A stretch of 64,000 bases of DNA from a virus (taxonomy: Duplodnaviria; Caudoviricetes). The notes under the pieces are model-generated. The model did no database searches. It was not told the origin of the DNA and was given only the letters and a program-made list of their open reading frames with translations. Positions 1 through 64,000 of the stretch are shown one piece after another (position 1 is the first letter of the stretch; each line of letters begins with the position of its first letter). The stretch covers positions 11,996 to 75,995 of the IMG/VR virus record IMGVR_UViG_3300014664_000015; one strand, written 5' to 3'. A program made the position numbers and the translations under genes.

Positions 1-141
1 ATAGACCGCCGGGGTGGCCAGCCCGGTAAAGCGGGGCACGTTTTTTTCCGGGTAGGCATCGGCGTCACGCACCCACGCAATTTTTTTCAGCGCGCCGGTG
101 ACAGCATCGTGATACTGCCCCAGCAGTAATGGCTCAGCCAT
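1..141 (-). CDS. Phage tail protein, 5' part only (tail completion/terminator-like by position)
   Basis: ATG at 141 (MAEPLLLGQYHDAVTG...), open to window edge, follows the gpZ-like gene. Confidence 0.6.
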   Translation of the reverse strand, partial: MAEPLLLGQYHDAVTGALKKIAWVRDADAYPEKNVPRFTGLATPAVY

Positions 142-149
142 AGTCCACC

Positions 150-812
150 TCAGACAGAAATACGGGCTTTCACACGCCCGCGCAGATCGGTTTCAAAGTG
201 ATGCATAAAAATCTCCATCGCCTCCGCAAAGGCATTATCCTCGATGTAGTTCAGCATCGGCTCATAAATATCGACTTCCGCTTCGCGGGTACGACGGGTA
301 TCCGGATCGCGAATAACCACCGTCCGGCGGTTTTCACGGCGGGAGCGCGCCACTTCCCCGTTTTCAAATGTGCGCGGGGATAGCAGGCTGCCCTTTGGGG
401 TGAATCCGGCGTTTTCTGCCTGGCGCCGCGCCTTTATATACCACCCGGTGGATTTATCCCGCCGGGTATGGTGAGGCCTGACCCGCCCGTTAATCCTGCC
501 TTTCAGGTCTTTTACCTTGATGGCATTGAGACCAAACCAGAGACGAAAATTATCCAGTTGTGACTGAGAAGCGCGCTCAAGACGAAAGGAAAGCAGACGC
601 CGGCGCACCAGATCCAGGCTGCGCGGCGCCAGCCCGTCTTTCAGGTCAGCCATCGCTTTTTTACGTAAGGTAGCGGCGGTACGCTTCAGCGCACGGGAAT
701 ACGCTGCCCGAAACTGTTTATGGGTGGCACCGATGTGCTCCGCTATCCGCCAGATGGCATCCACATCGATATCGACGGGCAAATCCCGCCGCAGTCTGGA
801 CTCACGCGCCAT
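150..812 (-). CDS. Minor tail protein Z-like
   Basis: Basic ORF MARESRLRRDLP..., position after head-tail joining gene; start reassigned from 902 to 812 to remove overlap. Confidence 0.7.
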   Translation of the reverse strand: MARESRLRRDLPVDIDVDAIWRIAEHIGATHKQFRAAYSRALKRTAATLRKKAMADLKDGLAPRSLDLVRRRLLSFRLERASQSQLDNFRLWFGLNAIKVKDLKGRINGRVRPHHTRRDKSTGWYIKARRQAENAGFTPKGSLLSPRTFENGEVARSRRENRRTVVIRDPDTRRTREAEVDIYEPMLNYIEDNAFAEAMEIFMHHFETDLRGRVKARISV

Positions 813-813
813 A

Positions 814-1170
814 TCAGCTCCACTTATTGATGTCCGGCTGCACCTTACCCGGTGCGCCATACGCCAGCGTGACGCGGGTGCGGCCTTCTTCATCAGCACC
901 AATGTGCGTCACACGATAGGCCATGCCGTTGATCTCCACGCCGTGGTGCTTCTCAAGCCCCACGATATCAGCGGTCATCGCGCTGAAGGCCGGAGAGCGA
1001 TCCTGAATTTGCCCCCCGCCGGGCACGTCAACCGGGGCATCAGGTGTCTCGAAAATCACAGTAACAGGACGCAACTCAGCGCCGACAGACAGGACAGCAG
1101 GCACCTCTTCGGCAAATGCCCGGGATATCCGGGCATCCGCTTTTAACAGGCGTTGTCGAAAGCGGTTCAT
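814..1170 (-). CDS. Head-tail joining protein (gpFII-like)
   Basis: 118 aa, synteny after DUF2190 gene. Confidence 0.65.
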   Translation of the reverse strand: MNRFRQRLLKADARISRAFAEEVPAVLSVGAELRPVTVIFETPDAPVDVPGGGQIQDRSPAFSAMTADIVGLEKHHGVEINGMAYRVTHIGADEEGRTRVTLAYGAPGKVQPDINKWS

Positions 1171-1505
1171 CAGTAACCAAGCCGGACCGGAACAGAATCC
1201 GCATCCGCCGCCGCCTCAGCCCAGGCCGTGCCCGCCAGAGGATTCGGAGCCGCCTCCTCACCCGCTTCCGCAGTCAGTTTACCGTCGGCCAGATAGAGCT
1301 TCTGACCGACAGTGACCGCTTCCGCTGCCTTTGGCAGGACGAACACCCCCGTGGTATGCAGCACGCCCCACTGCCCTGCCGGGATGTCATCGTGAGCGAC
1401 GCCCACCAGTGCCCCAGAAAGCACGGCATCGCCTGAGTGAATATTGGTCGCACCGGTATTCTGAAAATCAAGAGTGTTGCCGTCCTGCTGATAGTTATTC
1501 GCCAT
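1170..1505 (-). CDS. DUF2190-family capsid cement/decoration protein
   Basis: MANNYQQDG...GVFVLPK...V.LG pattern, directly after capsid gene. Confidence 0.85.
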   Translation of the reverse strand: MANNYQQDGNTLDFQNTGATNIHSGDAVLSGALVGVAHDDIPAGQWGVLHTTGVFVLPKAAEAVTVGQKLYLADGKLTAEAGEEAAPNPLAGTAWAEAAADADSVPVRLGY

Positions 1506-1553
1506 GTCTTTTCTCCATAAGAGGATAAGGCGGCCCGCGCCGCCTTCAGGGAT

Positions 1554-1575
1554 AAAAAAACCGCCAGAAGGCGGT
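1554..1575 (-). terminator. Rho-independent terminator after capsid gene
   Basis: ACCGCC-TTCT-GGCGGT hairpin followed by T7 on minus strand. Confidence 0.7.
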
Positions 1576-1577
1576 CG

Positions 1578-3698
1578 TTATTTCTTGGTGACTTTAACCA
1601 GACCACGCCAGTCAAGCGGGGCCACACCCGCATCAATGCGCACCTTGAATGCGGCGCCGTCAACAGTGAAGCCCTGCTGCTGCTCCAGATACGGCGTATC
1701 AATACCATCCAGGTACGCCACTTCAATGGTGTCGCGTCCTTTTGCAGCCGCCAGGTAATAATCAGTCGGGCTGCTGTCATCCAGTCGTGCTTCTGAAAGT
1801 ACTGTGGCAAAGTTCCGGATCGGGTTCTCAATACCACTATTGGCATCTGCCCCCGGCACACTGGCGGATTTGATAAGCTGATTAGCACGGGACTCAATAG
1901 CTACCGGCGTCAACGCAAAAGCCGGACGGATATTGAGATGACGATCGCCAGATTTCTGCAACAACATCGCCTTACGTCCATCATCCAGTCCTTCAATGCT
2001 CAGGTCAGCCGCTATCAGGTTGCCATGGTCAGCATGGAACAACGGTTTGCCATCAGACATTTTCGGATTGCTGGTCAGAACTGCCCACACCAGATCGCCC
2101 ACGGTCGCACGTGCCGCACCACCCATGGCATATGGGATACGGGTCAGCGTATCCATGTCATCGTTGATGATGGTCTGCCGATCGATACTAAACAGTTCGC
2201 CGTAAGTCGCCAGCGCAATGGGTTCACCACGATCTTTCATGGTGACATACTTATATTCCGCTCCGGCACGGACCTTGCGAAGGGTCGGGAAAGATTCCAG
2301 ACCAGCACGATGCGCGGTTTTGAAGTCAGTCAGCGTGCCCTTACGGGTCCACTGGTCAAAGGTTTCGCTGGCTTCATCCCAGCCCAGCAGCGCGGCTTTA
2401 TGCGCCACATCCATCAGGATATTGCCAAAATCGCTGCTGCTGTGAGTGAATGCCAGCCCCACCATTGCCAGTGGAGAACCGTAGCCGGAGATACCAATCC
2501 CGCGATCCACAAGGGAAGCTCGCGCCAGCTCACGCAGGGTATAGCCGTTGTAGGCGTTATCCTTCTCGGCCTGCGCATAGCCCGCGCGGCTCATTACCGC
2601 AGCGCGAATGGAATCACCGACCAGATTGCCGTTTCCGGCGTAAAGATGAATAGCGCCAGGACCGGCACTCGGCGTAGTCCCTGCCGCCAGCGCCTGGAGG
2701 AGCCTGTCACGGGCTTTTTCCGCCGTGCAGGAGAAGTCGGCCAGACACTCCGCCTTCAGCGTCGCGAAGGTCGGGAACGCCTCAAAAACAGCGGAAACCG
2801 TGTTCACGCGTTCCGCGTTTGCCGTCTGCATCTGCTGTTGCAGCTGCTGGGCCAGCGCAGTGATATCGATATTAGTCATCTGCTGCGCGGGCTGTTGTGG
2901 CGCTGGCGGGTTCAGGTTCGCCTGTACCGGCGCAGGCTGCTGTACCGGAGCAGGCTGCTGTGGCTGATTCACCGGAGCTTCGGCGCGCGGCGCAAAAAGA
3001 GATTTAATCTGTTCTGGCATGTTCTGGTAATCCTTCAGTTTATTTTCATTCACACAGGCCGCAGCCTGTAGTTCAGGTTCAAGCGTGTCAGCGAAACCTT
3101 TCTCCACTGCCTCGGCCCCGTTAAGCCAGGTCTCCGCTTTCAGCATCGCTTCCAGTTCCTCCTGCCCCAGTCCGGTTTTATTTATATAGGCGCTGAGCAT
3201 CAGGGCTTCGTTACGATCAAGCCATGCGGCATAATCGCGCATGTCATCAGAATCCCCGGCGATCCCGCCCCACGGTTTGTGGACCATGATCCAGGCGTTT
3301 TCCGGCATGTGCACCGTGGCGCCGGGCAGGCAGACAATCATCGAGGCCATGCTGGCCGCTACCCCGTCTACCCAGATATCCACTTTCGCTTTCAGCCGCG
3401 ACAGGGTGTTGTAAATGGCAAATCCCTGCATGACATCGCCGCCGGGGCTGTGGATATGCAAATCCACCGCGCTGGCGTCAAACACTCCGGCTTCTTTACA
3501 GTCCGCGACGAACTGCTGGGCCGTGATGCCCCAGCCGCCGATCACGTCATAGAGGAAGATTTCGACGCGCCCGGCAGACAGCGCGCGGATTTCGTACCAG
3601 CACTGACCGTTTGCCGCATCGACACCCGCCAGGCTGGCGCGGGGGTTAATCATCATCGTCCGGCTCGCGCCGATCGTCTTTTGGTTTTGCCGTTGCAT
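1578..3698 (-). CDS. ClpP-like prohead protease-major capsid protein fusion
   Basis: IHSPGGDV, GVAASMAS and MVHKPW Clp motifs at N-terminus, capsid-like C-terminus; start at 3698 has AAGGAG SD. Confidence 0.92.
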   Translation of the reverse strand: MQRQNQKTIGASRTMMINPRASLAGVDAANGQCWYEIRALSAGRVEIFLYDVIGGWGITAQQFVADCKEAGVFDASAVDLHIHSPGGDVMQGFAIYNTLSRLKAKVDIWVDGVAASMASMIVCLPGATVHMPENAWIMVHKPWGGIAGDSDDMRDYAAWLDRNEALMLSAYINKTGLGQEELEAMLKAETWLNGAEAVEKGFADTLEPELQAAACVNENKLKDYQNMPEQIKSLFAPRAEAPVNQPQQPAPVQQPAPVQANLNPPAPQQPAQQMTNIDITALAQQLQQQMQTANAERVNTVSAVFEAFPTFATLKAECLADFSCTAEKARDRLLQALAAGTTPSAGPGAIHLYAGNGNLVGDSIRAAVMSRAGYAQAEKDNAYNGYTLRELARASLVDRGIGISGYGSPLAMVGLAFTHSSSDFGNILMDVAHKAALLGWDEASETFDQWTRKGTLTDFKTAHRAGLESFPTLRKVRAGAEYKYVTMKDRGEPIALATYGELFSIDRQTIINDDMDTLTRIPYAMGGAARATVGDLVWAVLTSNPKMSDGKPLFHADHGNLIAADLSIEGLDDGRKAMLLQKSGDRHLNIRPAFALTPVAIESRANQLIKSASVPGADANSGIENPIRNFATVLSEARLDDSSPTDYYLAAAKGRDTIEVAYLDGIDTPYLEQQQGFTVDGAAFKVRIDAGVAPLDWRGLVKVTKK

Positions 3699-5166
3699 CT
3701 GGCATCGCTCCTTTGTCGTTGGCGGCGTCAGAATCAAACACCAGCCCGTGTTGACGGTTAAACTCGGTTTCACGCAGTCGCTGGCGTTTAACCTCCTGCG
3801 GGTTTTTACCCCGCGCCCGTGCCCATTCCGCTTCGGTACCAGCACCGCCACGAACAATGGCTTTCCAGGCATTAGCCTCTTTACCCGGATCAATCCACGG
3901 CATCACCGGGCCAAGATAAAGCGCGTTATATAGAGAATTCGGATCCACATCCGGCGGAACTTCAACGCCGCTCAGCAACGCCATCGCCAGCCATGCGCGG
4001 TAAACGGGCCGGCTGTGCTGGCCGACAAACCACTGTTGCAGGACGTTGTACCCTTCGAAGCTCTCCACCAGCTCCTGACGCTGGGAGCTGTAGGTGCCGT
4101 TATAGTCCCGGGCAATGCTGGAATAGCTGCCGCGCGTGCCTGCGGCCACGGCCCGCATCTGTCCGTTTCGGAATTCATAGAGGTGAACATTCGGGCGATT
4201 TGATTCCACCATGCCCAGGTCTTCACCCGGGCGCAGATCGTCGTAAATCATGCCCGGGGCGATATCGTAATGACGCTGGCCGCCAGGAGGTGAAAACTCC
4301 CCGTCATCACCAAGAGACTGCGCATCACCGCGCTTGATATAGAACCCCAGCGCGGCGGCAATACGGGCGGCGACGCGTTCACTCTCTTCATAATCCTTGA
4401 TGTCAGAAAGACGGGTAATGACTCCGTGGATCAGGCTGATACCGCGCAACTGGTGCAGACGCTTGCGCTGCGCAAGGTGAAGCATGTTTTCAGCTGAGAC
4501 GGTTTTAAGTTCAGCGCTGAACCGCGTCATATTTGCCGGGTGGTACTTGTAAACGCGGTAGCCGACGGGACGTCCCCAGTCGTTCACAATGATGCCCTGG
4601 CGAACCTGCTGGCCGGCGGTGCTGTTAAGGTTGAACGGAACAAAATCCGCCTCCAGCATTTCCAGCGAGAACGGTACGGAGGTGGAATGTTGCAGACCCG
4701 GCACATTCCCCCTGACCAGTTGCGTGAACACTTCCCCGTCACGCAGTGCTGAACGCAGCAGCAGGCGTTCGGCTTCCGGGCGGGTGAACATGCCAGTCAC
4801 CTCAGGACGCACGGACCATTCAGCCCAGAGCGCCGAAAGTTTCCCGGCGAAATCGGAATGAAGATTCCCCTCCAGATCGAGGGGCTGAGGCTCAACATGG
4901 ATCCCGTTGGCACCAATCACCCGGTCTTCCATTTTGTCGAACAGGCCGATCACCAGATCATGGTTTTCATCAAGCCACCGGGCCTGTTCCCGCAGGGACT
5001 GACCTGCTGCAAACACAGAGGTGTCCGCCGACTGGCTTTGCTTTTTCGCCTTGTGCAGCCGTGACGGATTTGCCGCTTCATACGCATTAAGCCGGAGACG
5101 ATCCCGCTCGCGTGCCGCGGCCCACCCGGGGGAAATTGCCCTCAGTGTTCTTTCAAGAATGCCCAT
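3646..5166 (-). CDS. Portal protein, lambda family
   Basis: 506 aa; RDGEVF, QLRGIS and PWIDP.KEA motifs. Confidence 0.93.
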   Translation of the reverse strand: MGILERTLRAISPGWAAARERDRLRLNAYEAANPSRLHKAKKQSQSADTSVFAAGQSLREQARWLDENHDLVIGLFDKMEDRVIGANGIHVEPQPLDLEGNLHSDFAGKLSALWAEWSVRPEVTGMFTRPEAERLLLRSALRDGEVFTQLVRGNVPGLQHSTSVPFSLEMLEADFVPFNLNSTAGQQVRQGIIVNDWGRPVGYRVYKYHPANMTRFSAELKTVSAENMLHLAQRKRLHQLRGISLIHGVITRLSDIKDYEESERVAARIAAALGFYIKRGDAQSLGDDGEFSPPGGQRHYDIAPGMIYDDLRPGEDLGMVESNRPNVHLYEFRNGQMRAVAAGTRGSYSSIARDYNGTYSSQRQELVESFEGYNVLQQWFVGQHSRPVYRAWLAMALLSGVEVPPDVDPNSLYNALYLGPVMPWIDPGKEANAWKAIVRGGAGTEAEWARARGKNPQEVKRQRLRETEFNRQHGLVFDSDAANDKGAMPDATAKPKDDRREPDDDD

Positions 5167-5174
5167 AGAACGCC

Positions 5175-5390
5175 TTACAGAAAGTTAGCGAGTTTGTACG
5201 AACCACCACGGCTGTTGACCGCGCGCCAGCGACGCTCCCAGTATTCGAGCTCATCGCGCAGCGCCTTCGGATCGTGGTTGGTAATGGCGCGACCGTTTAC
5301 GCCGGTGAAAGAGATACTCTTGCCGTCCAGCGAGTCCTGGTAGGCCTGGCGTACCATCACCAGCGTTCTCCAGATGTCGTCTTTCTTCAC
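5175..5390 (-). CDS. Head-to-tail joining protein (gpW-like)
   Basis: 71 aa between terL and portal. Confidence 0.75.
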   Translation of the reverse strand: MKKDDIWRTLVMVRQAYQDSLDGKSISFTGVNGRAITNHDPKALRDELEYWERRWRAVNSRGGSYKLANFL

Positions 5391-7507
5391 AGCCAGCCTC
5401 CTCCCCTACCGGAAGATCCCAGCCAGCTGCCGGAAAGCGTGTTTTCTTTCTCAGGCTCAGCCCTGACTTGTGGCTGAACGGTTTTGTTTTTTTTCACGGT
5501 AATCTCCCTGGGGCGTTCCCCTTCATGAATATTTGGGTTGTGATCCTGCGGCTCAGCCCATGCAGGAGGTTTTTCCCAGTCGCGAATTTTTTCGTAGCCG
5601 CGCAGAACCGCGACGGCGTGGGCATAGCAGAACAGGTCAAAGGCTTCGTTGGCGCCCTTGCCTGGCTTACGCCATTTGCCATCCACGCCGCGCTCTTCGT
5701 AGGTCAGTTCCTCATAGAACCATTCCCCCAGCCAGTCGGGAAAATGGATATAGCCTGCTCCGGGAGTCTCACGATCAAGGTTATTGCTGAGCTGATCTTT
5801 GAGCAGGTCGGTTTGCAGCAGATACACCGGCACCTCGCCACGCGCATCAGCGCGACGGTCGCTGCGTTCGGTATTATTCGGGTGAGTTTTGGTAATAATT
5901 TTCTGGCGTTTTGTGCTGTCGCCCTTGATCAGATAGACACGCTTACCCAGACCATCCCGGCGACACTGGCGCCAGAATTTATAGGCATTATCTGTCACCC
6001 CTTCCTCACCGCCGCTGTCGACGGCCATGGCCAGCACCGGCATACGCCGCGTCGGATCAGACTGAAGTGCGTAAGTTTTTTCCAGCACATCGGATACAAG
6101 CAGCAGCCAGTCCTCCGGATACGCGCCGGGGTGGACTGGCTCCGCCTCGCCATGTTCATTGCAGCGCAGGGACTGGCGAATGTTGTAGCGATCCACAAGC
6201 CAGCGTTCACCGTTTTCGCCATAACCAATTATCTGCACGACGAAACGGCGCTTTTTCCCGCCCTGAACGTCGACGGCTGCCAGCAGGAAACGCACCTTCG
6301 GCGGTACCAGGCGTTTACCGTAATCCTCCGCACGCTGCATCAGCACATCGGCGCGTCGCTGTTCGCTGGCCGAGCGCGGCAGGTACGGCAGCCCCCAGTC
6401 GGTGTTGATAACCGCCTTGAGGGTTTCTTCGCTGCCGGTAGCCTCATACTCCTGCTCAGCCGTAAGCAGTTTGTACACCAGCTGCGCCCAGGTCTGGTAC
6501 GCGGCTGCGGGCCCCTCCATCCAGAACGACGCTATGCGCGAGCGTCGCGGCTCACCGGAAATCTTGCCGTCCCGGTCAATACTCTGACCTTCACGCAACC
6601 AGACACCCACCCCGTTAAGCTCGCGCTTTTTATCTGCGGTGATAATGGTGCTGCAATGCGGACAAAGCAGATGAGCCGACTCACTGGCTTTTACCGGATC
6701 AGGTTCATCGCGGTATCCGGTCATCGCCTCCATCGCAGGCTGAAAATATTCACCACAATGCGGGCACGGCCAGTACCAGCGACGGCGATCCCCACGGTTG
6801 TACAGAGAAAGCGCGCCTGTCGTTGGTGGTGCTTCATGGGGAGACTTCCGGCGCCATTTGCTGTCGCGAATGTCCCGGCCTGGCGAACACTCCACCAGAG
6901 TCATCCCGGCGGACATAAAGGTGGTGGTACGCTTGGAAGCCAGGGTAAAACCGTCACCCTCGCCGTCGATGTCCTCAGGGAAGCGGTCATAATCGGTGAG
7001 CGCTACACATTTGAAATCTGACGAGGACATGATGTTGATGGAAGGCCAGCCAATCTTGAGATAGTTGCCCGCCAGAAATGTACGATCATGCACGTTGTTG
7101 TCGTTTCGCAACGGGCTCAGGCGTTTCGCCACTTCAGGACTGACACGAAACGTTCTCGCCAGACGTTTTTTAGAGTGCTCACGCGCTTTCTCTTCGGTCA
7201 TCTGAACGACGAGCATATCGGACGGGTCACAGACAATGTTGTATACAACCCAGCCATCCACCAGGCCGATCGTTTTCCCCGTTCGTGCCGGTCCAACAAA
7301 CACCACCGCATCGTATTCACGCATCGCGAGGCAGTTCATCGGCTCTATCACATAGGGAGCGACAGCAGGGTCCCACGGTACCGAGTTACCGGCTCCCATA
7401 GGTACGCGCATAAATTTTTGAACCGCCTCAGCCACAGGCATACGGCGCGGGGCTTTGAGAATGGCGGAAGCGTTACGCCTGACTTCCGCTGCCGTGGCCT
7501 GTCGCAT
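5387..7507 (-). CDS. Terminase large subunit, gpA family
   Basis: Walker A-like GPARTGKT, CPHC zinc motif, AVDVQ nuclease motif. Confidence 0.95.
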   Translation of the reverse strand: MRQATAAEVRRNASAILKAPRRMPVAEAVQKFMRVPMGAGNSVPWDPAVAPYVIEPMNCLAMREYDAVVFVGPARTGKTIGLVDGWVVYNIVCDPSDMLVVQMTEEKAREHSKKRLARTFRVSPEVAKRLSPLRNDNNVHDRTFLAGNYLKIGWPSINIMSSSDFKCVALTDYDRFPEDIDGEGDGFTLASKRTTTFMSAGMTLVECSPGRDIRDSKWRRKSPHEAPPTTGALSLYNRGDRRRWYWPCPHCGEYFQPAMEAMTGYRDEPDPVKASESAHLLCPHCSTIITADKKRELNGVGVWLREGQSIDRDGKISGEPRRSRIASFWMEGPAAAYQTWAQLVYKLLTAEQEYEATGSEETLKAVINTDWGLPYLPRSASEQRRADVLMQRAEDYGKRLVPPKVRFLLAAVDVQGGKKRRFVVQIIGYGENGERWLVDRYNIRQSLRCNEHGEAEPVHPGAYPEDWLLLVSDVLEKTYALQSDPTRRMPVLAMAVDSGGEEGVTDNAYKFWRQCRRDGLGKRVYLIKGDSTKRQKIITKTHPNNTERSDRRADARGEVPVYLLQTDLLKDQLSNNLDRETPGAGYIHFPDWLGEWFYEELTYEERGVDGKWRKPGKGANEAFDLFCYAHAVAVLRGYEKIRDWEKPPAWAEPQDHNPNIHEGERPREITVKKNKTVQPQVRAEPEKENTLSGSWLGSSGRGGGWL

Positions 7508-7510
7508 GAT

Positions 7511-8026
7511 TTACTCCTCTTCTGGCATATCCTCCTGTTCTGGTGAGTCGGCCTGCTCAACTTTGAGAGCTATCTGGTCGCGCAGATCGTCAATAACCTG
7601 CTGCACCCTGACAACTGCGGAAGGGGTCATGGCGCAGTCTCGTTCAAGAATGTCGGGTAACGTCTCCAGCACCTGAACCATTGCTTTTGCCATGGAGGAA
7701 AATTCTCTGGTGACTTCTGACGCCGGGATCAGCTCCCCTGTTTCCTGCTGAAACTTGAGCCTTTCACGCTCAGACTGAAACCAGGCTTTACGATCGGGGG
7801 GAAGCATTTTGTCAACGTCCACCAGCTCCGACGGTGTGGTACTCGTCAGCAACTCCCTGAGGATATCGGTGATGGCATAAAGCTTAAGTTTCGGATTGCT
7901 GCCCGGTGCTGGCTGAACATTTGCAAGCTTGCTCGCGACCGTCTGGCGGTGCAGATCGGTAATGGCTGCCAGCTGCGTGATATTCAGCCGGAAATTTTTG
8001 AGTTCGTTATCCATGATGGTGAACAA
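7511..8026 (-). CDS. Terminase small subunit (Nu1/DUF1441-like)
   Basis: N-terminal HTH (ITQLAAITDLHRQTV), directly upstream of terL. Confidence 0.88.
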   Translation of the reverse strand: MFTIMDNELKNFRLNITQLAAITDLHRQTVASKLANVQPAPGSNPKLKLYAITDILRELLTSTTPSELVDVDKMLPPDRKAWFQSERERLKFQQETGELIPASEVTREFSSMAKAMVQVLETLPDILERDCAMTPSAVVRVQQVIDDLRDQIALKVEQADSPEQEDMPEEE

Positions 8027-8132
8027 AAAATAGTCATTTCGACATCCTGCTAATGATCAGGACTGAAATATCAAGAGGTTAAACAGATGATGATGAAACC
8101 CATAAAATGCAAAAAACTAGCCGTTTCCCGCG

Positions 8133-8144
8133 TGTCCTCGCCCC
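8133..8144 (-). other. Candidate cosN cohesive end of prophage 1
   Basis: Minus strand G^GGGGCGAGGACA^CGCGG parallels lambda G^GGGCGGCGACCT^CGCGG; cosQ-like AGGTACT 22 nt upstream; just before terS. Confidence 0.7.
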
Positions 8145-8207
8145 CTCGGTGTTCATAATCGCCAGGAGTACCTTTGCCAAATGAGAGATATTGTCGTTTG
8201 AGTGCAT

Positions 8208-8232
8208 AAAAAAGCCCCGCATGAGCGAGGCT
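8208..8232 (-). terminator. Terminator after DUF2513 gene
   Basis: AGCCTCGC...GCGGGGCT hairpin plus T run. Confidence 0.7.
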
Positions 8233-8256
8233 GCAATAAAGATGATGAAGTGCTTT

Positions 8257-8664
8257 TTAAGAATTAAGGATATTGTCTATTTTTTTCTGAACGAAACCAT
8301 CAAACAATCGCTTTGAGACATCTACTAATGTTCCGATGCTGGCATCTTTGAAGCCATTTTTAACTGTATTCCACACTTCTTTGTTTCTTAGAGCTTCCAG
8401 GAAATCATGCCCATTTGCTGTCAGGCGTAACGGTAACACCCCCCACGAACCACCATCATCAGAACCTTCGAAATAACCGAATCCATATTTCCCATCTGTT
8501 CTGGCTATTAGATTGCGGTCGTCTAACAAGCGCATATGGAATAAAAATTCCTCCGTCCTGTAGTCAAAACCTGCTTCCTGAAGTTTTCTGATATTTGTTT
8601 GTGGCTCACCAGATGCTTCAAAAGCCTCCAAAAGACCTTTCAGATATTCATGATTGATTTTCAT
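8257..8664 (-). CDS. DUF2513-like moron protein
   Basis: LRLTANGHDFLEALR..EVW motif; AT-rich gene between lysis and packaging modules. Confidence 0.75.
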   Translation of the reverse strand: MKINHEYLKGLLEAFEASGEPQTNIRKLQEAGFDYRTEEFLFHMRLLDDRNLIARTDGKYGFGYFEGSDDGGSWGVLPLRLTANGHDFLEALRNKEVWNTVKNGFKDASIGTLVDVSKRLFDGFVQKKIDNILNS

Positions 8665-8697
8665 AAAATCCCCTTCACGAGTAAGTGTTTAATCTAG

Positions 8698-8734
8698 CAC
8701 TATCACAGGCATTCAATAAATGCCTGCTGCAATG
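8698..8734. repeat. Hairpin motif (CATTGC-A-stem-loop-GATAGTG on minus strand), copy A
   Basis: CAGGCATT/AATGCCTG 8-bp stem; ends resemble the copy at 9213-9248. Confidence 0.55.
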
Positions 8735-8774
8735 TCTATATCCCGTTTAGGCGATTTAAATAGCAATTGACATT

Positions 8775-8797
8775 AAAAAACCGCCATGCGGCGGTTT
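8775..8797 (-). terminator. Terminator closing the non-coding cassette
   Basis: AAACCGCC-GCAT-GGCGGTTTTTT. Confidence 0.85.
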
Positions 8798-9143
8798 GTA
8801 AAGGTGAAAGGCAGACCAAGTTAACGCGAATTATTAGCTTGTTCAGGTATCCCGACCAGTCCTAAACCGGCATGGGGCCGAACAATCCAACGTCACCTGA
8901 GCCCCTTGGCTTTTCATGCATTAACCAAACAGCGTGACCTGTAAGGCGGGAGACTCCAACGTCCCAGACGCGGGTGGTAAAACTCTCAAGATGGTCGCCC
9001 ATCCCGGAAATTCTCCCTTCTCATTAGCCTTTCGATTTCTGTTACCCCTGGCTCAGGAACCCTGATGTCACGATCAACGGTTGCTTAAGGGGAAGTCCAA
9101 AAACTGGGTCAAAAAGACCTCCTTGAACTTTCCGTGGGTTAAC
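8775..9143 (-). ncRNA. Candidate large structured ncRNA (RNase P specificity-domain-like)
   Basis: No ORF of 60 aa or more; TATTAT -10-like hexamer just upstream; long closing helices; nested stems with a GNRA loop; ends at a terminator. Confidence 0.6.
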
Positions 9144-9212
9144 AACCAGATAATATAAAAAAATAATCTAATTGCATAGTTCCATCGCCAAAGGAGTCCG
9201 TCTAAAGATAAT

Positions 9213-9248
9213 CATTATCAAGCCCACCAGCAGCCAGGCTTTGTCGTG
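9213..9248. repeat. Hairpin motif (CACGAC-A-stem-loop-GATAATG on minus strand), copy B
   Basis: AAGCCT/GGGCTT stem; ends resemble the copy at 8698-8734. Confidence 0.5.
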
Positions 9249-9399
9249 ACTAGCAGTCAGCATCAGCTCTGAAGCAATAATTAATACTGTTCTATAAGTT
9301 AAAATCCAAATATAACGAATTTGAATATTAATTTTAATATTCAACCCTGTTTGTTGAACAATGAACTACAGTCAAAGCCTCCTTGTAAGGATGGCTTAT

Positions 9400-9657
9400 T
9401 TAGCCGCCCTTCCCAACTTTTGGATTTCGGTTCGGAAGGGTACTTTTTCCTTGGCAGTTCGCCTGCCACGCTTTGTTATGCGCCAGGATGTCGCGCTTCG
9501 TCTGGCGGTCTAGCACATCCCAGTCGTGCGCTGTGCCGTAAATGGGTTTAATCCAATCGCAAGCGGTATCCACTACCTCAACCCTTACGGGTCCAGTTGT
9601 CCCGCAGCTCGCGATCAACATCGTCGCCAGGCATATGGTTAACATTCTGCTGTACAT
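9400..9657 (-). CDS. Outer-membrane spanin lipoprotein (Rz1-like)
   Basis: Signal peptide with LIASC lipobox; overlaps inner spanin. Confidence 0.85.
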   Translation of the reverse strand: MYSRMLTICLATMLIASCGTTGPVRVEVVDTACDWIKPIYGTAHDWDVLDRQTKRDILAHNKAWQANCQGKSTLPNRNPKVGKGG

Positions 9658-9847
9658 TGCTGGCCTCTTTCGTTGCTTCTACCCGGCGTTCTGCTACCGT
9701 GGCCGTTGCCGCTGCGTTATCTTCGGTGCGCTGCTGGTCGGCTTTCGCTTCCGCTTTGCTGGAGCCGCGAATATGGCCCAGGCCAAAAGCGCCGACGATA
9801 GCGGAAATCACCAATGCGGCCAGCCCTATTATCGTTTCGATACCCAC
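9578..9847 (-). CDS. Inner-membrane spanin (Rz-like)
   Basis: N-terminal TM helix then coiled coil; GTG start after GAGG. Confidence 0.8.
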   Translation of the reverse strand: MGIETIIGLAALVISAIVGAFGLGHIRGSSKAEAKADQQRTEDNAAATATVAERRVEATKEASNVQQNVNHMPGDDVDRELRDNWTRKG

Positions 9848-9854
9848 ATTCACC

Positions 9855-10484
9855 TCACACCAGAACGGATTTCGCCAGGTTAAACAGCGCGCGGCGTTTA
9901 TCCATACCATTACGTCCACCGTTGATAAGCAGCGTAACGCGCTCAACATCGCCGGAATGAAGCAGGCAACCGCGGGAGGCATAGAACCATGCAGCTGAAC
10001 GCGCAGCATATTCATCCTGTTCAAGCAGCTCCGGGTGGGTAACAAGGTCTAGTCTCAACGCGTGGCCACAACTGCGATAGTTGCTCAGGCCGGTAACCTG
10101 TTTCAGCCCGCGACCGCGATATTTCCAGCCATCACCGGCAACCTGATTGCCAAGGTGTTCTTTTCCCCACTCACCACCGTATACCAGATTGGCGATCGCT
10201 TTCTGGTTTGCCGTTTGCGTTGCCGTTCTGCCAAGTGCGGCGGCCTGCTGTTGCGTGATGCGGTGGCTACCGAACGTCGGTACCAGGTTTTCAACCGCGT
10301 AATTCAGGCTCTCCACCAGCCGGGTAAATCTGGTGCTTTCATGCCCCATCTGGGCAATAAACATCGCCTGATCAAGCGGTGCGGTTATACCGTATTCCTT
10401 CATAGCGGCGTCGATATGCGGAAACCAGCGCGCAGCTAACCCGGCGCTGATACCAGCCGCCTTCTGAAATTGTGCTTTGTCCAT
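9855..10484 (-). CDS. Endolysin, glycoside hydrolase family 19
   Basis: AQMGHES, YRGRGLKQVTG, INGGRNG motifs. Confidence 0.95.
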   Translation of the reverse strand: MDKAQFQKAAGISAGLAARWFPHIDAAMKEYGITAPLDQAMFIAQMGHESTRFTRLVESLNYAVENLVPTFGSHRITQQQAAALGRTATQTANQKAIANLVYGGEWGKEHLGNQVAGDGWKYRGRGLKQVTGLSNYRSCGHALRLDLVTHPELLEQDEYAARSAAWFYASRGCLLHSGDVERVTLLINGGRNGMDKRRALFNLAKSVLV

Positions 10485-10765
10485 TAGTGCCTCAGATGAT
10501 CAACCAGACGTGCAACGTTGCCTTTGACGGCCACCAGCACTGAAAGAAATATGATATTGGCCGCAATGGTGGCCCATGATGAATGCGGGTAAATCCCGCA
10601 CAGATACGCCAGCGGTACAGCGCTGTAAGTGACGGTAATCAGCCAGGCTAAACGCGAAATCCATGGCCGATGCCGCGAATCACCACGGCGATAAAACATC
10701 AGAGTAATCACAACTCCGGCGCAGAGCAGCGCGTTGATAGTTGCTGTTGGGTCATTTAGTACCAC
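10484..10765 (-). CDS. Holin-family membrane protein
   Basis: Three TM segments, directly before endolysin. Confidence 0.8.
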   Translation of the reverse strand: MVLNDPTATINALLCAGVVITLMFYRRGDSRHRPWISRLAWLITVTYSAVPLAYLCGIYPHSSWATIAANIIFLSVLVAVKGNVARLVDHLRH

Positions 10766-11138
10766 CTGAACCTCCCCGGCGCGTTATCAGCGCCACCAGC
10801 GAGCCGATGTCCTGCTTGTTCAGGAACGTAAGGATTTGAACGGCTAACGCAGAAGCGATTACGGCACCGATAGCATCCAGAGGCTTATCGGTGTACCCCG
10901 TCCAGGACGTGAGTTTTGAACCCAACAGCCCCGAACAAAGAATGCCGACGATATACGACACGAAGAAGTATGCCAGGCGACGTAACACACTCAGGTCAGC
11001 CGCTGTCGCTATGTAGAATACGGCGCCAGCAAATGCACCAAAAACGACACCGTAATCAGTTCCGGTCAATAGACCGTAAACACTGGCTCCAGTCAAAGCT
11101 AAACCGGCCAGCCCCGTGCCGGAAAATGGATCGGACAT
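10752..11138 (-). CDS. Putative holin/antiholin membrane protein
   Basis: Multiple TM segments, first gene of lysis cassette. Confidence 0.8.
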   Translation of the reverse strand: MSDPFSGTGLAGLALTGASVYGLLTGTDYGVVFGAFAGAVFYIATAADLSVLRRLAYFFVSYIVGILCSGLLGSKLTSWTGYTDKPLDAIGAVIASALAVQILTFLNKQDIGSLVALITRRGGSGGTK

Positions 11139-11231
11139 CGGTCCCCCTCATATTGCTGTGAATCCTCTCAGTAAATTTGAGGGGAAATAAAAAAAGGCCA
11201 CCCAATGGCAGCCTTATTAGATAAGCGTTTA

Positions 11232-11441
11232 TTAATATCGCTTCGCAGCGCTTACTGGTGTTCTTTCTGACCAATCAGGCCTCTCTCCAGCCATGATCGC
11301 ACGCTGTTGCGTCGGCGTCACAGACTGGGTGATGTCAGGCATTGGTTTGTAATCAGGTTGTTTAGGTGGGCTTAAAACCAGATCAGAACTACAACCTGAC
11401 AGCAGAAAAATCGCAAGTAAGGATGAATTAAACTTGAACAC
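11232..11441 (-). CDS. Small lipoprotein moron
   Basis: GTG start, FLLSGC lipobox, followed by terminator. Confidence 0.7.
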   Translation of the reverse strand: MFKFNSSLLAIFLLSGCSSDLVLSPPKQPDYKPMPDITQSVTPTQQRAIMAGERPDWSERTPVSAAKRY

Positions 11442-11478
11442 TCTATACCCTTCCAATGGGACGAAAGTTTGAAAAATC

Positions 11479-11586
11479 TGTGGCGCCGGGTGCCTCCCGG
11501 TGACTTATCTCTGGTTATCAAAGTCGCGCGCATACCTGCAAATAGCAGTTAACCAGACGCCCCACCGCTTAGATGGGATTCACCAC
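11479..11586 (-). ncRNA. Structured RNA motif, copy 1
   Basis: GTGGTGAATCCC...ACCGGGAGGCACCCGGCGCCAC multi-stem; TTGACC-18-TAAGTT promoter immediately upstream. Confidence 0.65.
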
Positions 11587-11695
11587 ATGCATAACTTACT
11601 CAGGATATATTCACGCGGTCAATAGTTTATCTGTATCGACAAAAAAAGCCTGCTCGGCAGCAGGCATAGTTGCTAAGTTGGCAATAGCTGAGAGA

Positions 11696-11808
11696 GTGGT
11701 GCCGGGTGCCTCCCGGTGAGAATTACTCCAGCAAACATTCCCGCGTCTGAGAGGTTTCCTTTTCAGGTAACTGCTGGAACGCCCCTCCGCATAGGGGGAT
11801 TCACCACC
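11696..11808 (-). ncRNA. Structured RNA motif, copy 2
   Basis: GTGGTGAATCCCCCT...ACCGGGAGGCACCCGGCACCAC; followed by terminator at ~11641-11665. Confidence 0.65.
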
Positions 11809-11898
11809 AAAATGCTTTCAGAACACATCCATTCCGCAGGATGCTTAAATAGCATATGTGCAGTACAAAGAATCTGCCAAGTAATCAGATGAATATAT

Positions 11899-12090
11899 TC
11901 ATTTCAGTGGCACAGACAGTGGGCCTTCAATCACTTCAGCCTCACCGTTATGGCAAATATCATCACCTCGTGTCAGATGCCAGACACCAGTTATTGTCTG
12001 GCCCGTTTCAAGATCCTCAGTGATACCGTCGGTGTAGTAAGCTACCTGCACTACGCCGTTGTGCTGTATCCAGTAGAAACCTTCTTTCAT
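11899..12090 (-). CDS. Small hypothetical phage protein
   Basis: 63 aa MKEGFYWIQHNG..., AGGAG SD. Confidence 0.7.
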   Translation of the reverse strand: MKEGFYWIQHNGVVQVAYYTDGITEDLETGQTITGVWHLTRGDDICHNGEAEVIEGPLSVPLK

Positions 12091-12179
12091 TGCCGTCTCC
12101 TCCTTGTGAGGATTTGATTATATGGCAGCGGTGAGAGTGTTGGCGTTAAAAATACTAAATCATTAGTGAAGTAAATCTC

Positions 12180-12256
12180 TGGTCCGCCATCGAGGATTCG
12201 AACCCCGAACCACAGAGGTAGAAGCTCCGTGCTCTTTCCAGTTGAGCTAATGGCGG
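12180..12256 (-). tRNA. tRNA-Arg(UCU)
   Basis: 77-nt cloverleaf: CCGCCAT/ATGGCGG acceptor, anticodon loop CT-TCT-AC, TTCGAAT T-loop, encoded CCA. Confidence 0.93.
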
Positions 12257-12521
12257 AAAAAAAAGACCAGCAATGAGCAGCTGGTCATGGGTCATGCAGT
12301 TTTCTCTGCGATGTAGGTGTATCCCCACCAAGTGTTATCAGTATCGAGAGCATTATCGAATGCCAGATTAACTATAGCACCGATGAAAAAATTCACTCTG
12401 TGAAAGGCCATCAGGAATGATCAGCCCACAGTGACAGACACACCGATGGTTCCCTATGGCTCTTCCCTGAAAGACTCTGTGGTTGAATTGGGCCAAACGT
12501 GGCGCGAAGAATTGCAGGCAG

Positions 12522-12547
12522 AAAAAAACCCGCTCCAGGCGGGTTTT
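12522..12547 (-). terminator. Terminator after 57-aa gene
   Basis: AAACCCGC/GCGGGTTT stem plus T7. Confidence 0.8.
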
Positions 12548-12566
12548 CAAAAAGCACCAGCTATGT

Positions 12567-12740
12567 TCATGCTGCTTTGCGATGGCGCGGCTTACCCTGC
12601 TTTTCCTTACCGGAAACAGTGGCGTCAGTAAACGCGTTAGGAGCAGCCTTCATTAGCACTTCAACAGCAGCACCCATACCTGCGAATGCTTTCATTGTGT
12701 CGAATTTCACTTGTGGCTTGGTCACTTTTTGAGTTTTCAT
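12567..12740 (-). CDS. 57-aa basic protein (below ORF-track cutoff)
   Basis: MKTQKVTKPQVKFDTMKAFAGMGAAVEVLMKAAPNAF..., GAGG SD, terminator downstream. Confidence 0.8.
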   Translation of the reverse strand: MKTQKVTKPQVKFDTMKAFAGMGAAVEVLMKAAPNAFTDATVSGKEKQGKPRHRKAA

Positions 12741-12919
12741 GATTACCTCTGAGACTAATGTGCCTCTTCTTTCATAATAAAGGTAGCACCGTGGCTACCC
12801 TTTACCAATCGTTCTCACCGATTGGTATCATCAAAGCATCTGCCAAGATAGCTTGATGATTATGTTTACCTGAAAGGTAAATTTGGAAGGTAATCCTACA
12901 ATGTGTAACGGGATCCCGT

Positions 12920-13459
12920 CTAGCCTAATTGTGCGAATTTGAGGAAAACAGCTTCGATTGTCGTTGTTTCACAGACCATAACATACCCACTCTTATCCAG
13001 AACGAAGCCAAACGAAGAATAGTAACCAAGCAGCTCCGGCACTGGTTCAATAATGCGGATTTCTTCACATTCAACTGCTTTGCAGAACATATACGCACTC
13101 ATGAGCGTGATCAGAACCATGCGTCCTTTAAGTGGATGCTCTTCATCATCACGAGTGAAGCGCTCAATCATATGAATGTTGAATGTGTGGCTTTCGGTGT
13201 CGAAAACGCATAAAGCAGCGCCATCGGGTACGCCCTGCACTGCACCATGCGCTACGAACTTGATGCATAGCTCAAATTTGCTTGGATCGTTTCCATGGGT
13301 AGCGAGCGCATAATCCCACTCTAACTGACCAAAACCACCACAAAGTATTCTATAGTCATCATCGCTGATTGGGCCGACAGCCAATGGAAGCTGAATATTA
13401 TCCAAAATAAGCTGGATATTATTTCTAACTGATTGGCCAATCTCTTCCAATGAAAGCAT
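12920..13459 (-). CDS. GNAT-like (acetyltransferase-fold) protein
   Basis: C-terminal EPVPELLGYYSSFGF resembles GNAT motif B; GAGG SD before ATG 13459. Confidence 0.6.
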   Translation of the reverse strand: MLSLEEIGQSVRNNIQLILDNIQLPLAVGPISDDDYRILCGGFGQLEWDYALATHGNDPSKFELCIKFVAHGAVQGVPDGAALCVFDTESHTFNIHMIERFTRDDEEHPLKGRMVLITLMSAYMFCKAVECEEIRIIEPVPELLGYYSSFGFVLDKSGYVMVCETTTIEAVFLKFAQLG

Positions 13460-13552
13460 AAACACCTCAACAAGCGAAACGCGACGAATGCTTAGTTTAC
13501 CCTATCCTACTTGCGGAGGGTGTACCTGAGTTGAAAAAGATATGTATAGAAA

Positions 13553-13613
13553 CGGCGATATGACAGGGGTACTGGTGCAATGCACCTTCGCGAATACCCC
13601 TGTCGTATCGCCG
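13553..13613. other. 61-nt long hairpin downstream of tR'
   Basis: CGGCGATA/TATCGCCG and GACAGGGGTA/TACCCCTGTC arms with internal GGTGCA/TGCACC stem. Confidence 0.8.
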
Positions 13614-13619
13614 GATAAC

Positions 13620-13643
13620 AAAAAACCCCGACAGGCGGGGTTT
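13620..13643 (-). terminator. tR'-like terminator
   Basis: AAACCCCGC/CGGGGTTTTTT downstream of pR'. Confidence 0.75.
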
Positions 13644-13709
13644 CAAGTTTTTTCAAATTGTCGCTTTACATCGCTGCCATCGTGGCGCAGCTCTGCCAAG
13701 CATGAAGTG

Positions 13710-13737
13710 ATTATCTGATTTTCTGGCCCATTTTCAA
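13710..13737 (-). promoter_or_regulatory. Late promoter pR' candidate (prophage 1)
   Basis: TTGAAA-16-GATAAT just downstream of Q gene. Confidence 0.6.
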
Positions 13738-13779
13738 TACTTCATTGCACCAATAGCACTTTTTGCCAAATCACGATTA

Positions 13780-14385
13780 TCATGAATTTTCTTTCAGGGA
13801 ATTCCGCGCTGACAAAAAAACCTTTGCCCTGAATATTTCCAGGCACCAGCGCACCCGCTTTCTGGCCTCTGATTCAGTCAGCCATGGCGCGAGATTCTGA
13901 AGATCTCTGGTTATATCAGAGATTTTTTTTCGGGTGGTGTAATACTGGTTCCCTACAATGTAAACCGGATCCTTCATATCGAACGCCTGAAGCACAGCTC
14001 CTTCCACAAACTCGGCGTCATCGCTGTTCATCGCCTCGGCAATTACACTGACAGGCGGTTCGGGCCACAGGATCGAACGAGCACGTCTCAACGCCTGCTC
14101 ACCACGGAACCCTTCTTCCCTTGCCTGGTTCAACGCTGCGGTAAAACGCTCGAGCGCTTTATCAGACCAGTTCTTTCCCCTAAGGACATTCCAGCACGAA
14201 TGCCCGCAAGGTTTTGCCGGGGCTGTGCCTCCGCGAACATTTTCGCCCCAGACCGTAAGGAGAGATTTAATCCACCCCGACTGAACATCTGTAAGCAAAA
14301 TGCTTTTCCCCAGCCAGCTCTTGCGTGGTGCCATTGCGGTTTTACCCAGCCCTTCTAAATACTGGCGTTTCTGGCGTGGCGTCAT
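13780..14385 (-). CDS. Late antiterminator Q
   Basis: 201 aa at end of nin region upstream of pR'/tR'; C-terminal HTH-like segment. Confidence 0.8.
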   Translation of the reverse strand: MTPRQKRQYLEGLGKTAMAPRKSWLGKSILLTDVQSGWIKSLLTVWGENVRGGTAPAKPCGHSCWNVLRGKNWSDKALERFTAALNQAREEGFRGEQALRRARSILWPEPPVSVIAEAMNSDDAEFVEGAVLQAFDMKDPVYIVGNQYYTTRKKISDITRDLQNLAPWLTESEARKRVRWCLEIFRAKVFLSARNSLKENS

Positions 14386-14738
14386 TTCATATCCTCGATA
14401 ATTATCATGCCGGTTTCACCCCATACTTTTGATGTATGGGTGTCCCAAATATGGGAGTCATCCTCGAACAGTGCGTCCAGAAGCGATTTTGTGAGATTGT
14501 CCAGATCTGGCTTTACCTGGTGCGGCTGCCCGTCCATAGCTGCGCGTTTTTTCTTGCTCCAGCTCTTAGGCATCGGTAAAACAAAAGTGATATGGGCACC
14601 GTTCTCCGGCACCTGAATGTCATGCAGGCGGGCCTCGTCACAAAACATGCGATATCGCATCACTGACGGCCGCTGTTTCCATTTATCACGGCGTGTCATG
14701 CGGGGTTTTCCAACAGGGGTGATGATGTATTTAGGCAT
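14382..14738 (-). CDS. RusA-family Holliday junction resolvase
   Basis: KPDLDNLTKSLLDAL..DD motif. Confidence 0.85.
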   Translation of the reverse strand: MPKYIITPVGKPRMTRRDKWKQRPSVMRYRMFCDEARLHDIQVPENGAHITFVLPMPKSWSKKKRAAMDGQPHQVKPDLDNLTKSLLDALFEDDSHIWDTHTSKVWGETGMIIIEDMK

Positions 14739-15027
14739 GGGCTTCCTCGCCCAACAGATAGAGCACCTGCACCAGAAGCTCAGCTTCAGTGCCGTACTTC
14801 ATTTCCCAGGCACGGCGGCCAGCATGAATCGCCACACCGTAACCGCCATTGCGATGGTGTGTATGGCAAAGGGGAATTGATTTCCGATGATCAGCACGTT
14901 GGCTTGTGCCCTGCCCTGTCCGGATATGGTGGATTTCCGCAGGCGTTTCGCCGAGGTTTAGATTTTTACAAACGATGCAGCCGAGCTCGGCCACACGCGC
15001 AAGATGGATGCGGGCTGCTTTTTTCAT
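14731..15027 (-). CDS. Ref-like HNH nuclease (recombination enhancement)
   Basis: CIVC...EIHHIR...IPLCHTHH zinc/HNH pattern. Confidence 0.75.
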   Translation of the reverse strand: MKKAARIHLARVAELGCIVCKNLNLGETPAEIHHIRTGQGTSQRADHRKSIPLCHTHHRNGGYGVAIHAGRRAWEMKYGTEAELLVQVLYLLGEEAHA

Positions 15028-15166
15028 GCCGGACCACCAGCATAAGCAGAAAAACCGCGCAGGAATGGACGGTCCAGGTAAATCGGGGTATTTCTTTGCG
15101 CCATCACTATTCTCCGGTGATGGTGCGACAGGTGCTGGTTGTTCAGGCCAGCTTGATTATTATAAA

Positions 15167-15334
15167 TCAGTTGTCAGGGTTGCGGAAGCGCTCAAGGCAT
15201 TGTCGCAGTGCTTCTCGGGTAATGAGTATTGCTTCAGCAGGCACCGGGATCACAATAAAGGAGCCATCCTCCTGGCTCACTACCTCATAACGTCCAGCAG
15301 GGCGAACGGCAGCGATTAATTCTTGCTCATTCAT
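15167..15334 (-). CDS. 55-aa hypothetical protein
   Basis: MNEQELIAAVRPAGRYEVV... translated by hand. Confidence 0.6.
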   Translation of the reverse strand: MNEQELIAAVRPAGRYEVVSQEDGSFIVIPVPAEAILITREALRQCLERFRNPDN

Positions 15335-15512
15335 AACGAAAAATCCTATTCATTTCAGTCATCCCCGACAGATCGGGGTCGGCCCTTTTTCCCCTGCGCG
15401 CTGAACGTAACTTAAGCAGTACCCCTACTGAAGGTCTAATAGGTTAGAAAGATCAATTAACCGTAATTGACCTGTCTAACCGATCGGCTCTAATGCACAG
15501 GATTAATGGAGC

Positions 15513-15836
15513 TCATATCACCGGCAAGAGGTCATTATCGGCTACACGGTTCAGGAAGAACGTCACTACCCCAAGCACATTCGCGTCATCCAGTGAATCG
15601 CCTTCGATGGCCTCCCCATCCTGTGTGATGAGTGCTTTTCCCTGAACAGAAGCGAAGTCCCAACTTCCGCAGAAAGAGATCAAAACCGTGTCACCCGCCT
15701 TCGGTCTTTTGGCAACATTTATAATTGCGTATCCGGCTGAAGTTTCGATAGTCCGGCAATTACCGTCGTAGCCGCAAAGTCTGCCGACGGTGAGCGTTGA
15801 TTCTGCATAGTCTTTTGCTGGTGATGGAAAACCCAT
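15513..15836 (-). CDS. UmuD'-like (S24-fold, pre-cleaved form) protein
   Basis: Starts MGFPSPAKDY, matching the UmuD' N-terminus; LexA box upstream. Confidence 0.75.
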   Translation of the reverse strand: MGFPSPAKDYAESTLTVGRLCGYDGNCRTIETSAGYAIINVAKRPKAGDTVLISFCGSWDFASVQGKALITQDGEAIEGDSLDDANVLGVVTFFLNRVADNDLLPVI

Positions 15837-15858
15837 GATAACCACCCCTGTAAAGCCA

Positions 15859-15874
15859 CTGTATATTTATACAG
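15859..15874. promoter_or_regulatory. LexA (SOS) box
   Basis: CTGTATATTTATACAG fits CTG-N10-CAG consensus. Confidence 0.9.
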
Positions 15875-15941
15875 TAACACCAAAAAAAAGAGGGTCAAGA
15901 ATTTGGGCGTAAAAAACCCGCCGAAGCGGGTAAGTGATTAA

Positions 15942-16031
15942 TCAATAATCAATTCTTCTCCAAACCAGCACCATCAGCACGATAAAAACCACCAGCCAGA
16001 CTGCGCCTGATATCAGCTCCATCAGGTACAC
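15942..16031 (-). CDS. Small single-TM peptide
   Basis: (MYL)MELISGAVWLVVFIVLMVLVWRRIDY, coupled to upstream stop, terminator downstream. Confidence 0.5.
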   Translation of the reverse strand: MYLMELISGAVWLVVFIVLMVLVWRRIDY

Positions 16032-16909
16032 TTTTTCACCTCATGCTGCGGCGCTGCTTTGATATGCAGTCGCGGCTCGCCGTCTTTCGGCTCTGGCCAC
16101 TGGCGCGCCATATTAACCTTCAGCTTTTCTTCCATCGCTGCTGTAATTTCACCATCGCTGATACCGGCGCGGCGCTGTGCATCCCATAACAAGAACTGCA
16201 TGTCAGCCCACTCACTGAGATCATCAGGTTCCTCTGCTGCTTCGAGTGCCTCTTTCGACAGATGCTTGAGCGAGCCGACAGGACCAACATCACCGAACGT
16301 GGCCTGTGACCATTCAGCATGGCGCTGACGGATTAAATTGCGCAATTGCAAAGATGAACTGGTTTCTTCCGGCAACTTGTTAGCCGTCGTTACAGGTTCG
16401 GATTTACCCTGATTTATGCCGGTGGACGACTCGGCGTTTTTTGGTGAATAATCCAGTTCTGGCGCGGGCTGGATGGTGGAGGGCAACTTGGCATTTTCGG
16501 CCCCCTGAAGCATGGCGGCGCGGCAGGCGTTCCAGATTTTCTGTGCCAATAATTTATCGCCAATGTTATGCGCCAGCAGGCTGACAATCTGACCTGCCAG
16601 GCCTTTTGGCATTTCCTCTGGTAACATCGGCGCTGGCGAGGCGGTGTATAGTTTGATAACACGATGCGGGTCTGCGTTCGGCGTAATAGGGTTTGCTGTA
16701 AACAGGTAGCCGCAGCCGTATTTCTCAACATCACGCAATTCTTGCTCATCAGTCCACGCTACAGGATCAGCCATCAGAGACGCCAGAGCCCGTTTCATCG
16801 CCTCAAGCGCCATAGCGGCATCTTCGTTTACAGCGCCGGGCGTCGCATCGCGATCTTCTTCAAGCTCTGCTATGGTCTGCTTTAGCCAAGCTTTTAGGGT
16901 AGTGCTCAT
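16022..16909 (-). CDS. Eaa-like protein with C-terminal DUF550 (MazG-like dATP/dGTP diphosphohydrolase) domain
   Basis: HAEWSQATFG..GPVGSLKHLSKE...EWAD motif. Confidence 0.75.
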   Translation of the reverse strand: MSTTLKAWLKQTIAELEEDRDATPGAVNEDAAMALEAMKRALASLMADPVAWTDEQELRDVEKYGCGYLFTANPITPNADPHRVIKLYTASPAPMLPEEMPKGLAGQIVSLLAHNIGDKLLAQKIWNACRAAMLQGAENAKLPSTIQPAPELDYSPKNAESSTGINQGKSEPVTTANKLPEETSSSLQLRNLIRQRHAEWSQATFGDVGPVGSLKHLSKEALEAAEEPDDLSEWADMQFLLWDAQRRAGISDGEITAAMEEKLKVNMARQWPEPKDGEPRLHIKAAPQHEVKKCT

Positions 16910-17163
16910 TGTGCCGACTCCTCAAACAAAACATCACCATCAACTCCGCCGACCTGATAAAGCACTGACCCATCTTCACGGTATTCTATCGGCGCGGCGC
17001 TCCATTCCTCTCCGTCCAGTTCATCATCATCCCCGATCAGAACAAAACCTCCGGCAACAACACGGGCTGGGTACATTTCGCCCTCAGTCCACCAGCCTTC
17101 AGTGTCTTTGATGCATTTGAGAAATAACAAATTGCTCATTTTCCCTCCACCAACTCTTTCCAT
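16906..17163 (-). CDS. Hypothetical protein
   Basis: ORF coupled to neighbours. Confidence 0.65.
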   Translation of the reverse strand: MERVGGGKMSNLLFLKCIKDTEGWWTEGEMYPARVVAGGFVLIGDDDELDGEEWSAAPIEYREDGSVLYQVGGVDGDVLFEESAQ

Positions 17164-17342
17164 TTTTTTTCAAGAACCTGACGGGCAGCAGCCTCACCAC
17201 CAGGCGGGAAGGAAAATCCCGCACGGTGCCCTGTGCATCCGTTCGAGCAACGGATTTCTGCTGATCCCCAGTTAATTCCCCTGCTACGAATTTTTATAGA
17301 TGGCGCCATCCCGCATCGCGGACAGACAGGCAAATTACTCAT
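17136..17342 (-). CDS. Small Cys-rich protein (Lar-like zinc finger, tentative)
   Basis: CPRC...C..GC. Confidence 0.55.
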   Translation of the reverse strand: MSNLPVCPRCGMAPSIKIRSRGINWGSAEIRCSNGCTGHRAGFSFPPGGEAAARQVLEKKWKELVEGK

Positions 17343-18012
17343 GGCTCATACCTTCCAGAAGATGTTTGTGGCGACGCAACTCGCGAACGGCAGCCTGAAG
17401 TCGTTGAAGGTTCGACAGCTTCGCTTTTGTGCGGCGGATCTCGTTCGAGATATAACGGGACGACGGAATAATCAGGTCATCAGGACGACTAACGAACGCC
17501 GGGATGTCCCCAATAATTTCATCCAGGGATTTGTTGTCCGGCGCTGATGCTAACTTGACGTCGAGTGCAGCGGCATCCGGCTGCTCTGGTTTAATTTTCG
17601 ATTCACCCGCCAGGCTCCAGGTGATATTTTTCCCGTCCACATGGCGCATAACCAGACCGTCTTTGCACATTGCACCCAGCGATGCATTCAGGGCTCGCGG
17701 GCTTTTACCCAGCTTCTCAGCGACCTGAATGGAGCTCATGGCCCCCTGCCCCTGCATTGCTGACAGCACTCTCTCAACCAGCGGTGATAACTGCTTTGGT
17801 CTGATGCGCTTCGGCTTCTGCTCCTTTGCAGTACCGACCGACCATGATCCATCGTAGAAATCGCACAACCCTTCCTCCTTCTGTTCGCGCAGCATTTTCA
17901 GAGCCTCTACGGGTTCGATATCCAGGCGTGCTGCTACATCGAGATAGGTTGCTTTGCCCATTGCTTTCAATGCGTCGATTACTGATTCCATTATTTTCTC
18001 CTCAAAATTCAC
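17335..18012 (-). CDS. DUF1627-like protein with two wHTH-like segments
   Basis: MESVIDALKAMGKAT..., typical position after DnaC-like gene. Confidence 0.7.
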   Translation of the reverse strand: MNFEEKIMESVIDALKAMGKATYLDVAARLDIEPVEALKMLREQKEEGLCDFYDGSWSVGTAKEQKPKRIRPKQLSPLVERVLSAMQGQGAMSSIQVAEKLGKSPRALNASLGAMCKDGLVMRHVDGKNITWSLAGESKIKPEQPDAAALDVKLASAPDNKSLDEIIGDIPAFVSRPDDLIIPSSRYISNEIRRTKAKLSNLQRLQAAVRELRRHKHLLEGMSHE

Positions 18013-18749
18013 TTAACAGGTCTCAGGTGGCTAACGTTTCCGCGATAGCTCTCCCAGTCAAAATTCACCCAAATGCCGTTGTCCATGCGCAGGCGATCGA
18101 TAACCCTTGCGCCAAGAGTCTCTACCAGCGCGTCGTAATTCAGATTGGTCAGCACACCCACAGGCCGCATGGCCGCCAGACGGCGATCGATAATCTGGTT
18201 CAATAAAACTTTCTCGCCGCGGCTCTCTCGCTGAATACCAACTTCATCAAGCACCAATAAATCCACTTTGCAGAGGTCATCCAGCAGCGCGGCTTCGGAC
18301 TGTCCTTCGTCGTAGCAGGCCCGGGCGCGCAGGGTCAGATCGGGCACCGTCACGATCAGAACCGTTCGCCCCTGCTTCAGCAGATAATTGCCGATGGCCG
18401 CTGAAAGGTGGTTTTTGCCGGTGCCCGGTTTTCCGGCGAAGACAAAACTGGCAAAGCCCGAGCCAAAATTCTGCGCATAGCTCTTTGCCATACTCAGCGC
18501 ATGACGCTGTTCGTCGCTGTTCACGGTGTAATTCGCGAAGCTACAGCTGCGGTGCAGGTTCTGGATCCCGGATCGCCCGAAAATTTTCTCTGCACGCGCC
18601 TGCTGGTTGAGCTTGTCTACCTCCGCAGCGCGTTTTTGCCCTTCCTCACGCTGCCAGGCCATCAACTCTTCGGCGCTTTTAAATTTGGGTTCAATGCCAG
18701 CCGGAATAACACGGCGAAGGCGATCGAAAATAGAACCTGCGTTTTGCAT
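18009..18749 (-). CDS. DnaC/IstB-like helicase loader ATPase
   Basis: GKPGTGKNH Walker A, LLVLDEVG Walker B. Confidence 0.92.
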   Translation of the reverse strand: MQNAGSIFDRLRRVIPAGIEPKFKSAEELMAWQREEGQKRAAEVDKLNQQARAEKIFGRSGIQNLHRSCSFANYTVNSDEQRHALSMAKSYAQNFGSGFASFVFAGKPGTGKNHLSAAIGNYLLKQGRTVLIVTVPDLTLRARACYDEGQSEAALLDDLCKVDLLVLDEVGIQRESRGEKVLLNQIIDRRLAAMRPVGVLTNLNYDALVETLGARVIDRLRMDNGIWVNFDWESYRGNVSHLRPVK

Positions 18750-18751
18750 GC

Positions 18752-19669
18752 TTACCCCCTGAATCCTGGCGGAACGGTGTTATCGGGACGGGGGATCTGA
18801 TTGATATCCCGTCCACCAGCCTGGTAATGCCCTGTGCCCGGCGCCGACAGGCGGATAATCAGGTCATCCCATTTTTCGCGGAGTTTGGCCGGACATTTAA
18901 CCTGGCGAACCCAGAACGTATCGCTCTGAACGCGCTTGAACATTTCACAAATTTGCTTGTGGCTACGGCCATCAAGGGTGCGCATCAGACGCACGTCATT
19001 CGCCCAGACGGTCCAGTTCGGCTCTTTCGGGCGAACGATTTCGCCGTCAAAGGTTGCGGCCTCCTCGTAGAGTTTCAGCACGCGCTTCCAAATCCATTGC
19101 GCACAGGTCAAATCTTCCTGGCTCCCCCACTGACGTTTCGCAGGGCTGCAAACCACTGCTTCCGGGTGGCGCTTCAAAAACTCGGTTTTTGTCAATTTTC
19201 CGTCCGACGGCGAAGCGTCCGGACAAGAAAGATTTTCTGGTTCTTTGACTGGTTCAAAAGAGTGACTGATTCTGGGTGAATCTCCTTCACTACCCCCTGG
19301 TGAATGTGGTGCACCATCTGGTGAATCTCCTGCACTAGCCCCTGGTGAACTTGCTTCACTACCCTGGTGAATCTCATTCACTACCCTCGAACTGGCGTTT
19401 GCACCGGTCAGGGTTAATCGATAGAAATTGCTGCCATTGCCTTTCGGCCCCGATCTGGTCTCTTTTCGCATCAGTCCAGACTCGCAAAGCGCGGCAACAT
19501 GATTCATGACGGAACGACGGCTGATCTCACACTGATCAGCGATATGCTGATAGCTCGGCCAGCACTCGCCCTGGTCACTTGCGTTATCGGCCAGTTTAAG
19601 TAGGACCAGCTTGCGAAGCGGGTTGCCTACCTTGACCTTCATCGCTTGGACCATCAGCTCCATGCTCAT
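18752..19669 (-). CDS. Replication initiator (O-like, N-terminal wHTH)
   Basis: LADNASDQGECWPSYQHIADQCEISRRSV; internal iterons. Confidence 0.9.
   Translation of the reverse strand: MSMELMVQAMKVKVGNPLRKLVLLKLADNASDQGECWPSYQHIADQCEISRRSVMNHVAALCESGLMRKETRSGPKGNGSNFYRLTLTGANASSRVVNEIHQGSEASSPGASAGDSPDGAPHSPGGSEGDSPRISHSFEPVKEPENLSCPDASPSDGKLTKTEFLKRHPEAVVCSPAKRQWGSQEDLTCAQWIWKRVLKLYEEAATFDGEIVRPKEPNWTVWANDVRLMRTLDGRSHKQICEMFKRVQSDTFWVRQVKCPAKLREKWDDLIIRLSAPGTGHYQAGGRDINQIPRPDNTVPPGFRG
19274..19387. repeat. Replication origin iterons, prophage 1
   Basis: Repeated CTGGTGAA(TCTC)...CACTACCC units inside initiator gene. Confidence 0.75.
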
Positions 19670-19691
19670 AGAACACCTCGATACAACTGAA

Positions 19692-20147
19692 CTAAGCTGC
19701 GTTCGAACAAGTCGAAACCAGCTTCACTTTGACGCCTACCAGCTGCGCCAGCGCGTCGATCGCTTCCAGTGTCTCTCGCCGGATTACCGGTTTCGGTTTG
19801 CCCGTGAAGACCGCATTGGTGGCTTCGATGCACTCTTTGTTAACCCTGGCCGCCCGGTAATGCATGCAGTCTTTCTGTGCCAGTTCGTTATCAATGGCGG
19901 TACGGATTGCGTAGCTCAGGGCTTCCGCCTGTTTCAGGTAGTTAGGCGTATCGTTACGGAATGCACGCTGAATAATCTGCTTGTTGTTGTGCAGCCTGCG
20001 TGCGTACTCGTCCGGATCCGAAACGTCATCCAGTGACTGAAGCAGATCGCCAAAGTGATGCGGGGTTATCAGCTGCGTAACTGTCTTCCAGCCCTTTTCC
20101 TGCGCCCAGGACTCCAGCTCACATGCCAGTTTTTTGATTTCCATCAT
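19692..20147 (-). CDS. CII-like regulator (YdaT family)
   Basis: Position after cro; MEIKKLACELESWAQE pattern. Confidence 0.7.
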   Translation of the reverse strand: MMEIKKLACELESWAQEKGWKTVTQLITPHHFGDLLQSLDDVSDPDEYARRLHNNKQIIQRAFRNDTPNYLKQAEALSYAIRTAIDNELAQKDCMHYRAARVNKECIEATNAVFTGKPKPVIRRETLEAIDALAQLVGVKVKLVSTCSNAA

Positions 20148-20413
20148 TCAGACTCCCTCTGCGCACGTGGGATATCCTGAACAGGAATTCCGCTGGTAGG
20201 GGTTGGATGCAAATCCGGACGTAACTCATGCGGGGTGACAGTCCAGCCGCCAAATTCACAGAGCTTAATCACTCGCTCACTTGGAACTCGGTTTCGGATA
20301 ATCCAGTTTGCTACTGACTGTGAGGACTTAAAGTTGAATTTACGGGCGACGGCCGAAACAGAACCAATCGACCTCACAGCCTTCTCCGTAATGTTCTTGT
20401 ATGAAGTAGTCAT
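20144..20413 (-). CDS. Cro-like HTH protein
   Basis: SVSAVARKF...QSVANW HTH; LTPHELRPDL-like tail. Confidence 0.85.
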   Translation of the reverse strand: MTTSYKNITEKAVRSIGSVSAVARKFNFKSSQSVANWIIRNRVPSERVIKLCEFGGWTVTPHELRPDLHPTPTSGIPVQDIPRAQRESE

Positions 20414-20448
20414 CGTGTTCTCCTGAATGAGTCGATGACTGCAATATA

Positions 20449-20528
20449 CTACATAAAGTAGAAAATACAACTACGAAAAATAGAAATGACTATGAACGCG
20501 CCGTGTCTTACTCTTCTACCTATGGTAG
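20449..20528. promoter_or_regulatory. OR operator array (CTAC-N5-GTAG palindromes)
   Basis: CTACataaaGTAG 20449, CTACgaaaaATAG 20471, CTACctatgGTAG 20516 (overlaps cI start). Confidence 0.75.
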
Positions 20529-20977
20529 AAAAAGCGAATAAACATCAGGATTTCGCGAACCGGCTGACAGAAGAAATGCGCAAACAGCGCCGTTCTGTGA
20601 AGGATTTAAGTCAGGCTTGCGATGTCACATACGAAATGGCTCGTCGTTATACGCTGGGCACGGCTAAGCCACGCGATGAGAAACTGCAAAAGATAGCTGA
20701 CTGGCTAAATGTCCAAGCGGCATGGCTTGACTACGGGGAAGGTGAAAGTGCGCCTACTAAGCTTCCAGAAACTGAGTTTATGGGCTTCCCTGCGACAGAA
20801 TCCGACACTGGCAGCGATGGGGAATTCAGTGATTTAAGCGAAGACGAAAAGCGGCTGGTCCGAGTCTATCGGCAGTTCCCAAGTGCTGAAGCCAAGAACA
20901 TGCTACTGGCTTTCGAAATGCGGTATAAACAGCTATATGATTTCTTTCTGAAGTACGCCAACACCCCGCAGAAGTAA
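20522..20977 (+). CDS. Prophage 1 repressor, XRE HTH, no S24 peptidase domain
   Basis: HTH (SVKDLSQACDVTYEMARRY), divergent from cro, no GDSM/Lys dyad. Confidence 0.85.
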   Translation: MVEKANKHQDFANRLTEEMRKQRRSVKDLSQACDVTYEMARRYTLGTAKPRDEKLQKIADWLNVQAAWLDYGEGESAPTKLPETEFMGFPATESDTGSDGEFSDLSEDEKRLVRVYRQFPSAEAKNMLLAFEMRYKQLYDFFLKYANTPQK

Positions 20978-21028
20978 AAAAATCCCTAAGAACCCGGCAC
21001 ATGCCGGGTTTTTTTACGCCTTCACTCA

Positions 21029-21099
21029 CCACACAAAGTAGCAAACACCTCTTGAATTTCTACTTTTAGTGTTGACATGTCTACTTTATGTTGTATCCT
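21029..21099 (+). promoter_or_regulatory. pL promoter with OL operators
   Basis: TTGACA-16-TATCCT (21072-21099) overlapped by CTAC-N5-GT(A/T)G-type sites at 21029, 21060, 21081. Confidence 0.7.
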
Positions 21100-21262
21100 C
21101 TACTCATCGAAGCACAACAGGTGCGACAGGTAAACGTTCCGCCTACCCGGCGATAAGGGTAAACAGAGCGAACAGGCAGGATGCCCACGAAGTAGCCGCC
21201 GGTGGCGTATGAATGACCGGATGATTCGCAGAAGATGGTTTGTTGTGATCTGGAGACAGGGG

Positions 21263-21433
21263 ATGAAATATTACATAGCAACAATAAACGAAGGTTCTGA
21301 GGTGGTGATTATCCATGCTCGGAATCAGTTCGTTGCCAAAGCCCTGATTAATAATGATGCAGAAACGATAAAGTTAATTAGTGCATTGGAAGCAAAGAAG
21401 CTGATTAAGCGTGGTTTCAGGTTAGTCAGCTAA
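21263..21433 (+). CDS. Small hypothetical protein
   Basis: MKYYIATINEG..., GGAG SD. Confidence 0.55.
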   Translation: MKYYIATINEGSEVVIIHARNQFVAKALINNDAETIKLISALEAKKLIKRGFRLVS

Positions 21434-21589
21434 CTTTTGGTTCAGGAGAAACTGATCCGCCCACAACATGGAAGCGCATTCCACCCTTTCACTAATGGGG
21501 ATTGGTTTGTTAGCTGGCGGAGTGTGCTTCCAGTTGTGGGCAATCGAAAATTGTAGATGGCTGTTAAAAACCTTCATAGGGGATACATT

Positions 21590-21706
21590 ATGACAGACTT
21601 TAATCGTCAACCATCACGGCAACAGGCAGTCCGCCTTAACTGGTTTGAAATAAAACTTCGACAACTTTGTTATTTGCTGGCTCAGAAAGGCAACCCTGAA
21701 CTCTGA
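21590..21706 (+). CDS. 38-aa early-left peptide
   Basis: MTDFNRQPSRQQAVRLNWFEIKLRQLCYLLAQKGNPEL; GGGGA SD. Confidence 0.6.
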   Translation: MTDFNRQPSRQQAVRLNWFEIKLRQLCYLLAQKGNPEL

Positions 21707-21819
21707 ATTTTTACGCGTCAAAACTGACGCCGTAATCCGACAAATATTTAATTGCAAACAGTTAGAAATCGATGCCTTAAACGGCAGGGATTTCCACACC
21801 TTAAATTAAGGATCATGAA

Positions 21820-22092
21820 ATGAAACAAACTATTACTACCGTAGAATTGAGACTGGCAATCGTAAATAAAGACCTTGCCACATTTAATGTTAACGGTGCT
21901 ATTTCAGGCGTGGTTCATTTGCCTACCTCTGGCCCTGTAACCGTTGTGCTTGACGGTGGGTACGTGCTCGGAGAGTTTCATTGTCCAGCTTGTGCCGTAA
22001 AGGATATTAGCTTGCTGTCTGCGAGTTTTGCAGAAGCACAGAACGCCTGCGGCATGTCTTATTACGACCATAAGCGCCAACAACTTAATTGA
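21820..22092 (+). CDS. Early-left hypothetical protein
   Basis: 90 aa with CxxC; AAGGA SD. Confidence 0.7.
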   Translation: MKQTITTVELRLAIVNKDLATFNVNGAISGVVHLPTSGPVTVVLDGGYVLGEFHCPACAVKDISLLSASFAEAQNACGMSYYDHKRQQLN

Positions 22093-22093
22093 T

Positions 22094-22303
22094 ATGGATG
22101 ACATCATTTGTCATTGCGCTGTTTGCTGTCACGAATATAAAAAATCGGAAATGCACGAAAGGAAAACAGATATATATCCCTTTAAGCGCACGATTTATTT
22201 ATGTGAGCAATGCAATGAAAAAAGAGAAAAACGTGACGTTTTAAGAAAGGTAAAACGCGGCATCCGTAAGCCATTTCATTCAACATCATTTTTCAAATAT
22301 TAA
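22094..22303 (+). CDS. Small zinc-finger protein
   Basis: CAVC...CEQC. Confidence 0.65.
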   Translation: MDDIICHCAVCCHEYKKSEMHERKTDIYPFKRTIYLCEQCNEKREKRDVLRKVKRGIRKPFHSTSFFKY

Positions 22304-22314
22304 ACGAGGTTATT

Positions 22315-24219
22315 ATGTCTGTTGAGTTAAAAGTATTTGGTGGTGCTTACTTCCCAAAAGATAAAGCATTAAAAAAACACCCTAATTTAAAACCACTTGC
22401 CATCGCGGTAAACGCGTCCACAAAAGCCATCGCTGAAGCTGTTATTTTCGGTAAGCTGGCGGCTGAACATCCAGAACATATTGATGATTTCTTTAAGGTG
22501 AAAATCTGGGAGCACCACGAAGGTATTCCCTGCCCTGATCTTGATGTTTTCTCACCTGAGTTTTTCGACAGCGTGGCAGTATGGAATGTGAACGCTGGCG
22601 AACCAGCTGCGGCGCCACAGCCAGAAGCTGACGCAAACGAAGAATGGGAGGACAACAAGACTCAGGAAGAAATTAAAATCGTTGCGCGGCTCGACCAGAC
22701 ATCCCGGGCAGCTTGCCTGGCACTGTTCGGCCCGGTTCCTGGAATCACTGAGGCGCAGTACGGCCAGATTGTAGACCTGGTTAATGATGATGCTGGCAGC
22801 TTTACACGTGAACTGACAGAAGCACTGACGAAAGAACCCCGTGCTCTGTCGCTGGCGCCGGAACGCCAGGAGCAATTACTGGCCTGGGTACGCGAGAACA
22901 CAAAAGAATCATCACAATGGCCTGACATTAAAAAGCAGATCGCCAAGTGGCTCGACACGCCAGTAGATAAGCGCCCACAAGCTACCACCATCACCGAAGA
23001 AAGCCACACAGACTCGGGCGCCACTCTTGGAGGCGGCAATAAGACCGACCGTAGCCCTGATCTGGTTCATAACCTTTCCACTCTGCGTATCGAAGTAGCG
23101 GTTGCAATTCTGAGCATGTACGACGAGATCGACATTTACTGGATCCCTAACAGATTCATGATGGCCGCGAAAGGAATGGCAGAAGCAGCGCAGGATCCCC
23201 AGTTCACTGCATGGTGGGCACAACTGCGTGGCACGCCTGGCATTCTGGACTATTCCCGCGCGGCCATCATCGCGTTGATCAAATCTGCGCCTGAAGACCT
23301 CTGGCTAAACCCGATCAAATTACGTGAGTACATCAATCGCGAACTGGTTGAATCGAATCATGCGAAGCCAGATCAGAAAACCATAGATATTGCATGCAAA
23401 GCGAAACCCCGCGTTATCCCAGAGGAAAAGACAGATGATAAAACCCAACCCTCGATACAGAGCGAAACTCTGCCACCAGCAGTTTGCCCGGGAAAAGCTG
23501 CGCAGTTCGATAAAGAGCTTAAAGAGGCATTCACACAGAATGCAAAGCCAGCGCCGCAGGCCAATGAGCAGCCGCGCGTAGAGAACCTGGGCGATGGTAT
23601 ATTCTCAGTAGATACTTTGATCAACAACACCTCAAATGAAGTCGAAAAAGAGGAAGTACAACCAGCATTAAGTGGCCGCGAAACTGAAATTGCTCAGGCG
23701 ATTGATGATCTGATTTCCGGGCGTACCAATATCATGGGAAAAGAAGAAGCAGAAGGCGTAGTGAAGTGCACCGGCCATAGTGTTTCCGACGTAATACCAT
23801 TATTGATGACTGATATAGCGACAACTGAATATTGCCTCTCACCTGATTTCTCTGACGAAGAAATTCACGATGTGGCAACGACGCTGCTCGATAGTTGGTC
23901 TGACGATATTAGCGTGCGTCAGAAAATCGCGCTTGATGCGATCGTGGAATACCGTCGCCCTGAACAGCCAAAACCGGTAGTGCTCAATCCACCGGTTGTT
24001 ACTGCAAAACCTCAACAGACACCTGAACAGCAGCCTGAAGCAAACAGTCAGCAGACATCCCTCTCCTACCAGCAACAGCTAACGATTGCAGCTCTTCAGG
24101 GCCTGTGTGCTAACCCCGCTTACTGCAATCAGTACGATGATTTGCCGATCATGGCAACAGAGCTTGCGCGAAGTGTTGAAAGCATCATTCAGCAGGAAGG
24201 TTCAGGTGCTACTGATTAA
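22315..24219 (+). CDS. RecE (ExoVIII) N-terminal-like protein lacking the nuclease domain
   Basis: GATLGGGNKTDR and RVENLGDGIFSVD segments resemble RecE; no PD-(D/E)XK C-terminus recognised. Confidence 0.65.
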   Translation: MSVELKVFGGAYFPKDKALKKHPNLKPLAIAVNASTKAIAEAVIFGKLAAEHPEHIDDFFKVKIWEHHEGIPCPDLDVFSPEFFDSVAVWNVNAGEPAAAPQPEADANEEWEDNKTQEEIKIVARLDQTSRAACLALFGPVPGITEAQYGQIVDLVNDDAGSFTRELTEALTKEPRALSLAPERQEQLLAWVRENTKESSQWPDIKKQIAKWLDTPVDKRPQATTITEESHTDSGATLGGGNKTDRSPDLVHNLSTLRIEVAVAILSMYDEIDIYWIPNRFMMAAKGMAEAAQDPQFTAWWAQLRGTPGILDYSRAAIIALIKSAPEDLWLNPIKLREYINRELVESNHAKPDQKTIDIACKAKPRVIPEEKTDDKTQPSIQSETLPPAVCPGKAAQFDKELKEAFTQNAKPAPQANEQPRVENLGDGIFSVDTLINNTSNEVEKEEVQPALSGRETEIAQAIDDLISGRTNIMGKEEAEGVVKCTGHSVSDVIPLLMTDIATTEYCLSPDFSDEEIHDVATTLLDSWSDDISVRQKIALDAIVEYRRPEQPKPVVLNPPVVTAKPQQTPEQQPEANSQQTSLSYQQQLTIAALQGLCANPAYCNQYDDLPIMATELARSVESIIQQEGSGATD

Positions 24220-24448
24220 TCGCAGCGCGAACGACAGCATAGGCGGGCCAGCATGCGCCGCCGCACTCAAATCGCATTATGAGAAATTCGGAAATCATGG
24301 ACGTAGCCATACCCAAACGTTTTACACAGTAATGGTAGGCAAACAGAAAGTGATCGTAGAGGTAATTAACAGACGCCGTAGTTATGTTGCCACAGCGATG
24401 CTAGGAGCCCGGAACATAAAACGAATGGCTGATCTGGGTGATTTCTAA
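24206..24448 (+). CDS. DUF4060-like protein
   Basis: AALKSHYEKFG...YTVMVG...VEVINRRRSYVATAM. Confidence 0.65.
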   Translation: MLLINRSANDSIGGPACAAALKSHYEKFGNHGRSHTQTFYTVMVGKQKVIVEVINRRRSYVATAMLGARNIKRMADLGDF

Positions 24449-24507
24449 AATTCAACTCTCTCCAGCTGCAATGTCTATTATGCAGCTGGTCATCGTGAGT
24501 AGTGGTT

Positions 24508-24729
24508 ATGACTGATGACATTTTAACTAACGATGCAATTCGTAAGCTGACCGGGTACAAACAACCCAAGAAACAATGCGCATGGCTTGCCTCAGCCGGG
24601 ATCTGGTTTAAAGAAGATCGCAACGGTTATCCCAGAACCACCTGGAACCATGTGAACAATCCGATCGCATTGAGGATGGTACCTGACGTAAAAACTGAGT
24701 TAAATACTCCAAACTTTGATGCAATGTAA
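24508..24729 (+). CDS. Excisionase-like DUF4224 protein
   Basis: LTGYKQPKKQCAWL..GI; coupled to int; homolog of 62763-62990. Confidence 0.85.
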   Translation: MTDDILTNDAIRKLTGYKQPKKQCAWLASAGIWFKEDRNGYPRTTWNHVNNPIALRMVPDVKTELNTPNFDAM

Positions 24730-25742
24730 TGGCCGGTAAACGAAAAAATCCTTCTGATGCAATTCTCCCCCCGCGTGTCTACCGGGGGAAATCAAAATAC
24801 GAATTCCACCCGGCAACGGGTGGATCCATAAACTTGTGTCCTCTAGATTCACCAGTATCTTTAATTTGGGCCAAGTATGAGGCAGCGCTGAAAGTTATCG
24901 AAGAGAAAAAGAATCTGTCTGGACTAATCGATGATTTTTTTGCCAGCGCCGATTATCACAAATTAGGCAATGAAACCCGTAAAGATTATAAAAAATACTC
25001 ACGCAAACTGATCCCGGTGTTTGGGAAAATGGATCCAGATAGCGTTAAGCCCCAGCACATCAGGCAATACATGGATAAACGAGGCGTGGCCGCACCCGTG
25101 CAGGCGAACAGGGAAAAAGCGTTTCTAAGCAGGGTCTACGGATGGGCTTACGAAAGAGGCATGGTGAAAGGCAACCCATGTAAGGGAGTAAGGCAATTCA
25201 AAGAGGAAGAACGTGAAAGATACGTTACCGATGAAGAATACTATGCGCTTTATGAAGTATCGCCGACGGTCGTCAAAGTAGCCATGGAATTGGCTTATCT
25301 TTGCCTTGCACGTCAGGGGGATGTACTCGCTGTGCAAAAAAACCAACTATTACAAGAAGGGATTTTTATCCGCCAGGGTAAAACCGCAGCAAAGCAGATC
25401 AAAGCCTGGTCTGAACGTTTGTTAGCAGCTGTAGAGCTTGCAAAAACATTACCGCTTAAAAATGGAATTTCCAGCGTTTACTTGATACATCAGTTTAATG
25501 GTCGCCGCTACACACGTGACGGCTTTAATAGTCGCTGGCAACAAGCGAAAGAAGAAGCTCAAAAAAAACATCCTCACATGCTTTTTGATTTTACGTTCCA
25601 CGATCTAAAGGCAAAGGGTGTATCGGATCTGGAAGGAAGCCTACAGGAGAAACAGCAAATTTCCGGACACAAAACTATCACGCAAACGGCACGTTACGAT
25701 CGAAAAGTAAAAATTGTGCCAGTGGTAGGCGGGCAAAAATAA
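24729..25742 (+). CDS. Tyrosine integrase, prophage 1
   Basis: LARQGD (R), FHDLKAK (H-x-x-K), SGH...TARY (H,Y). Confidence 0.95.
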   Translation: MAGKRKNPSDAILPPRVYRGKSKYEFHPATGGSINLCPLDSPVSLIWAKYEAALKVIEEKKNLSGLIDDFFASADYHKLGNETRKDYKKYSRKLIPVFGKMDPDSVKPQHIRQYMDKRGVAAPVQANREKAFLSRVYGWAYERGMVKGNPCKGVRQFKEEERERYVTDEEYYALYEVSPTVVKVAMELAYLCLARQGDVLAVQKNQLLQEGIFIRQGKTAAKQIKAWSERLLAAVELAKTLPLKNGISSVYLIHQFNGRRYTRDGFNSRWQQAKEEAQKKHPHMLFDFTFHDLKAKGVSDLEGSLQEKQQISGHKTITQTARYDRKVKIVPVVGGQK

Positions 25743-25747
25743 GAAAT

Positions 25748-25770
25748 GATGTTAGGAAGGATGTTAGGAA
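25748..25770 (+). repeat. Tandem GATGTTAGGAA repeats (candidate integrase arm sites)
   Basis: Two 11-bp direct repeats between int stop and att core. Confidence 0.6.
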
Positions 25771-25785
25771 AGTGGATTTCAGGCA

Positions 25786-25811
25786 CAAAAAAACCACCTT
25801 TCGGTGGTTTC
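25786..25811 (-). terminator. tRNA-operon-type terminator downstream of tRNA-Leu 3' half
   Basis: AAACCACC-GAAA-GGTGGTTTTTTT. Confidence 0.85.
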
Positions 25812-25851
25812 ACGACACTGCTTATTGCTTTGATTATTCTGCATTTTCCCA

Positions 25852-25908
25852 TGGTAGCCGGAGTGGGACTTGAACCCACACAGCGCGAACGCCGAGGGAT
25901 TTTAAATC
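25852..25908 (-). pseudogene. leuZ: tRNA-Leu(UAA) 3' half; att junction between the two prophages
   Basis: GATTTAAAATCCCTCGGCGTTCGCGCTGTGTGGGTTCAAGTCCCACTCCGGCTACCA: anticodon loop, variable arm, T-arm and CCA, no 5' half. Confidence 0.9.
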
Positions 25909-25981
25909 ACGCGTGTTATCTAGTGTAATCAGATAGATACGTTTTATTTTCACCATTAATTCATAATTTTATGATCAAATG

Positions 25982-25994
25982 AATCAACTGCTTA
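25982..25994 (+). promoter_or_regulatory. IHF site in att arm
   Basis: AATCAACTGCTTA fits WATCAANNNNTTR. Confidence 0.55.
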
Positions 25995-26154
25995 CGGGTA
26001 ACAAAAAATCATAATGGCGAAACTTTTTTGGTCCGATCACTGACAAAGAAGTGTTGTGGAGCGGAGGTCAAAATTCTCTCGTGCCTATCAAAACCACACA
26101 AAAAAACCAGCCGCTTATGGCTGGTTATTCGTCAGTGAAGCATGGGGAAATCAT

Positions 26155-26475
26155 TTATATTGCAGGGCAATCATCATCTAATGCACGATTGATGAAGAAC
26201 GTCACCCTACCCAGCACTTCCACTTCTTCAAGCGCTGATCCCTCAATCGCTTCACCATCATCCGTAATGAGCGCCTTGCCCATGAGTTTTGCAAATTGTG
26301 TGTGGCCGTCGCACAAAATTAACAACACATCTCCAGGCGTCTTTTTCGTTGCTGGCTCTATGACCGCAAACCCCATATCAGTTTCGAGCACCCTGCTTTC
26401 AGCCCCGATGTTGCACAGGATTGCTGGGGAAAGTTGACGCTCAACATAATCAGCTGCTGGTGATGCGAATCCCAT
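26155..26475 (-). CDS. UmuD'-like (S24-fold, pre-cleaved form) protein
   Basis: MGFASPAADYVE start; paralog of 15513-15836. Confidence 0.75.
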   Translation of the reverse strand: MGFASPAADYVERQLSPAILCNIGAESRVLETDMGFAVIEPATKKTPGDVLLILCDGHTQFAKLMGKALITDDGEAIEGSALEEVEVLGRVTFFINRALDDDCPAI

Positions 26476-26714
26476 CAGTGCACCCTCCCCATGTTACGCA
26501 GGATCCAGTAACGGTTTTCGCTACCGTCTGTCGTTTTATCAGCGAAACCAGGTTGGTTGCGCTCTATCCACTTGTTTGCATCGTCACGGGTAAAGTGCCA
26601 GTTAAAACCACGCAACTTTTGTATGAAGCGGTCTGTTCTCAGGTAGCGGTAGCCCTTTGGGTTAAGCTCTATGGCCGCAATAAAGGCGGCCTGAATATCT
26701 GAATTTCGGGGCAT
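26475..26714 (-). CDS. 79-aa SOS-regulated hypothetical protein
   Basis: MPRNSDIQAAF..., GGAG SD, LexA box upstream, coupled to the UmuD'-like gene. Confidence 0.75.
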   Translation of the reverse strand: MPRNSDIQAAFIAAIELNPKGYRYLRTDRFIQKLRGFNWHFTRDDANKWIERNQPGFADKTTDGSENRYWILRNMGRVH

Positions 26715-26734
26715 AATCTGCACTCCCTTTATTA

Positions 26735-26750
26735 CTGTGTTTATATACAG
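26735..26750. promoter_or_regulatory. LexA (SOS) box
   Basis: CTGTGTTTATATACAG. Confidence 0.88.
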
Positions 26751-26796
26751 TAGTTTCAAATGGAATGCAGATCAATTTGGGTTCGCCTATTAATTT

Positions 26797-28071
26797 TTAA
26801 GGCTGAATGTCCTCAGGCTGCTCTGTCAGTTCAAGAGAAGCTTCGGAAGCTCTTGTTTTCCAGATGCTATCCTCTGGCATATCGAGGCGAACGTCGATCC
26901 AGCTGTTGGCCGGAACATCCATAGGAGCCCCTTTTGTTTTGACGATCTCCCCTTCATCGCTCAGCATATATTTCCGCTTAAAAAGCCGAATCGTCAAACC
27001 ACCGCTTTCTGTCTGCTCCGCTTCAACAACACCCAGTTCTCCCATGCCGCCAGGGTCCATTGGCGGCAGTAATTGCCATCCCTCTGACGCCAGGCCTGCC
27101 GAACCAGTGAGTTCGTAAACCCCCGTGTCAAGGCGAGAAATGGATACTCCCTCTGCCTCGGCGTTAGCCGTGCCGCAGCCGCACCATGTGAATCCATCAT
27201 TTTCAATATCCGTACGCCGGTTCTCTCCCTGAGACTTAACGATTCTGGCAATGGGAGAAGCCTGCTTAATGGTTCCGTCAGAAGTTACTGTCGTATTTGA
27301 GGTTGTCCAGAATGTGAAATAACCGTCCTTAAAAGTGGGCAGATAGGTCACGCAAGTATTATTTCCGCCTTCCCATTGCCGTGCAGCAATGAAGGTTTTG
27401 TTACCCTCACTACCGAATGTAACTACCCGGCCGTAAGTGCCGTTTGGCTGGGCAGTCGACCATAAAGTAATTTGTGGATATGCTGCGGTAATTTTCAAAG
27501 GGCCAGTGAAGTTTTTCTCTCCTGAAATGGACTGGTTTCCTTCGATATTTACTGTTTTGTCTAAACCGAGGTTTGTGCGAGCGTCAGCGGCATTCTTTGC
27601 CCCGGTCCCTCCCTGCTCAATGCTGAGAGCTGTTTTCAGCCCAGAAAGGCTGGTAATGTCGCTGTTAGCCCCTTTCTTCGCCAGCGATTTTTGACCCGGT
27701 ACGGTAACGGCAGTGCCATTGATAGTGATGGTGACATCAGATGTCCCGTTCATTACATCAGCGAACCCGCTCATGTAGCGCTGGTACATCGTGAAGGTTT
27801 CAGCAATATCCTGCGCCAGACCATCCACGCTCAGACTGTCACTCAGAAGAATGGCAAACCGGGTTCCAGCGGGAACTGTTGGGTTAGCTGCTGGCGTAAC
27901 GGTAAGAGAGGTTGCGCTTCCAATCGCGGTAATCTGAAAAACCTGCGGCGGACTGGTCAGGGCGATAACAGTGCAGCCGTTACGAATAAGAGAACCAGCA
28001 GCAGTGAAGTTTGTGCCGGTACCTGTAAGGGTGTTTCCGCTGATGGCGATAGTGCCAGTAGTATAAATCAT
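26797..28071 (-). CDS. Tail fiber protein
   Basis: GTIAISGNTLTGTGTNF N-terminus, KGANSDITSL and ARTNLGL fiber motifs. Confidence 0.85.
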   Translation of the reverse strand: MIYTTGTIAISGNTLTGTGTNFTAAGSLIRNGCTVIALTSPPQVFQITAIGSATSLTVTPAANPTVPAGTRFAILLSDSLSVDGLAQDIAETFTMYQRYMSGFADVMNGTSDVTITINGTAVTVPGQKSLAKKGANSDITSLSGLKTALSIEQGGTGAKNAADARTNLGLDKTVNIEGNQSISGEKNFTGPLKITAAYPQITLWSTAQPNGTYGRVVTFGSEGNKTFIAARQWEGGNNTCVTYLPTFKDGYFTFWTTSNTTVTSDGTIKQASPIARIVKSQGENRRTDIENDGFTWCGCGTANAEAEGVSISRLDTGVYELTGSAGLASEGWQLLPPMDPGGMGELGVVEAEQTESGGLTIRLFKRKYMLSDEGEIVKTKGAPMDVPANSWIDVRLDMPEDSIWKTRASEASLELTEQPEDIQP

Positions 28072-28129
28072 GTTTTCTCCAGGCAATAAAAAACCCCGCC
28101 GGAGCGGGGTTTGTTCAAAACTGAATGGG

Positions 28130-28363
28130 TTAGTGGCAGGTGGTGCTGGTGAACGTGTTGGCGCTCACCCATGACCAGTTAAAGGGATAACCGGCGCGGT
28201 ACTGCGTCTGATTGTTTTGTTTACGGACTCCGTAGATCTGGACGCTGCTTTCCTGTCCGCCGACCAGGGCTGTTCCGGTGCATAAGGGTTGCTGCTTCTC
28301 AATAACGCCAGCGCAACCGGAGAGCAATACCGCTACCGCCAGGCAAAGAATCATATTTTTCAT
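28130..28363 (-). CDS. cor: Cor superinfection-exclusion lipoprotein
   Basis: LLSGC lipobox; VQIYGVRKQNNQTQYRAGYPFNW.WVS...F..TTC. Confidence 0.85.
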   Translation of the reverse strand: MKNMILCLAVAVLLSGCAGVIEKQQPLCTGTALVGGQESSVQIYGVRKQNNQTQYRAGYPFNWSWVSANTFTSTTCH

Positions 28364-28470
28364 AGTGGTTATATCCCAGGGCATTCATGAAGCTACACAA
28401 TAACAATATGAATCAACGGGATATAATTGATTTGATAGATCAATTATTCAAAATTGATCGCTAAAAACGA

Positions 28471-29142
28471 TCAATCATAGTTGGCGCAGTTAATGGCCAT
28501 AATCACGTTCCTCAGATTCGAATACGCAACGTTCTGAAGGTTGCCGCCGGGGGTTGTCTGCGGCCTGGCGAATATCCGCGTATTGCTTCCCTCAAGCTTT
28601 GCCATGCTCTTGTATATGGCCGAGTAGGGTTGCGGCTGACCGCCGGCGGATACAACCCCGGTAATTAGCCCCAGCATGGCAGGCATACAGGCCCACTTCC
28701 CCGCCAGAGTTGTATTGATGTTGTATCCTGAGCTGGCATCCACCCCGGCGGTACCGAGGGTGACAACATCGCTCAGCGTGCGCGTTTCGTTTGTTAAAAT
28801 CAGCGTCCCTGAAGCATCCCACACGGCCAGCCCGTAGTCTGGCTTTGTCTGCGGGAAAATAGAGAAAAAATAAACGTACGCTGTGCCGGTTGCATTCGGT
28901 CTGAGAAAATCAATCGTGATGGTGTTCCCGCTTATCGTTTGAGTGATTTCGACCTCTACCGTGCAATGAACGAAGGCGACAACAGGCTGACCTGCGGGGA
29001 ATGTGTGCGTCACTTTGGTATTAAAACCCGATGTTCCCTGAAGTGCCGCTGTCTTTCGCGCCTGTAGAGCGATTGGCGAGCTGTTCGCGGTCACCCATAC
29101 TTCCCCGCTGGTCGTCGTCAGTAAAACGCCATACTCCGCCAT
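28471..29142 (-). CDS. Tail tip accessory protein (DUF6453-like)
   Basis: YG-repeat segments (AEYGVLL, DYGLAVWDASG), downstream of J. Confidence 0.7.
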   Translation of the reverse strand: MAEYGVLLTTTSGEVWVTANSSPIALQARKTAALQGTSGFNTKVTHTFPAGQPVVAFVHCTVEVEITQTISGNTITIDFLRPNATGTAYVYFFSIFPQTKPDYGLAVWDASGTLILTNETRTLSDVVTLGTAGVDASSGYNINTTLAGKWACMPAMLGLITGVVSAGGQPQPYSAIYKSMAKLEGSNTRIFARPQTTPGGNLQNVAYSNLRNVIMAINCANYD

Positions 29143-29457
29143 TTATGCCCTCTCGATCTGGAAAATGAGATAAGCCGCTGCCGCAGGCTCAGTCCCTGCT
29201 GAGTAGTCGGTATCGCCTACTGCTGACACTGTTGCTGTTCCCCCCGAAATGGTGATCTTCCTCCGACTCGTACCAAACTGATCGCCGTTCATGCTCTGAA
29301 AATAGGTCAGCCTGCAACCCGGTGGAAGCGCTACGGTGTAAGAGCCTGTTTTCTGGTTCTGGGCCAGCTGGAGATAGCCGCAAACGCTGACAGGCTTAAC
29401 GCCATAGTTATTTACCTTGCCTGAGGCGTCCCATGTCTGAACTCCATATTCCGCCAT
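29143..29457 (-). CDS. Tail tip accessory protein
   Basis: MAEYGVQTWDASG, directly after J. Confidence 0.7.
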   Translation of the reverse strand: MAEYGVQTWDASGKVNNYGVKPVSVCGYLQLAQNQKTGSYTVALPPGCRLTYFQSMNGDQFGTSRRKITISGGTATVSAVGDTDYSAGTEPAAAAYLIFQIERA

Positions 29458-29499
29458 CCAGTCCTCCTGAAAAAAAGAGGCCCCGTAAGAGGCCTCCCG

Positions 29500-32400
29500 T
29501 TACCATGTTCCCGTGATTCTCCCGATCTGCACCCTCAACACATTCCTGGAGTCCCGGACACTAATTGTCTGATTGGTTTGTTTCATTGCTCCCTCTCCAG
29601 CTGTGGAGCCGTAGTTTTCAAACGTCCCTGACTTATCCAGTTTCCACCCGACGGAACCAGCCACATAGTTATTTGACTGGAGGTAGTTACCGATCTTCGC
29701 GTTGCTAATGGTGCCGTCCTGGATGAACGTATCCCGGATGAAGGTCTGTCCGTTCTGGATAACGAACGGCAACGATACAGCCCCACCAGCCTGCGTCATC
29801 ACCGCGAAGCGGTCAGCCAGGAACAGCACCTGCGACTGCATGCCCGATGGAGTGTTTTCTACACCGATCCCCATTCCGGCGGCATACTGCTTTCCATTCG
29901 CGTCCACGGCAACCTTGATGCTGTACATCGCCTTCAGGTCACCACTAACGTTTGCTATCGCCTGAGCGTTAGTGCTGATCGCTGAAGTGTGCCCGTTGAT
30001 GGTCGCCGTGATGCCGTTTATCTGCGTGGCCGTGGCCTGCTGATAATTGGAAAACGTCTGGTTCAGGCTGTTAATTGCTGCCTTGTTGCCGTTCACGTCA
30101 GTCTGCACACTCAGCAGCGAACGCGCTGTTGCCTCCCTGTCGCTTGCCATGGCGCTGTCAATGCGATCGATGCCGGCCTTGCTGTCACCGTACTGCGCGC
30201 TGAGTGTCATCCGCTGATTAACCTGCGCCAGCGTACTCGTTATTAGCGCGATAGCGTTATTCTGGATGCCGCCGCTGGCAGTATCGGTTCTTGCTCCCAG
30301 CTCCTCCAGGCGGGATGCCATTGATGAAGTCGTGTCGGTGACAACCTGTCGCAACGTGGTAATATCAGCAGTGTTTTGTGAGCTGGCTTGTTCAGCTGCA
30401 TCTGCCTTACCTGATGCAGCGTCAGCTTTACTCGAAGCCGAATCAGCTTTATCAGAAATGACCTGAGTACTCGCAGTAAGCTGGTCGACAGCTGTCGCCC
30501 TTGCCTGAGCTTCATCTGACAGAGCCTGCCTTACCTCGGTAATTCCCGCCTCGTTCTGCTCAGTTTTTGCCTCAAGACGAGTAACATCCGTGACGCGAGC
30601 CTCCGTCTCAGTGGCGATCACCTCCCGGAGCTGTTCGAAGGTCGCAGAGTTAGCGCCCTGCTGGGCTGTCTGCCGCACGACAACATCAGCAATAGCAAGC
30701 GCGTTGCCGATGATTGCTTCTGCTGTCTGCTTATTCGATCCAACCGCCGCTGCAAGACCATTTGCATTCTCTTTGATTGCATCAGCCAGTTCTGCGAACT
30801 TTTCACTGCTCTCCACCGCGCTCTCGATCAGGTCTTTGAACGTATCAGTCTCTTTAATCTCCTCCAGGATTGCATCGGTGATATCGGATACATCAATGCT
30901 GGCCTGCCCGCGCACAAAGTCTGTGTACCCTGATTCGTTTCCGCTGCGGTCCACCAGCTGCGCGCGGTACCAGAAAATTTGCCCTGCCTTAAGGCCCATC
31001 TGCTGATACTTGCGCTGCGGATAGGGTACGTCTGCCAGCAGCATCGCATCGTCTTCCGTCCCGGTCAGGCTGTACTGAATTTCCGTCTTCAGCGTGTCGT
31101 CGGTGTTCGCCGGGAATCCCCAGTTCAGCTCGATACCGAAAACCACATTATCAGAAGCGATGAAGCCGACCGGTTTCGGCGGATTGCCCACTTTCCCCGT
31201 CAGCGTTTTCTCTTCTGAATAGCCCCATCCGGACGAGATTTCTGCGGCATTGATTGCGCGTACGCGCACCAGGTAGCGCCCGGCATAAATCCCGGGGACG
31301 TCGAATGACGTGGTGGAGCTGCGCGGCACGTTAACCCAGTTCCCATCATTGCGGCGCCATTGCGCTTCATAGGCGATAGCGTTCTGCGCCTGTTCCCAGC
31401 TCACGCGCATCGTTTCGACGCTGATATTTTGCTGCACCACAGAAAACGAGCTGATCACGATGTTCGCAGGCGGCGACTGGTTGCCCGGCGGGATCACGCT
31501 CACCGGCCGCTGGTCAATGATGGCTCCGGTATCGATTCGGGCATATTTATCCGGATCGTGCCATGCACCGGTAATGGTGAAAGTGCCATCATCGTTATCA
31601 GCGACACTCACAACACGATACTGCTGCGCATAGAGTTCGTTTGACTCAACCACCCAGACAGCTTCGGCCTGAGGCGTCTCACTGTACGCGGTGGTGACTG
31701 TGACCGATTCCCCGTTAACCGCCTGAATGGTCCTGCTCTGTGACGCTCCGGAGGGAAGGTTGAGGATAAGGCGATCACCTGCTGCCGCATCAGCTACACG
31801 GTCAAGTTTGATAACGCGACCATTAACGGCGCTGATGCGGCCGCCCATAACCTTTCCGGAAAGCAGCTCGTCTGCCACAGCGATGATATAGCCAGGCTGC
31901 GGTATGTTTCCGTCTAGCCCGACATCGAACGAAACAACGCGATCTTTGTTGTTGGTGAGAATACCCCAGCGCCCCTTTCGGTTCGCTTCTGACTGTCTGG
32001 TACAGCCGATGGCTGTCATTTCCAGCTGATTGAAGCCGTACCGCGCCACCAGCGCCTGCTCGAATACGGGTTCCATCGCGTCAGCGTAGGCGTTACCGGG
32101 ATCGGACCATGAAACTAGCGCTGTAGTGTAGCGGGTTTTCGTGGTGCTGCTTGAATAGGTGAAGCGACCGCCAACAACGTTAGCGCGCGTATAGCTGTAA
32201 TCCACATCACGGGGCATATCGGCCAGAGCAACGATCTGATCGCCACCCCAGTACGTCATGCCACGGAATATGGCCGCAAAATCACGCAGGACTGTATAAG
32301 CGTCGTTTCGGTCCTGGATGTACACGTTGCAGGTATAGCGTGGTTCTGTTCCATCGCCACCCTTACCGTCCGGCACCATCTGATCGCAATACTGGGCGAC

Positions 32401-33333
32401 CTGATAAAGCGTCCATTTATCGATGTTAGCAGCAGTCAAACGGTGACCGAGGCCGAACCGGTCAGAAACAACCAGATCGTAAAATATCCACGCAGGGTTA
32501 TCCGTCCATGCCCACTTAAACGCCCCGGTCCATGTCCCGCTGTAAGAGCGGGTTTCCGGGTCGTAAGTATCAGGAACCCGAATAACGCGGCCACGAGGCT
32601 CACAGGAGATCTGAGGTATAGAACCATTAAACTGGCTGGAGTCGAATTCAATGTACAGCAGCGCGGTATTCGGATATCGCAATTTCGCATCAATCACCTC
32701 AGTGAAGCTCTGTAGCGTCATCGTGTCGCCGATTTTCGCGCTGTTAGCGTCAGCGGTAATTTTGCGCAGTCTGATTGTCCAGGTACTGCCAGCCTGAGGT
32801 AAATCAATACGGTGGCTACGCTCATAACCTGAGGTCGTTTTCCCGGTCACGCTGGTATTGAGGACTGTCTGCCATGTCCCGCCGTCAGTCTGCAAGTCAA
32901 TCGCGTAATTAACCGAGTATCCGACCAGATCGCCATCGTCCTCCTGTTTGAAAAGGGAGGGCCATTGCAGACGCAAACGTACCGCCGAAAGCTGGGTATT
33001 TGTAAAGGTTCGTGTCCATGCTGTAGCGCTCGTTACTTCAGTACCCACCCTAATTTCGTTTTCGGTGCCGGGTATACCCTGAATGTACTTCTGGGCCTGA
33101 GTACCCGAGCGAAATTCCCACGTAACGCCACTGAAGTTTTGGGAGCCGTCGGCGTTCTCCAGCGCCGTTCCGTCCAGGTAGATATCCTTCCCGGTGAGCT
33201 GTCCAGCAAACTCCCCTTCACCAAGCGCAACGAGGATCTTTGCCTTCGCTACAGATTGCAGATCATCAGGCTGTTCGGTAGGAGTTCGGGAGCTGGAGCT
33301 CCCCCCTTTTCGTCCGGTAATTGTTTTAGCCAT
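29500..33333 (-). CDS. Central tail fiber / host specificity protein J
   Basis: 1277 aa; ALGEGE N-terminus, FnIII-like repeats, coiled coil, DUF1983 (AGMGIG...FLADRFAV). Confidence 0.95.
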   Translation of the reverse strand: MAKTITGRKGGSSSSRTPTEQPDDLQSVAKAKILVALGEGEFAGQLTGKDIYLDGTALENADGSQNFSGVTWEFRSGTQAQKYIQGIPGTENEIRVGTEVTSATAWTRTFTNTQLSAVRLRLQWPSLFKQEDDGDLVGYSVNYAIDLQTDGGTWQTVLNTSVTGKTTSGYERSHRIDLPQAGSTWTIRLRKITADANSAKIGDTMTLQSFTEVIDAKLRYPNTALLYIEFDSSQFNGSIPQISCEPRGRVIRVPDTYDPETRSYSGTWTGAFKWAWTDNPAWIFYDLVVSDRFGLGHRLTAANIDKWTLYQVAQYCDQMVPDGKGGDGTEPRYTCNVYIQDRNDAYTVLRDFAAIFRGMTYWGGDQIVALADMPRDVDYSYTRANVVGGRFTYSSSTTKTRYTTALVSWSDPGNAYADAMEPVFEQALVARYGFNQLEMTAIGCTRQSEANRKGRWGILTNNKDRVVSFDVGLDGNIPQPGYIIAVADELLSGKVMGGRISAVNGRVIKLDRVADAAAGDRLILNLPSGASQSRTIQAVNGESVTVTTAYSETPQAEAVWVVESNELYAQQYRVVSVADNDDGTFTITGAWHDPDKYARIDTGAIIDQRPVSVIPPGNQSPPANIVISSFSVVQQNISVETMRVSWEQAQNAIAYEAQWRRNDGNWVNVPRSSTTSFDVPGIYAGRYLVRVRAINAAEISSGWGYSEEKTLTGKVGNPPKPVGFIASDNVVFGIELNWGFPANTDDTLKTEIQYSLTGTEDDAMLLADVPYPQRKYQQMGLKAGQIFWYRAQLVDRSGNESGYTDFVRGQASIDVSDITDAILEEIKETDTFKDLIESAVESSEKFAELADAIKENANGLAAAVGSNKQTAEAIIGNALAIADVVVRQTAQQGANSATFEQLREVIATETEARVTDVTRLEAKTEQNEAGITEVRQALSDEAQARATAVDQLTASTQVISDKADSASSKADAASGKADAAEQASSQNTADITTLRQVVTDTTSSMASRLEELGARTDTASGGIQNNAIALITSTLAQVNQRMTLSAQYGDSKAGIDRIDSAMASDREATARSLLSVQTDVNGNKAAINSLNQTFSNYQQATATQINGITATINGHTSAISTNAQAIANVSGDLKAMYSIKVAVDANGKQYAAGMGIGVENTPSGMQSQVLFLADRFAVMTQAGGAVSLPFVIQNGQTFIRDTFIQDGTISNAKIGNYLQSNNYVAGSVGWKLDKSGTFENYGSTAGEGAMKQTNQTISVRDSRNVLRVQIGRITGTW

Positions 33334-33385
33334 ATCGCGCCCATAAAAAAACCACCCGAAGGTGGCTTGTAAAAAGGTTTGTTAT

Positions 33386-33991
33386 CTACTGCTGATCTTC
33401 GACATAAATCCCGGCGGAAATAATCGCCCCGCCGATTCGCCGGCGGCCGTAAAGGAGCGGAACCGGGTAACCCTGTGCGGCGGTATTTGTCACCCCGCCA
33501 AACGCATACGATGCACGGTTATCTGCGCTTTGTTTACTGGCTATGCCTGATGGCTGCGGTGAAAGCAGCTGAATAACCCCACCGAGGACCAACGAGGCAC
33601 CAGTGGCAGCAGCAAACCCCGTCAAGCCACCAGCAGCGAAAGCAGCGCCAACACCACCAGAAACAAAGACAGCCGCGGCTATTAAAACTGCTCCTAATAT
33701 GGTCTGAAAAAGACCAGCTCGCTTACTACCGATAACAACTGGCATGATCCTTACTACGTCGCCTTCACACGGAAAACCCATCTCATCGGCGGCAATATTC
33801 CTTTTTCCTTTAAATACTGCGAAAGTTAATCCACGACGCTTACTGCTGATCATGAAGCTTTCGAAACCGGGTAATGTTTTACTTAAAGCAATAGCTGCTT
33901 CACCAGTACGGGATATAAGTCGCTTATGTGTTTTACCGAAGGTCTTTCCTAATACTCCGCCGAGCTGAATTGTTGTCATTACTTCTTTCAT
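33386..33991 (-). CDS. Tail assembly protein I
   Basis: Ubiquitin-like N-terminus, Gly/Ala hydrophobic stretch, GYPVPLLYG. Confidence 0.92.
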   Translation of the reverse strand: MKEVMTTIQLGGVLGKTFGKTHKRLISRTGEAAIALSKTLPGFESFMISSKRRGLTFAVFKGKRNIAADEMGFPCEGDVVRIMPVVIGSKRAGLFQTILGAVLIAAAVFVSGGVGAAFAAGGLTGFAAATGASLVLGGVIQLLSPQPSGIASKQSADNRASYAFGGVTNTAAQGYPVPLLYGRRRIGGAIISAGIYVEDQQ

Positions 33992-34034
33992 ATTCTCACC
34001 ATAAAAAAACCCGCCGAAGCGGGTTAAGTATTGG

Positions 34035-34376
34035 TTAGATACAGTGTTCTATTACTTTTATCCGGCTGTTGATTCGATAAGCAAAAAGGCCACCTTGATG
34101 TCGAAATTCTATCTTGGTAATTCCACCTTCAGATATTAAATCAACCATCTCAAGTTGAGATTGTGTAAAAACAGTTTTGCCACCGTCATAAGGCTGAATA
34201 AAAACGCTTCCGTATTTTTGGCTTTCTTCTTGCCAGCCAACAAGTATACATTCAGATACCGCATCAATTTTTTTCCTTGTTTGAAAAGTATTTGACGCTG
34301 GCTCATTCCGAAGATCCTGCATGCTCGAACATCCAGCCATGACTAACAAAGAAAGTGCCAAAAATGCTTTTTTCAT
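34035..34376 (-). CDS. Lipoprotein moron between K and I
   Basis: LVMAGC lipobox; extended -10 (TGcTAACCT) at end of K; terminator at ~34004-34026. Confidence 0.8.
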   Translation of the reverse strand: MKKAFLALSLLVMAGCSSMQDLRNEPASNTFQTRKKIDAVSECILVGWQEESQKYGSVFIQPYDGGKTVFTQSQLEMVDLISEGGITKIEFRHQGGLFAYRINSRIKVIEHCI

Positions 34377-34405
34377 ATCCCTATCCCCTTTGGTTTTACA
34401 AAAGG

Positions 34406-35116
34406 TTAGCACAGAGATTTGTAACGTAGAATCTTCATCGTTCGTTCCTGCCAGTAACCGCCATATGGTACTCGCTGACTCAAGTGACCGTACAGGTGGT
34501 GCAGCAGCATATTGCCCTCCAGCAGTATACCCGCGTGGTTCCACTTATCAGCCTGCACCTGCATGATCACCATATCGCCAGGTTTAGGCGGCCCGTCGAA
34601 TTCACGGAATCCGCACTCGTACCAGCAATCCTGATAGAAGTTGCCCGGATATTCGTTTTCCCACCAGGGATAATCAACCCGGTAATCGTGGAGTTCGATA
34701 CCATGCGTTTGCCGGAAATAGCTCATTACCAGCCCCCAGCAGTCAAAGTGCCCCAGCACAAACGGACGCTCCAGCAGTGGTAACTCTCCGCGCGGCTGAA
34801 TGGTGCGTAAATCCCCCTCGGGCCAGCTCACGATATGCCAGGGTAAAAGCGTTGCGTCGCATTGCGCTTTATCCAGTTCGCTCGGCTGCGTAGTGGCGTC
34901 AGGGTGGCTGTGAGCGATGGCGATCACCGTACCCCAGTCCTCAGCAGCTGCGTAATCTTCAGGGCAGAGGACAAAATTTTCCTCCGGCGCCGCGGCAAGA
35001 TTCCGGCACGGGAAATAACGTTCAACACGGCTTTTTTGCGCCACCACACCACAGCACTCACGAGGATATTCAGCAGCAGCATGCGCCATGATGGCATCAA
35101 TGGTTTTCTGGCGCAT
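34406..35116 (-). CDS. Tail assembly protein K (JAB + NlpC/P60)
   Basis: HSHPD JAB motif; DCWGLV and HAGI NlpC motifs. Confidence 0.93.
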   Translation of the reverse strand: MRQKTIDAIMAHAAAEYPRECCGVVAQKSRVERYFPCRNLAAAPEENFVLCPEDYAAAEDWGTVIAIAHSHPDATTQPSELDKAQCDATLLPWHIVSWPEGDLRTIQPRGELPLLERPFVLGHFDCWGLVMSYFRQTHGIELHDYRVDYPWWENEYPGNFYQDCWYECGFREFDGPPKPGDMVIMQVQADKWNHAGILLEGNMLLHHLYGHLSQRVPYGGYWQERTMKILRYKSLC

Positions 35117-35117
35117 A

Positions 35118-35873
35118 TCAGCTCCTGATCAAAGATGTACCGACGAAACCACCATGCGAAAGCTCATTACCTTTGCCAAAACGTAGCTCACATGCTTTCA
35201 GCGTTCCGTTGCATTCATCCAGCGAGGGATCGCTCACCGGGTTATTGTTTTTGTCGAAATAGCGGGTTCCGGCATAGTCGCAACCATCACCGGTACGGTA
35301 CTTGTTACGGATGCACCAGGTGCACAACGAATGGAGCTGGCGCGTAGGTATCATCAGCCCCTGCAGATCCATTGGGCTGGAGAGGGTGAATTCGACTACC
35401 TCGTTTGTTTCGCTACTCTTTGAATCGATGTAGAAAACCTTCAGCTTTTCCTGGGTCGGATCGGCTGTCGGGTTACCCCCGGTGAAGTTTTTCGCATCGA
35501 GATATTTACCCAGGGTGTCGTGTATCGTCACCTTCGCCTGCAGCATATCGTCGTAAGCCAGGCAAAGGGCGGTGATCGAGCTGTCGAGGTTAGCAACCGA
35601 AAGTTTTGGTTGCGCACTACTTCCCGAAGTAGAAGCCTCGATCCCCTCAATCTGGCATGGCCACGCTTTATATTCTTCGCCCTGCCACCAGATTGATTTG
35701 GCCGGAAGCTTGTTTTCGTCACCGCCGGCCGCCGTTATTTCTGCTTCAGTATGTGCGAGGCTGTAGCTGTGAAACCGTAACACCTCACCTGTACCAAATG
35801 CAGTGCCATCCACTTCAAACAGCCTGACCTCATCGCCGGGTTCAAGCTTCTGATAATCTGCGTTAAGACTCAT
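35118..35873 (-). CDS. Minor tail protein L
   Basis: Fe-S Cys pattern CTW...GCDY...C.....C..RFG. Confidence 0.93.
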   Translation of the reverse strand: MSLNADYQKLEPGDEVRLFEVDGTAFGTGEVLRFHSYSLAHTEAEITAAGGDENKLPAKSIWWQGEEYKAWPCQIEGIEASTSGSSAQPKLSVANLDSSITALCLAYDDMLQAKVTIHDTLGKYLDAKNFTGGNPTADPTQEKLKVFYIDSKSSETNEVVEFTLSSPMDLQGLMIPTRQLHSLCTWCIRNKYRTGDGCDYAGTRYFDKNNNPVSDPSLDECNGTLKACELRFGKGNELSHGGFVGTSLIRS

Positions 35874-36208
35874 GGTTTATAGGTCTGCTCAAAAGTTGCT
35901 GAAAGGTTGAAGAGCCCAGCGCCAAGCGGCGAAGGAGTGTAAGTATCACAGCGATACAACCCCAGTGGTTCAAGCGGTGGGTGCCACTGAAAAGACTTTG
36001 TTCCCTGATGGCGATCGAGAAAGTTTTTAATGGCCCCGATATACGCTTCGGTACCGGTAAACTGTAAATTCCACTTTTGTGAACGCGGATTTAATCCGTC
36101 ACCGGCCACCTGTTCATATCCGTCACCAAATTTTGCGGAGCGCCGGCGGAACGTTACCTCCTGCTCCGCGTTGATGCGTGGGCACCAGCTGAATGTTTCA
36201 AGAGCCAT
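35870..36208 (-). CDS. Minor tail protein M
   Basis: FGDGYEQ...GLN motif. Confidence 0.92.
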   Translation of the reverse strand: MALETFSWCPRINAEQEVTFRRRSAKFGDGYEQVAGDGLNPRSQKWNLQFTGTEAYIGAIKNFLDRHQGTKSFQWHPPLEPLGLYRCDTYTPSPLGAGLFNLSATFEQTYKP

Positions 36209-38667
36209 CAGCGGCCTCCTTTTGCAAGATTCCAGATATCACCGCCAGGGCGAATATCGCGCATCATGTTTTGTTTATATCGTTGATCCACGAACCGCCC
36301 GACTTCAGCGCCAAACTGTTCGAAGCCAGCTGAGCCCTGAGTAGATGTATTGCCGTTTCCGTCAATAGTGATATATACCTGTGGCGCCCCTCCACTGCCT
36401 GGCGTGACGCCGCCATTTCCCACGGCGCGGACAGCCAGTGAACCATCAGACGCGCGGGTAAGAGGCATAATGGCTTCAGGACCCGCCTCTCCCATCAGGC
36501 CGGCACCTTTTGCAAACGCAAACAGCGTCGGTGAACTGACGACAGAGTTACTGTACTGACTGAGATCGGCTGAAGAGTAAACGCCGCCTTTGGCGTTTAA
36601 TTGCAGGTTAGCACCGTAGTTCTGGATTGCTGTTCCGCTACTGGCTGAGGATGAGGCGGCACCGCTAAACAGCGAACCGATAGAGCTGGCGGCGTTCGCG
36701 ATCATCATATTTACCATCACCTGTTCTATGATTTTCAGAACGCTGATACCCCAGTCTTTCCAGCTCGCTTTATTGCCGTTGAGCATCTCGACAATGTTGC
36801 TGCTGATCCCTGAGAGTGCCGTTTTCATGACGTCGGCCGCCTGCATTGCATAGTTCGTGGAATCATCCACCCAGTCGGCAAGTCCGTCACGGGCTCCGGT
36901 TACCCAGTCAGCCTGTAGCGCATCAACTTTCTTGTAGTAATCCTCCTGAACTTCGATCCTTTCGGCCTGCGCATCCTTCAGGGCCTGAGTTTCCCGGTCA
37001 TAAACCGTCTGGCTTATATCACCGGACTGATACTGCTTTTGCAGCTCCCGCTGCTGGTCGAGGAAGTCGCGCTCAATACTCAGGCGTTCCCTGAGCCGCT
37101 CACGCTGCTTATTGCCGATTCCGGCACCCTGCACATCCACGCCCAAATTTGCACGTGCATTCTCGTTTTGTGCCTGCAGATTTGCCACAAACGCCGCCAC
37201 CCTGGCATTTTCTTCATTGGCTTTTTTGACGGCGTTCAGGCGATCCACTTCCTGAGCCAACTGTTGAAGCCGTATTTTTTGCGCGTTGTTAATTCCGGTG
37301 AGCTTTCCCTCCGCCAAATCGAACTGGAGTTTCTGTTGCTCGGTCACCTCCACCGTTTCTTTGCCGGTGGTATCGATGAGCGCAATCTGGCGCAGGTAAC
37401 CCATCTCCATGGATTTGAAAGAGCTTTCCAGTTTTCTTGCGCTGGCATCAGGCGTAACTTTGCCGTTAGTCTCGCCCGGTGGAAGGGAGAATGGTTTCCC
37501 AGTTCCGACAGTAGCAGCACCAAGCGGAAGAATGCCAACAGCAGGTTTTGACAGCCTGTTTCTGGTTTCGATAAGGGTGTTCAGTTCATCGTTGAGTGCT
37601 TTTACACTATCATTCCCACCCGTGAACCAGGCGAACATTGATTTGTCCTGCGAATAAAAACCCTTTCTTCCTTCAAGGTTTTTTTGCAAATAAGCAATGC
37701 GCTCATTTACCTGATCGATATTTTTGAGGTCAATTTTACCGCTCAGAGCGGCAAATCTGTTGCCGGTGCTTGTGGCAAGTTGACCAGCGCCGGCGGCGGC
37801 TTTTACAAGCCATCCAGCAAGCTGTGCAACTTCAGACACCAGATCAGAGATACCCTGCAGGACAGCAGGATCAGTCAAAACATTGTGAAGTTCATCAAGA
37901 GAGTTTTGCAGCTCTCCAAGGTCAACCTTTGCCAGACCTGCGGCAATCTCCATCTTCAGGCCAGCAACCTGAGCCTCCATGTCTTCGAATAGCTGGTTAA
38001 CTTTAACCAGGTCATCAATGGAAGATGGGTCTGGCGCTACCCCATAATCCTTAGCCAGATCAATAAACCGTTTCAGTTTCTCATTATTGTTATCGAACAA
38101 CGGAAGAAGTTTTGAAAGGTCATTGCCCAGGCTTTCAAGTATGGTTGTCTTTTCGGCATTCGTGCCGATCTTGCCAAGTGATTCACCAATTGCCAGGAGC
38201 TGTTTTTCAGGACTTACTTTGGATAATTTCTCAGCGGACAAACCCAGGGAATTAAGGGCATCAACTGCTTCACCCGACTTGTTCAGGACAGCGTCACCTA
38301 TCTTATCGCCAATATCCTTAAAAATATCAGCCATCTGATCGCCGGACACCCCTGCCTTTTCAGCAGCAAACTGCCATGCTAAAAGCTCCTGAGTTGATAT
38401 CCTTAGCGACTTTGCCCAGCGGTCAGTTTCGGTAATCTGCTTGGAAGTGCTTTTCAGTAACTGAAAACCAGCCGCTCCAACACCCAGACTAGCAGTTACG
38501 GCTGCCGCACCAATACCCGCCAGTGCAGCGCTGGCGGATGCTGCATCATCCTGTACCTGTTTGCTCCACTTTGCAGAGGCGCGTTCTGCCTGATTAAGGC
38601 CGGAGACAAAACCGCCCGTTTTTGCAATCAGGTCGATTGTCAGCGTGCCCAGTGATTTGGAAGCCAT
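36208..38667 (-). CDS. Tail tape measure protein
   Basis: 819 aa, helical, AKGG...GEAGPEAIMPL C-terminal motif. Confidence 0.93.
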   Translation of the reverse strand: MASKSLGTLTIDLIAKTGGFVSGLNQAERASAKWSKQVQDDAASASAALAGIGAAAVTASLGVGAAGFQLLKSTSKQITETDRWAKSLRISTQELLAWQFAAEKAGVSGDQMADIFKDIGDKIGDAVLNKSGEAVDALNSLGLSAEKLSKVSPEKQLLAIGESLGKIGTNAEKTTILESLGNDLSKLLPLFDNNNEKLKRFIDLAKDYGVAPDPSSIDDLVKVNQLFEDMEAQVAGLKMEIAAGLAKVDLGELQNSLDELHNVLTDPAVLQGISDLVSEVAQLAGWLVKAAAGAGQLATSTGNRFAALSGKIDLKNIDQVNERIAYLQKNLEGRKGFYSQDKSMFAWFTGGNDSVKALNDELNTLIETRNRLSKPAVGILPLGAATVGTGKPFSLPPGETNGKVTPDASARKLESSFKSMEMGYLRQIALIDTTGKETVEVTEQQKLQFDLAEGKLTGINNAQKIRLQQLAQEVDRLNAVKKANEENARVAAFVANLQAQNENARANLGVDVQGAGIGNKQRERLRERLSIERDFLDQQRELQKQYQSGDISQTVYDRETQALKDAQAERIEVQEDYYKKVDALQADWVTGARDGLADWVDDSTNYAMQAADVMKTALSGISSNIVEMLNGNKASWKDWGISVLKIIEQVMVNMMIANAASSIGSLFSGAASSSASSGTAIQNYGANLQLNAKGGVYSSADLSQYSNSVVSSPTLFAFAKGAGLMGEAGPEAIMPLTRASDGSLAVRAVGNGGVTPGSGGAPQVYITIDGNGNTSTQGSAGFEQFGAEVGRFVDQRYKQNMMRDIRPGGDIWNLAKGGR

Positions 38668-38686
38668 AAACTCTCCGGTGGCAGCA

Positions 38687-39016
38687 TTATGTCCAGCTGG
38701 CTCTGGCTTCCTCTAACGAGATTGGTCCATCAGCAGCTTTGACTTTGGTAAAGTGCAGTGTGAAATCGGTCGGGTTGAATGGTGGGCGCTTGGGGTCTCT
38801 GTTAACGTTGGCTATCATGCTGCTCACCAGCCCGGCACCCCACTCAACCCGCAACATAGGGTTCAGACTTCCGTATCGTTCCCGGTACTTTGCCCAGAGT
38901 TGGGACTCTTTGAATGAGAGGACTTCCCGCGCTTCGGCGATTGTTCTGCCTCCGATTCCGTTGAGGACGAGCTCGCACCAGAATTCGTCTTCGGCGCTGA
39001 GCTCGAAGTCTTTCCC
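38687..39016 (-). CDS. gpT-like -1 frameshift extension of tail chaperone
   Basis: In-frame G-GGA-AAG slippery site (39010-39016); -1 frame open (DFELSAEDEFWCELVLNGIGG...ASWT*). Confidence 0.85.
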   Translation of the reverse strand, partial: GKDFELSAEDEFWCELVLNGIGGRTIAEAREVLSFKESQLWAKYRERYGSLNPMLRVEWGAGLVSSMIANVNRDPKRPPFNPTDFTLHFTKVKAADGPISLEEARASWT

Positions 39017-39348
39017 AGATCGTTAACTTCCTGAATGGCCAGAAGCAGTGCTACCGTCAGGCTGCCATCCAGTGCACCACGTTCAGGATCGGCCTCACCA
39101 GTAATGTCTGCCGGGGTGAAGATGGGTTTACCCTGTTCATCGCAGATGGATGCGGCAATACGCCCTGCCACACCATCGACCTTCCCCCCAAAAGCCAGCA
39201 CATCGGACGTTGCTGTGTGATAACCCATCGGGCGGACATACACTGTCGCGGTGATTTTTTTATCACCCTGAGTCCAGGTGATTTCTTTCTCAACCGGGCG
39301 GCCAGTAAACGCGCCGGACTCCTTGAGTGCATCAAGTGTTAATTTCAT
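38863..39348 (-). CDS. Tail assembly chaperone (gpG-like)
   Basis: After major tail gene; contains slippery site. Confidence 0.85.
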   Translation of the reverse strand: MKLTLDALKESGAFTGRPVEKEITWTQGDKKITATVYVRPMGYHTATSDVLAFGGKVDGVAGRIAASICDEQGKPIFTPADITGEADPERGALDGSLTVALLLAIQEVNDLGKTSSSAPKTNSGASSSSTESEAEQSPKRGKSSHSKSPNSGQSTGNDTEV

Positions 39349-39386
39349 TAGTAATCCTGATTAATGAGGGCGTTGCCGCCCTGATT

Positions 39387-39887
39387 TTATGGAGTCACGA
39401 CTTTTGGCACCCATACAGCAGAGCCGGAGCGCTGGACAGATGCAGAAGTAGAAACAACCGTGTTTGCTGCAAAATCAAACGGGAAGTCGGACACATAGCC
39501 TTTGAATACGAACCATGTGCGGCTGTCAGGTAACACCAGGCCATCGACTGCACCGGATGCACCATCTTCAGCCGCAGTTGGCGATGCGGTTCCGTCTGAC
39601 CATCCAATCGCGAACGTCAGGTCCTGATCCTCTTCGTCGTCCGAAATGGACAGGTTGTAGAGCATGATGTGGCTGGTATTTTTAGGATCAGCGTTAAGCG
39701 TCAGTGATGCTGTGCCAGGCGTTCGAAGACCACGCTTATAGCTGCGATCAAAGCGCTCAGAAAGACAGGTGTCTTCAATCTGGTCCGCCGGGTTGCTGCC
39801 GGGTGAGAATGCAGTGATACATTCAACTTCGCTCACCGCGCCTTTTGCGAGCACAAAGAGCTGCGTACCTTGCGTCAATACAGACAT
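39387..39887 (-). CDS. Major tail tube protein
   Basis: MSVLTQGTQLF...IEDTCLS...GLRTPG. Confidence 0.88.
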   Translation of the reverse strand: MSVLTQGTQLFVLAKGAVSEVECITAFSPGSNPADQIEDTCLSERFDRSYKRGLRTPGTASLTLNADPKNTSHIMLYNLSISDDEEDQDLTFAIGWSDGTASPTAAEDGASGAVDGLVLPDSRTWFVFKGYVSDFPFDFAANTVVSTSASVQRSGSAVWVPKVVTP

Positions 39888-39941
39888 TGTTATCTCCGGT
39901 CATAAAAAAACCGGCTCAAGGCCGGTGGTTGAATAATACGT

Positions 39942-40307
39942 TTATCTAGTGACTATCCAGTCAACATCGAATGAGTAGCGATAGCGCTTTGTTTCCGGGT
40001 CTTTCTCCTGCTCGCCAAGGCGTGTGATGTACGCGTGCGGCTCAATGGCATCACGCAGCGCAGAGGCGACGGCGATAACCTCGTCCACCGTGTCGGCGTA
40101 CGCATCTACCTGCAGCGAAAAGGAGTCTGCATCCGGCCGATGCGCCAGATAGTTTTCCGTCAAGCCTGTGACGTTTTGCCAAACCGCATACGGGTAAACG
40201 ACAGCATCATCCTGCTGGCCGAAGGGGTATAGTCGAACAGGATCAGAGCCGATTAGCGCGGTTACCGCCGCACTTGCCGCGCATACACCAAATATGGGCG
40301 CAATCAT
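39942..40307 (-). CDS. Tail terminator (DUF3168-like)
   Basis: YPYAVWQ...LQVDAYA; synteny. Confidence 0.8.
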   Translation of the reverse strand: MIAPIFGVCAASAAVTALIGSDPVRLYPFGQQDDAVVYPYAVWQNVTGLTENYLAHRPDADSFSLQVDAYADTVDEVIAVASALRDAIEPHAYITRLGEQEKDPETKRYRYSFDVDWIVTR

Positions 40308-40789
40308 GGTGGTATTCCTTTTTTCTGAGCGCGCTTAATGGCACGGTCAATGGCCTTTTCATAATCAGTGCCAAAGGTATTTATCACCTCGCCGATGCTG
40401 CTTTCCGCTGCCGGGCGCATAATTGGCTGGGCACGAACATTTTCGGTACCGAACTCAATAAGGCGCCAGTGAGGAGTGGGTGCATTCCTGCCAAGATCGG
40501 GGTGCTTTTTAAGGACCGCGCCGTGAAGAACGCCAATGCGAAAACTGAGATCGCCCGTACGCTTAAAAAGACGGCCATTCCAGCGCATGGCGATGTTATC
40601 TGCGATGCTCCTGCCGGTGCCCGGGTCATCAACGCGACGGGCGTTAGTCTTCGCTTTCTCGACGATGATGTTGCCGGCACGCCTGAGCGCAGCCCTGCCA
40701 CCTTTGCGACGCAGATCGACGCTGACGGCATCCAGTTTTCCCAGCAAAGAATCGACGCCAGTAATGCTGAACTCAATACCATCAGCCAT
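40304..40789 (-). CDS. HK97 gp10-like tail component
   Basis: HWRLIEFGT...AQPIMRPA. Confidence 0.88.
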   Translation of the reverse strand: MADGIEFSITGVDSLLGKLDAVSVDLRRKGGRAALRRAGNIIVEKAKTNARRVDDPGTGRSIADNIAMRWNGRLFKRTGDLSFRIGVLHGAVLKKHPDLGRNAPTPHWRLIEFGTENVRAQPIMRPAAESSIGEVINTFGTDYEKAIDRAIKRAQKKGIPP

Positions 40790-41120
40790 CGTTAACCCCC
40801 TGCGAACATGGAAGTGTCAGATATTCGCGCCCGCTTTTATCGTCGGACAGAACGCCATGGACGTTATAAACACGGCCGAGATAAAGGATTCGGTGCTTAC
40901 TGGTTACATCATCGCGCCAGCGAATAGTGATCCGCGTCGTGACTTCGCTCTGCCCTGCCTGGGCCGCTACAAACTCACGCGCGGACAGATCGACAACACT
41001 GGCCCACAGGGTAGCAACGTCAGCCCAGCCGTTAATGATGGCTCCGGTAGCCGGATTCTGGGTTTTAACAGGCCTCTGCAATGTAACGCGGTGACGAAGT
41101 TTTCCGGCCTGCATGCTCAC
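40782..41120 (-). CDS. Head closure protein
   Basis: AGKLRHRVTLQ motif. Confidence 0.88.
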   Translation of the reverse strand: MSMQAGKLRHRVTLQRPVKTQNPATGAIINGWADVATLWASVVDLSAREFVAAQAGQSEVTTRITIRWRDDVTSKHRILYLGRVYNVHGVLSDDKSGREYLTLPCSQGVNDG

Positions 41121-41296
41121 CCCCTGGGATTTCCGCTGAGATAAGTATGCTGTGGAAGTTCAGCGTCACTCTCTTCCACTACCATCGACTGGTAGATCAC
41201 CGCCGTCAGAGCCTCGTTTGACTCCGCCATTCGGTTCATTGCTGCTGTCTGGGCTGCCATTGCTGCCAGCAGCTGGTTTACCTGTTGCTCGTTCAT
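41117..41296 (-). CDS. 59-aa helical protein
   Basis: MNEQQVNQLLAAMAAQTAAMNRMAESNEAL..., stop overlaps head closure start. Confidence 0.6.
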   Translation of the reverse strand: MNEQQVNQLLAAMAAQTAAMNRMAESNEALTAVIYQSMVVEESDAELPQHTYLSGNPRG

Positions 41297-41366
41297 AGGC
41301 GATTTTCATCCACTTTTTAAGCCATTCACGCCGGGCGGCGCATCCGGAGCAGGCCATCAGTGCCAC
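41166..41366 (-). CDS. Small protein MACSGCAARREW... overlapping the 59-aa ORF
   Basis: Start overlaps connector stop; CxxC. Confidence 0.45.
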   Translation of the reverse strand: MALMACSGCAARREWLKKWMKIAYERATGKPAAGSNGSPDSSNEPNGGVKRGSDGGDLPVDGSGRE

Positions 41367-41683
41367 CGACGGTGCTGTATAAGCAACGCCTCAACGCCCA
41401 GCGGAGTTTCCGCCAGATTCTGCGACGCGGCTTCGCGGTTCGCATACCAGTGGCCAATCAGCAAAAGCATTGCCGCCCAGATCCCGGGCGTAAAAAGAAC
41501 CTCCCGGGGAGGCTCTTTGTCTTCAGGGGGCGGCGAAAGGGATTCCACCAGCGAACCGTCGCAAAATTTCTCAACATAATCGACGGCCGCCGTGGTGTAG
41601 GCAGTGATAAGAGAGTCTTCGGCGTCGTTATCAACCCTCAGATGCGTCTTTATCAGCGCCATCTGCTCCGCGCTTATTTCCAC
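41357..41683 (-). CDS. Head-tail connector (gp6-like)
   Basis: KTHLRVD...AMLLLIGHWYANRE. Confidence 0.9.
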   Translation of the reverse strand: MEISAEQMALIKTHLRVDNDAEDSLITAYTTAAVDYVEKFCDGSLVESLSPPPEDKEPPREVLFTPGIWAAMLLLIGHWYANREAASQNLAETPLGVEALLIQHRRWH

Positions 41684-41945
41684 CTTTACCCCCGGTTTTG
41701 GCTTTTTGTGGCTGTTCAGGCTGTTCAGGCTGTTCAGGCTGTTCAGGCTGTTCAGGCTGTTCAGGCTGTTCAGGCTGTTCAGGCTGTTCAGGACTGGAGT
41801 TTTTCACCTTCTCAGGTTCAACCTCTTCAGCCAGGTACATTTTTACCAGCATCTCGCCAACCTCTTTTTTCACGATGCGGGTTTCGCCCTGGGATACAGT
41901 GCCCAGGTGATAATGCGAGAACATACGGAGAGCTTTAATTTTCAT
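41631..41945 (-). CDS. Small head-associated protein with (EQP)9 tract
   Basis: Follows capsid gene; contains 9-bp VNTR. Confidence 0.75.
   Translation of the reverse strand: MKIKALRMFSHYHLGTVSQGETRIVKKEVGEMLVKMYLAEEVEPEKVKNSSPEQPEQPEQPEQPEQPEQPEQPEQPEQPQKAKTGGKGGNKRGADGADKDASEG
41710..41790. repeat. Perfect tandem repeat (GGCTGTTCA) x9
   Basis: Counted directly. Confidence 0.97.
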
Positions 41946-41981
41946 AGGTTAAACGCGGCCATTGCTGACCGCGCCCTTCTG

Positions 41982-43145
41982 TTATTCGCCGGAAGAAACC
42001 GCAATATCGCCGGTGACGATGGCGGCAGGACGGTAGTGCGCCAGCGCCAGGCGCTCTTCGCACAGAATGGTCAGCATGTTGCGGATAAAGTTGTCGCGGT
42101 CCTGGTTGCTGATTTCGATAGTTGCATCCATGCGATCCCAGACCTGAGAGGCCAGGCCGAACGCGCCAACGGTAAATTTACCCGCCGCCTGCGCCGTGGT
42201 GGAGACAACAGGCAGCCCCCACAGCACTTTTGACGCAAACGCCTGTGGGCCACCGAGGATGTAGTTGCCGTTGGCGTCTTTCAGCAACGCAATCCGGTGC
42301 CAGTCTGCCGGGTTAAGGACGATGCCATCGGCTTCAAATTCACTCAGTGATACCTGATAGATAGCGTGCGCCAGCACATCCGCACCAGTATCACCCGAGG
42401 CATTCAGCGCAGTCTCATAATCATTTGCAACCACGTTGAGTCCTTCCAGATTATCGCCGGTACCGTCGCCGTTGAGCATCTGGTTTTCTTCCGCCAGCGC
42501 CAGGCCATACATCATGCGGGTATTGATATAGGACTGAAGCGCTGGCGCATCGTCCATAATCTGGCGCGATGCCTGGATCCAGTGGGCGATGGTTTTGACG
42601 TTCGCCGTCTCTTTGGTGAAGGTGATGTTACTTTCCGGCTTCAGGGTGCCCTCGGCCACAGGAGCGGCGGCATTGGTGAAGACGTTTTCTCGCACGTATT
42701 CAAGCGCGTTACTGGAAATTCGGCCCTGGGCCAGAAGGTCACGGACAGTCAGTCGGCGCAGGCCAGGCATCAAGATACCAGGATTCTGCTGCGGCAGAAC
42801 CAGGGCGCCGGCGGAGTTGGCGCCAGACCCAATCGCTTTATCAAAACTGGTCACTTTCGCTTTGGTGCGTGAGCCGTCCCAGCCTTTCATCAGGTCTTCG
42901 GATACGCGCTCTGCAAAGGACTTCTTGGCGGTCTGTTCAGGCGAGTTGCCAGCCAGCTTCTGCTCAAGATCGAACAGGCGGGTACCGGTCGTTTTCAGTT
43001 CATCCTGGGCTTTAGCCAGATCGGTCTGCAGCTGCTTGTTGATTTCGCCGCTCTGGTTGATGGATTTACGCTGCTCCTCGATAAGCTCCTTCACTTCTTT
43101 CTGGGAGTTCTCGATCGCTTTTTCCAGGGTTGCTAATTCAGACAT
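41982..43145 (-). CDS. Major capsid protein, HK97 family
   Basis: Delta-domain coiled coil; VAEGTLKPES, LNGDGTG motifs. Confidence 0.95.
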   Translation of the reverse strand: MSELATLEKAIENSQKEVKELIEEQRKSINQSGEINKQLQTDLAKAQDELKTTGTRLFDLEQKLAGNSPEQTAKKSFAERVSEDLMKGWDGSRTKAKVTSFDKAIGSGANSAGALVLPQQNPGILMPGLRRLTVRDLLAQGRISSNALEYVRENVFTNAAAPVAEGTLKPESNITFTKETANVKTIAHWIQASRQIMDDAPALQSYINTRMMYGLALAEENQMLNGDGTGDNLEGLNVVANDYETALNASGDTGADVLAHAIYQVSLSEFEADGIVLNPADWHRIALLKDANGNYILGGPQAFASKVLWGLPVVSTTAQAAGKFTVGAFGLASQVWDRMDATIEISNQDRDNFIRNMLTILCEERLALAHYRPAAIVTGDIAVSSGE

Positions 43146-43156
43146 GTTTTGCTCCG

Positions 43157-43828
43157 TTAAGGATTCCGCAGGTTAGCGGCAAAGGAAGTTATGCGCTGTG
43201 CCAGCGCGTCAATGTCGCCGCCGCCGAACTCGCTTCGGCCTGCGGACTTCACGCGGGCGATAAACGCCTGCGCTTCAGCGCGCGTAAGGCCGACTGAATC
43301 CCTCAGCCAGGCCTCCGCGTCACGAATGGTTTTAATGCCGTCGATGCTCTTCATGGCAGTTACGCCTGCCAGTTCGTTTGCCGGGAAGGTGCAGACACTG
43401 ATTTCCCGCAGGTAAGAAATGTTTTTGAAAATCAGGCCTGACGTGCCGACGGTGTAATCATCGGGGCCGACTGAAAAACCGACCGACATGCCTTCAACCG
43501 TGCCATGCTGCATGGCGGCCTTCAGATCTTCGGCCAGGCTTAACCCCGGAGTGAGTTGCCCACGTACAAAAAGCCCCTTCTCGTCTTCGTGCATGGCATC
43601 CCACTTGCCAACCGGGATGGCTCGCGTCTGGTGGTTAAAGAACATAGCCACCTTGCGGCTCTGGTTAGCGACCACACCAGCGAAAGCGCCGGGCAAAATA
43701 ATGTCGCCATCGGAATCGGTGTTATTGAAAACCGAGGCGTACCCTTCAAACGTTCCCTTACTGCCGTCACCGGTAAACTTGATTTCGGTCTGGTCGAACG
43801 CCAGCGTCTTTTGAATTTCAGGCATCAT
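43157..43828 (-). CDS. Prohead protease, HK97 family
   Basis: FEGYASVFNN, MFFNH, GMSVGF, LREISVCTFPAN. Confidence 0.95.
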   Translation of the reverse strand: MMPEIQKTLAFDQTEIKFTGDGSKGTFEGYASVFNNTDSDGDIILPGAFAGVVANQSRKVAMFFNHQTRAIPVGKWDAMHEDEKGLFVRGQLTPGLSLAEDLKAAMQHGTVEGMSVGFSVGPDDYTVGTSGLIFKNISYLREISVCTFPANELAGVTAMKSIDGIKTIRDAEAWLRDSVGLTRAEAQAFIARVKSAGRSEFGGGDIDALAQRITSFAANLRNP

Positions 43829-43842
43829 GGCCCCCATAAAAA

Positions 43843-45120
43843 TTAAGCCCCGTCATTGCGGGGCTCTTTGCTTGATCCAAGATCGGTAATGGGTACGTTC
43901 TGCGACTGGCGCGTCGCCACGTCACCGCCAGGCAGTGGTGGCAGGTTATCCAGCCGTCGAACCTCGTTAACGGTGCGAATGCCGGTATTGACCATGATCT
44001 GCATGAATGATGCCCGGCTTGTTGAGTCGCCGCGTAACAGCCCGTCGAGGTTATGTTCGGCATGAATAGCGCCCTGTTCTGACTCTTTCACCAGCCAGCG
44101 CTCAATGCTGTACTCCCAACGGTCAAGGTAGGGTTTTAGCGTGTACTGAAGAAAACCCAGGTTTTGATGCTCAATTCCCGAGCCCCAGGAGGTGGTTTTA
44201 TCAACATCGCCTACCAGATGCGGAGGCACACCGTAAAAGCGGGCCAGTTCGGCGACCTGAAATTTTCGTGCAGCCAGTATTTCCGAATCCTGAGGCGAAA
44301 CCCCTATAGCCTGCGTAGTAAACCCGCTCTCCAGGATCCACAACCGCTTTTTAACCGGTCCGCCTGCAATCTCCTTAAAGTTCTCCTCCAGCTGACCGCG
44401 CTGCTCTTTAGTCAGCACCTTGCCATCAGTCATCAGGATCTGCGGAGACTTCGCGCCGTTCGCGAAGAACTCACGCTGATTATCTTCCATGGCAATGGCG
44501 ACACCTGCAGACTTCGCGCTGAACGCCAGCGGAGACAGGCCGGTTAGCCCGTTGAAGCCAAATCCCTTGAGATGGAAAATTTCTTTCTGTGAAAAGTTGG
44601 CGTATTCCGTGTCACGACGATAGCGGTAGATAATGGTTTTGCCGTTTTCACTGAGCCGCACTTCCATATTGGCGCTCATCAGAGGAACCATACTGATAAC
44701 GTCGCCGACGCTGTTTCGCTCCACATGCGCGTAAGCATTACCGTAGGCGCACAACTGCATGGTCATGGCTTCGCGGAACTCCAGAGCGGTCATGAAATTG
44801 TTTGGCCGGAACCTCAGTAGTTTTGCGAGAGGATGGTTGCCAGGAACCTTGCTGCGCTGATCGTCTTTGGTCTCGTAAACATCAAGCGGTAAAGATGCAG
44901 TGACTGTAGAAATGAGACGGATACAGGCCCACACCGTGCTGATTTGCATGTTTCGCTCATCAGTGACAACGGATTCACCAACAACGCCGTGCGCAGAGGT
45001 GCCAGCCATCTGAGAGCCTTTCTCTGGTGTAACCAGTCTGCCACCGGTCAGGATGGAGGCCATGCGCGCCCAGAATGGCGATCGCGTTCGCAGGTCAATG
45101 CTGTAATCGGTATCTGCCAT
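43843..45120 (-). CDS. Portal protein, HK97 family
   Basis: GNAYAH, IFHLK, ARFYGVPP, NEVRRLDNLPP. Confidence 0.95.
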   Translation of the reverse strand: MADTDYSIDLRTRSPFWARMASILTGGRLVTPEKGSQMAGTSAHGVVGESVVTDERNMQISTVWACIRLISTVTASLPLDVYETKDDQRSKVPGNHPLAKLLRFRPNNFMTALEFREAMTMQLCAYGNAYAHVERNSVGDVISMVPLMSANMEVRLSENGKTIIYRYRRDTEYANFSQKEIFHLKGFGFNGLTGLSPLAFSAKSAGVAIAMEDNQREFFANGAKSPQILMTDGKVLTKEQRGQLEENFKEIAGGPVKKRLWILESGFTTQAIGVSPQDSEILAARKFQVAELARFYGVPPHLVGDVDKTTSWGSGIEHQNLGFLQYTLKPYLDRWEYSIERWLVKESEQGAIHAEHNLDGLLRGDSTSRASFMQIMVNTGIRTVNEVRRLDNLPPLPGGDVATRQSQNVPITDLGSSKEPRNDGA

Positions 45121-45122
45121 TT

Positions 45123-46655
45123 TTACACGCTCAAAAAGTTATAGATAAAATCGTTAACATCTCCCGGGTCCTCTACATCGTCACTGGACTGTGCCCCGAT
45201 GGACATTGCCAGTGCTACCATGCCGTCGATACGGCCACTCGACTTGCCTTTTACAAATTTGCGGTTACCGGCGGGGTCGGTGATTACCGTGGCGTTTTTG
45301 GCGCACATTTCGAGGATCGGATGGTTGCCGTGCTTCAGCTGCGCACCGAGCAATCTGGCCTCAAGCTCCCTGAGTGCGGGAGACATAGAAACAAAGCCCT
45401 GGCCAAATTCCACAAACCGCTCAAGCTCCGCTTCAGTGAATCCGGCGTCGATGAGATGAGGGCGAAGGAAGCGCATGTTATAGCGGTCGAACGCCAGCAC
45501 CCTGACGTTACAGATATCAAAAACGCGCCGCAGCTCCCTGGCGATAAAGGCATACTCAATGGCTTTTCCCGGTGTCGTGTTCAGCCAGCCCTGCCTCGCC
45601 CAGATGTCATAAGGCACGCGATCGTTACGCGCTTTGTCTGCCAGCCCTTCCTCAGGTAGCCAGAACTTACAGTGCACATCGCCATGGGTTGTGTTGAGAA
45701 TAAGCGCGGTGAGGTCCGACACGCTGGAAAGGTCCAGGCCGCCCCAGACGGTAGCGCCCGCCAGTTCGCCGGGTTCCTCTTTATTCATGTGCCAGACGGT
45801 CTGACTCACGAACGGGCTTTTCGCCTCAACCCTGCGGTTTAGTACAAGGTTCTCAAACTCTGCCTGGCGCGACGGCAGGCGTTTTGCGCTGGCGGCCATA
45901 TCCAGCACTTCTTTCTGGTTCATGAATACATCGAAGGCGGGGTTTGCCAGCCTGATGGCTTCAACAGAGAAAGGATCGATATCTTCCGGCGCGGTCTGGA
46001 GCCTGACCACCGTTCGCGGATCGGCCCCGGTCAGGCCATCATCAATCAGCAGGCTGAGCAGGTCGCTCGCATCGGGTGCCTGGGTGCTGATGATTACCGA
46101 GATAGGGTTATCCTGAGCAGCGGTCGCCGTTTCCAGCGCTTCATAAAGAGGGTCACGCGGCCCACGAACCTGCCCCAGCTCATCGTGGGCGACAAATCGC
46201 GGCGAGAAACCGTAGGCCGTGGTGGCTTCTGCGCTCAGTGCGCGATAATAAGAACCCAGTTCAGGGCAGTGAATTTCTTTTGCTGAATCCTTGATCGCAA
46301 CATACTGCATAAGCACCGGATTCATCCGGCACATCTTGGAGGCCAGGTTAAACAGAATGGCCGCCTGGTCACGCGAACGTGCGGCAGAATACAGCTGCGA
46401 GTTCGGCGCCGCTTCTGGCCCCACCAGATAGAGCAGCATCAGCATGGCGGTTTCAACGGTCTTGGCGTTCTTGCGCCCGCGGCTGATGATGGCGCGGCGA
46501 GTGCCATGCTTGTTGTCAAAGATAGCCCTGAAGTCGTCTTTCATGAACTCAGCCATTTTCAGGGGCTGGCCAACAAACTTACCTTCAGGGATAACGATAT
46601 TTCTTTCGCACCAGAGGATATTCCTCTCGGCTCTTGTCAGAGTTTTTTTAGCCAT
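45123..46655 (-). CDS. Terminase large subunit
   Basis: GRKNAKT Walker A-like, DELG Walker B, GLDLS, RIDGMVA. Confidence 0.95.
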   Translation of the reverse strand: MAKKTLTRAERNILWCERNIVIPEGKFVGQPLKMAEFMKDDFRAIFDNKHGTRRAIISRGRKNAKTVETAMLMLLYLVGPEAAPNSQLYSAARSRDQAAILFNLASKMCRMNPVLMQYVAIKDSAKEIHCPELGSYYRALSAEATTAYGFSPRFVAHDELGQVRGPRDPLYEALETATAAQDNPISVIISTQAPDASDLLSLLIDDGLTGADPRTVVRLQTAPEDIDPFSVEAIRLANPAFDVFMNQKEVLDMAASAKRLPSRQAEFENLVLNRRVEAKSPFVSQTVWHMNKEEPGELAGATVWGGLDLSSVSDLTALILNTTHGDVHCKFWLPEEGLADKARNDRVPYDIWARQGWLNTTPGKAIEYAFIARELRRVFDICNVRVLAFDRYNMRFLRPHLIDAGFTEAELERFVEFGQGFVSMSPALRELEARLLGAQLKHGNHPILEMCAKNATVITDPAGNRKFVKGKSSGRIDGMVALAMSIGAQSSDDVEDPGDVNDFIYNFLSV

Positions 46656-46664
46656 CGAAGAGCC

Positions 46665-47099
46665 TTATTCAATTTCCCAGGGTTTTCTCTCCCGTGGCAG
46701 ATTGTTGTTGGCACGACCTACCGTTTTGGGATCGGCAGTCGCCTGCCGGGTGATCCGCAGCCGCGTCGCCAGTGAGGACGCAGAGCGCACTTCACGCTCG
46801 CGCATCGTGAGCAGTTTGTCGTAACGCTTCAGCCCATCTTCTCGGGACAACCACTCCAGTTCGAATTCTTCAATCTGGGTGGTGAGCAACCGAGCCTGCA
46901 CAACATGGCGGCAGTACATTTCCAGCATGTCGCGGTGCGTTTCGGTAAATGAGCTGGCGGGGTTGTCATTGACCAACCGGACCCAGACGTTTATTTCCGG
47001 ATCGCTCAGATGAATGGACGGCTGTAGCCTGCTTTCAGCCAGTGCCGGCAGCGAGACAGCAGACGTCGCAGCCAGAGACTTTCTGCCTCGCTGTGCCAT
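46665..47099 (-). CDS. Terminase small subunit (P27-like)
   Basis: MAQRGRKS...LRITRQ; position. Confidence 0.85.
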   Translation of the reverse strand: MAQRGRKSLAATSAVSLPALAESRLQPSIHLSDPEINVWVRLVNDNPASSFTETHRDMLEMYCRHVVQARLLTTQIEEFELEWLSREDGLKRYDKLLTMREREVRSASSLATRLRITRQATADPKTVGRANNNLPRERKPWEIE

Positions 47100-47220
47100 C
47101 GCTTTTTTCCTTTTTTTCTGGACGTTTTTAAAATGAAATGGGGGAGCGCGGTCTTTAAGATTTTGCCGCCAGAGTTTTACCCCTCCCCCCAGCCCTCAGG
47201 TATGCAAATGAGAATTAATA

Positions 47221-47430
47221 TCATTTCTCGATGATTCGCAGGTTTTCGCGGGACATGCCGGGCGGCACCAGTGAGTCGCCGACACCGATCGGGATCGACA
47301 GGCTGACGGTAGGTAGCGTCTCGCCAACTTCGTGGGTGAAGCTGATAGCGGTGACACCATTGAACTTCACACCATCAATGCTCAACTCAGTCAGCCTGCC
47401 ATCACGATATTCAATCTTCAGGTCCTGCAT
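47221..47430 (-). CDS. 69-aa hypothetical protein
   Basis: Between HNH gene and putative cos region. Confidence 0.7.
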   Translation of the reverse strand: MQDLKIEYRDGRLTELSIDGVKFNGVTAISFTHEVGETLPTVSLSIPIGVGDSLVPPGMSRENLRIIEK

Positions 47431-47442
47431 TGCATGCTCCTG

Positions 47443-47733
47443 TTACCAGATAACCCGACCCTCTTCATCGAACTCGGTCACCGTTCCGCCGTTCTCCATG
47501 CGTTGCTTCACGGAGTCGTGGCAGCGTTTGCATAAACTTTGTAAATTTTCTGGATCGTGAAAGAGAGTTTCATCGCCTTTATGCGGCTTAACGTGGTCCA
47601 CTACAGCCGCCGAAACGATCTGATTACGCTTGAGGTGAAACTCGCACAACGGCTGCTGTTGCAGCTGGTGATGGCGCAGGCGGTACCATCGCTTCGTGTT
47701 GTAGAGGTTATGCCAGGGGGAGTTTGATGCCAT
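47443..47733 (-). CDS. Terminase-associated HNH endonuclease
   Basis: PLCEFH...VDHVKPH...NLQSLCKRCHD. Confidence 0.92.
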   Translation of the reverse strand: MASNSPWHNLYNTKRWYRLRHHQLQQQPLCEFHLKRNQIVSAAVVDHVKPHKGDETLFHDPENLQSLCKRCHDSVKQRMENGGTVTEFDEEGRVIW

Positions 47734-47744
47734 ACACTGAATCC

Positions 47745-48581
47745 TCAGGGACGATACAGCAGACCACCTGGCTTCAGCGCGTTGCGGATAGCATCGCTTG
47801 CGGCTTGTTCAATAGCCTGCTGCGTGGTGACAAGTGCCGAAGCCTGAGCATCCTGTGACGCCTGCAGCGCCTTGAACACATCGCTTTCGCGTATGGCATC
47901 AATGACAGCTTCGCGCATATCGTCAGAGAGGCGGGTCTTTACTTCAGCGGCATGGAGTGCGCTTTTGATTGTGCTCAGTGCCGCGCCAATAACTGCAAAC
48001 CGATCCGCTTTAAACTCAACCTGCTGTTGACCATCTTCAACAGCAACACCCATTCCAGCTACGTGAACGACGCCAGCGTCATCAGTGTGGCCTTTTATAC
48101 TCCAGGCGGCTTTTGCTGATTCATCGGAATCCGGACCGCTCATTAATCTAGGGTCAGACTCACCCAGGTAGTTGTGAATAAAGTTAGCGGTATTGATAGT
48201 TACTGTACCCAGCTGGCCGTAATTGTAGGTTTCGTCCAGAAGGTCTCTGAAGGCAGAGGTGTCAGGTAAACTTTTCAAGATTTCGTCCACCAGCTTTTGT
48301 TCTGCTGGAGGGTTAATTCGCCCCACGCGCATTCTGACCGAACCGTCCTCACCATAGGCTGTTAGCTCACCGCCGGACATTTCCACACGTCCGCGTGTTT
48401 TGGTGCGCATATCCTTCACGCGCAGCTGGCCGGGAAAATATTCAGGGTAACCACTCACTTTTGTACGGCGGCCTTTGAGGTCGTACTCAGCAGAGCCAGC
48501 GGGGCTTTTGATGATCATGCCATGGTCGGTCTGAACGATACGTAGGCCAAGCATCGCCTGCTGTAGCGATAAGTGTTTCAT
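47745..48581 (-). CDS. Mosaic protein containing DUF1983/J-like segments
   Basis: WSIKG...AGMGVAVE...FKADRFAV matches the J C-terminal region in this window. Confidence 0.75.
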   Translation of the reverse strand: MKHLSLQQAMLGLRIVQTDHGMIIKSPAGSAEYDLKGRRTKVSGYPEYFPGQLRVKDMRTKTRGRVEMSGGELTAYGEDGSVRMRVGRINPPAEQKLVDEILKSLPDTSAFRDLLDETYNYGQLGTVTINTANFIHNYLGESDPRLMSGPDSDESAKAAWSIKGHTDDAGVVHVAGMGVAVEDGQQQVEFKADRFAVIGAALSTIKSALHAAEVKTRLSDDMREAVIDAIRESDVFKALQASQDAQASALVTTQQAIEQAASDAIRNALKPGGLLYRP

Positions 48582-48693
48582 TCGGGTTTCCTTTTAGATG
48601 TGAGCCTGTCGCACGGCAATGCCGCCGAAAGTTAACGGTCTGCCCAGGCTCGCAGCTGAAAGACTTTCTTTGATGTGCGCGTGCGATGCGCAT

Positions 48694-48717
48694 AAAAAAG
48701 CCCCGCTATTGCGAGGC
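48694..48717 (-). terminator. Terminator after spanins
   Basis: AGCCTCGC/GCGGGGCT plus T6. Confidence 0.75.
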
Positions 48718-48933
48718 TCTGGTTTGTTTCTGGCAGTTCGCCTGCCACGCTTTGTTATGCGCCAGGATGTCTTTCTTCGTCTGGCGGTCCATAACGTCGA
48801 TATCGTGTTCAGTCAGGTAGATCGGCTTTACCCAGTCACAGGCGGTATCAACCACCACCGGGACGCTTCCACGTGTCACGCAGCTCGCGATCAACATCGT
48901 TATCAGGCAAGTGGTTAACAGTCTGCTGTACAT
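48706..48933 (-). CDS. Outer-membrane spanin lipoprotein
   Basis: LIASC lipobox; homolog of 9400-9657. Confidence 0.85.
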   Translation of the reverse strand: MYSRLLTTCLITMLIASCVTRGSVPVVVDTACDWVKPIYLTEHDIDVMDRQTKKDILAHNKAWQANCQKQTRASQ

Positions 48934-49123
48934 TGCTGGCCTCTTTCGTTGCTTCTACCCGGCGTTCGGCTACTGCTTCAGTCGCTGCGGCCTTTTCTTC
49001 GGTTCGCTGCTGGTCAGCTTTCGCTTCAGCTTTGCTGGTGCCGCGGATATGACCCAGGCCAAAAGCGCCAGCGATAGCGGAAATAACCAGTGCGGCCAGC
49101 CCGATTATCGTTTCGATCCCCAC
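48848..49123 (-). CDS. Inner-membrane spanin
   Basis: Homolog of 9578-9847. Confidence 0.8.
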   Translation of the reverse strand: MGIETIIGLAALVISAIAGAFGLGHIRGTSKAEAKADQQRTEEKAAATEAVAERRVEATKEASNVQQTVNHLPDNDVDRELRDTWKRPGGG

Positions 49124-49130
49124 ATTCACC

Positions 49131-49760
49131 TCACACCAGAATTGATTTCGCCAGGTTAAACAGCGCGCGACGTTTATCCAGCCCGTTACGGCCGCCATTG
49201 ATAAGCAGCGTGACGCGCTCCACATCGCCTGAATGGAGCAGGCATCCGTGCGAGACGTAGAACCATGCGGCTGAGCGCGCGGCGAATTCATCCTTTTCAA
49301 GCAGCTCCGGATGAGTAACAAGGTCCAGTTTCAACGCCTGGCCACAACTGCGATAGTTGCTCAGGCCGGTAACCTGTTTCAGCCCACGACCGCGATATTT
49401 CCAGCCATCTCCGGCAACCTGGTTGCCCAGGTGTTCTTTTCCCCACTCCCCACCGTATACCAGATTGGCTATCGCTTTCTGGTTTGCCGGTTGCGTTGCA
49501 GTTCTGCCAAGTGCGGCGGCCTGCTGTTGCGTGATGCGGTGGCTGCCGAACGTAGGTACCAGGTTTTCAGCCGCGTAATTCAGATTTTCCACAACACGGG
49601 TAAACCTGGTGCTTTCATGTCCCATCTGGGCAATAAACATGGCCTGGTCAAGCGGTGCAGTGATGCCGTATTCCTTCATGGCGGCGTCGATATGTGGAAA
49701 CCAGCGCGCAGCTAACCCGGCGCTTATACCAGCCGCCTTCTGAAATTGTGATTGGTTCAC
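49131..49760 (-). CDS. Endolysin, GH19
   Basis: Same length and close homolog of 9855-10484; GTG start. Confidence 0.95.
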   Translation of the reverse strand: MNQSQFQKAAGISAGLAARWFPHIDAAMKEYGITAPLDQAMFIAQMGHESTRFTRVVENLNYAAENLVPTFGSHRITQQQAAALGRTATQPANQKAIANLVYGGEWGKEHLGNQVAGDGWKYRGRGLKQVTGLSNYRSCGQALKLDLVTHPELLEKDEFAARSAAWFYVSHGCLLHSGDVERVTLLINGGRNGLDKRRALFNLAKSILV

Positions 49761-50038
49761 GTTGTGCTTTCCCCTGCGATTCTTGCGATGTTGCCACGAG
49801 CACGCCATACGGCTATGCAGACAATGAGATTGACGACCAACTCTCCGTAATCAACTTGCACGTAATCACCATGCCAGATGCGGAAAGCGGTAAACGCCGG
49901 TGCGAGGATCAGCCCATAAGCCAGAAACTCCATCAGACGGCGTCGGCGTCGGCTCCGTTTTCTGAAGAACATCAGGCGTATGGTTATCAGGATGCATGCA
50001 ATAGCATTAATATTCAGAATCAGTGTTTGCCACGTCAT
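49757..50038 (-). CDS. Holin-family membrane protein
   Basis: TM segments, before endolysin. Confidence 0.78.
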   Translation of the reverse strand: MTWQTLILNINAIACILITIRLMFFRKRSRRRRRLMEFLAYGLILAPAFTAFRIWHGDYVQVDYGELVVNLIVCIAVWRARGNIARIAGESTT

Positions 50039-50439
50039 TCTTCCCCCTTCAATCCGGGTAAGTCTCCTGTCTTCGAGCGCTTGAGAACGCGAAGAAGGAC
50101 GGTGACAGAAACCGTGGAGGCCGCCAGCGCGCCTATGGCTGGGGATACCTTCACAGCAACTGGCGGAGAAAGGTGACTTAATGCCGCATTGATAAGCGCT
50201 GCGATGATTTCGGATGCTGTTCCAGCGCAGTAAACCCCACCGATAAATGAGATAAGCGCAAACAGTATTTGCTTCCAGAGCTTATGATCTTCGCTGTTCA
50301 AGACGTAAAGAGCTGCTCCGGCAAGAGAGCAAAGCATTACAGCGGGTGTGGCTTCTGGAAACATCGTGGCGAAGGTGATTCCGGTAGTTCCGGCAGCAAC
50401 ACCGGCAGTTGCCGTAGCAGATATCGGTTCTGCGGACAT
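50035..50439 (-). CDS. Putative holin/antiholin
   Basis: TM segments, first lysis gene. Confidence 0.78.
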   Translation of the reverse strand: MSAEPISATATAGVAAGTTGITFATMFPEATPAVMLCSLAGAALYVLNSEDHKLWKQILFALISFIGGVYCAGTASEIIAALINAALSHLSPPVAVKVSPAIGALAASTVSVTVLLRVLKRSKTGDLPGLKGEE

Positions 50440-50537
50440 TTAGCCCCCTCTTATTGCCGTGGGTCCTCTCAGTAATGAGGGGAAATAAAAAAGGCCTCTA
50501 ATGAAGAGGCCTTATTCTTTAGATAGGTAATTGTTTT

Positions 50538-50870
50538 TTATCTGACATTCCAAACAGTTTCATCCAACTCGATGATGATATTTCCATCTTCGATTTCGAA
50601 CTCCATAGTCCCGTTAACAGAACTTGTGTCGTTCATGTCTGCGCATCCCGCGTAGAAATTTATCTCGGCTGTGTATTCGAAAAATCCTTCGGCTATCGCC
50701 GTGATTTCAAAAGAACCATCAACGACCGAGTATCTCGCATCTCCACCAAAATCAGTAAGAAGATACTCTTCGAACATATACGAATTAGATTCGATAATAT
50801 CTTTTAAGGCATTCAAATCTGTGGGGTTTGTGCCATCAAGAGGTATTTTATGGTTTTTAATCTGCTGCAT
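50538..50870 (-). CDS. Highly acidic 110-aa moron protein
   Basis: 22 D/E versus 5 K/R; own promoter-like hexamers and terminator. Confidence 0.85.
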   Translation of the reverse strand: MQQIKNHKIPLDGTNPTDLNALKDIIESNSYMFEEYLLTDFGGDARYSVVDGSFEITAIAEGFFEYTAEINFYAGCADMNDTSSVNGTMEFEIEDGNIIIELDETVWNVR

Positions 50871-50950
50871 GTATCCACCTGTTCGTTGATAAGTGGATTC
50901 AGCATATTTCCAAAACGATTATGTCAAAAATGTTTTTTTAATCAGAAATG

Positions 50951-51051
50951 AAAAAACCCGCTAATCGCGGGTTTCTTAGTGTTTTGCTGCTCAGTTCGCT
51001 TTAACGTCCCGAGCCTACCACAATTTAAGCACTTTCCTGCTCACTCTGCAA
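50951..51051 (-). promoter_or_regulatory. pR' and tR' of prophage 2
   Basis: TTGCAG...TAAATT at end of Q; AAACCCGC/GCGGGTTTTTTT terminator at ~50951-50974. Confidence 0.6.
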
Positions 51052-51615
51052 CTTAAATCTGTCGCGATTTGTGTCGAACGCCTCACAAAGTGGTGCGTAA
51101 AGGATCGATTCTGCAAGACTGACCCATGTATCAATGCGACGACGGCATGTAATAAGGGTCCAGCCGGGGTGTTTTGAATTAAGTTCTTTAGCCATCTGGA
51201 GTTTGCTTTTACGCAGACGATGACGATCAACAATCACACTATACAGCCCACGGTATTCTTCGTTCATCAGCACTGCCGCAATAACGCCGTCAATCTTAAG
51301 CCCCTCTTCGTCCGAGCAGAACGCCAGGCAAGTTTTGTTTTTACTGTCGAGAATTTCTCGCAGGTACGCTTCCAGCTCGGGTTTGGTGATGCCGGATTTC
51401 TTCATGCGGCGCAGCGCATCGTTGATGGCGGATTTGGTTATTTTCCCGGATGCCAGCAGCTGGTTGAACATGTTTCCGCCCGAGCCACCACCGATATAAG
51501 ACCAGCGGCCCCACATGCGGAGCTTTCCCTGTACCCAGATACTTTCGAGAGTGCGAAGGCGAACCAACTCGCCGGATTTGCCAACTTCTGAAGGATTGAT
51601 CATTTGCGTCTCCAC
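51025..51615 (-). CDS. DUF1133-family antiterminator Q
   Basis: LRTLESIWVQGKLRMWGRWSYIGGG. Confidence 0.85.
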   Translation of the reverse strand: METQMINPSEVGKSGELVRLRTLESIWVQGKLRMWGRWSYIGGGSGGNMFNQLLASGKITKSAINDALRRMKKSGITKPELEAYLREILDSKNKTCLAFCSDEEGLKIDGVIAAVLMNEEYRGLYSVIVDRHRLRKSKLQMAKELNSKHPGWTLITCRRRIDTWVSLAESILYAPLCEAFDTNRDRFKLQSEQESA

Positions 51616-52605
51616 TTACGCCAGTACGCCGATTGCCAGCGAACGATCTAAAAACCGAAACAGCAGCGTTAACTGGTCGCCGCGCTTCGCTTCAAATGCC
51701 ACAGGATCAGCGTGCAACTCATCGTGATGCGCTCTGCACAGCGGTATCACAAACAGGTCGTGCGCTTTTGTTCCCATTCCACCCTGCCCGTGGCCTATCA
51801 GGTGGTGGGGGTCGTCTGCCTGCTTGTTACAGCAGACGCAAAGCTGGGACTTTACCCAGCGTGTCCAGTTCTCATTAACCCAGCGGCGGCGCTTTGGCCT
51901 AAGCATGAAAGATTCCGGTGACTCAGGGTCTACCTTAACGGAGACAACCTTCTTCACCTTCTCCTGGAGGATTTCAGTCGCCGGTAACGACGGAACAATG
52001 TCGCTTTCCCTCATTACGGAACTGTGCGACTCAGGCTTAATCCTGAGGGCTTTGCTCGCCACTGGTTCAGGAATAAGGTCAGCCAGATCGTTGCGTACCA
52101 TCCACCAGCAGAATTCCGGAAGCGTCAGGGTGTGGTCTTCGCTGAATCCCAGCATAATATTCACCCTTCCGAGTAACCATTTTACCAGGTTCTGCATGGC
52201 AATTCCTGCGAGTCTTTCAGTAGTTTGTTCACGCAGTTGGTTATCGCATCCCCAACAAAGGCGAATGCTCCCGGGTGCGTGACGCATCACCGTAAAGTCC
52301 TTTGAGTGCCAGTCATTGTGGGGCCACTGACATTCGAATTTACGCTCAAGCCAGGCATCAAGACTGCTAAGACCGCCAGCACGCTGAATAACCCTCTCGT
52401 TCAGGAAAAGCTCCTGCATACTGACATCATCTGTCAGTGGCTGGTGCGCTTCAGGAATCAGGCCAGATGGAAGGTGCTGGATTGCTTCGGAAGGTGTTTC
52501 AATCACCACCCGGCCACGACGAAACAACCACAGCAATTCGTTACCTGGGCGGAACAGTACCACCCCGGACATTGGTGCAACTTCAGGTGTCAGTAATGCT
52601 CTCAC
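51616..52605 (-). CDS. DUF968 protein (HNH-like C-terminus)
   Basis: MRALLTPE; CVCC...DDPHH...PLCRAHH. Confidence 0.9.
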   Translation of the reverse strand: MRALLTPEVAPMSGVVLFRPGNELLWLFRRGRVVIETPSEAIQHLPSGLIPEAHQPLTDDVSMQELFLNERVIQRAGGLSSLDAWLERKFECQWPHNDWHSKDFTVMRHAPGSIRLCWGCDNQLREQTTERLAGIAMQNLVKWLLGRVNIMLGFSEDHTLTLPEFCWWMVRNDLADLIPEPVASKALRIKPESHSSVMRESDIVPSLPATEILQEKVKKVVSVKVDPESPESFMLRPKRRRWVNENWTRWVKSQLCVCCNKQADDPHHLIGHGQGGMGTKAHDLFVIPLCRAHHDELHADPVAFEAKRGDQLTLLFRFLDRSLAIGVLA

Positions 52606-52612
52606 TGTTACC

Positions 52613-53407
52613 TCAGGCTACGATGTCGATTATTTTAAGAAGCTCCGCAAACTTCGACTCAAAGAAATGAGGCTGAGTTTCTCGCGGGTTCGCAGGACTG
52701 GTGATGTTCTTGCCATACATGCAGCCTTTGGCAGTAAGTGACCAGAACTTTTTAACACCATTCACTCCAGACCGACTGTTTCGCTCTTTTTGTTCCACAA
52801 TCCCAAAGCGGGACATCATGTGATAAACCTGATTGGCGGTGATGCGGATGTTTTTTGCTTTAAGCAGAGCGCTGAGTGATTGTGTGGGACGGCTGGACCC
52901 ATCCTGCGCACCGGCAGGTGCATCGATCGCGTAATGCGGCATCAGATCTGGAAGACCAGCTACCTGCTGGAGTTTTTGATAAGCACCGAGCCTTGAAGAG
53001 TTTGAGAGGTTCAGCATTTTCGCCGCCGATTCAAGCAGGATCACGCCAGCCTGAATTTTGTCGGATGTCGGCGCATTGGATGCAGGGTTCTGTACGGCAT
53101 CGAACGTTCTGATGACTTTGAGGTTAAATTTCGGGCTGATCCACATTGCATAGGAATAAACCAACTCCTTGCAGACGAATGTCCCCTGGTTAACACCACC
53201 AGTAAGGGTGACCAACGGGGCCGCTCCTGTAATTCCAGGAGCGCTCGAAATTTCAGCGATGAGTTCTTGCGTTTGGGTAAGACAGGACCAGTTGGAAGGC
53301 TGGTGACGTTTTTCACCTCCCGCCGCACGATGCAAATCATTCAGGCAGTAACGACCATCAAAATCACGGCGTACGGAAACGCCATCAATTACGAATAACT
53401 GATTCAT
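52613..53407 (-). CDS. KilA-N domain DNA-binding/antirepressor-like protein
   Basis: GRYCLNDLHRAAG...GTFVCKELVYSYAMWISPKF. Confidence 0.88.
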   Translation of the reverse strand: MNQLFVIDGVSVRRDFDGRYCLNDLHRAAGGEKRHQPSNWSCLTQTQELIAEISSAPGITGAAPLVTLTGGVNQGTFVCKELVYSYAMWISPKFNLKVIRTFDAVQNPASNAPTSDKIQAGVILLESAAKMLNLSNSSRLGAYQKLQQVAGLPDLMPHYAIDAPAGAQDGSSRPTQSLSALLKAKNIRITANQVYHMMSRFGIVEQKERNSRSGVNGVKKFWSLTAKGCMYGKNITSPANPRETQPHFFESKFAELLKIIDIVA

Positions 53408-53477
53408 ATGTTTCTCCACTTGTTGTAGTGCGAGCGGGTCTGCACTCCCGCTTCGCTGACACTTTTTAATCTAACAC

Positions 53478-53885
53478 TCATGCGCGTACCAATGCATTGC
53501 TATTTTGCCTACCATTTTCGACATAGCTGGCGATCGTTATTTCAACCTTCCCGCCAGGTACCTGCGGTGCCCACTCCACCAGCATTCGTTTAACCTGACT
53601 GTCATCCTCCCAGATGCCTGCATGTGTCAGTGCATCAAAAAGCGCCTTGTTGTAATTGTCGATATCGCGGCGGCGGGCATCTGGTGGATAGAGAATGATC
53701 TCAACCGCCGCTGGTGATGATGATGGTTTTGGTAAGCAACGCAGTTGCTCAATGATCGCTGCACATGCCGCGCTCTGGTATGCCCTGCCCTTCTCGCTGA
53801 TAAGATGGCGGTCTTTTAACGGCCCTTTGTTTGGGGCTCGCCAGTATGTGTTTACGCTCGGTGGGAACGGGAGTATCAGTTTCAT
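53478..53885 (-). CDS. rusA: RusA Holliday junction resolvase
   Basis: PFPPSVNTYWR; RRRDIDNYNKALFDAL...DDSQV. Confidence 0.92.
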   Translation of the reverse strand: MKLILPFPPSVNTYWRAPNKGPLKDRHLISEKGRAYQSAACAAIIEQLRCLPKPSSSPAAVEIILYPPDARRRDIDNYNKALFDALTHAGIWEDDSQVKRMLVEWAPQVPGGKVEITIASYVENGRQNSNALVRA

Positions 53886-54109
53886 GAATCAACTCCATAG
53901 CGCCCGTTCAGGCGTCCGATTACGCTGTTGAACATCACCAGGCTTACGCCCATCGGTTTAACCTTCTCGTGGTACTCCTTCAGGATCGGAGGCACTACGA
54001 CATTCCAGCTTGGCTTTGGCTTCTGCTTTAGGGCTTTTTTGATGGCATCGTTGCATTGACGGGCTACATCACGCACAGCGTTCTCATGCTCGGTAGATAG
54101 CTTTTTCAT
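53882..54109 (-). CDS. 75-aa hypothetical protein
   Basis: Coupled ORF. Confidence 0.7.
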   Translation of the reverse strand: MKKLSTEHENAVRDVARQCNDAIKKALKQKPKPSWNVVVPPILKEYHEKVKPMGVSLVMFNSVIGRLNGRYGVDS

Positions 54110-54765
54110 GCGGCGCGCTCCTGTTGTTTTTTCATGGGAACGGCAACTGCCGGTATAAGCTCAACGGCTGGTGATTCAGATTGATTTCCCCAGTGGTCCC
54201 AGCCAGGCGCACCGCAACGGCTGAATAGTTCGATGCGTGGGACGTCACCGTAAAGCTTCTCCAGACGGAAACGCGCCTCTGCTGGCTTCTGGCTGTGCTC
54301 ACCGAGTGGGCTGTAAATAACCTGCTTGATGCTGGCGCACTTGCGTTCAAGTCCATTTCCCCTGGTGGCGATTAGCAGGTCTTCGGTATTAGCTCGGGTG
54401 TAGTTCCCGCCGTTCATGCGTGTCTGTGCGTTCAGCAGGTCGAGGAAGTCATAAAAATCCTCTACACGGCCTGCCTGAAGTGCTTTGTTGATATGCTTCT
54501 CTGCCAGTGGGTTGAACTTTACCCAGGTTAAGCCCTTCATCGTGCGGACCTTAAAGCCCCACGCTTCAGCCAGCTCGATAGCCTCTCGGGTGTGCGTACC
54601 GGTGAACCACATAGCCAGAACTGCATCATCGGCAGCCAGGTCCCAAACCGGCAAGCGCTTCATGTCGATCAGTTTCATCGTGTCGTAGTGATCTTCTGCT
54701 GCACCGTTACTGGCTTTGTTGTCATAAAGCCAGGCTGGGTCAGCGTAAATCAGTGAGTATTTCAT
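54106..54765 (-). CDS. MT-A70 family adenine methyltransferase
   Basis: IYADPAW, HSQKP, RIELFSR. Confidence 0.88.
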   Translation of the reverse strand: MKYSLIYADPAWLYDNKASNGAAEDHYDTMKLIDMKRLPVWDLAADDAVLAMWFTGTHTREAIELAEAWGFKVRTMKGLTWVKFNPLAEKHINKALQAGRVEDFYDFLDLLNAQTRMNGGNYTRANTEDLLIATRGNGLERKCASIKQVIYSPLGEHSQKPAEARFRLEKLYGDVPRIELFSRCGAPGWDHWGNQSESPAVELIPAVAVPMKKQQERAA

Positions 54766-55259
54766 CAGACATTCCTCGCTCGGCCAGCCAGACACCATGC
54801 ATCAGAGGGTGCTTTCACTTTCGGCGCCATGCTCAGGCAACGCTGACGCTCAATCAGTATCTTCATCCGCTGCTCTTCGTTCTTAGAGCGATTGAAGGCA
54901 TCCATCAGTACTGTGGCCGCACGCTGGTAGAGCCCTTTTTCAAACAGGCCTTGAGCCTTATCCATCATTGTGGTCACAGCCGGATTCAAAGCTTCTTCCT
55001 GTTCTGGTACAGCTGGTTTATCAGCCCGGTTGATTTTCAGTGCAGAACGCCCCTCGCCAACCTCGCCACCCGGTGCTTTGGCAAAATACTGGTAGCACTT
55101 GCCGTTATGCTGGCGGGTTGCGCGATTCAGTTTTACCAGATGGCATACACCGCGCTGAACAGCATGAACGTCGTACTGTGGCATTGATGCCGCAATCTCT
55201 TTGTTCGTTAAGCCAGGATTAGCGGCGATGAAAATTTGAATATCTTTCAGAAGACTCAT
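54765..55259 (-). CDS. PerC-family protein
   Basis: AQGLFEKGLYQRAA...R..C C-terminus; N-terminal wHTH. Confidence 0.75.
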   Translation of the reverse strand: MSLLKDIQIFIAANPGLTNKEIAASMPQYDVHAVQRGVCHLVKLNRATRQHNGKCYQYFAKAPGGEVGEGRSALKINRADKPAVPEQEEALNPAVTTMMDKAQGLFEKGLYQRAATVLMDAFNRSKNEEQRMKILIERQRCLSMAPKVKAPSDAWCLAGRARNV

Positions 55260-56182
55260 GAGTTCGCTCCTCTGAAGCCCGCCGGGACTTTGCTGTAGTC
55301 GGTGTTCTTGAAGCTGGATTTGAAGATTCCATCCTCACGCTCCCACTTGCCGTTAACTCGCGCTGGCCTTCCGGCATTCGCCCAGCTGTTCGCTGATTTC
55401 AGGTAGCCTGGAAACTTGGTTGGCTGGAAAAGCGTTTGTGGGCGCAGGTAGGCCGCCATTGTTAAATCGTCGCTCCACTTGGCGTTGCAGTAGTCCACCA
55501 CCAGCGACAGCTCTTCAACGGTGAAGCCCTCCCCGATTCGGGCGCGAATGTTTTGCAGCGAGGTTGTTGAAACCTGATAACGCGAACTGGTCACCTGGTT
55601 CAGATGGGTTAAAACCTGTTTAGCCTGATCGGTGATCAACACATCACCGTCTGGTTGCGGCGCAACCGGACAAATAGGGTTTTTAATATCTGTAGTATTC
55701 TCTGTTGTATTCTCTGTAAGAACATCAGTGCAATTTGACCTGATGAGAGCGGTTCGTTTTGACCCTATGGAACGTTCCACTTTGACCTCTTCCATCGGTT
55801 CATTTTGACCTGATGGAAGAGTGCATTTTGAACTCTTCGATTTGGTCACTTTGACCTCATCTAAAAGCTCACTTTCGTAGTTGATCGTGTAATAGTTCGT
55901 CATGTCGCGCTGAGACTTGTTCAGCTGCTCAACTTTGAGTACGCCAAGGTTTTTCAGGCGGGTGAATGTGCGCTTCAGAGTGGATTCAGACCAGAACGGG
56001 AACTGCTCCAGCCACTGCTCATTGGTGTTGTAAATCCAGCGCACGCCGTCACGCTCCAGTCCGGAGGTGGTTTCTTTCAGCCAGTAATTAACCTGCTGCA
56101 ACGCAATGGCCTCGTTCAGCCCAATGCTGTACGCAAGGTCAGGGTTAATCACTATCGGGCGGGATGGCATTAACAGGCTCAT
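55256..56182 (-). CDS. Replication initiator with conserved phage C-terminal domain
   Basis: YLRPQTLF motif; internal iterons. Confidence 0.88.
   Translation of the reverse strand: MSLLMPSRPIVINPDLAYSIGLNEAIALQQVNYWLKETTSGLERDGVRWIYNTNEQWLEQFPFWSESTLKRTFTRLKNLGVLKVEQLNKSQRDMTNYYTINYESELLDEVKVTKSKSSKCTLPSGQNEPMEEVKVERSIGSKRTALIRSNCTDVLTENTTENTTDIKNPICPVAPQPDGDVLITDQAKQVLTHLNQVTSSRYQVSTTSLQNIRARIGEGFTVEELSLVVDYCNAKWSDDLTMAAYLRPQTLFQPTKFPGYLKSANSWANAGRPARVNGKWEREDGIFKSSFKNTDYSKVPAGFRGANS
55734..55860. repeat. Origin iterons, prophage 2
   Basis: Six TTTGA(C/A)C-cored repeats inside initiator gene. Confidence 0.7.
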
Positions 56183-56351
56183 GGTCGTCCTTTAACTCTG
56201 TAAATTTACGCTGGAATTGCTCAAGAGGGCTGAAGCACTCATGATCGTACCCTTCGCGGAGGTATATAACGCGTCTGGTCTCGGGCTCCCATCTGATGAC
56301 GCGCACCGGGACGCCATAGTGATCTCTGAAACGCCGGTTAAGTTCTCGCAT
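56145..56351 (-). CDS. DUF4222-like protein
   Basis: FRDHYGVPVRVIRWEP...VIYLREGY. Confidence 0.75.
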   Translation of the reverse strand: MRELNRRFRDHYGVPVRVIRWEPETRRVIYLREGYDHECFSPLEQFQRKFTELKDDHEPVNAIPPDSD

Positions 56352-56518
56352 AGCGCTCTCCCCTTCCGACGCCAGACACCCACAATCGCCATAGCCCTGC
56401 TGTGGTTACATGGAACCCAGCGGCCTGATACCATCCGCTCATACCGAAACGACGAGGTTCCAACAACGGGAATACCACGGAGTTGCGGGAGACGGTTGTT
56501 TACCGTTACACTGTTCAT
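56192..56518 (-). CDS. Small hypothetical protein
   Basis: Start coupled to YmfL stop; C-terminal half overlaps DUF4222 gene. Confidence 0.45.
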   Translation of the reverse strand: MNSVTVNNRLPQLRGIPVVGTSSFRYERMVSGRWVPCNHSRAMAIVGVWRRKGRALCENLTGVSEITMASRCASSDGSPRPDALYTSAKGTIMSASALLSNSSVNLQS

Positions 56519-57069
56519 GCGTTAGTTTCTCCACTGATACGACACGCCAAGGGGCCCGGAGCTGCACACTCGCGGGCCTCACCCATTTCTGGGAGGCAAT
56601 AAACACGGGAAATAAGGTTCAGGAACGTCATGAGAGTTACCCTGAACTGATATGCAATATCGTTAAGACTTTGCCACTCGCTCCGGTCAACTACGCCATC
56701 TTCAATGTAATGACGGTAAGCATTGACCAGCTCACCAAGTCTCCCCACCAGCTCGGCCAGTTTCAGGCCAATCTCTTCGTTTTCATCATCAGGCACGGCG
56801 CCGGGAACGTGAATTCCGTTATCAGTTTCACGAGAGAACGCGTCAGCGATGTAACTTACGCCAGCAGCTCTCTGAAGCACCATTGCCCAGCCCATTGGAA
56901 AGATCTGGTCGCCACCAGCACGAAGGCGGTTAAAGAGTGAATTCTGGGTTTCGTCCAGAATCTCCGCCGCTTCAGCGTATCCGCCTGGCAAAGCGGCAAT
57001 CGTCTTCCTGATTGCGCTCACCAGCCAGGCGGGCTGCTTCTCAACTTTCCATTCAGGTTCTATACCCAC
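56515..57069 (-). CDS. YmfL-family (CII-position) regulator
   Basis: PAWLVSAIRKTIAALPGGYAEAA. Confidence 0.8.
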   Translation of the reverse strand: MGIEPEWKVEKQPAWLVSAIRKTIAALPGGYAEAAEILDETQNSLFNRLRAGGDQIFPMGWAMVLQRAAGVSYIADAFSRETDNGIHVPGAVPDDENEEIGLKLAELVGRLGELVNAYRHYIEDGVVDRSEWQSLNDIAYQFRVTLMTFLNLISRVYCLPEMGEARECAAPGPLACRISGETNA

Positions 57070-57091
57070 GGTTAACCCCTTATCTCTGTGG

Positions 57092-57295
57092 TTACTGCTT
57101 GACTTTAGAATTGTTAATCTTGCTGTAGAGAGAAGCGTCGTATTTCAATTTCCCGTTCGTAATTCTTTCAATGTAAAGGGCCTGTTTTTCTGGGATTACT
57201 TCCCCCCATTGACATACGGCACTGTGAGTTACCCCTAAGGCAACTGCGGTTTTAGAAATGCCGCCGTAGTAATCGACGACTGTCCCTTTATGCAT
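57092..57295 (-). CDS. Cro-like protein
   Basis: YYGGISKTAVALGVTHSAVCQWGEVIP. Confidence 0.88.
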   Translation of the reverse strand: MHKGTVVDYYGGISKTAVALGVTHSAVCQWGEVIPEKQALYIERITNGKLKYDASLYSKINNSKVKQ

Positions 57296-57312
57296 GGTTT
57301 GAATCCTCATTA

Positions 57313-57375
57313 GTTAGCATTCTTACATCGTATATGGACAGCATACTTACGTCAATAAAATGTAAGATTGCTAAC
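57313..57375. promoter_or_regulatory. OR operators and pR of prophage 2
   Basis: Three GTAAG-N4-CTTAC-like sites (57313, 57337, 57362); minus-strand TTGACG-17-TACGAT. Confidence 0.78.
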
Positions 57376-57395
57376 GTGCATTCCGAGGAGATTTT

Positions 57396-58028
57396 ATGGA
57401 TACCGTTGGCAGCAGACTGAGATTTAGAAGAAAGCAGAAAAAACTTACCCAGCGCGATGTGGCTGAGTGGGCAGGAGTAAGCGCGTCTGCTGTGACCCAG
57501 TGGGAGAGTGATTTAACGAAACTTTCTGGTGAGAACTTGATATTGGTGTGTAAATGCCTTCAGTGTTCGCCAGAGTGGTTGGTTTTTGGTTCAGGCGATA
57601 TCGAAAATGGCATTAACATCAACTTTATGTCTGCCAGAGAGGTTCCACTCATATCATGGGTGCAAGCTGGTAATTGGACGGAAGTAATTGGAAATCCTAA
57701 TAATGAACAAGTGAAAACCACTCGAAAACTTTCTGATTCTGCCTTTGCTTTGAGGGTTAAGGGAGATTCGATGACTTCTAGCCAGGAGTTGAGTATTCCT
57801 GAGGGTTCTATTGTTATTGTTGAACCAGAGTTCGGCTTCGTGGATGAGGCAAACGGTAAAATTGTCGTTGCTCAAACGGTATCTGGTGGTGAGGCAACTT
57901 TAAAAAAGCTGGCGATAGATCCACCGTTCTCGTACCTAATCCCACTGAATCCTGCGTTTAAACCCATTGAGGTTAATCAGGAGACCAATCTAATTGGGAT
58001 AGTTAAACAAATTATCATCGACCTTTAG
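57396..58028 (+). CDS. CI repressor, XRE HTH plus S24 peptidase
   Basis: VQAG cleavage site, GDSM Ser, TLKKL Lys. Confidence 0.93.
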   Translation: MDTVGSRLRFRRKQKKLTQRDVAEWAGVSASAVTQWESDLTKLSGENLILVCKCLQCSPEWLVFGSGDIENGININFMSAREVPLISWVQAGNWTEVIGNPNNEQVKTTRKLSDSAFALRVKGDSMTSSQELSIPEGSIVIVEPEFGFVDEANGKIVVAQTVSGGEATLKKLAIDPPFSYLIPLNPAFKPIEVNQETNLIGIVKQIIIDL

Positions 58029-58089
58029 CGCCTCTGGTTTCTTACAAGCCCGCTGATCATGCGGGCTTTTTCATTCCTGTAAAAATATA

Positions 58090-58140
58090 GTAAGCAAACT
58101 TACAAAATAGACTTGACTGAAAATGTAAGATGTCTAATAT
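58090..58140 (+). promoter_or_regulatory. OL operators and pL of prophage 2
   Basis: GTAAGcaaaCTTAC 58090, GTAAGatgtCTAAT 58125; TTGACT-16-TAATAT. Confidence 0.72.
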
Positions 58141-58176
58141 TACATCCATCAGCAGCGAACATTGTGGGTAGCAAGT

Positions 58177-58557
58177 ATGAGCACAAGCGCAAACAGAAAG
58201 ACGATTAAGTTGCCAGCCGGCGAGACCTTTGCGCCTATTAGCAATAAGTGTAAGAGCTGTGGCTATGTCGAATTGACGCTGCATGTAGATTGCAGCGCCT
58301 TGAAAGCTCAAACGCAGGTTGTTGAGGCGGTCAGCAAGCGTTACTTGCCATTAATCGAAAAGGTTCCTGGTGAGATTGTCGAAGTAATCATTGGCAAGCT
58401 GATCATCGAACTGAGAGCTCTCGCCTTCAGTTACAACGTGACCACAATTTCCACAGACAGCTCCCGCAAAACTGTCAGAACCTTCAGGTATCGCGGTGCT
58501 ATCGAAGAGTTCGCCACTGCATTCTGGGCAAGAGAACTTAACTTCGTCCATTTGTAA
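58177..58557 (+). CDS. First pL ORF, hypothetical
   Basis: MSTSANRKTIKLPAG...; 3' half overlaps an antisense gene. Confidence 0.5.
   Translation: MSTSANRKTIKLPAGETFAPISNKCKSCGYVELTLHVDCSALKAQTQVVEAVSKRYLPLIEKVPGEIVEVIIGKLIIELRALAFSYNVTTISTDSSRKTVRTFRYRGAIEEFATAFWARELNFVHL
58351..58551 (-). CDS. Acidic zinc-binding protein (ECs_2282-like)
   Basis: CPEC...CGNC; AAGGA SD. Confidence 0.75.
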   Translation of the reverse strand: MDEVKFSCPECSGELFDSTAIPEGSDSFAGAVCGNCGHVVTEGESSQFDDQLANDYFDNLTRNLFD

Positions 58558-58634
58558 TATCCTTCTTGGTTGTGTGAGAACTCCAAGAATACCACCGAGC
58601 CTGATGTGGTGAAAAGACAGGCAAAGTTTTGATT

Positions 58635-58694
58635 GCTGTGTGTAGTATTGGCGGTCGGCAGTTTTGAATGTCCTTAATGTCGACCGCCCCTTTT
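58635..58694 (+). ncRNA. DicF-like sRNA
   Basis: TTGGCGGT...CAGTTTT...CCGCCCCTTTT resembles DicF blocks; ends in hairpin plus T run. Confidence 0.5.
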
Positions 58695-58935
58695 CACAAC
58701 TGAAAGCGCGTTCAATCGGTTCCTTGAGAGGCCTCGGTCGTTAAATCAACTCAGGAGAACGCGCTCCCAATTGTGGAGAAGCTGACTGGCGGTGGCAGCC
58801 GCCCGTTTCACTAAGTGCCCTGGTTGGGTGCTTACTAAAACGAATCCCCTTTATTTTTTGTCGCCAACCGGCGAGGGATTCGTGCAACCAAAATTCAGCG
58901 CTGTGCAGAGCGCGTATAACACGGAGAAACTATCC

Positions 58936-59295
58936 ATGACGAACACACAGAACGTCACCGAGTTACAACCACGCATGACCCGGGAGCAGCTGATCGACGC
59001 AGCGCGTAAGGCTTCCCCTCTTCTTCCGCCAGCTTATCGCGGAATTATGACCGAACTGGCTAACCGCCTGGACTATACCAGCGTCGCGCTTTGTGAAGCG
59101 ATGGCTCAGCGTAAGGAATTGGCTGTTCAGAACGCAACTCTGCGTGAAGATGTCGCAAGCTGGGCCAAAGAGTGTGACCGCATTGTTGAACGTCTCACGA
59201 AGACCAGAACCAATATGCATTTACTGGAAGCCCAGCGAGAATTGCGTGAGCTGTCACCCATCGTCATTTCCCAAAATAACGAGGTGGCTCTCTGA
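58936..59295 (+). CDS. Early-left coiled-coil protein
   Basis: MTNTQNVTELQPRMTREQLID..., GGAG SD. Confidence 0.75.
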   Translation: MTNTQNVTELQPRMTREQLIDAARKASPLLPPAYRGIMTELANRLDYTSVALCEAMAQRKELAVQNATLREDVASWAKECDRIVERLTKTRTNMHLLEAQRELRELSPIVISQNNEVAL

Positions 59296-60122
59296 TGGCT
59301 AACTCATTCAAGCAAATGACCCGTGACGGGACCATCAAGCGCACCGATACCGGGATGTTCATCAGCCTCGACCAAATCCATGTGCGGGAAGGTTTCAACA
59401 AACGCGAAGATGATGAACGTACCCGCCAGGCAGATGATGACCTTTTCAACTATCTGATGAATGGTGGCTCTGTTCCCCCGCTGGAGGTTATCGCCCGTGA
59501 TGAAGGTGGAGTGTGGGTTGTTGAGGGCCACCGTCGGCGTCGCTGCTATGCGCGCTGTGCAGAAGCTGGTAAGCCAGTAGACCGCATCCATATCATGCCG
59601 TTCAACGGTAACGATGTTCAGCGCCTGGCGCGCATCATGACCAGTAACAACCAGCTCCCGCTATCTGATATGGAACAGGCAGCTGTTATTCAGGAGCTTC
59701 ATAACGCCTTCAACCAGACCACCAGCGAGATAGCAAAGCTGGTTAATAAGTCTGTCCCTACTGTCGAAAAGCTTCTGCTTCTTAGCACAGCCAATCACGA
59801 CGTTCAGAAAGAAGTTAAGTCCGGGACCGTGTCTGTAGATGTGGCCGTTGACCGAGTAAAAGAGTTTGGCGAAAAGGCCGGTGAGGTTCTTCAGAAGGAT
59901 AAAGCTTCTGCTGCCGCCAGGGGGAAAAAGAAAGTCACCCGCAGCGTTATAGCGCCGGAGATTAGCGTTAAGAAAGCGCGCCGCCTTGTTGAGTTGATAA
60001 GCCTGGCCGGGATAAGTGACACGGGCATCATCTCTCTCGAAGGGTTGGCGCATGCAGAAGCCATGGAAATTATCGACGAGCATAAAGCCATAGCTTCACA
60101 ACGTTCAGGAGCACCAGCATGA
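59295..60122 (+). CDS. ParB/Srx N-terminal domain protein with HTH
   Basis: VVEGHRRRR arginine patch. Confidence 0.8.
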   Translation: MANSFKQMTRDGTIKRTDTGMFISLDQIHVREGFNKREDDERTRQADDDLFNYLMNGGSVPPLEVIARDEGGVWVVEGHRRRRCYARCAEAGKPVDRIHIMPFNGNDVQRLARIMTSNNQLPLSDMEQAAVIQELHNAFNQTTSEIAKLVNKSVPTVEKLLLLSTANHDVQKEVKSGTVSVDVAVDRVKEFGEKAGEVLQKDKASAAARGKKKVTRSVIAPEISVKKARRLVELISLAGISDTGIISLEGLAHAEAMEIIDEHKAIASQRSGAPA

Positions 60123-60451
60123 AACTGAATTATGAAGAACTTGAAGCTAGATGCGCGGCGCTGGCTGCGGAGAATGCGGGCGCTCGCAATGCGGTGCAGG
60201 TATTTTGCGATGTAGTTGGTGCAAATACAGACGCTATCTGCGAAGAGGTCGGGCAGGACGGTGTGAGGGCCATCCTTGCAGCAATGAGCGCAACGGGGAA
60301 CATGCCAGCGACCGACGCTTTCCTGGCTGAAGTGCGGGCGCAGGGTGTGGATGCGTTAGCGAAGACCTTAGAAGGGCTGGTTGCCGTATCTGTGACGCGC
60401 TCTTACATCACTGAGTTCGCCGCCCAGCTTCGCAAAGGAGTGCAGTCATGA
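60119..60451 (+). CDS. Hypothetical early protein
   Basis: PATDAFLAEVRAQGV motif. Confidence 0.75.
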   Translation: MKLNYEELEARCAALAAENAGARNAVQVFCDVVGANTDAICEEVGQDGVRAILAAMSATGNMPATDAFLAEVRAQGVDALAKTLEGLVAVSVTRSYITEFAAQLRKGVQS

Positions 60452-60945
60452 GCAACATCGACAAACGCGCATTACGCGTATTAGCCACGGCTTTAGATGG
60501 TGATGACTGGCACGCTGAAGGGAATAGTGTTTATGGCGGTCGTTACGATGTAGGTGACAATGTTTGCTATGACCACATCGCGAGCTGCGAATCTGTTAAT
60601 GGGAAAAGCCCTCACGCTGACTTCATCGCCGCAGCAAACCCCGCCACAGTGCTGGCGCTGCTGGATGAGCTGGAAGCCAAAGACAGAAAAATTCTCAAGC
60701 TGGAAAAGCTGGCAGAGGCTGAATCTGTAGGCGCAGATAAAGCTGCGACATCTGGTGTTGAATGGATGAAACGATACCATGCCGCAGAGAAGCGGATTGC
60801 TGAGCTGGAGCGTAAAGAACAGCACAGTGAACGCCAGTCAGTAATTGATGCGCTGGCTGGTTCTGGTGAGGAATGGAGTGATATCGAAGAATACATGCAG
60901 AAGTGGGACGCGGAACGCGCCTCCGCAGCCGGTAAAGGGGAGTGA
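60448..60945 (+). CDS. Ead/Ea22-like protein
   Basis: FIAAANPATVLALLDELE. Confidence 0.85.
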   Translation: MSNIDKRALRVLATALDGDDWHAEGNSVYGGRYDVGDNVCYDHIASCESVNGKSPHADFIAAANPATVLALLDELEAKDRKILKLEKLAEAESVGADKAATSGVEWMKRYHAAEKRIAELERKEQHSERQSVIDALAGSGEEWSDIEEYMQKWDAERASAAGKGE

Positions 60946-61124
60946 GCATGAAATACGAAATCCCGGAATCAGAAGATATTGAATGGCAGCAGGATATGCT
61001 CCGTGAAATAGACAGCGCCCTTGATGTCTTGCGTGATGAATATGAGCACGCAGAGGTAGTGGAGGAAATCATCAATGATATCACCGCGAGAATAGCATCA
61101 CTCCGCGCGTACTCTGGATACTGA
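60942..61124 (+). CDS. Small acidic protein
   Basis: Coupled 60-aa ORF. Confidence 0.65.
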   Translation: MSMKYEIPESEDIEWQQDMLREIDSALDVLRDEYEHAEVVEEIINDITARIASLRAYSGY

Positions 61125-61134
61125 GGACTAACCT

Positions 61135-62055
61135 ATGAGCACTATTACCAGAGAATTCACCAAAGAGCAGTTACAGCAAATTATCGAAACTGACCACGTT
61201 CAATGCGGTGAGGCTTCTTCGCTGGCGCGCATCGCGCTGGCATCACTCGAAGCGGAGCCGGTGTGCGTCATTGACCAGTCCAATCTTGATTATCTCAAAT
61301 CTGGCTCCGATGCAGACGTATGGCCTGCGTCCAGAGCAGAGATGGGTGATGTGCTTCTGTATCGCTCCGCCACGCCAGCGCCGGTATCTGTGCCCGCTGC
61401 GATGGAAATGGATGATGACTTTGACAGCTCGTTTGAACACGGAAAAGCTGTCGGCTGGAACGCCTATCGCGCAGCCATGCTTCAGGGTGCCGATCGACCA
61501 CAAAACGAACCGCAAAATATTCCGGAAAATATTCCAGCCACACAGTTTAAGCCGGTAGCAGACCTGTACGGCTTAACCTCACCAACTGGTGGCGAAACAT
61601 CATTCACTTTCGACGCTGTTGAAGCTCGTGATTTCATTGATGGCGGTTGGTCATGCCAGGAGTACGTGGAGCTTGAACGCTTTCAGGAAGCGATAACCAA
61701 CCATACCGAGGATAAGCTCGCTATGGTTGACCATTCCGGTGACTCCAACAATATGGTTGAACCTGTAACGACGGCTTGCAAGTTGCGCGATGCGGTGGAT
61801 ACCATTCGCAACTCCGGCATAGCAATTGACGGTGAGAAAATCTTTGCAGAGCGTGATGCTCTCAACGCTCCAGACTGCTGGTGCCGAACCTGCCGACCAA
61901 TAACCCTTACTGACATGCGCTTCGTTGTCTGCCCTGAATGCGGCAACAAACGCTGCCCGCACGCCAATGACCACCGGAATGCATGCACCGGAAGCAACGA
62001 GCCAGGTCAGGAAGGCAGTGCATATCCAGCAGCACCGCAGCAGGAGGTGAAGTGA
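61135..62055 (+). CDS. Eaa-like mosaic protein with C-terminal Cys-rich domain
   Basis: LARIALASLEAEPV; GWNAYRAAMLQ; CWCRTC...CPECGNKRC. Confidence 0.75.
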   Translation: MSTITREFTKEQLQQIIETDHVQCGEASSLARIALASLEAEPVCVIDQSNLDYLKSGSDADVWPASRAEMGDVLLYRSATPAPVSVPAAMEMDDDFDSSFEHGKAVGWNAYRAAMLQGADRPQNEPQNIPENIPATQFKPVADLYGLTSPTGGETSFTFDAVEARDFIDGGWSCQEYVELERFQEAITNHTEDKLAMVDHSGDSNNMVEPVTTACKLRDAVDTIRNSGIAIDGEKIFAERDALNAPDCWCRTCRPITLTDMRFVVCPECGNKRCPHANDHRNACTGSNEPGQEGSAYPAAPQQEVK

Positions 62056-62393
62056 TGGCCGACACTTTCAGGGCAATGATTCAGCGCATCGAGGATGCGA
62101 AAGGAAAAACCGTTACCACTGAGGTGGAGCTTGTCTCTTACGTCAAAGAGCGTAGCACTGGAAACTCTGAGGCTCGTTATTACGTAAAGCACAGCAACCA
62201 GCAGACGGTGCTTGAGCAGGGAATGGTGATAAACAGGGATGGTTTTGGTAATCATCAAGCCAGCATCATCATCACTGATTTCCCCGGGCAGAAAACTCCG
62301 GAAGAAGCAGCGCTAAAACTAGCTGATTGGCTTAAGCGCCTTGGCGAGTCCATTGAGGCTAATTTCAAAAAGCCAGAGGTGGATGATGCCTAA
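62055..62393 (+). CDS. Hypothetical protein
   Basis: Coupled ORF, GGAGG SD. Confidence 0.7.
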   Translation: MADTFRAMIQRIEDAKGKTVTTEVELVSYVKERSTGNSEARYYVKHSNQQTVLEQGMVINRDGFGNHQASIIITDFPGQKTPEEAALKLADWLKRLGESIEANFKKPEVDDA

Positions 62394-62466
62394 CCCATTC
62401 GACGCAGTAATGTTCGTGCTGCTGGTCATCGGCGCACTTCAGGGTATGGGGTGGCTGCCATGGTGA
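62386..62466 (+). CDS. 26-aa hydrophobic peptide
   Basis: MPNPFDAVMFVLLVIGALQGMGWLPW; GAGG SD. Confidence 0.5.
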   Translation: MPNPFDAVMFVLLVIGALQGMGWLPW

Positions 62467-62729
62467 GCAAACTCAAACAGCGGCGCCTGCGCCGCCTTAA
62501 AGCCGACGTGGCCTGGTGGCGCGAAGAGGCGGAGTATTGCCGCTCCCGCCTGCTGGAGCTGGCTGGAGAAGTCGACAGGCTCAAAAAGCTAGTCATCCGC
62601 GTGCCGATGCCGGTTCTCATGCCGAAGGAGATGGTCCATCAGATCTATTACACCGAAACAAAAAGATGTCGTACCTGCAATGATGGGCTCCGTGGTGGTT
62701 GCTCATCTTGCATTTTCTATATGAGATAG
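62463..62729 (+). CDS. Eac-like small protein with C-terminal CxxC pairs
   Basis: KLKQRRLRRLKADVAWW. Confidence 0.7.
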   Translation: MSKLKQRRLRRLKADVAWWREEAEYCRSRLLELAGEVDRLKKLVIRVPMPVLMPKEMVHQIYYTETKRCRTCNDGLRGGCSSCIFYMR

Positions 62730-62762
62730 CCGGGTGCAGCCGGTTAAGTGGAGAGCTATACG

Positions 62763-62990
62763 ATGAGCGGACAAAGCCAACGTTTTCTTACCCCTGATGA
62801 CCTCTATCAGCTTACTGGTTATCGTCGCCCTTCCCTTCAGTGCCGAGCGCTGAAAGAAAGCGGTGTATTTTTCGTGCCCCGAAAAGACGGCAGGCCAGGA
62901 ACTACATGGGATCATGTAACTAATCCTGCAGGCCTAAAGCTGGTAGTGAACAATCCAGAGGAAGAAGAACCAAACTTTAAGGACATGTAA
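62763..62990 (+). CDS. Excisionase-like DUF4224 protein
   Basis: FLTPDDLYQLTGYRRPSLQCRAL. Confidence 0.85.
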   Translation: MSGQSQRFLTPDDLYQLTGYRRPSLQCRALKESGVFFVPRKDGRPGTTWDHVTNPAGLKLVVNNPEEEEPNFKDM

Positions 62991-64000
62991 TGCCCAGAAT
63001 CCGCAAAAACCCAGATGATAACTGGATGCCGCCCCGCGTTCGCCGGGGCAAATCAGCATATGAGTTCAGAACCCCTGACGGAAGAACAATCAGATTGTGC
63101 AACCACGATCTAACCAAGTCTCAGGTCTGGGCAGCCTATGAAAACTTCATCAACGATATCAAGGTTGGTTCCAATTTCCATGCCCTATGCGAAGAGTTTT
63201 TTAACTCTGGTGACTTCCATGAGCTGGCAACAGAAACCAGAAAGGATTACCGGAAATATGGTTCAAAGGTAAATGTCGTTTTCGGAAAAATGAAACCAGA
63301 AAATATCAAGCCAGAGCACATCAGAAAGTATATGGATAAGAGGGGGGTTAAGAGCAGAGTTCAGGCGAACCGGGAGAAAGCCTTTATGTCTAGGGTATTC
63401 AGGTGGGCATATGAGCGCGGCAAAGTGAAAATGAATCCATGCCAGGGTGTGAAGCAGTTTAAAGAGCAGGCGCGAACCCGGTACGTGACGGACAAAGAAT
63501 ATGATGCACTATTCAGCGTTTCGTCGGTACCGGTGAAGATTGCCATGGAGTTGGCCTATTTATGCTGCGCACGCCAGGGAGACATTCTGGATCTTAAAAA
63601 GAGTCAGATACTGGATGAAGGGATTTTAATTCAGCAAAGCAAGACGGCAGTGAGTCAGATAAAGGCGTGGACAGTACGCCTGTCAAATGCGGTCACCCTG
63701 GCTGATTCTCTGCCTTTAAATAGTGGTATGGTGAGCCTTTACGTAATCCACCAGCAGTCTGGTTCTCGTTATACACGTGATGCTTTTAATGCTCAGTGGA
63801 TGAAGGCGAAAAAGTTAGCCGCAGAAAAATTTCCTGAGCTCGAATTTAACTTCACGTTCCATGATCTGAAAGCTAAAGGGATATCTGATCTGGAAGGAAC
63901 GCTGCATGAAAAACAGGAAATATCGGGCCACAAAAATGCTTCGCAGACTGCACGATATAACCGCAAAATATCTGTAGTTCCGGTGGTTGGGGGGCAGTAA
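62990..64000 (+). CDS. Tyrosine integrase, prophage 2
   Basis: CARQGD, FHDLKAKG, SGH...TARY; clear homolog of 24729-25742. Confidence 0.95.
   Translation: MPRIRKNPDDNWMPPRVRRGKSAYEFRTPDGRTIRLCNHDLTKSQVWAAYENFINDIKVGSNFHALCEEFFNSGDFHELATETRKDYRKYGSKVNVVFGKMKPENIKPEHIRKYMDKRGVKSRVQANREKAFMSRVFRWAYERGKVKMNPCQGVKQFKEQARTRYVTDKEYDALFSVSSVPVKIAMELAYLCCARQGDILDLKKSQILDEGILIQQSKTAVSQIKAWTVRLSNAVTLADSLPLNSGMVSLYVIHQQSGSRYTRDAFNAQWMKAKKLAAEKFPELEFNFTFHDLKAKGISDLEGTLHEKQEISGHKNASQTARYNRKISVVPVVGGQ

Follow-up and report, generated by a model that had tools for sequence, protein, structure and literature searches.

ROOL and GOLLD are prophage-encoded, pseudoknotted RNAs whose function is unknown, and their covarying loop contacts, first read as tertiary pairs, proved by cryo-EM to be intermolecular bridges (PMC12286853). 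GOLLD is over 800 nt long (PMC12286853), as against ~369 nt for the element described here, which lies in the 64,000-nt stretch of viral DNA that was analysed (the window). The two are the closest to this element in kind, although they are not homologous to it. All three are stand-alone, large, multi-helix, pseudoknotted prophage ncRNAs without a dedicated protein partner, and covarying loop-loop contacts are prominent in each. With its ~369 nt the element is also shorter than ROOL (~580 nt), and it occupies the lysis/terminase junction of lambdoid prophages of the Enterobacterales, whereas ROOL and GOLLD lie beside tRNA arrays. Rfam searches matched it to neither ROOL (RF03087) nor GOLLD, whether at the gathering score or at E≤10, and there is no sequence relation.

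A second comparison is with the pRNA of the phi29 family, whose loops are mutually complementary, covary between relatives and pair hand in hand to build a ring. Both are phage RNAs with a promoter of their own (a putative one for the element) and two complementary, covarying loops. Like the pRNA gene, the element adjoins packaging genes, but its slot is a general moron slot; unlike pRNA, it has no Rfam match. The carriers, unlike phi29, use ordinary TerS/TerL proteins of several unrelated types, and these systems are not known to need an RNA. The lambda-type morons (bor and others) share with the element the same slot, a promoter and terminator inside the late operon, and a patchy distribution; the difference is that the product here is a structured RNA, not a protein. 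Based on the data below, we conclude with high confidence that window positions 8775–9143 are a structured ncRNA gene and represent a new family in temperate phages of Enterobacterales.

Gene unit, distribution and genomic setting

The ~369-nt non-coding RNA gene spans 8775–9143 on the minus strand (RNA position i is window position 9144 − i). Its conservation edges are sharp, with an onset exactly at 9143, at GTTAAC, in all homologues and a stop at the terminator; homology of E. coli to the window is limited to 8760–9144, where the carriers have no annotation of any kind. The original prediction had drawn attention to an ORF-poor minus-strand interval with a TATTAT just upstream and a strong terminator, and both signals are in place. 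The intrinsic terminator (8797–8775) is kept in 23 of the 24 copies and shows one compensatory pair, and TATTAT is present at 9155–9150, 6 nt upstream of 9143, as the −10 hexamer of a putative sigma-70-type promoter (9150–9177, minus strand) with a 16-nt spacer and ATGCAA (9177–9172) at −35. The −35 hexamer of the window copy is weak (3/6) and lies below the promoter-scan threshold. Across 22 aligned copies, the hexamer positions alone are conserved upstream of the RNA (TTGCxx/TTGAxx, 16-nt spacer, TATCAT/TATTAT), and in one homologue, L009, the scan picks up TTGCGA-16-TATCAT. From these hexamers we infer promoter activity upstream of 9143. The unit has the generic features of a stand-alone bacterial ncRNA gene: a predicted promoter, a terminator, covariation that maintains base pairing on one of the strands, and no ORF that is conserved.

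The window copy does contain an ATG-initiated ORF of 46 codons (8862–9002), and a small protein-coding gene, formed by this or another ORF, was considered as an explanation. We find it barely credible: the start is lost, or stops and frameshifts intervene, in many of the 24 homologues, and substitutions keep base pairing instead of coding. The homologues thus refute the 46-aa product, and the outcome that the original prediction had named against itself, conservation of this ORF in place of the RNA, is not what they display.

We collected 24 distinct homologues of 362–388 nt, all from enterobacterial prophages; the hosts of these prophages include E. coli, Citrobacter, Serratia and relatives. 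Among complete E. coli genomes, 20 of 5426 (0.4%) contain the element. A blastn search of 50,697 deposited phage genomes gave no match to it, and of 401 genomes searched within the order the query genome alone carried it, two further short matches falling within coding regions and being due to chance. Scanning with a pattern built on the 3′ conserved block yielded no further, more divergent members, and some matches from scans of metagenomes and genome collections, including a contig of Bryobacterales, were dropped as chance after blast. Over the whole window no Rfam family matched at the gathering score; the hits obtained at E≤10 with window positions 8600–9400 and with two divergent homologues were all at chance level (for example MIR397, snoRNAs and the terminator portion of STnc130). 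This bears out the earlier statement that no described family could be recognised. We found no published paper that prints the core sequences, though the element may correspond to an unnamed entry in a catalogue of 10,006 candidate viral RNAs.

The RNA gene invariably lies directly after the lysis cassette, ahead of terminases of unrelated types (gpA/DUF1441 in the window; PBSX-type and others in other carriers). This accessory slot, bounded by lysis genes on one side and packaging genes on the other, agrees with the proposal that the RNA is carried as a phage moron. The tRNA that the phage was said to encode is also there, as tRNA-Arg(UCU) at 12180–12256. A conserved neighbouring protein partner was sought among the carriers, and none was found apart from the lysis genes. 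In the window, the RNA gene is co-oriented with the late operon and its terminator stands just before DUF2513 and the terminase genes, an arrangement that would suit a cis-acting element of the late transcript or of the downstream gene, such as a leader, attenuator, processing signal or packaging-related site. We consider such a role improbable, since the downstream genes vary among carriers, with unrelated terminase families and, in the main E. coli type, a gene on the opposite strand, and since the unit carries promoter hexamers of its own. The strand-specific G-U excess described below also argues for selection on the RNA and not on a DNA site.

The covariation-derived fold

The fold obtained from the 24 homologues comprises 88 pairs, with 95.5% of cells paired, and forms at least 14 conserved helices and a pseudoknot. 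Compensatory (both-sided) changes occur in 37 pairs, compared with 18.4 in shuffles, and none of 500 shuffles attains 37; sliding the partner strands drops the paired cells to 33–50%. On the minus-strand RNA, G-U/U-G pairs number 299 and A-C/C-A pairs 7, and therefore the minus-strand RNA is the selected product. Support for the structure rests on covariation, not on fold energy, which for the single sequence is unremarkable (z = −1.75). The 24 sequences amount to perhaps ten lineages of a single bacterial order, which limits the power of the covariation analysis. In the resulting model, the 5′ part is made up of a long hairpin in which a perfect Shine-Dalgarno-like AAGGAGG lies half-buried, one kissing hairpin and an invariant stretch of 20 nt. 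Long-range helices close the 3′ multi-branch part, which also contains a hairpin with a GNRA cap, the other kissing hairpin and a hypervariable arm. The two parts would be tied together by a 6-bp loop-loop helix.

All elements lie on the minus strand. The 5′ hairpin S1 (9090–9133; RNA 11–54) has 98% of its cells paired, with A15-U50 replaced by U-G in two sequences. It holds GGAAAGUUC, which looks like the CR-I motif of RNase P RNA, and AAGGAGG (9124–9118), followed by UUG (9112–9110); AAGGAGG and UUUG show little or no variation, and AAGGA is paired with UUUUU via two invariant G-U and three A-U pairs. Hairpin Ha (9062–9077; RNA 67–82) presents one side of the kissing contact in its 6-nt loop (9072–9067) and has one compensatory pair in its stem. 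Then comes the near-invariant block GGGUUCCUGAGCCAGGGGUA (9043–9062; RNA 82–101), in which 19 of 20 positions are invariant in 24/24 copies, so that its pairings are beyond the reach of a covariation test. The block includes a CCUG-AGC-CAGG hairpin, and its CCUGAGC is perfectly complementary to an invariant GCUCAGG at 8902–8896.

These 5′ features could also be read as directed at translation: AAGGAGG and UUG would draw 30S subunits or ribosomes to a mini-ORF of 12 codons, and the RNA would act as a sensor of translation capacity or as a ribosome titrator, with ribosome loading remodelling the fold by way of the mini-ORF stop in the stem of the kissing hairpin. The sequence offers several points in favour of this idea. 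AAGGAGG, the UUUG that follows and the spacing of 5 nt are constant or almost constant in 24/24 copies; AAGGA is held by the five A-U and G-U pairs alone, the latter never changing to G-C; the frame and the position of the stop are retained in 24/24, with UGA changed to UAA in one; and this stop falls within Ha, whose loop forms the kissing contact. The peptide itself is unconserved, with eight variants and variable sites distributed 7/2/2 over codon positions 1/2/3, and the mini-ORF was rejected as a peptide gene. Retention of the frame needs no coding explanation, because the region is nearly invariant in nucleotides throughout, and purine-rich strands are frequent in RNA stems. We regard a translation-directed RNA as unlikely.

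The 3′ part is organised by long-range helices. S4 joins GAAAGG (9028–9033; RNA 111–116) to CCUUUC (8806–8811; RNA 333–338) with 97% of cells paired and compensatory changes in two pairs (A-U to G-C and G-C to A-U), and S5 joins GGGAGA (9012–9017; RNA 127–132) to UCUCCC (8948–8953; RNA 191–196) with 98.6% of cells paired and compensatory changes in three pairs. Hairpin S6 (8987–9006; RNA 138–157) has compensatory changes in 7/8 pairs and a GNRA loop in 18/24 sequences. Hairpin S7, CGUC-UGG-GACG (8960–8970; RNA 174–184), is paired in 93.7% of cells, with U-A replaced by G-C or G-U in three sequences, and the first of two copies of GACGUUGGA starts with the 3′ strand of this hairpin. Stem S8 and hairpin Hi (8924–8947; RNA 197–220) show compensatory changes in 5/8 pairs, and the loop at 8938–8933 is the other kissing side. 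Helix S9, formed by GCCAAG (8905–8910; RNA 234–239) and CUUGGU (8815–8820; RNA 324–329), closes the variable arm; it is paired in 100% of cells, with A-U changed to G-C in two sequences. In the hypervariable arm S10 (8833–8891; RNA 253–311), compensatory changes affect 10 of the 12 aligned pairs, the alignment of the arm being uncertain. Its sequence is swapped in a cassette-like manner, yet every homologue folds the same long bulged hairpin; in the window copy it contains the second copy of GACGUUGGA and the “CR-V-like” CCGGUUUA.

Resemblance to RNase P RNA

The original prediction saw in this RNA an RNase P specificity-domain-like fold, that is, either a divergent RNase P-like ribozyme or a non-catalytic decoy that binds the tRNA elbow through an S-domain-like double T-loop module. 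The resemblance is easily appreciated. The element is similar in length to type A RNase P RNA (RF00010; 377 nt for E. coli M1 RNA) and shares with it a GNRA-capped hairpin, and the window copy contains a CR-I-like GGAAAGU, ACAGAAA and UGAGA. Other look-alikes are GGUAACAG, CCACCCG and UUUCACCU, the last being the end of M1 RNA, which the 3′ end of the element, CCUUUCACCU, resembles. In addition, the prophage carries a tRNA-Arg gene, and the P7/P10-type helices GGGU/ACCC and GGUAA/UUACC are 87.5% and 95% compatible with the homologues, through G-C to G-U type changes alone. The homologues nonetheless largely refute this interpretation, which we now hold to be very improbable. Unlike type A RNase P RNA, the element has no P4 pseudoknot, no P1, no autonomous S-domain and no model match, and its look-alike motifs either pair otherwise or are unconserved.

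The covariance models, which had been proposed as a check, returned no RNase P family at E≤10 for the element or for two divergent homologues. When RF00010 was applied to the virus record from which the window is taken and to the chromosome of an E. coli carrier, the element went unmatched, and the true rnpB of that chromosome was recovered at 318.6 bits. Comparison of the element with E. coli rnpB by blastn gave scattered matches of 7–16 nt, partly non-collinear, plus terminator similarity.

Among the helices originally drawn by hand, the GNRA-capped hairpin GGGAUGG-GCGA-CCAUCUU (“P14”, our S6; compensatory changes in 6/7 pairs) and the terminator survive, and covariation does not uphold most of the others. 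The extended closing helix fails in each of its segments, GUUAAC/GUUAAC being paired in 86%, GUUCAAGG/CCUGAAC in 69% and GACCCAGUU/GACUGGUC in 56%, without any compensatory change. No P1-like helix is left to join the 5′ and 3′ ends, and the 3′ segments CCUUUC and CUUGGU pair with the internal GAAAGG and GCCAAG. The proposed “P12” (UC-GAAA-GG, 75% paired) is displaced by the covarying long-range helix to RNA 333–338, and “P13” (GGGA-GAAU-UUCC, 80% paired) by that to RNA 191–196. Both are thus 5′ strands of long-range helices, so this region does not constitute an autonomous S-domain. The T-loop module fares no better: in UGAGA (RNA 121–125) the U and G are invariant, but the fifth position has A in only 13 of the 24 sequences, with C in 9 and U in 2; in ACAGAAA, 5/7 positions vary among homologues.

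The candidate inner helices GGGU/ACCC (87.5%), GGUAA/UUACC (95%) and CCUG/CAGG (100% paired) have invariant 5′ strands and one-sided changes only. The first two would require a pseudoknot across S4 and S5, and the P7/P8/P10-type nucleotides fit alternative partners about equally well (RNA 5–8/97–100 and 164–168/247–251). A P4 pseudoknot of CR-I (GGAAAGUCC) with CR-V (CCGGCUUA) is unsupported in the element. GGAAAGU sits in a local hairpin instead, with GGAAAGUUC pairing to GGACUUCC within S1 in 98% of cells with one double change, and CCGGUUUA, whose resemblance to CR-V had been pointed out, lies unconserved at the tip of the hypervariable arm. The UGGA repeat is real insofar as GACGUUGGA occurs twice (8955–8963 and 8886–8894), but the second copy is present in 1/24 homologues, and the duplication is unique to this window. 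Judged on sequence, cleavage or binding of tRNA by this RNA is unlikely. A tempting but wrong annotation is thereby removed, evidence for a phage-borne RNase P-like ribozyme being absent here.

Mode of action and the kissing contact

We propose, as the best overall explanation and on balance a probable one, that the element is an ncRNA gene in a moron slot, with its own promoter and terminator and the fold described above, whose product may act through its shape. In the lysogen its own promoter would probably drive transcription, and during lytic growth the RNA would probably be made within the Q-antiterminated late transcript as well. By analogy with ROOL and GOLLD, we tentatively suggest, as the likeliest of the modes considered, that the RNA may act in trans through its three-dimensional shape, either in an architectural role or as a decoy, with a host factor, a phage factor or further copies of itself as binding partner. 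The mode of action as a whole can be inferred only weakly.

An Hfq-type regulatory RNA, base-pairing with host or phage mRNAs through a conserved single-stranded segment, would share its promoter-to-terminator organisation, U-rich tail and accessory location with many prophage sRNAs, and the model leaves some invariant stretches unpaired (for example, RNA 221–233 and 312–323). With its ~369 nt, 14 or more conserved helices and a pseudoknot, the molecule is, however, much more elaborate than known seed-pairing sRNAs, and conservation extends across the whole molecule instead of being concentrated in a seed. We give this possibility slightly less weight than the translation-directed one, and antisense pairing as the mode of action is unlikely. 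A CsrB-like GGA sponge was rejected on inspection, most GGA triplets being in stems and several unconserved.

Only a small number of large, intricately folded bacterial or phage RNAs lack a known function, and unexpected biology has come from every new class to date. Their location in prophages of the E. coli group places members of this family in the most tractable genetic systems, and the modest size of the RNA suits chemical probing and cryo-EM. If it binds the ribosome or a host factor, or self-assembles, an RNA-based function would join the known kinds of temperate-phage accessory gene. The long-range contact is clean and testable, with natural allelic variants at hand.

In that contact, the 6-bp loop-loop helix between Ha and Hi is paired in 99.3% of cells and shows compensatory changes in 5/6 pairs, and the homologues contain eight perfectly matched loop allele pairs. 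The sequence data fit kissing pairing within one molecule and between molecules alike. Two complementary 6-nt loops could pair hand in hand between molecules, so that the RNA assembles with itself into dimers, rings or cages like ROOL, GOLLD and phi29 pRNA, an arrangement that is conceivable but unlikely. Were the pairing intermolecular, the eight loop alleles would be specificity codes that keep the RNAs of co-resident prophages unmixed, and phages of the E. coli group would thereby gain their first RNA assembly of this kind. It is worth noting that only one copy, L011, has mismatched kissing loops, and that it is also without the terminator.

A discrete gene unit in the late operon

The RNA gene lies on the minus strand of 8775-9143, where an ORF survey of the window found no substantial reading frame. 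The strong intrinsic terminator predicted at its end is confirmed (stem 8797-8778, T-run to 8775), and a -10-like hexamer, TATTAT (9155-9150), is located 6 nt upstream of 9143. The window comes from an IMG/VR provirus record, in which the element forms part of a lambdoid late operon encoded entirely on the minus strand. Upstream are holin genes (10752-11138 and 10484-10765), an endolysin gene (9855-10484) and spanin-like ORFs; downstream are a DUF1441 small-terminase-like gene (7511-8026), a gpA-type large terminase gene (5387-7507) and a portal gene. A DUF2513 gene (8257-8664) is placed between the RNA's terminator and the DUF1441 gene; in other carriers the RNA is not accompanied by it. The head and packaging genes (3000-8700) are most similar to those of Citrobacter phage Chris1, with 92% of the query aligned at 79% identity. 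Further upstream, in the late-promoter region preceding the holin genes, a minus-strand series (11479-11587, 11637-11837, 11895-11995, 12180-12256) comprises two tandem STnc100 matches, a match to the Hfq-binding RNA isrI and tRNA-Arg(UCU) (12180-12256), an arrangement resembling the isrI/isrJ/isrK region of Salmonella prophage Gifsy-1.

Megablast identified 20 carriers among 5426 complete E. coli genomes, with matches confined to window 8760-9144 at 79-87% identity and falling where no feature is annotated. Blast-filtered pattern searches of viral, genome and metagenome collections yielded 24 different copies, complete or almost so and 362-388 nt long, all from one bacterial order, in prophages of Citrobacter, Serratia, Pseudescherichia and E. 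coli and in metagenomic viral contigs. The element is thus a discrete, mobile module. The family is rare: the RNA is absent from Chris1 and every other deposited phage record (0 matches in 50,697 genomes), and a survey of 401 genomes of the order matched only the query genome itself. Two weak matches in that survey were dismissed as chance, both being inside coding regions. Two distinct E. coli prophages likewise carry the module immediately behind Rz/Rz1-type lysis genes, and the genes that come next in them are terminases of other families and different small genes, one of them on the opposite strand. Neighbour clustering of the carriers recovered the upstream lysis genes alone, with no protein gene travelling with the RNA; a cis-acting leader is a less likely reading of such a module.

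Conservation starts at the same GTTAAC in all copies and, upstream of it, is seen only at two hexamers, TTGCxx/TTGAxx and TATCAT/TATTAT, separated by a 16-nt spacer, as one would expect of a genuine promoter. In the window copy the -35, ATGCAA, is a weak one. In most homologues the spacer between the two hexamers contains CCG(Y)TTCG (L009:1296-1323 in one copy, and aligned positions), frequently within a dyad such as the GCGAAA...TTTCGC of L009; this is a possible operator. At 9156-9171 the window copy, whose -35 is degenerate, carries an AT-rich spacer without it.

A covariation-supported fold with kissing loops

An RNAalifold consensus and an all-against-all column scan of the 24 aligned copies gave a fold of 14 helices and 88 pairs. 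It is 95.5% paired across the alignment, with both-sided changes in 37 pairs, a number reached in none of 500 shuffles (18.4 +/- 2.2); pairing falls to 33-50% when the 3' partners are displaced by 1-3 columns. Among the best-supported elements are hairpin S6 (RNA 138-157, counted from window 9143), usually GNRA-capped and with compensatory changes in seven of its eight pairs, hairpins S7 and S8/Hi, and the long-range helices S4 (111-116/333-338), S5 (127-132/191-196) and S9 (234-239/324-329). Also among them is a hypervariable arm (253-311), for which the alignment is approximate; its sequence is swapped in a cassette-like manner and its bulged-hairpin shape is retained. G-U/U-G cells number 299 versus 7 A-C/C-A cells, so it is the minus-strand transcript that is under selection, not the DNA or the opposite strand. 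Folded singly, the sequence has an unremarkable energy (z = -1.75); the case for structure rests on covariation.

The most striking element of the fold is a 6-bp helix between the loops of hairpins Ha (RNA 72-77) and Hi (RNA 206-211). Compensatory changes occur in five of the six pairs, and the 24 sequences contain eight perfectly complementary loop allele pairs. Only the copy of E. coli strain 53 (NZ_CP048359.1; L011:5002-5346) has mismatched loops, its 5' allele being CGUGAC and its 3' allele GUCGAG, which do not match; the terminator is lost as well, and this copy has probably recombined or is decaying. The matched loops could pair within one molecule or between molecules. Separately, the invariant CCUGAGC (RNA 87-93; window 9051-9057, minus strand) perfectly complements the invariant GCUCAGG (RNA 242-248; window 8896-8902); this match, at positions beyond the reach of covariation, could reflect a second conformation or an additional tertiary helix. 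UCAGG/CCAGG is present three times, giving CCUG three possible partners.

Two frames could suggest a coding gene. The 46-codon ORF (8862-9002) has lost its start, or gained stops or frameshifts, in many of the 24 homologues. A 12-codon frame following a perfect AAGGAGG and UUG (RNA 20-34) is intact in all copies, but its variable sites are spread 7/2/2 over codon positions 1/2/3 and it specifies eight different peptides, so the peptide is not under selection. On these sequence patterns the element is not coding.

Tests of the RNase P reading

The original prediction proposed an RNase P specificity-domain-like fold. No RNase P family of Rfam 15 matched the element or two divergent homologues at E<=10, nor did any other Rfam family match the RNA. 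RF00010 recovers the genuine rnpB of a carrier E. coli chromosome at 318.6 bits and leaves the element unmatched, both there and in the virus record from which the window comes. Compared directly with M1 RNA, the element shows only scattered 7-16-nt matches, and in the M1-like 3' end, CCUUUCACCU, the CCUUUC pairs internally with GAAAGG.

The three proposed closing helices are 86%, 69% and 56% paired with zero compensatory changes, their 5' strands being invariant and their 3' strands in or near the hypervariable arm. The P12-like UC-GAAA-GG (75% paired) and P13-like GGGA-GAAU-UUCC (80%) hairpins are displaced by S4 and S5, respectively, which carry compensatory changes and join these nucleotides to distant 3' segments; the stretch from the proposed CR-II to the proposed CR-III therefore lacks the local hairpins that an autonomous specificity domain has. 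Five of seven positions vary in ACAGAAA, read as CR-II, and the fifth position of UGAGA, needed as A for a T-loop, is A in 13 copies, C in 9 and U in 2. The supposed CR-V, CCGGUUUA, is at the tip of the variable arm, and a CR-I look-alike that had not been counted, GGAAAGU, falls in local hairpin S1. The second copy of the repeat GACGUUGGA is confined to the window sequence (1 of 24), and the first, which the original prediction placed in a hairpin loop, instead contributes its GACG to the 3' strand of S7.

The GNRA-capped hairpin designated P14 does hold. The GGGU/ACCC (87.5% paired) and GGUAA/UUACC (95%) pairings are possible; they change only from G-C to G-U type with invariant 5' strands, alternative partners fit about equally, and they would cross S4 and S5 as a pseudoknot. 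Model, alignment and fold tests thus leave the RNase P reading unsupported and support the broader one, a structured, previously undescribed RNA that the phage carries as a moron. A literature search turned up no paper printing the core sequences, but one of the unnamed candidates in a viral RNA catalogue of 10,006 may still be this RNA.

Proposed mode of action

The σ70-type promoter points to expression by the lysogen, and co-orientation with the late operon would have the RNA transcribed in lytic growth too. We tentatively favour, at rather less than even odds, a trans-acting RNA working through its shape on a host or phage factor, or on itself, because conservation extends over ~370 nt with at least 14 helices and a pseudoknot and no partner gene. 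A base-pairing sRNA is less likely. The nearest precedents in kind are ROOL and GOLLD, prophage RNAs that assemble into RNA-only cages; their covarying loop contacts, first taken as tertiary pairs, turned out to be intermolecular (PMC12286853). The SD-like AAGGAGG and UUG are invariant and weakly paired, and the short frame behind them ends in the kissing-hairpin stem, so ribosome loading there could remodel the fold.

What the first reader, a model, noticed from the sequence alone, without database searches (positions are those of the whole stretch)
47745..48581. Scrambled mini tail-tip protein: J and tape-measure segments in permuted order
Seen by aligning to proteins in this window: ELTAYGEDGSVRMRVGRI resembles the J C-terminus TISVRDSRNVLRVQIGRI; LVDEILKSLPDTSAFRDLLD and MREAVIDAIRESDVFKAL both resemble J ITDAILEEIKETDTFKDLIE (7/20 and 7/18 identities); TINTANFIHNYL resembles J TISNAKIGNYL; WSIKG..AGMGVAVE..QVEFKADRFAV resembles J YSIKV..AGMGIGVE..QVLFLADRFAV; the tail DAIRNALKPGGLLY resembles the tape-measure end MRDIRPGGDIW. 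The order differs from J, and the gene lies far from the tail module, behind the spanin terminator. Known: tail-assembly interference systems (Tai, Tab) and their lytic-phase counter-defences exist. Inference: a multi-epitope decoy that either poisons rival tail-tip assembly or absorbs host or prophage sensors that recognise tail proteins.
Basis: partly seen in the sequence, partly recalled or inferred. Interest (0 to 1): 0.72.

Follow-up and report, generated by a model that had tools for sequence, protein, structure and literature searches.

The report
Anti-Tai-like tail-mimic phage protein
This late prophage gene joins a head domain related to a known anti-defence protein (AtiEcA of phage phi80) to shuffled pieces of the phage's own tail-tip fibre and a tape-measure-like tail end, so it probably protects tail assembly from bacterial defences, though no experiment has tested this.

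Summary
The ORF (window 47745-48581, minus strand, 278 aa) is real. It belongs to a widespread, unnamed family of more than 450 proteins (PHROGs 29765 and 13555).

The observation mostly holds:
- **J similarity:** the DUF1983 piece matches this phage's J (E 3e-7). The other J-like pieces are weak in this protein but significant across the family, where their order is reversed relative to J.
- **Tape-measure resemblance:** it is a short C-terminal motif (helix, then PGG, two hydrophobic residues and an aromatic one). It is marginal here (p about 1e-3) and clearer in relatives.

New results:
- **Ati-like head:** residues 13-61 align colinearly with AtiEcA. This is the 76-aa phi80 protein shown experimentally to neutralise Tai, a tail-assembly-inhibition defence that targets the C-terminal part of J.
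- **Location:** the gene sits in the same slot as Tai and Ati, between the lysis and packaging genes. It lies on the late strand, behind a terminator and with no promoter-like site.
- **Leader:** a conserved leader of about 110 nt, not in Rfam, precedes the gene and is predicted to hide the ribosome-binding site.

Best reading (about 0.4): a lytic-phase counter-defence that uses tail-like modules as bait or anchor. No tai gene lies nearby, and phi80's N-domain-less relative (orf66) gave no reported phenotype when deleted. An earlier first-reader note in this scan covers this same stretch. Novelty: a new variant of a known kind.

The parts
48694..48718 (-). Intrinsic terminator after Rz1. The stem is AGCCTCGC / GCGGGGCT, the loop AATA contains part of the Rz1 stop codon, and a T-run follows.
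   Evidence: Read from the sequence. Rfam terminator-containing models align to this hairpin. The simple terminator scan did not list it.
48582..48693 (-). Conserved leader of about 110 nt, upstream of the ORF. The predicted structure has a long stem (GUGAGCCUG / CAGGCUCAC) and inner hairpins. UCUUU pairs with the AAAGG of the Shine-Dalgarno sequence.
   Evidence: 75 invariant columns across 11 loci, including phi80 gp49 and HK639 gp13. RNAalifold gives 30 pairs and one compensatory pair. No Rfam family matches. The core occurs in at least 119 viral contigs.
48390..48581 (-). N-terminal domain, residues 1-64: a short helix plus a four-stranded beta meander, ending in the EYFP motif. It is AtiEcA-like.
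   Evidence: AF2 pLDDT is 86 when folded alone. AtiEcA residues 21-71 align colinearly with family residues 13-61, and the top 24 phmmer hits among about 16,900 ORFs are all family members. AtiEcA against the HK639 gp13 N-terminus gives E 5e-6.
48306..48389 (-). Segment N2, residues 65-92 (ELTAYGEDGSVRMRVGRI): a degenerate copy of the J C-terminal strand motif.
   Evidence: Not significant in this protein. The same columns in P0037, P0040, P0043, P0050, P0066 and P0067 match J 1244-1273 at E 8e-4 to 3e-3.
48222..48305 (-). Helix cassette 1, residues 93-120 (LVDEILKSLPDTSAFRDLLD). It resembles the start of J's helical shaft (J 817-837).
   Evidence: The equivalent cassette in P0016 matches J 818-837 at E 0.005. 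The helix1 module HMM finds phi80 gp49 at E 9e-11.
48132..48221 (-). Residues 121-150: a degenerate 'GQVFI.DA.I..AKIG' fibre cassette plus a linker.
   Evidence: It aligns in A1 with relatives whose cassette matches J 1189-1227 (E down to 4e-7). It is not significant in this protein.
47967..48131 (-). Partial DUF1983 / Phage_Tail_Tip cassette, residues 151-205.
   Evidence: Pfam E 7.8e-7. BLASTP to J 1134-1187 gives E 3e-7. The module HMM reaches J at E 2e-13.
47847..47945 (-). Helix cassette 2, residues 213-245 (LSDDMREAVIDAIRESDVFKAL). It is a conserved family signature and resembles J 817-838.
   Evidence: BLASTP E 0.013. Columns are nearly invariant in A1. AF2 predicts a helix with pLDDT 72-81.
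47748..47846 (-). C-terminal helix and tail, residues 246-278 (...DAIRNALKPGGLLYRP). The motif resembles the end of lambda-like tape-measure proteins.
   Evidence: N267, G272 and G273 are invariant. The anchored PSSM gives p about 1e-3 and hhalign P 8e-4. TMP ends were compared.
47443..47733 (-). HNH endonuclease (PF01844), the next gene downstream. It is followed by a 69-aa ORF, terS, terL and portal.
29500..33333 (-). Central tail fibre J (1277 aa) of the same prophage, the source type of the copied cassettes.
   Evidence: PF24801 and PF09327 hits. PDB relatives are F2-pyocin fibre and lambda J.
36208..38667 (-). Tape-measure protein (819 aa), ending ...MMRDIRPGGDIWNLAKGGR.

Best explanation
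The ORF is a late-expressed accessory (moron-type) gene of an HK97-head, lambda-tail prophage. It belongs to a large modular family with three kinds of module:
- a variable N-terminal module, here a domain related to the phi80 anti-Tai protein AtiEcA;
- a shuffled set of short cassettes copied from the central straight fibre of J (shaft-start helix, DUF1983 strands, C-terminal strands);
- a constant C-terminal helix ending in a PGG-hydrophobic-aromatic tail, like the end of lambda-type tape-measure proteins.

Most likely it is a lytic-phase counter-defence. It would be made together with the tail proteins, and its Ati-like head would bind a Tai-type tail-assembly inhibitor. The J-like and tape-measure-like parts would act as bait, or would hold the protein at the assembling tail tip, so that J can trimerise and tails can form.

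Shown here: the family, its modules, the location, the leader, and the remote homology to AtiEcA. Inferred: binding to a defence protein, the decoy or anchoring role, and trimerisation.
For: - **Homology to AtiEcA.** phi80 orf64 is gp51, 76 aa; the gene order and identities expressed as n/76 in Table S5 fix this assignment. The N-domain HMM scores AtiEcA at 7.1 bits, reached by 3 of 5000 shuffles. AtiEcA against the HK639 gp13 N-terminus gives 44% identity over 36 aa, E 5e-6. After the self hit, the top 24 phmmer hits among about 16,900 ORFs are all family members, aligned colinearly.
- **Known biology (PMC11364771).** Tai genes lie mostly upstream of the packaging module. Escape mutations lie in the C-terminal region of J. 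Ati is made only in the lytic cycle, and AtiSalB binds TaiSalB.
- **Same slot, late strand.** The order lysis cassette, this gene, optional glycosyltransferase, HNH, terS, terL holds in the loci that extend far enough. There is a terminator upstream and no promoter-like site between Rz1 and the ORF.
- **J-derived cassettes.**
- **A second J mimic at the atiEcA position.** In four leader loci with a TaiEcA-like gene, the 111-aa ORF at that position begins with a 26-aa copy of the extreme C-terminus of an AsXd-1-type J (50% identity, E 2e-5).
- **Arms-race pattern.** The middle is extremely mosaic between conserved ends.
- **Not essential in phi80.** The authors call the deleted regions, which include orf62-66, non-essential, and report no phenotype for the single orf66 deletion.
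Against: - No tai-like gene is found in the 76-kb contig or next to this gene (tblastn E below 1). Only 4 of 119 leader loci carry one.
- The homology to AtiEcA is remote; single E-values range from 0.003 to 0.2.
- In phi80 the counter-defence activity maps to orf64 alone. Deleting orf66, the family member without the N-domain, gave no reported effect, so the J-like and TMP-like parts have no demonstrated anti-Tai role.
- The J-like cassettes are only about 45% identical to any J and do not track the phage's own J. That is weak for precise mimicry.
- Many family members lack the Ati-like domain altogether.
- No expression, binding or structural evidence for a complex was obtained.
Confidence: 0.4

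Rival explanations
1. It is a non-essential virion or tail-assembly accessory. A small trimeric fibre-like protein would use its tape-measure-like C-terminus to dock on the gpI-type plug in the tip lumen, or would attach to the tail through its N-domain. It would modulate assembly, stability or adsorption.
For: - It is co-transcribed with the structural genes.
- It has J fibre cassettes and a DUF1983 segment.
- It has a long C-terminal helix typical of coiled coils.
- The lambda gpH C-terminal helix binds the gpI trimer (PMC10721106, PMC12617516), and the family's C-end resembles TMP ends.
- In HK639 the family gene sits inside the tail module, between the major tail protein and the next tail-module gene upstream of the tape measure.
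Against: - The phi80 region containing the family member is described as non-essential.
- The N-domain never occurs on long fibre proteins: 72 clusters among 1.84 billion representatives, all short apart from one weak 913-aa repeat-protein hit (E 1.4e-4).
- The conserved end is the C-terminus and the variable part is the N-terminus and middle, the opposite of receptor-binding fibres.
- The slot is filled by unrelated genes in many relatives.
- The gpI site is already occupied by three TMP C-termini in lambda.
Confidence: 0.2
2. It is an inter-phage weapon. The protein would co-assemble with, or cap, the J, gpI or tape-measure sites of co-infecting or co-resident lambda-like phages and so poison their tail tips, like Tai or Tab but by subunit mimicry.
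For: - The J trimerisation-region cassettes and the TMP-like end could form dead-end complexes.
- It lies in a known immunity hotspot (PMC11364771).
- Its mosaic diversity fits an arms race.
Against: - It lies on the late strand behind a terminator with no promoter-like site, so it is probably silent in lysogens and made alongside the phage's own J and TMP, which it resembles as much as any other J.
- It has no similarity to TaiEcA.
- Its N-domain is related to the anti-defence protein, not to the defence protein.
Confidence: 0.12
3. It is a moron whose function is unrelated to tails. The fibre-derived cassettes would serve only as a trimeric scaffold. The real activity could be linked to the 485-aa glycosyltransferase that often follows the gene, or to another host-directed role.
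For: - A glycosyltransferase (phrog_1579) follows the family gene in 6 of the 11 related loci with usable context.
- In 13 viral contigs the glycosyltransferase sits directly behind the same leader.
- The leader drives many unrelated small ORFs.
- No fold match was found for the N-domain.
Against: - This window has no glycosyltransferase at the locus.
- Three independent tail-related signals in one protein (AtiEcA-like head, J cassettes, TMP-like end) are hard to put down to coincidence.
Confidence: 0.2
4. It is a decaying fragment of a tail-fibre gene with no function.
For: The DUF1983 match is partial (profile 11-93 of 139), and several cassettes are degenerate in this protein.
Against: - More than 450 intact homologues share invariant residues at both ends.
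- The exact protein is seen on 28 contigs.
- The leader and the genomic slot are conserved.
- The N-domain folds confidently.
Confidence: 0.03

Closest known systems
AtiEcA (phi80 orf64; NC_021190 gp51, 'putative Fur-regulated protein ORF x171.8'), the anti-Tai counter-defence (He et al. 2024, PMC11364771)
   Same: It aligns colinearly, though remotely, with residues 13-61 of this protein. Both lie in the late operon between the lysis and packaging genes. Both are co-oriented with the late genes and so are probably lytic-phase only.
   Different: AtiEcA is 76 aa and consists of this domain alone. It sits next to a divergently transcribed tai gene and upstream of the conserved leader. The window protein is 278 aa, carries J-like and TMP-like modules, sits downstream of the leader, and has no tai neighbour. 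Pairwise identity is low (about 30%).
phi80 gp49 (orf66, 'ORF x171.28; similar to N15 gp59'), HK639 gp13, and the post-lysis ORFs of phages AsXd-1, Fraca and CharmingMan (PHROGs 29765, 13555, 17079)
   Same: They are members of the same family. They share the leader, the helix and DUF1983 cassettes, and a C-terminal ...PGG-hydrophobic-aromatic end.
   Different: phi80 gp49 lacks the Ati-like domain and starts with a different N-module. HK639 gp13 lies inside the tail module. None of them has an assigned function.
Central tail fibre / tip attachment protein J (lambda gpJ; F2-pyocin fibre, PDB 25vf; PF09327)
   Same: It shares short cassettes from the start of the helical shaft, from the DUF1983 region and from the C-terminal strands. 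The DUF1983 segment is 48% identical over 54 aligned positions.
   Different: It has no hub or FNIII-A domains and no long shaft, it is only 278 aa, the order of the cassettes is reversed, and it lies outside the tail module.
C-terminal end of lambda-type tape-measure proteins (lambda gpH 818-849, which binds the gpI trimer; F2-pyocin TMP, PDB 25vf_5)
   Same: A helix followed by a basic residue, (P)GG, two hydrophobic residues and an aromatic one, within 8-13 residues of the C-terminus.
   Different: Only about 15-25 residues are comparable. Statistical support is marginal for this protein, and there is no Tape_meas_lam_C domain.
Tai and Tab tail-assembly inhibitors
   Same: The same genomic hotspot (for Tai) and the same pathway, lambda-type tail-tip assembly.
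   Different: There is no sequence similarity to TaiEcA. In phi80, tai is divergent and expressed in the lysogen, whereas this gene is on the late strand behind a terminator.

Membership tests
Pfam PF09327 Phage_Tail_Tip (DUF1983) | A match to the profile above the gathering score. | tested here: met
   29.4 bits against a cut-off of 22, E 7.8e-7. Only profile positions 11-93 of 139 are covered.
Central tail fibre J (tip attachment protein) | N-terminal hub and FNIII-A domains (PF24801), a length of about 1100-1300 aa, and a position after the I-type gene in the tail module. | tested here: not met
   There is no PF24801 hit and the protein is 278 aa. It lies between the lysis and packaging genes. 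The true J is at 29500-33333.
Ati (anti-Tai counter-defence, AtiEcA type) | Sequence homology to AtiEcA (the authors used PSI-BLAST at E below 0.05). | tested here: met
   The homology is remote. The N-domain HMM scores AtiEcA at 7.1 bits, reached by 3 of 5000 shuffles. AtiEcA against HK639 gp13 gives E 5e-6. The top 24 phmmer hits are all family members and align colinearly. This protein against AtiEcA directly gives 32% identity over 44 aa, E 0.035.
Ati (anti-Tai counter-defence, AtiEcA type) | Encoded in the Q-dependent late operon, upstream of the packaging module. | tested here: met
   It shares the strand of the lysis and terminase genes, lies between Rz1 and HNH/terS, and has no promoter-like site.
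Ati (anti-Tai counter-defence, AtiEcA type) | Paired with an adjacent, divergently transcribed tai gene (a noncontiguous operon). | tested here: not met
   No TaiEcA-like ORF is found in the 76-kb contig. The interval from Rz1 to HNH is filled by the leader and this ORF.
Ati (anti-Tai counter-defence, AtiEcA type) | Binds its cognate Tai and restores tail formation. | not testable with these tools
   This needs two-hybrid tests, plating and electron microscopy.
Tai (tail assembly inhibition) | Homology to Tai proteins and expression in the lysogen. | tested here: not met
   There is no similarity to TaiEcA. The gene is on the late strand behind a terminator, with no promoter-like site.
Lambda-type tape-measure protein | A Tape_meas_lam_C domain and a long helical body, plus the C-terminal gpI-binding helix and tail. 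| tested here: inconclusive
   There is no TMP domain. Only the C-terminal motif is comparable: PSSM p about 1e-3, hhalign P 8e-4 with probability 24%.
PHROG 29765 / 13555 (unknown function) | A match to the profile. | tested here: met
   E 5.7e-33 and 6.1e-15, mostly over the C-terminal half.

The most novel reading that the evidence does not exclude
The family would be a new class of modular structural-mimic anti-defence proteins. A variable head that binds a defence protein (AtiEcA-like in this window) is fused to trimerising cassettes copied from the J fibre and to a tape-measure-like end. Together they would form a pseudo tail tip that soaks up, or shields against, defences aimed at tail-tip assembly, such as Tai-type inhibitors and possibly ubiquitin-like tagging of the central fibre. 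A dedicated structured leader RNA would control its translation.
Probability: 0.3. Interest if true: 0.8.

Novelty: new variant of a known kind. Interest (0 to 1): 0.6.

Why it matters
Tai-type defences that leave phages tailless were described only in 2024, and only five Ati counter-defence genes were then recognised.

If the link found here holds, Ati-like domains occur in hundreds of enterobacterial prophage proteins. Many are fused to copies of J, the protein that Tai targets. That would expose a large, rapidly shuffling anti-defence repertoire and suggest a mechanism, mimicry of the tail tip.

It would also assign a function to a common 'DUF1983 domain-containing / hypothetical' prophage gene and to phi80 orf66, N15 gp59 and HK639 gp13.

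The conserved leader is a separate lead: an undescribed cis-regulatory RNA that controls the accessory-gene slot after the lysis genes.

Tried and rejected
- **Trimer prediction.** Complex prediction with three copies of the protein gave no verdict (score 0.21 against a mark of 0.42). That used the only complex job, so docking the C-end on the gpI-like protein could not be tried.
- **Whole-protein AF2.** Mean pLDDT was 53 and the middle was unstructured. Its fold search returned only generic coiled coils for the C-terminal helix.
- **N-domain fold.** It folded well alone (pLDDT 86), but no PDB chain scored above Z 3.7, and the hits were WD40-blade-like meanders.
- **Direct PDB sequence search** with the protein found nothing.
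- **ESM Atlas** gave only low-score leads.
- **BLASTP and local HMM searches** of the family C-end against the tape measure found nothing.
- **AtiEcA searches.** Longer proteins: none found. The phage collection: only phi80 itself.
- **Own-J preference.** A 6x6 matrix showed no tendency for family proteins to match their own phage's J better.
- **Rfam** has no family for the leader.
- **RNA-seq.** Only assembled contigs of a mosaic relative, plus a few reads on the spanin/endolysin side, could be laid. They give no usable evidence of expression.
- **Literature searches** for AsXd-1 and for N15 gp59 gave nothing on this gene.
Full report
**What is there.** Window 47745-48581 (minus strand) is a 278-aa ORF. 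Reading along the minus strand, the order is: two holin-like ORFs, endolysin, Rz/Rz1, this ORF, an HNH endonuclease, a 69-aa ORF, terS, terL and portal. This is the late operon of a prophage with an HK97-like packaging and head module and a lambda-like tail. The tail has J at 29500-33333 and the tape measure at 36208-38667. The Rz1 stop codon lies in the loop of an intrinsic terminator (48694-18718 read as 48694-48718). A 112-nt leader follows, and then the start codon. A consensus scan finds no promoter-like site between Rz1 and the ORF. Expression therefore probably depends on Q-antiterminated late transcription.

**Checking the observation.**
- The DUF1983 resemblance is solid. Pfam PF09327 gives E 7.8e-7 over profile positions 11-93 of 139. 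BLASTP of residues 157-203 against J 1134-1187 gives 48% identity and E 3e-7. A family module HMM reaches J at E 2e-13.
- The helix motif at residues 221-239 matches J 817-835 at E 0.013.
- The remaining pieces are not significant in this protein, and BLASTP finds nothing in the tape measure.
- The wider family changes the picture. Of 181 relatives, 129 have HSPs with E below 0.01 to this window's J. Apart from one isolated match, these fall in two stretches: J 694-909 (last FNIII domain plus the start of the helical shaft) and J 1056-1273 (DUF1983 plus the C-terminal strands).
- Within the small proteins the order is reversed relative to J: 1244-1273, then 1189-1227, then 1130-1178, then 817-857.
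'J segments in permuted order' is therefore correct for the family and weakly visible in this member.

**The tape-measure end.**
- The family ends in a conserved helix followed by ...DAIRNALKPGGLLY or close variants. N267, G272 and G273 are invariant.
- The window's tape measure ends ...MMRDIRPGGDIWNLAKGGR. More than 7000 tape-measure proteins match the query's last 130 residues, and the listed best hits all end in a PGG-containing tail of this type.
- The F2-pyocin tape measure ends ...AQELRPGGLVWRMVNG, and lambda gpH ends ...MRDGGLFSGGGR.
- Some family members are very close to the tape-measure form. For example...NELRPGGSIFSAMKG compares with ...RDIRPGGDIWNAMKG.
- An anchored PSSM built from tape-measure ends gives p about 1e-3 for this protein. 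The best relatives reach 14 bits, above the maximum of 200,000 random tails. hhalign gives P 8e-4 at 24% probability.
- In lambda, gpH residues 818-849 form a three-helix bundle seated on the gpI trimer inside the tip (PMC10721106, PMC12617516).
- The motif is real for the family and marginal for this protein. Its meaning is inferred.

**The family.**
- More than 450 proteins match, from Enterobacter, Citrobacter, Salmonella, Escherichia, Klebsiella, Atlantibacter and others. Where named at all they are called 'DUF1983 domain-containing' or hypothetical. They fall in PHROGs 29765 and 13555, both of unknown function.
- The N-terminal 60 residues and the C-terminal 65 or so are conserved. The middle is a mosaic of short cassettes.
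- The N-domain is found only at the start of short proteins: 72 clusters among 1.84 billion representatives, apart from one weak hit to a 913-aa repeat protein.
- It folds confidently as a short helix plus a four-stranded meander (pLDDT 86). No structural relative scored above Z 3.7.
- Synteny is conserved: lysis cassette, family gene, an optional 485-aa glycosyltransferase (phrog_1579, in 6 of 11 related loci), HNH, terS, terL.
- In HK639 the gene (gp13) sits instead between the major tail protein and the next tail-module gene upstream of the tape measure, flanked by annotated terminators.

**Link to Tai and Ati.** He et al. 2024 (PMC11364771) described the following:
- Tai is a defence carried by prophages, PICIs and P4-like satellites that blocks tail assembly.
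- Its genes lie mostly upstream of the packaging module.
- Escape mutations lie in the C-terminal region of J.
- phi80 protects itself with AtiEcA (orf64), which is made only in the lytic cycle.
- AtiSalB binds TaiSalB.

The phi80 record lists, after Rz/Rz1: rha, a divergent 204-aa gene, a 76-aa 'Fur-regulated protein ORF x171.8', a minus-strand ORF, and 'ORF x171.28, similar to N15 gp59'. The gene order fixes the assignments, as do the stated 26.1 kDa for tagged TaiEcA and the Table S5 identities, which are multiples of 1/76. On that basis orf63 is the 204-aa gene, orf64 (AtiEcA) is the 76-aa protein, and orf66 is ORF x171.28.

- ORF x171.28 is a family member without the N-domain. The family HMM gives E 6e-6, the helix module E 9e-11, and PF09327 E 6e-5. 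It is 47% identical to the Fraca protein and ends ...MECFPGGVIWQQCRR.
- AtiEcA matches the family's N-domain. Against the N-terminus of HK639 gp13 it gives 44% identity over 36 aa, E 5e-6. Against the N-domain HMM it scores 7.1 bits, reached by 3 of 5000 shuffles.
- In a phmmer search of about 16,900 ORFs, the 24 best hits after AtiEcA itself are all family proteins. AtiEcA residues 21-71 align to family residues 13-61.

**Further context.**
- No TaiEcA-like gene is present in this contig.
- Among 119 viral contigs that carry the leader, four have a divergent TaiEcA-like gene about 500 nt upstream of it.
- In those four, the ORF at the atiEcA position (111 aa; L075 6985-7317, minus strand) starts with a 26-aa copy of the extreme C-terminus of an AsXd-1-type J (50% identity, E 2e-5). 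This is a second, independent case of a J mimic placed beside Tai.
- Family proteins show no preference for their own phage's J. Identity is about 45% to all six J proteins tested. The cassettes are therefore old paralogues, not recent copies.

**The leader.**
- The 112 nt before the start codon have 75 invariant columns across 11 loci. These include phi80 (before gp49, not before atiEcA) and HK639 gp13.
- RNAalifold predicts a long stem, inner hairpins, and pairing of UCUUU with the AAAGG of the ribosome-binding site. There is one compensatory pair.
- Indels rule out a coding reading.
- The phi80 minus-strand 'gp50' overlaps this element and is probably an annotation artefact.
- Rfam has no match.
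- The leader core occurs in at least 119 viral contigs. There it precedes family genes with several alternative N-modules, the glycosyltransferase, or unrelated small ORFs. It is a general cassette of this accessory-gene slot.

**Interpretation.**
- The best-supported reading (about 0.4) is a lytic-phase counter-defence of the Ati type, extended by tail-derived modules that could act as bait or as an anchor at the assembling tip.
- Against it: no neighbouring tai gene, only remote homology to AtiEcA, no reported phenotype for phi80 orf66, and no binding evidence.
- The rivals are a non-essential tail accessory (0.2), an unrelated moron function, perhaps linked to the glycosyltransferase (0.2), an inter-phage poison (0.12), and a dead fragment (0.03).
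- The structure-based tests that were possible were uninformative. Public RNA data gave no usable evidence of expression.

**Verdict.** The finding is a new variant of a known kind, an Ati-like protein fused to tail mimics. It is of moderate to high interest and can be tested with standard phage plating assays.

Noticed in passing
window 48582-48693 (minus strand); also L001-L012, L014 and L023-L141: A highly conserved leader of about 110 nt, probably a structured RNA that sequesters the Shine-Dalgarno sequence. It is not in Rfam. It precedes the first gene of the post-lysis accessory slot in at least 119 viral contigs, whatever that gene is: a family protein, the 485-aa glycosyltransferase, or other small ORFs.
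   Followed up: partly
L075 6985-7317 (minus strand); also L050, L083, L024, L108, L071, L097: A 111-aa ORF lies between a divergent TaiEcA-like gene and the leader, at the position atiEcA holds in phi80. It begins with a 26-aa copy of the extreme C-terminus of an AsXd-1-type J (50% identity, E 2e-5). It is a candidate alternative anti-Tai protein acting by J mimicry.
   Followed up: partly
L014 5230-5529 (phi80 gp50, minus strand): This annotated 99-aa ORF overlaps the conserved leader on the opposite strand. Its apparent 'homologues' in other loci are simply the leader DNA, in varying frames, so the ORF is probably spurious.
   Followed up: partly
L001 6144-7601, L002 4955-6412, L004 4816-6312, and L006, L010, L012: A conserved 485-aa GT2-type glycosyltransferase (phrog_1579) follows the family gene in 6 of 11 related loci. 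In 13 viral contigs it sits directly behind the leader. Its substrate is unknown, and it is absent from this window's locus.
   Followed up: partly
L014 4961-6081 (phi80): phi80 carries the two halves of the family architecture as separate genes. AtiEcA (N-domain type, 76 aa) lies upstream of the leader. gp49/orf66 (middle plus C-end, 242 aa) lies downstream of it.
   Followed up: yes
window 47936-48587 and 48697-48730, from RNA-run X1 contigs: A relative in 'organism A' shares the HNH gene, the C-terminal third of this ORF and the leader at about 99% identity. It replaces the N-terminal two thirds (711 nt in place of 650) and has about 1.1 kb inserted between the Rz1 terminator and the leader. 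This is a direct example of the mosaicism.
   Followed up: no
window 9442-11135 (minus strand): A second lysis cassette (holin-like ORFs, endolysin 92% identical, Rz/Rz1 76% identical) belongs to another prophage in the window.
   Followed up: no
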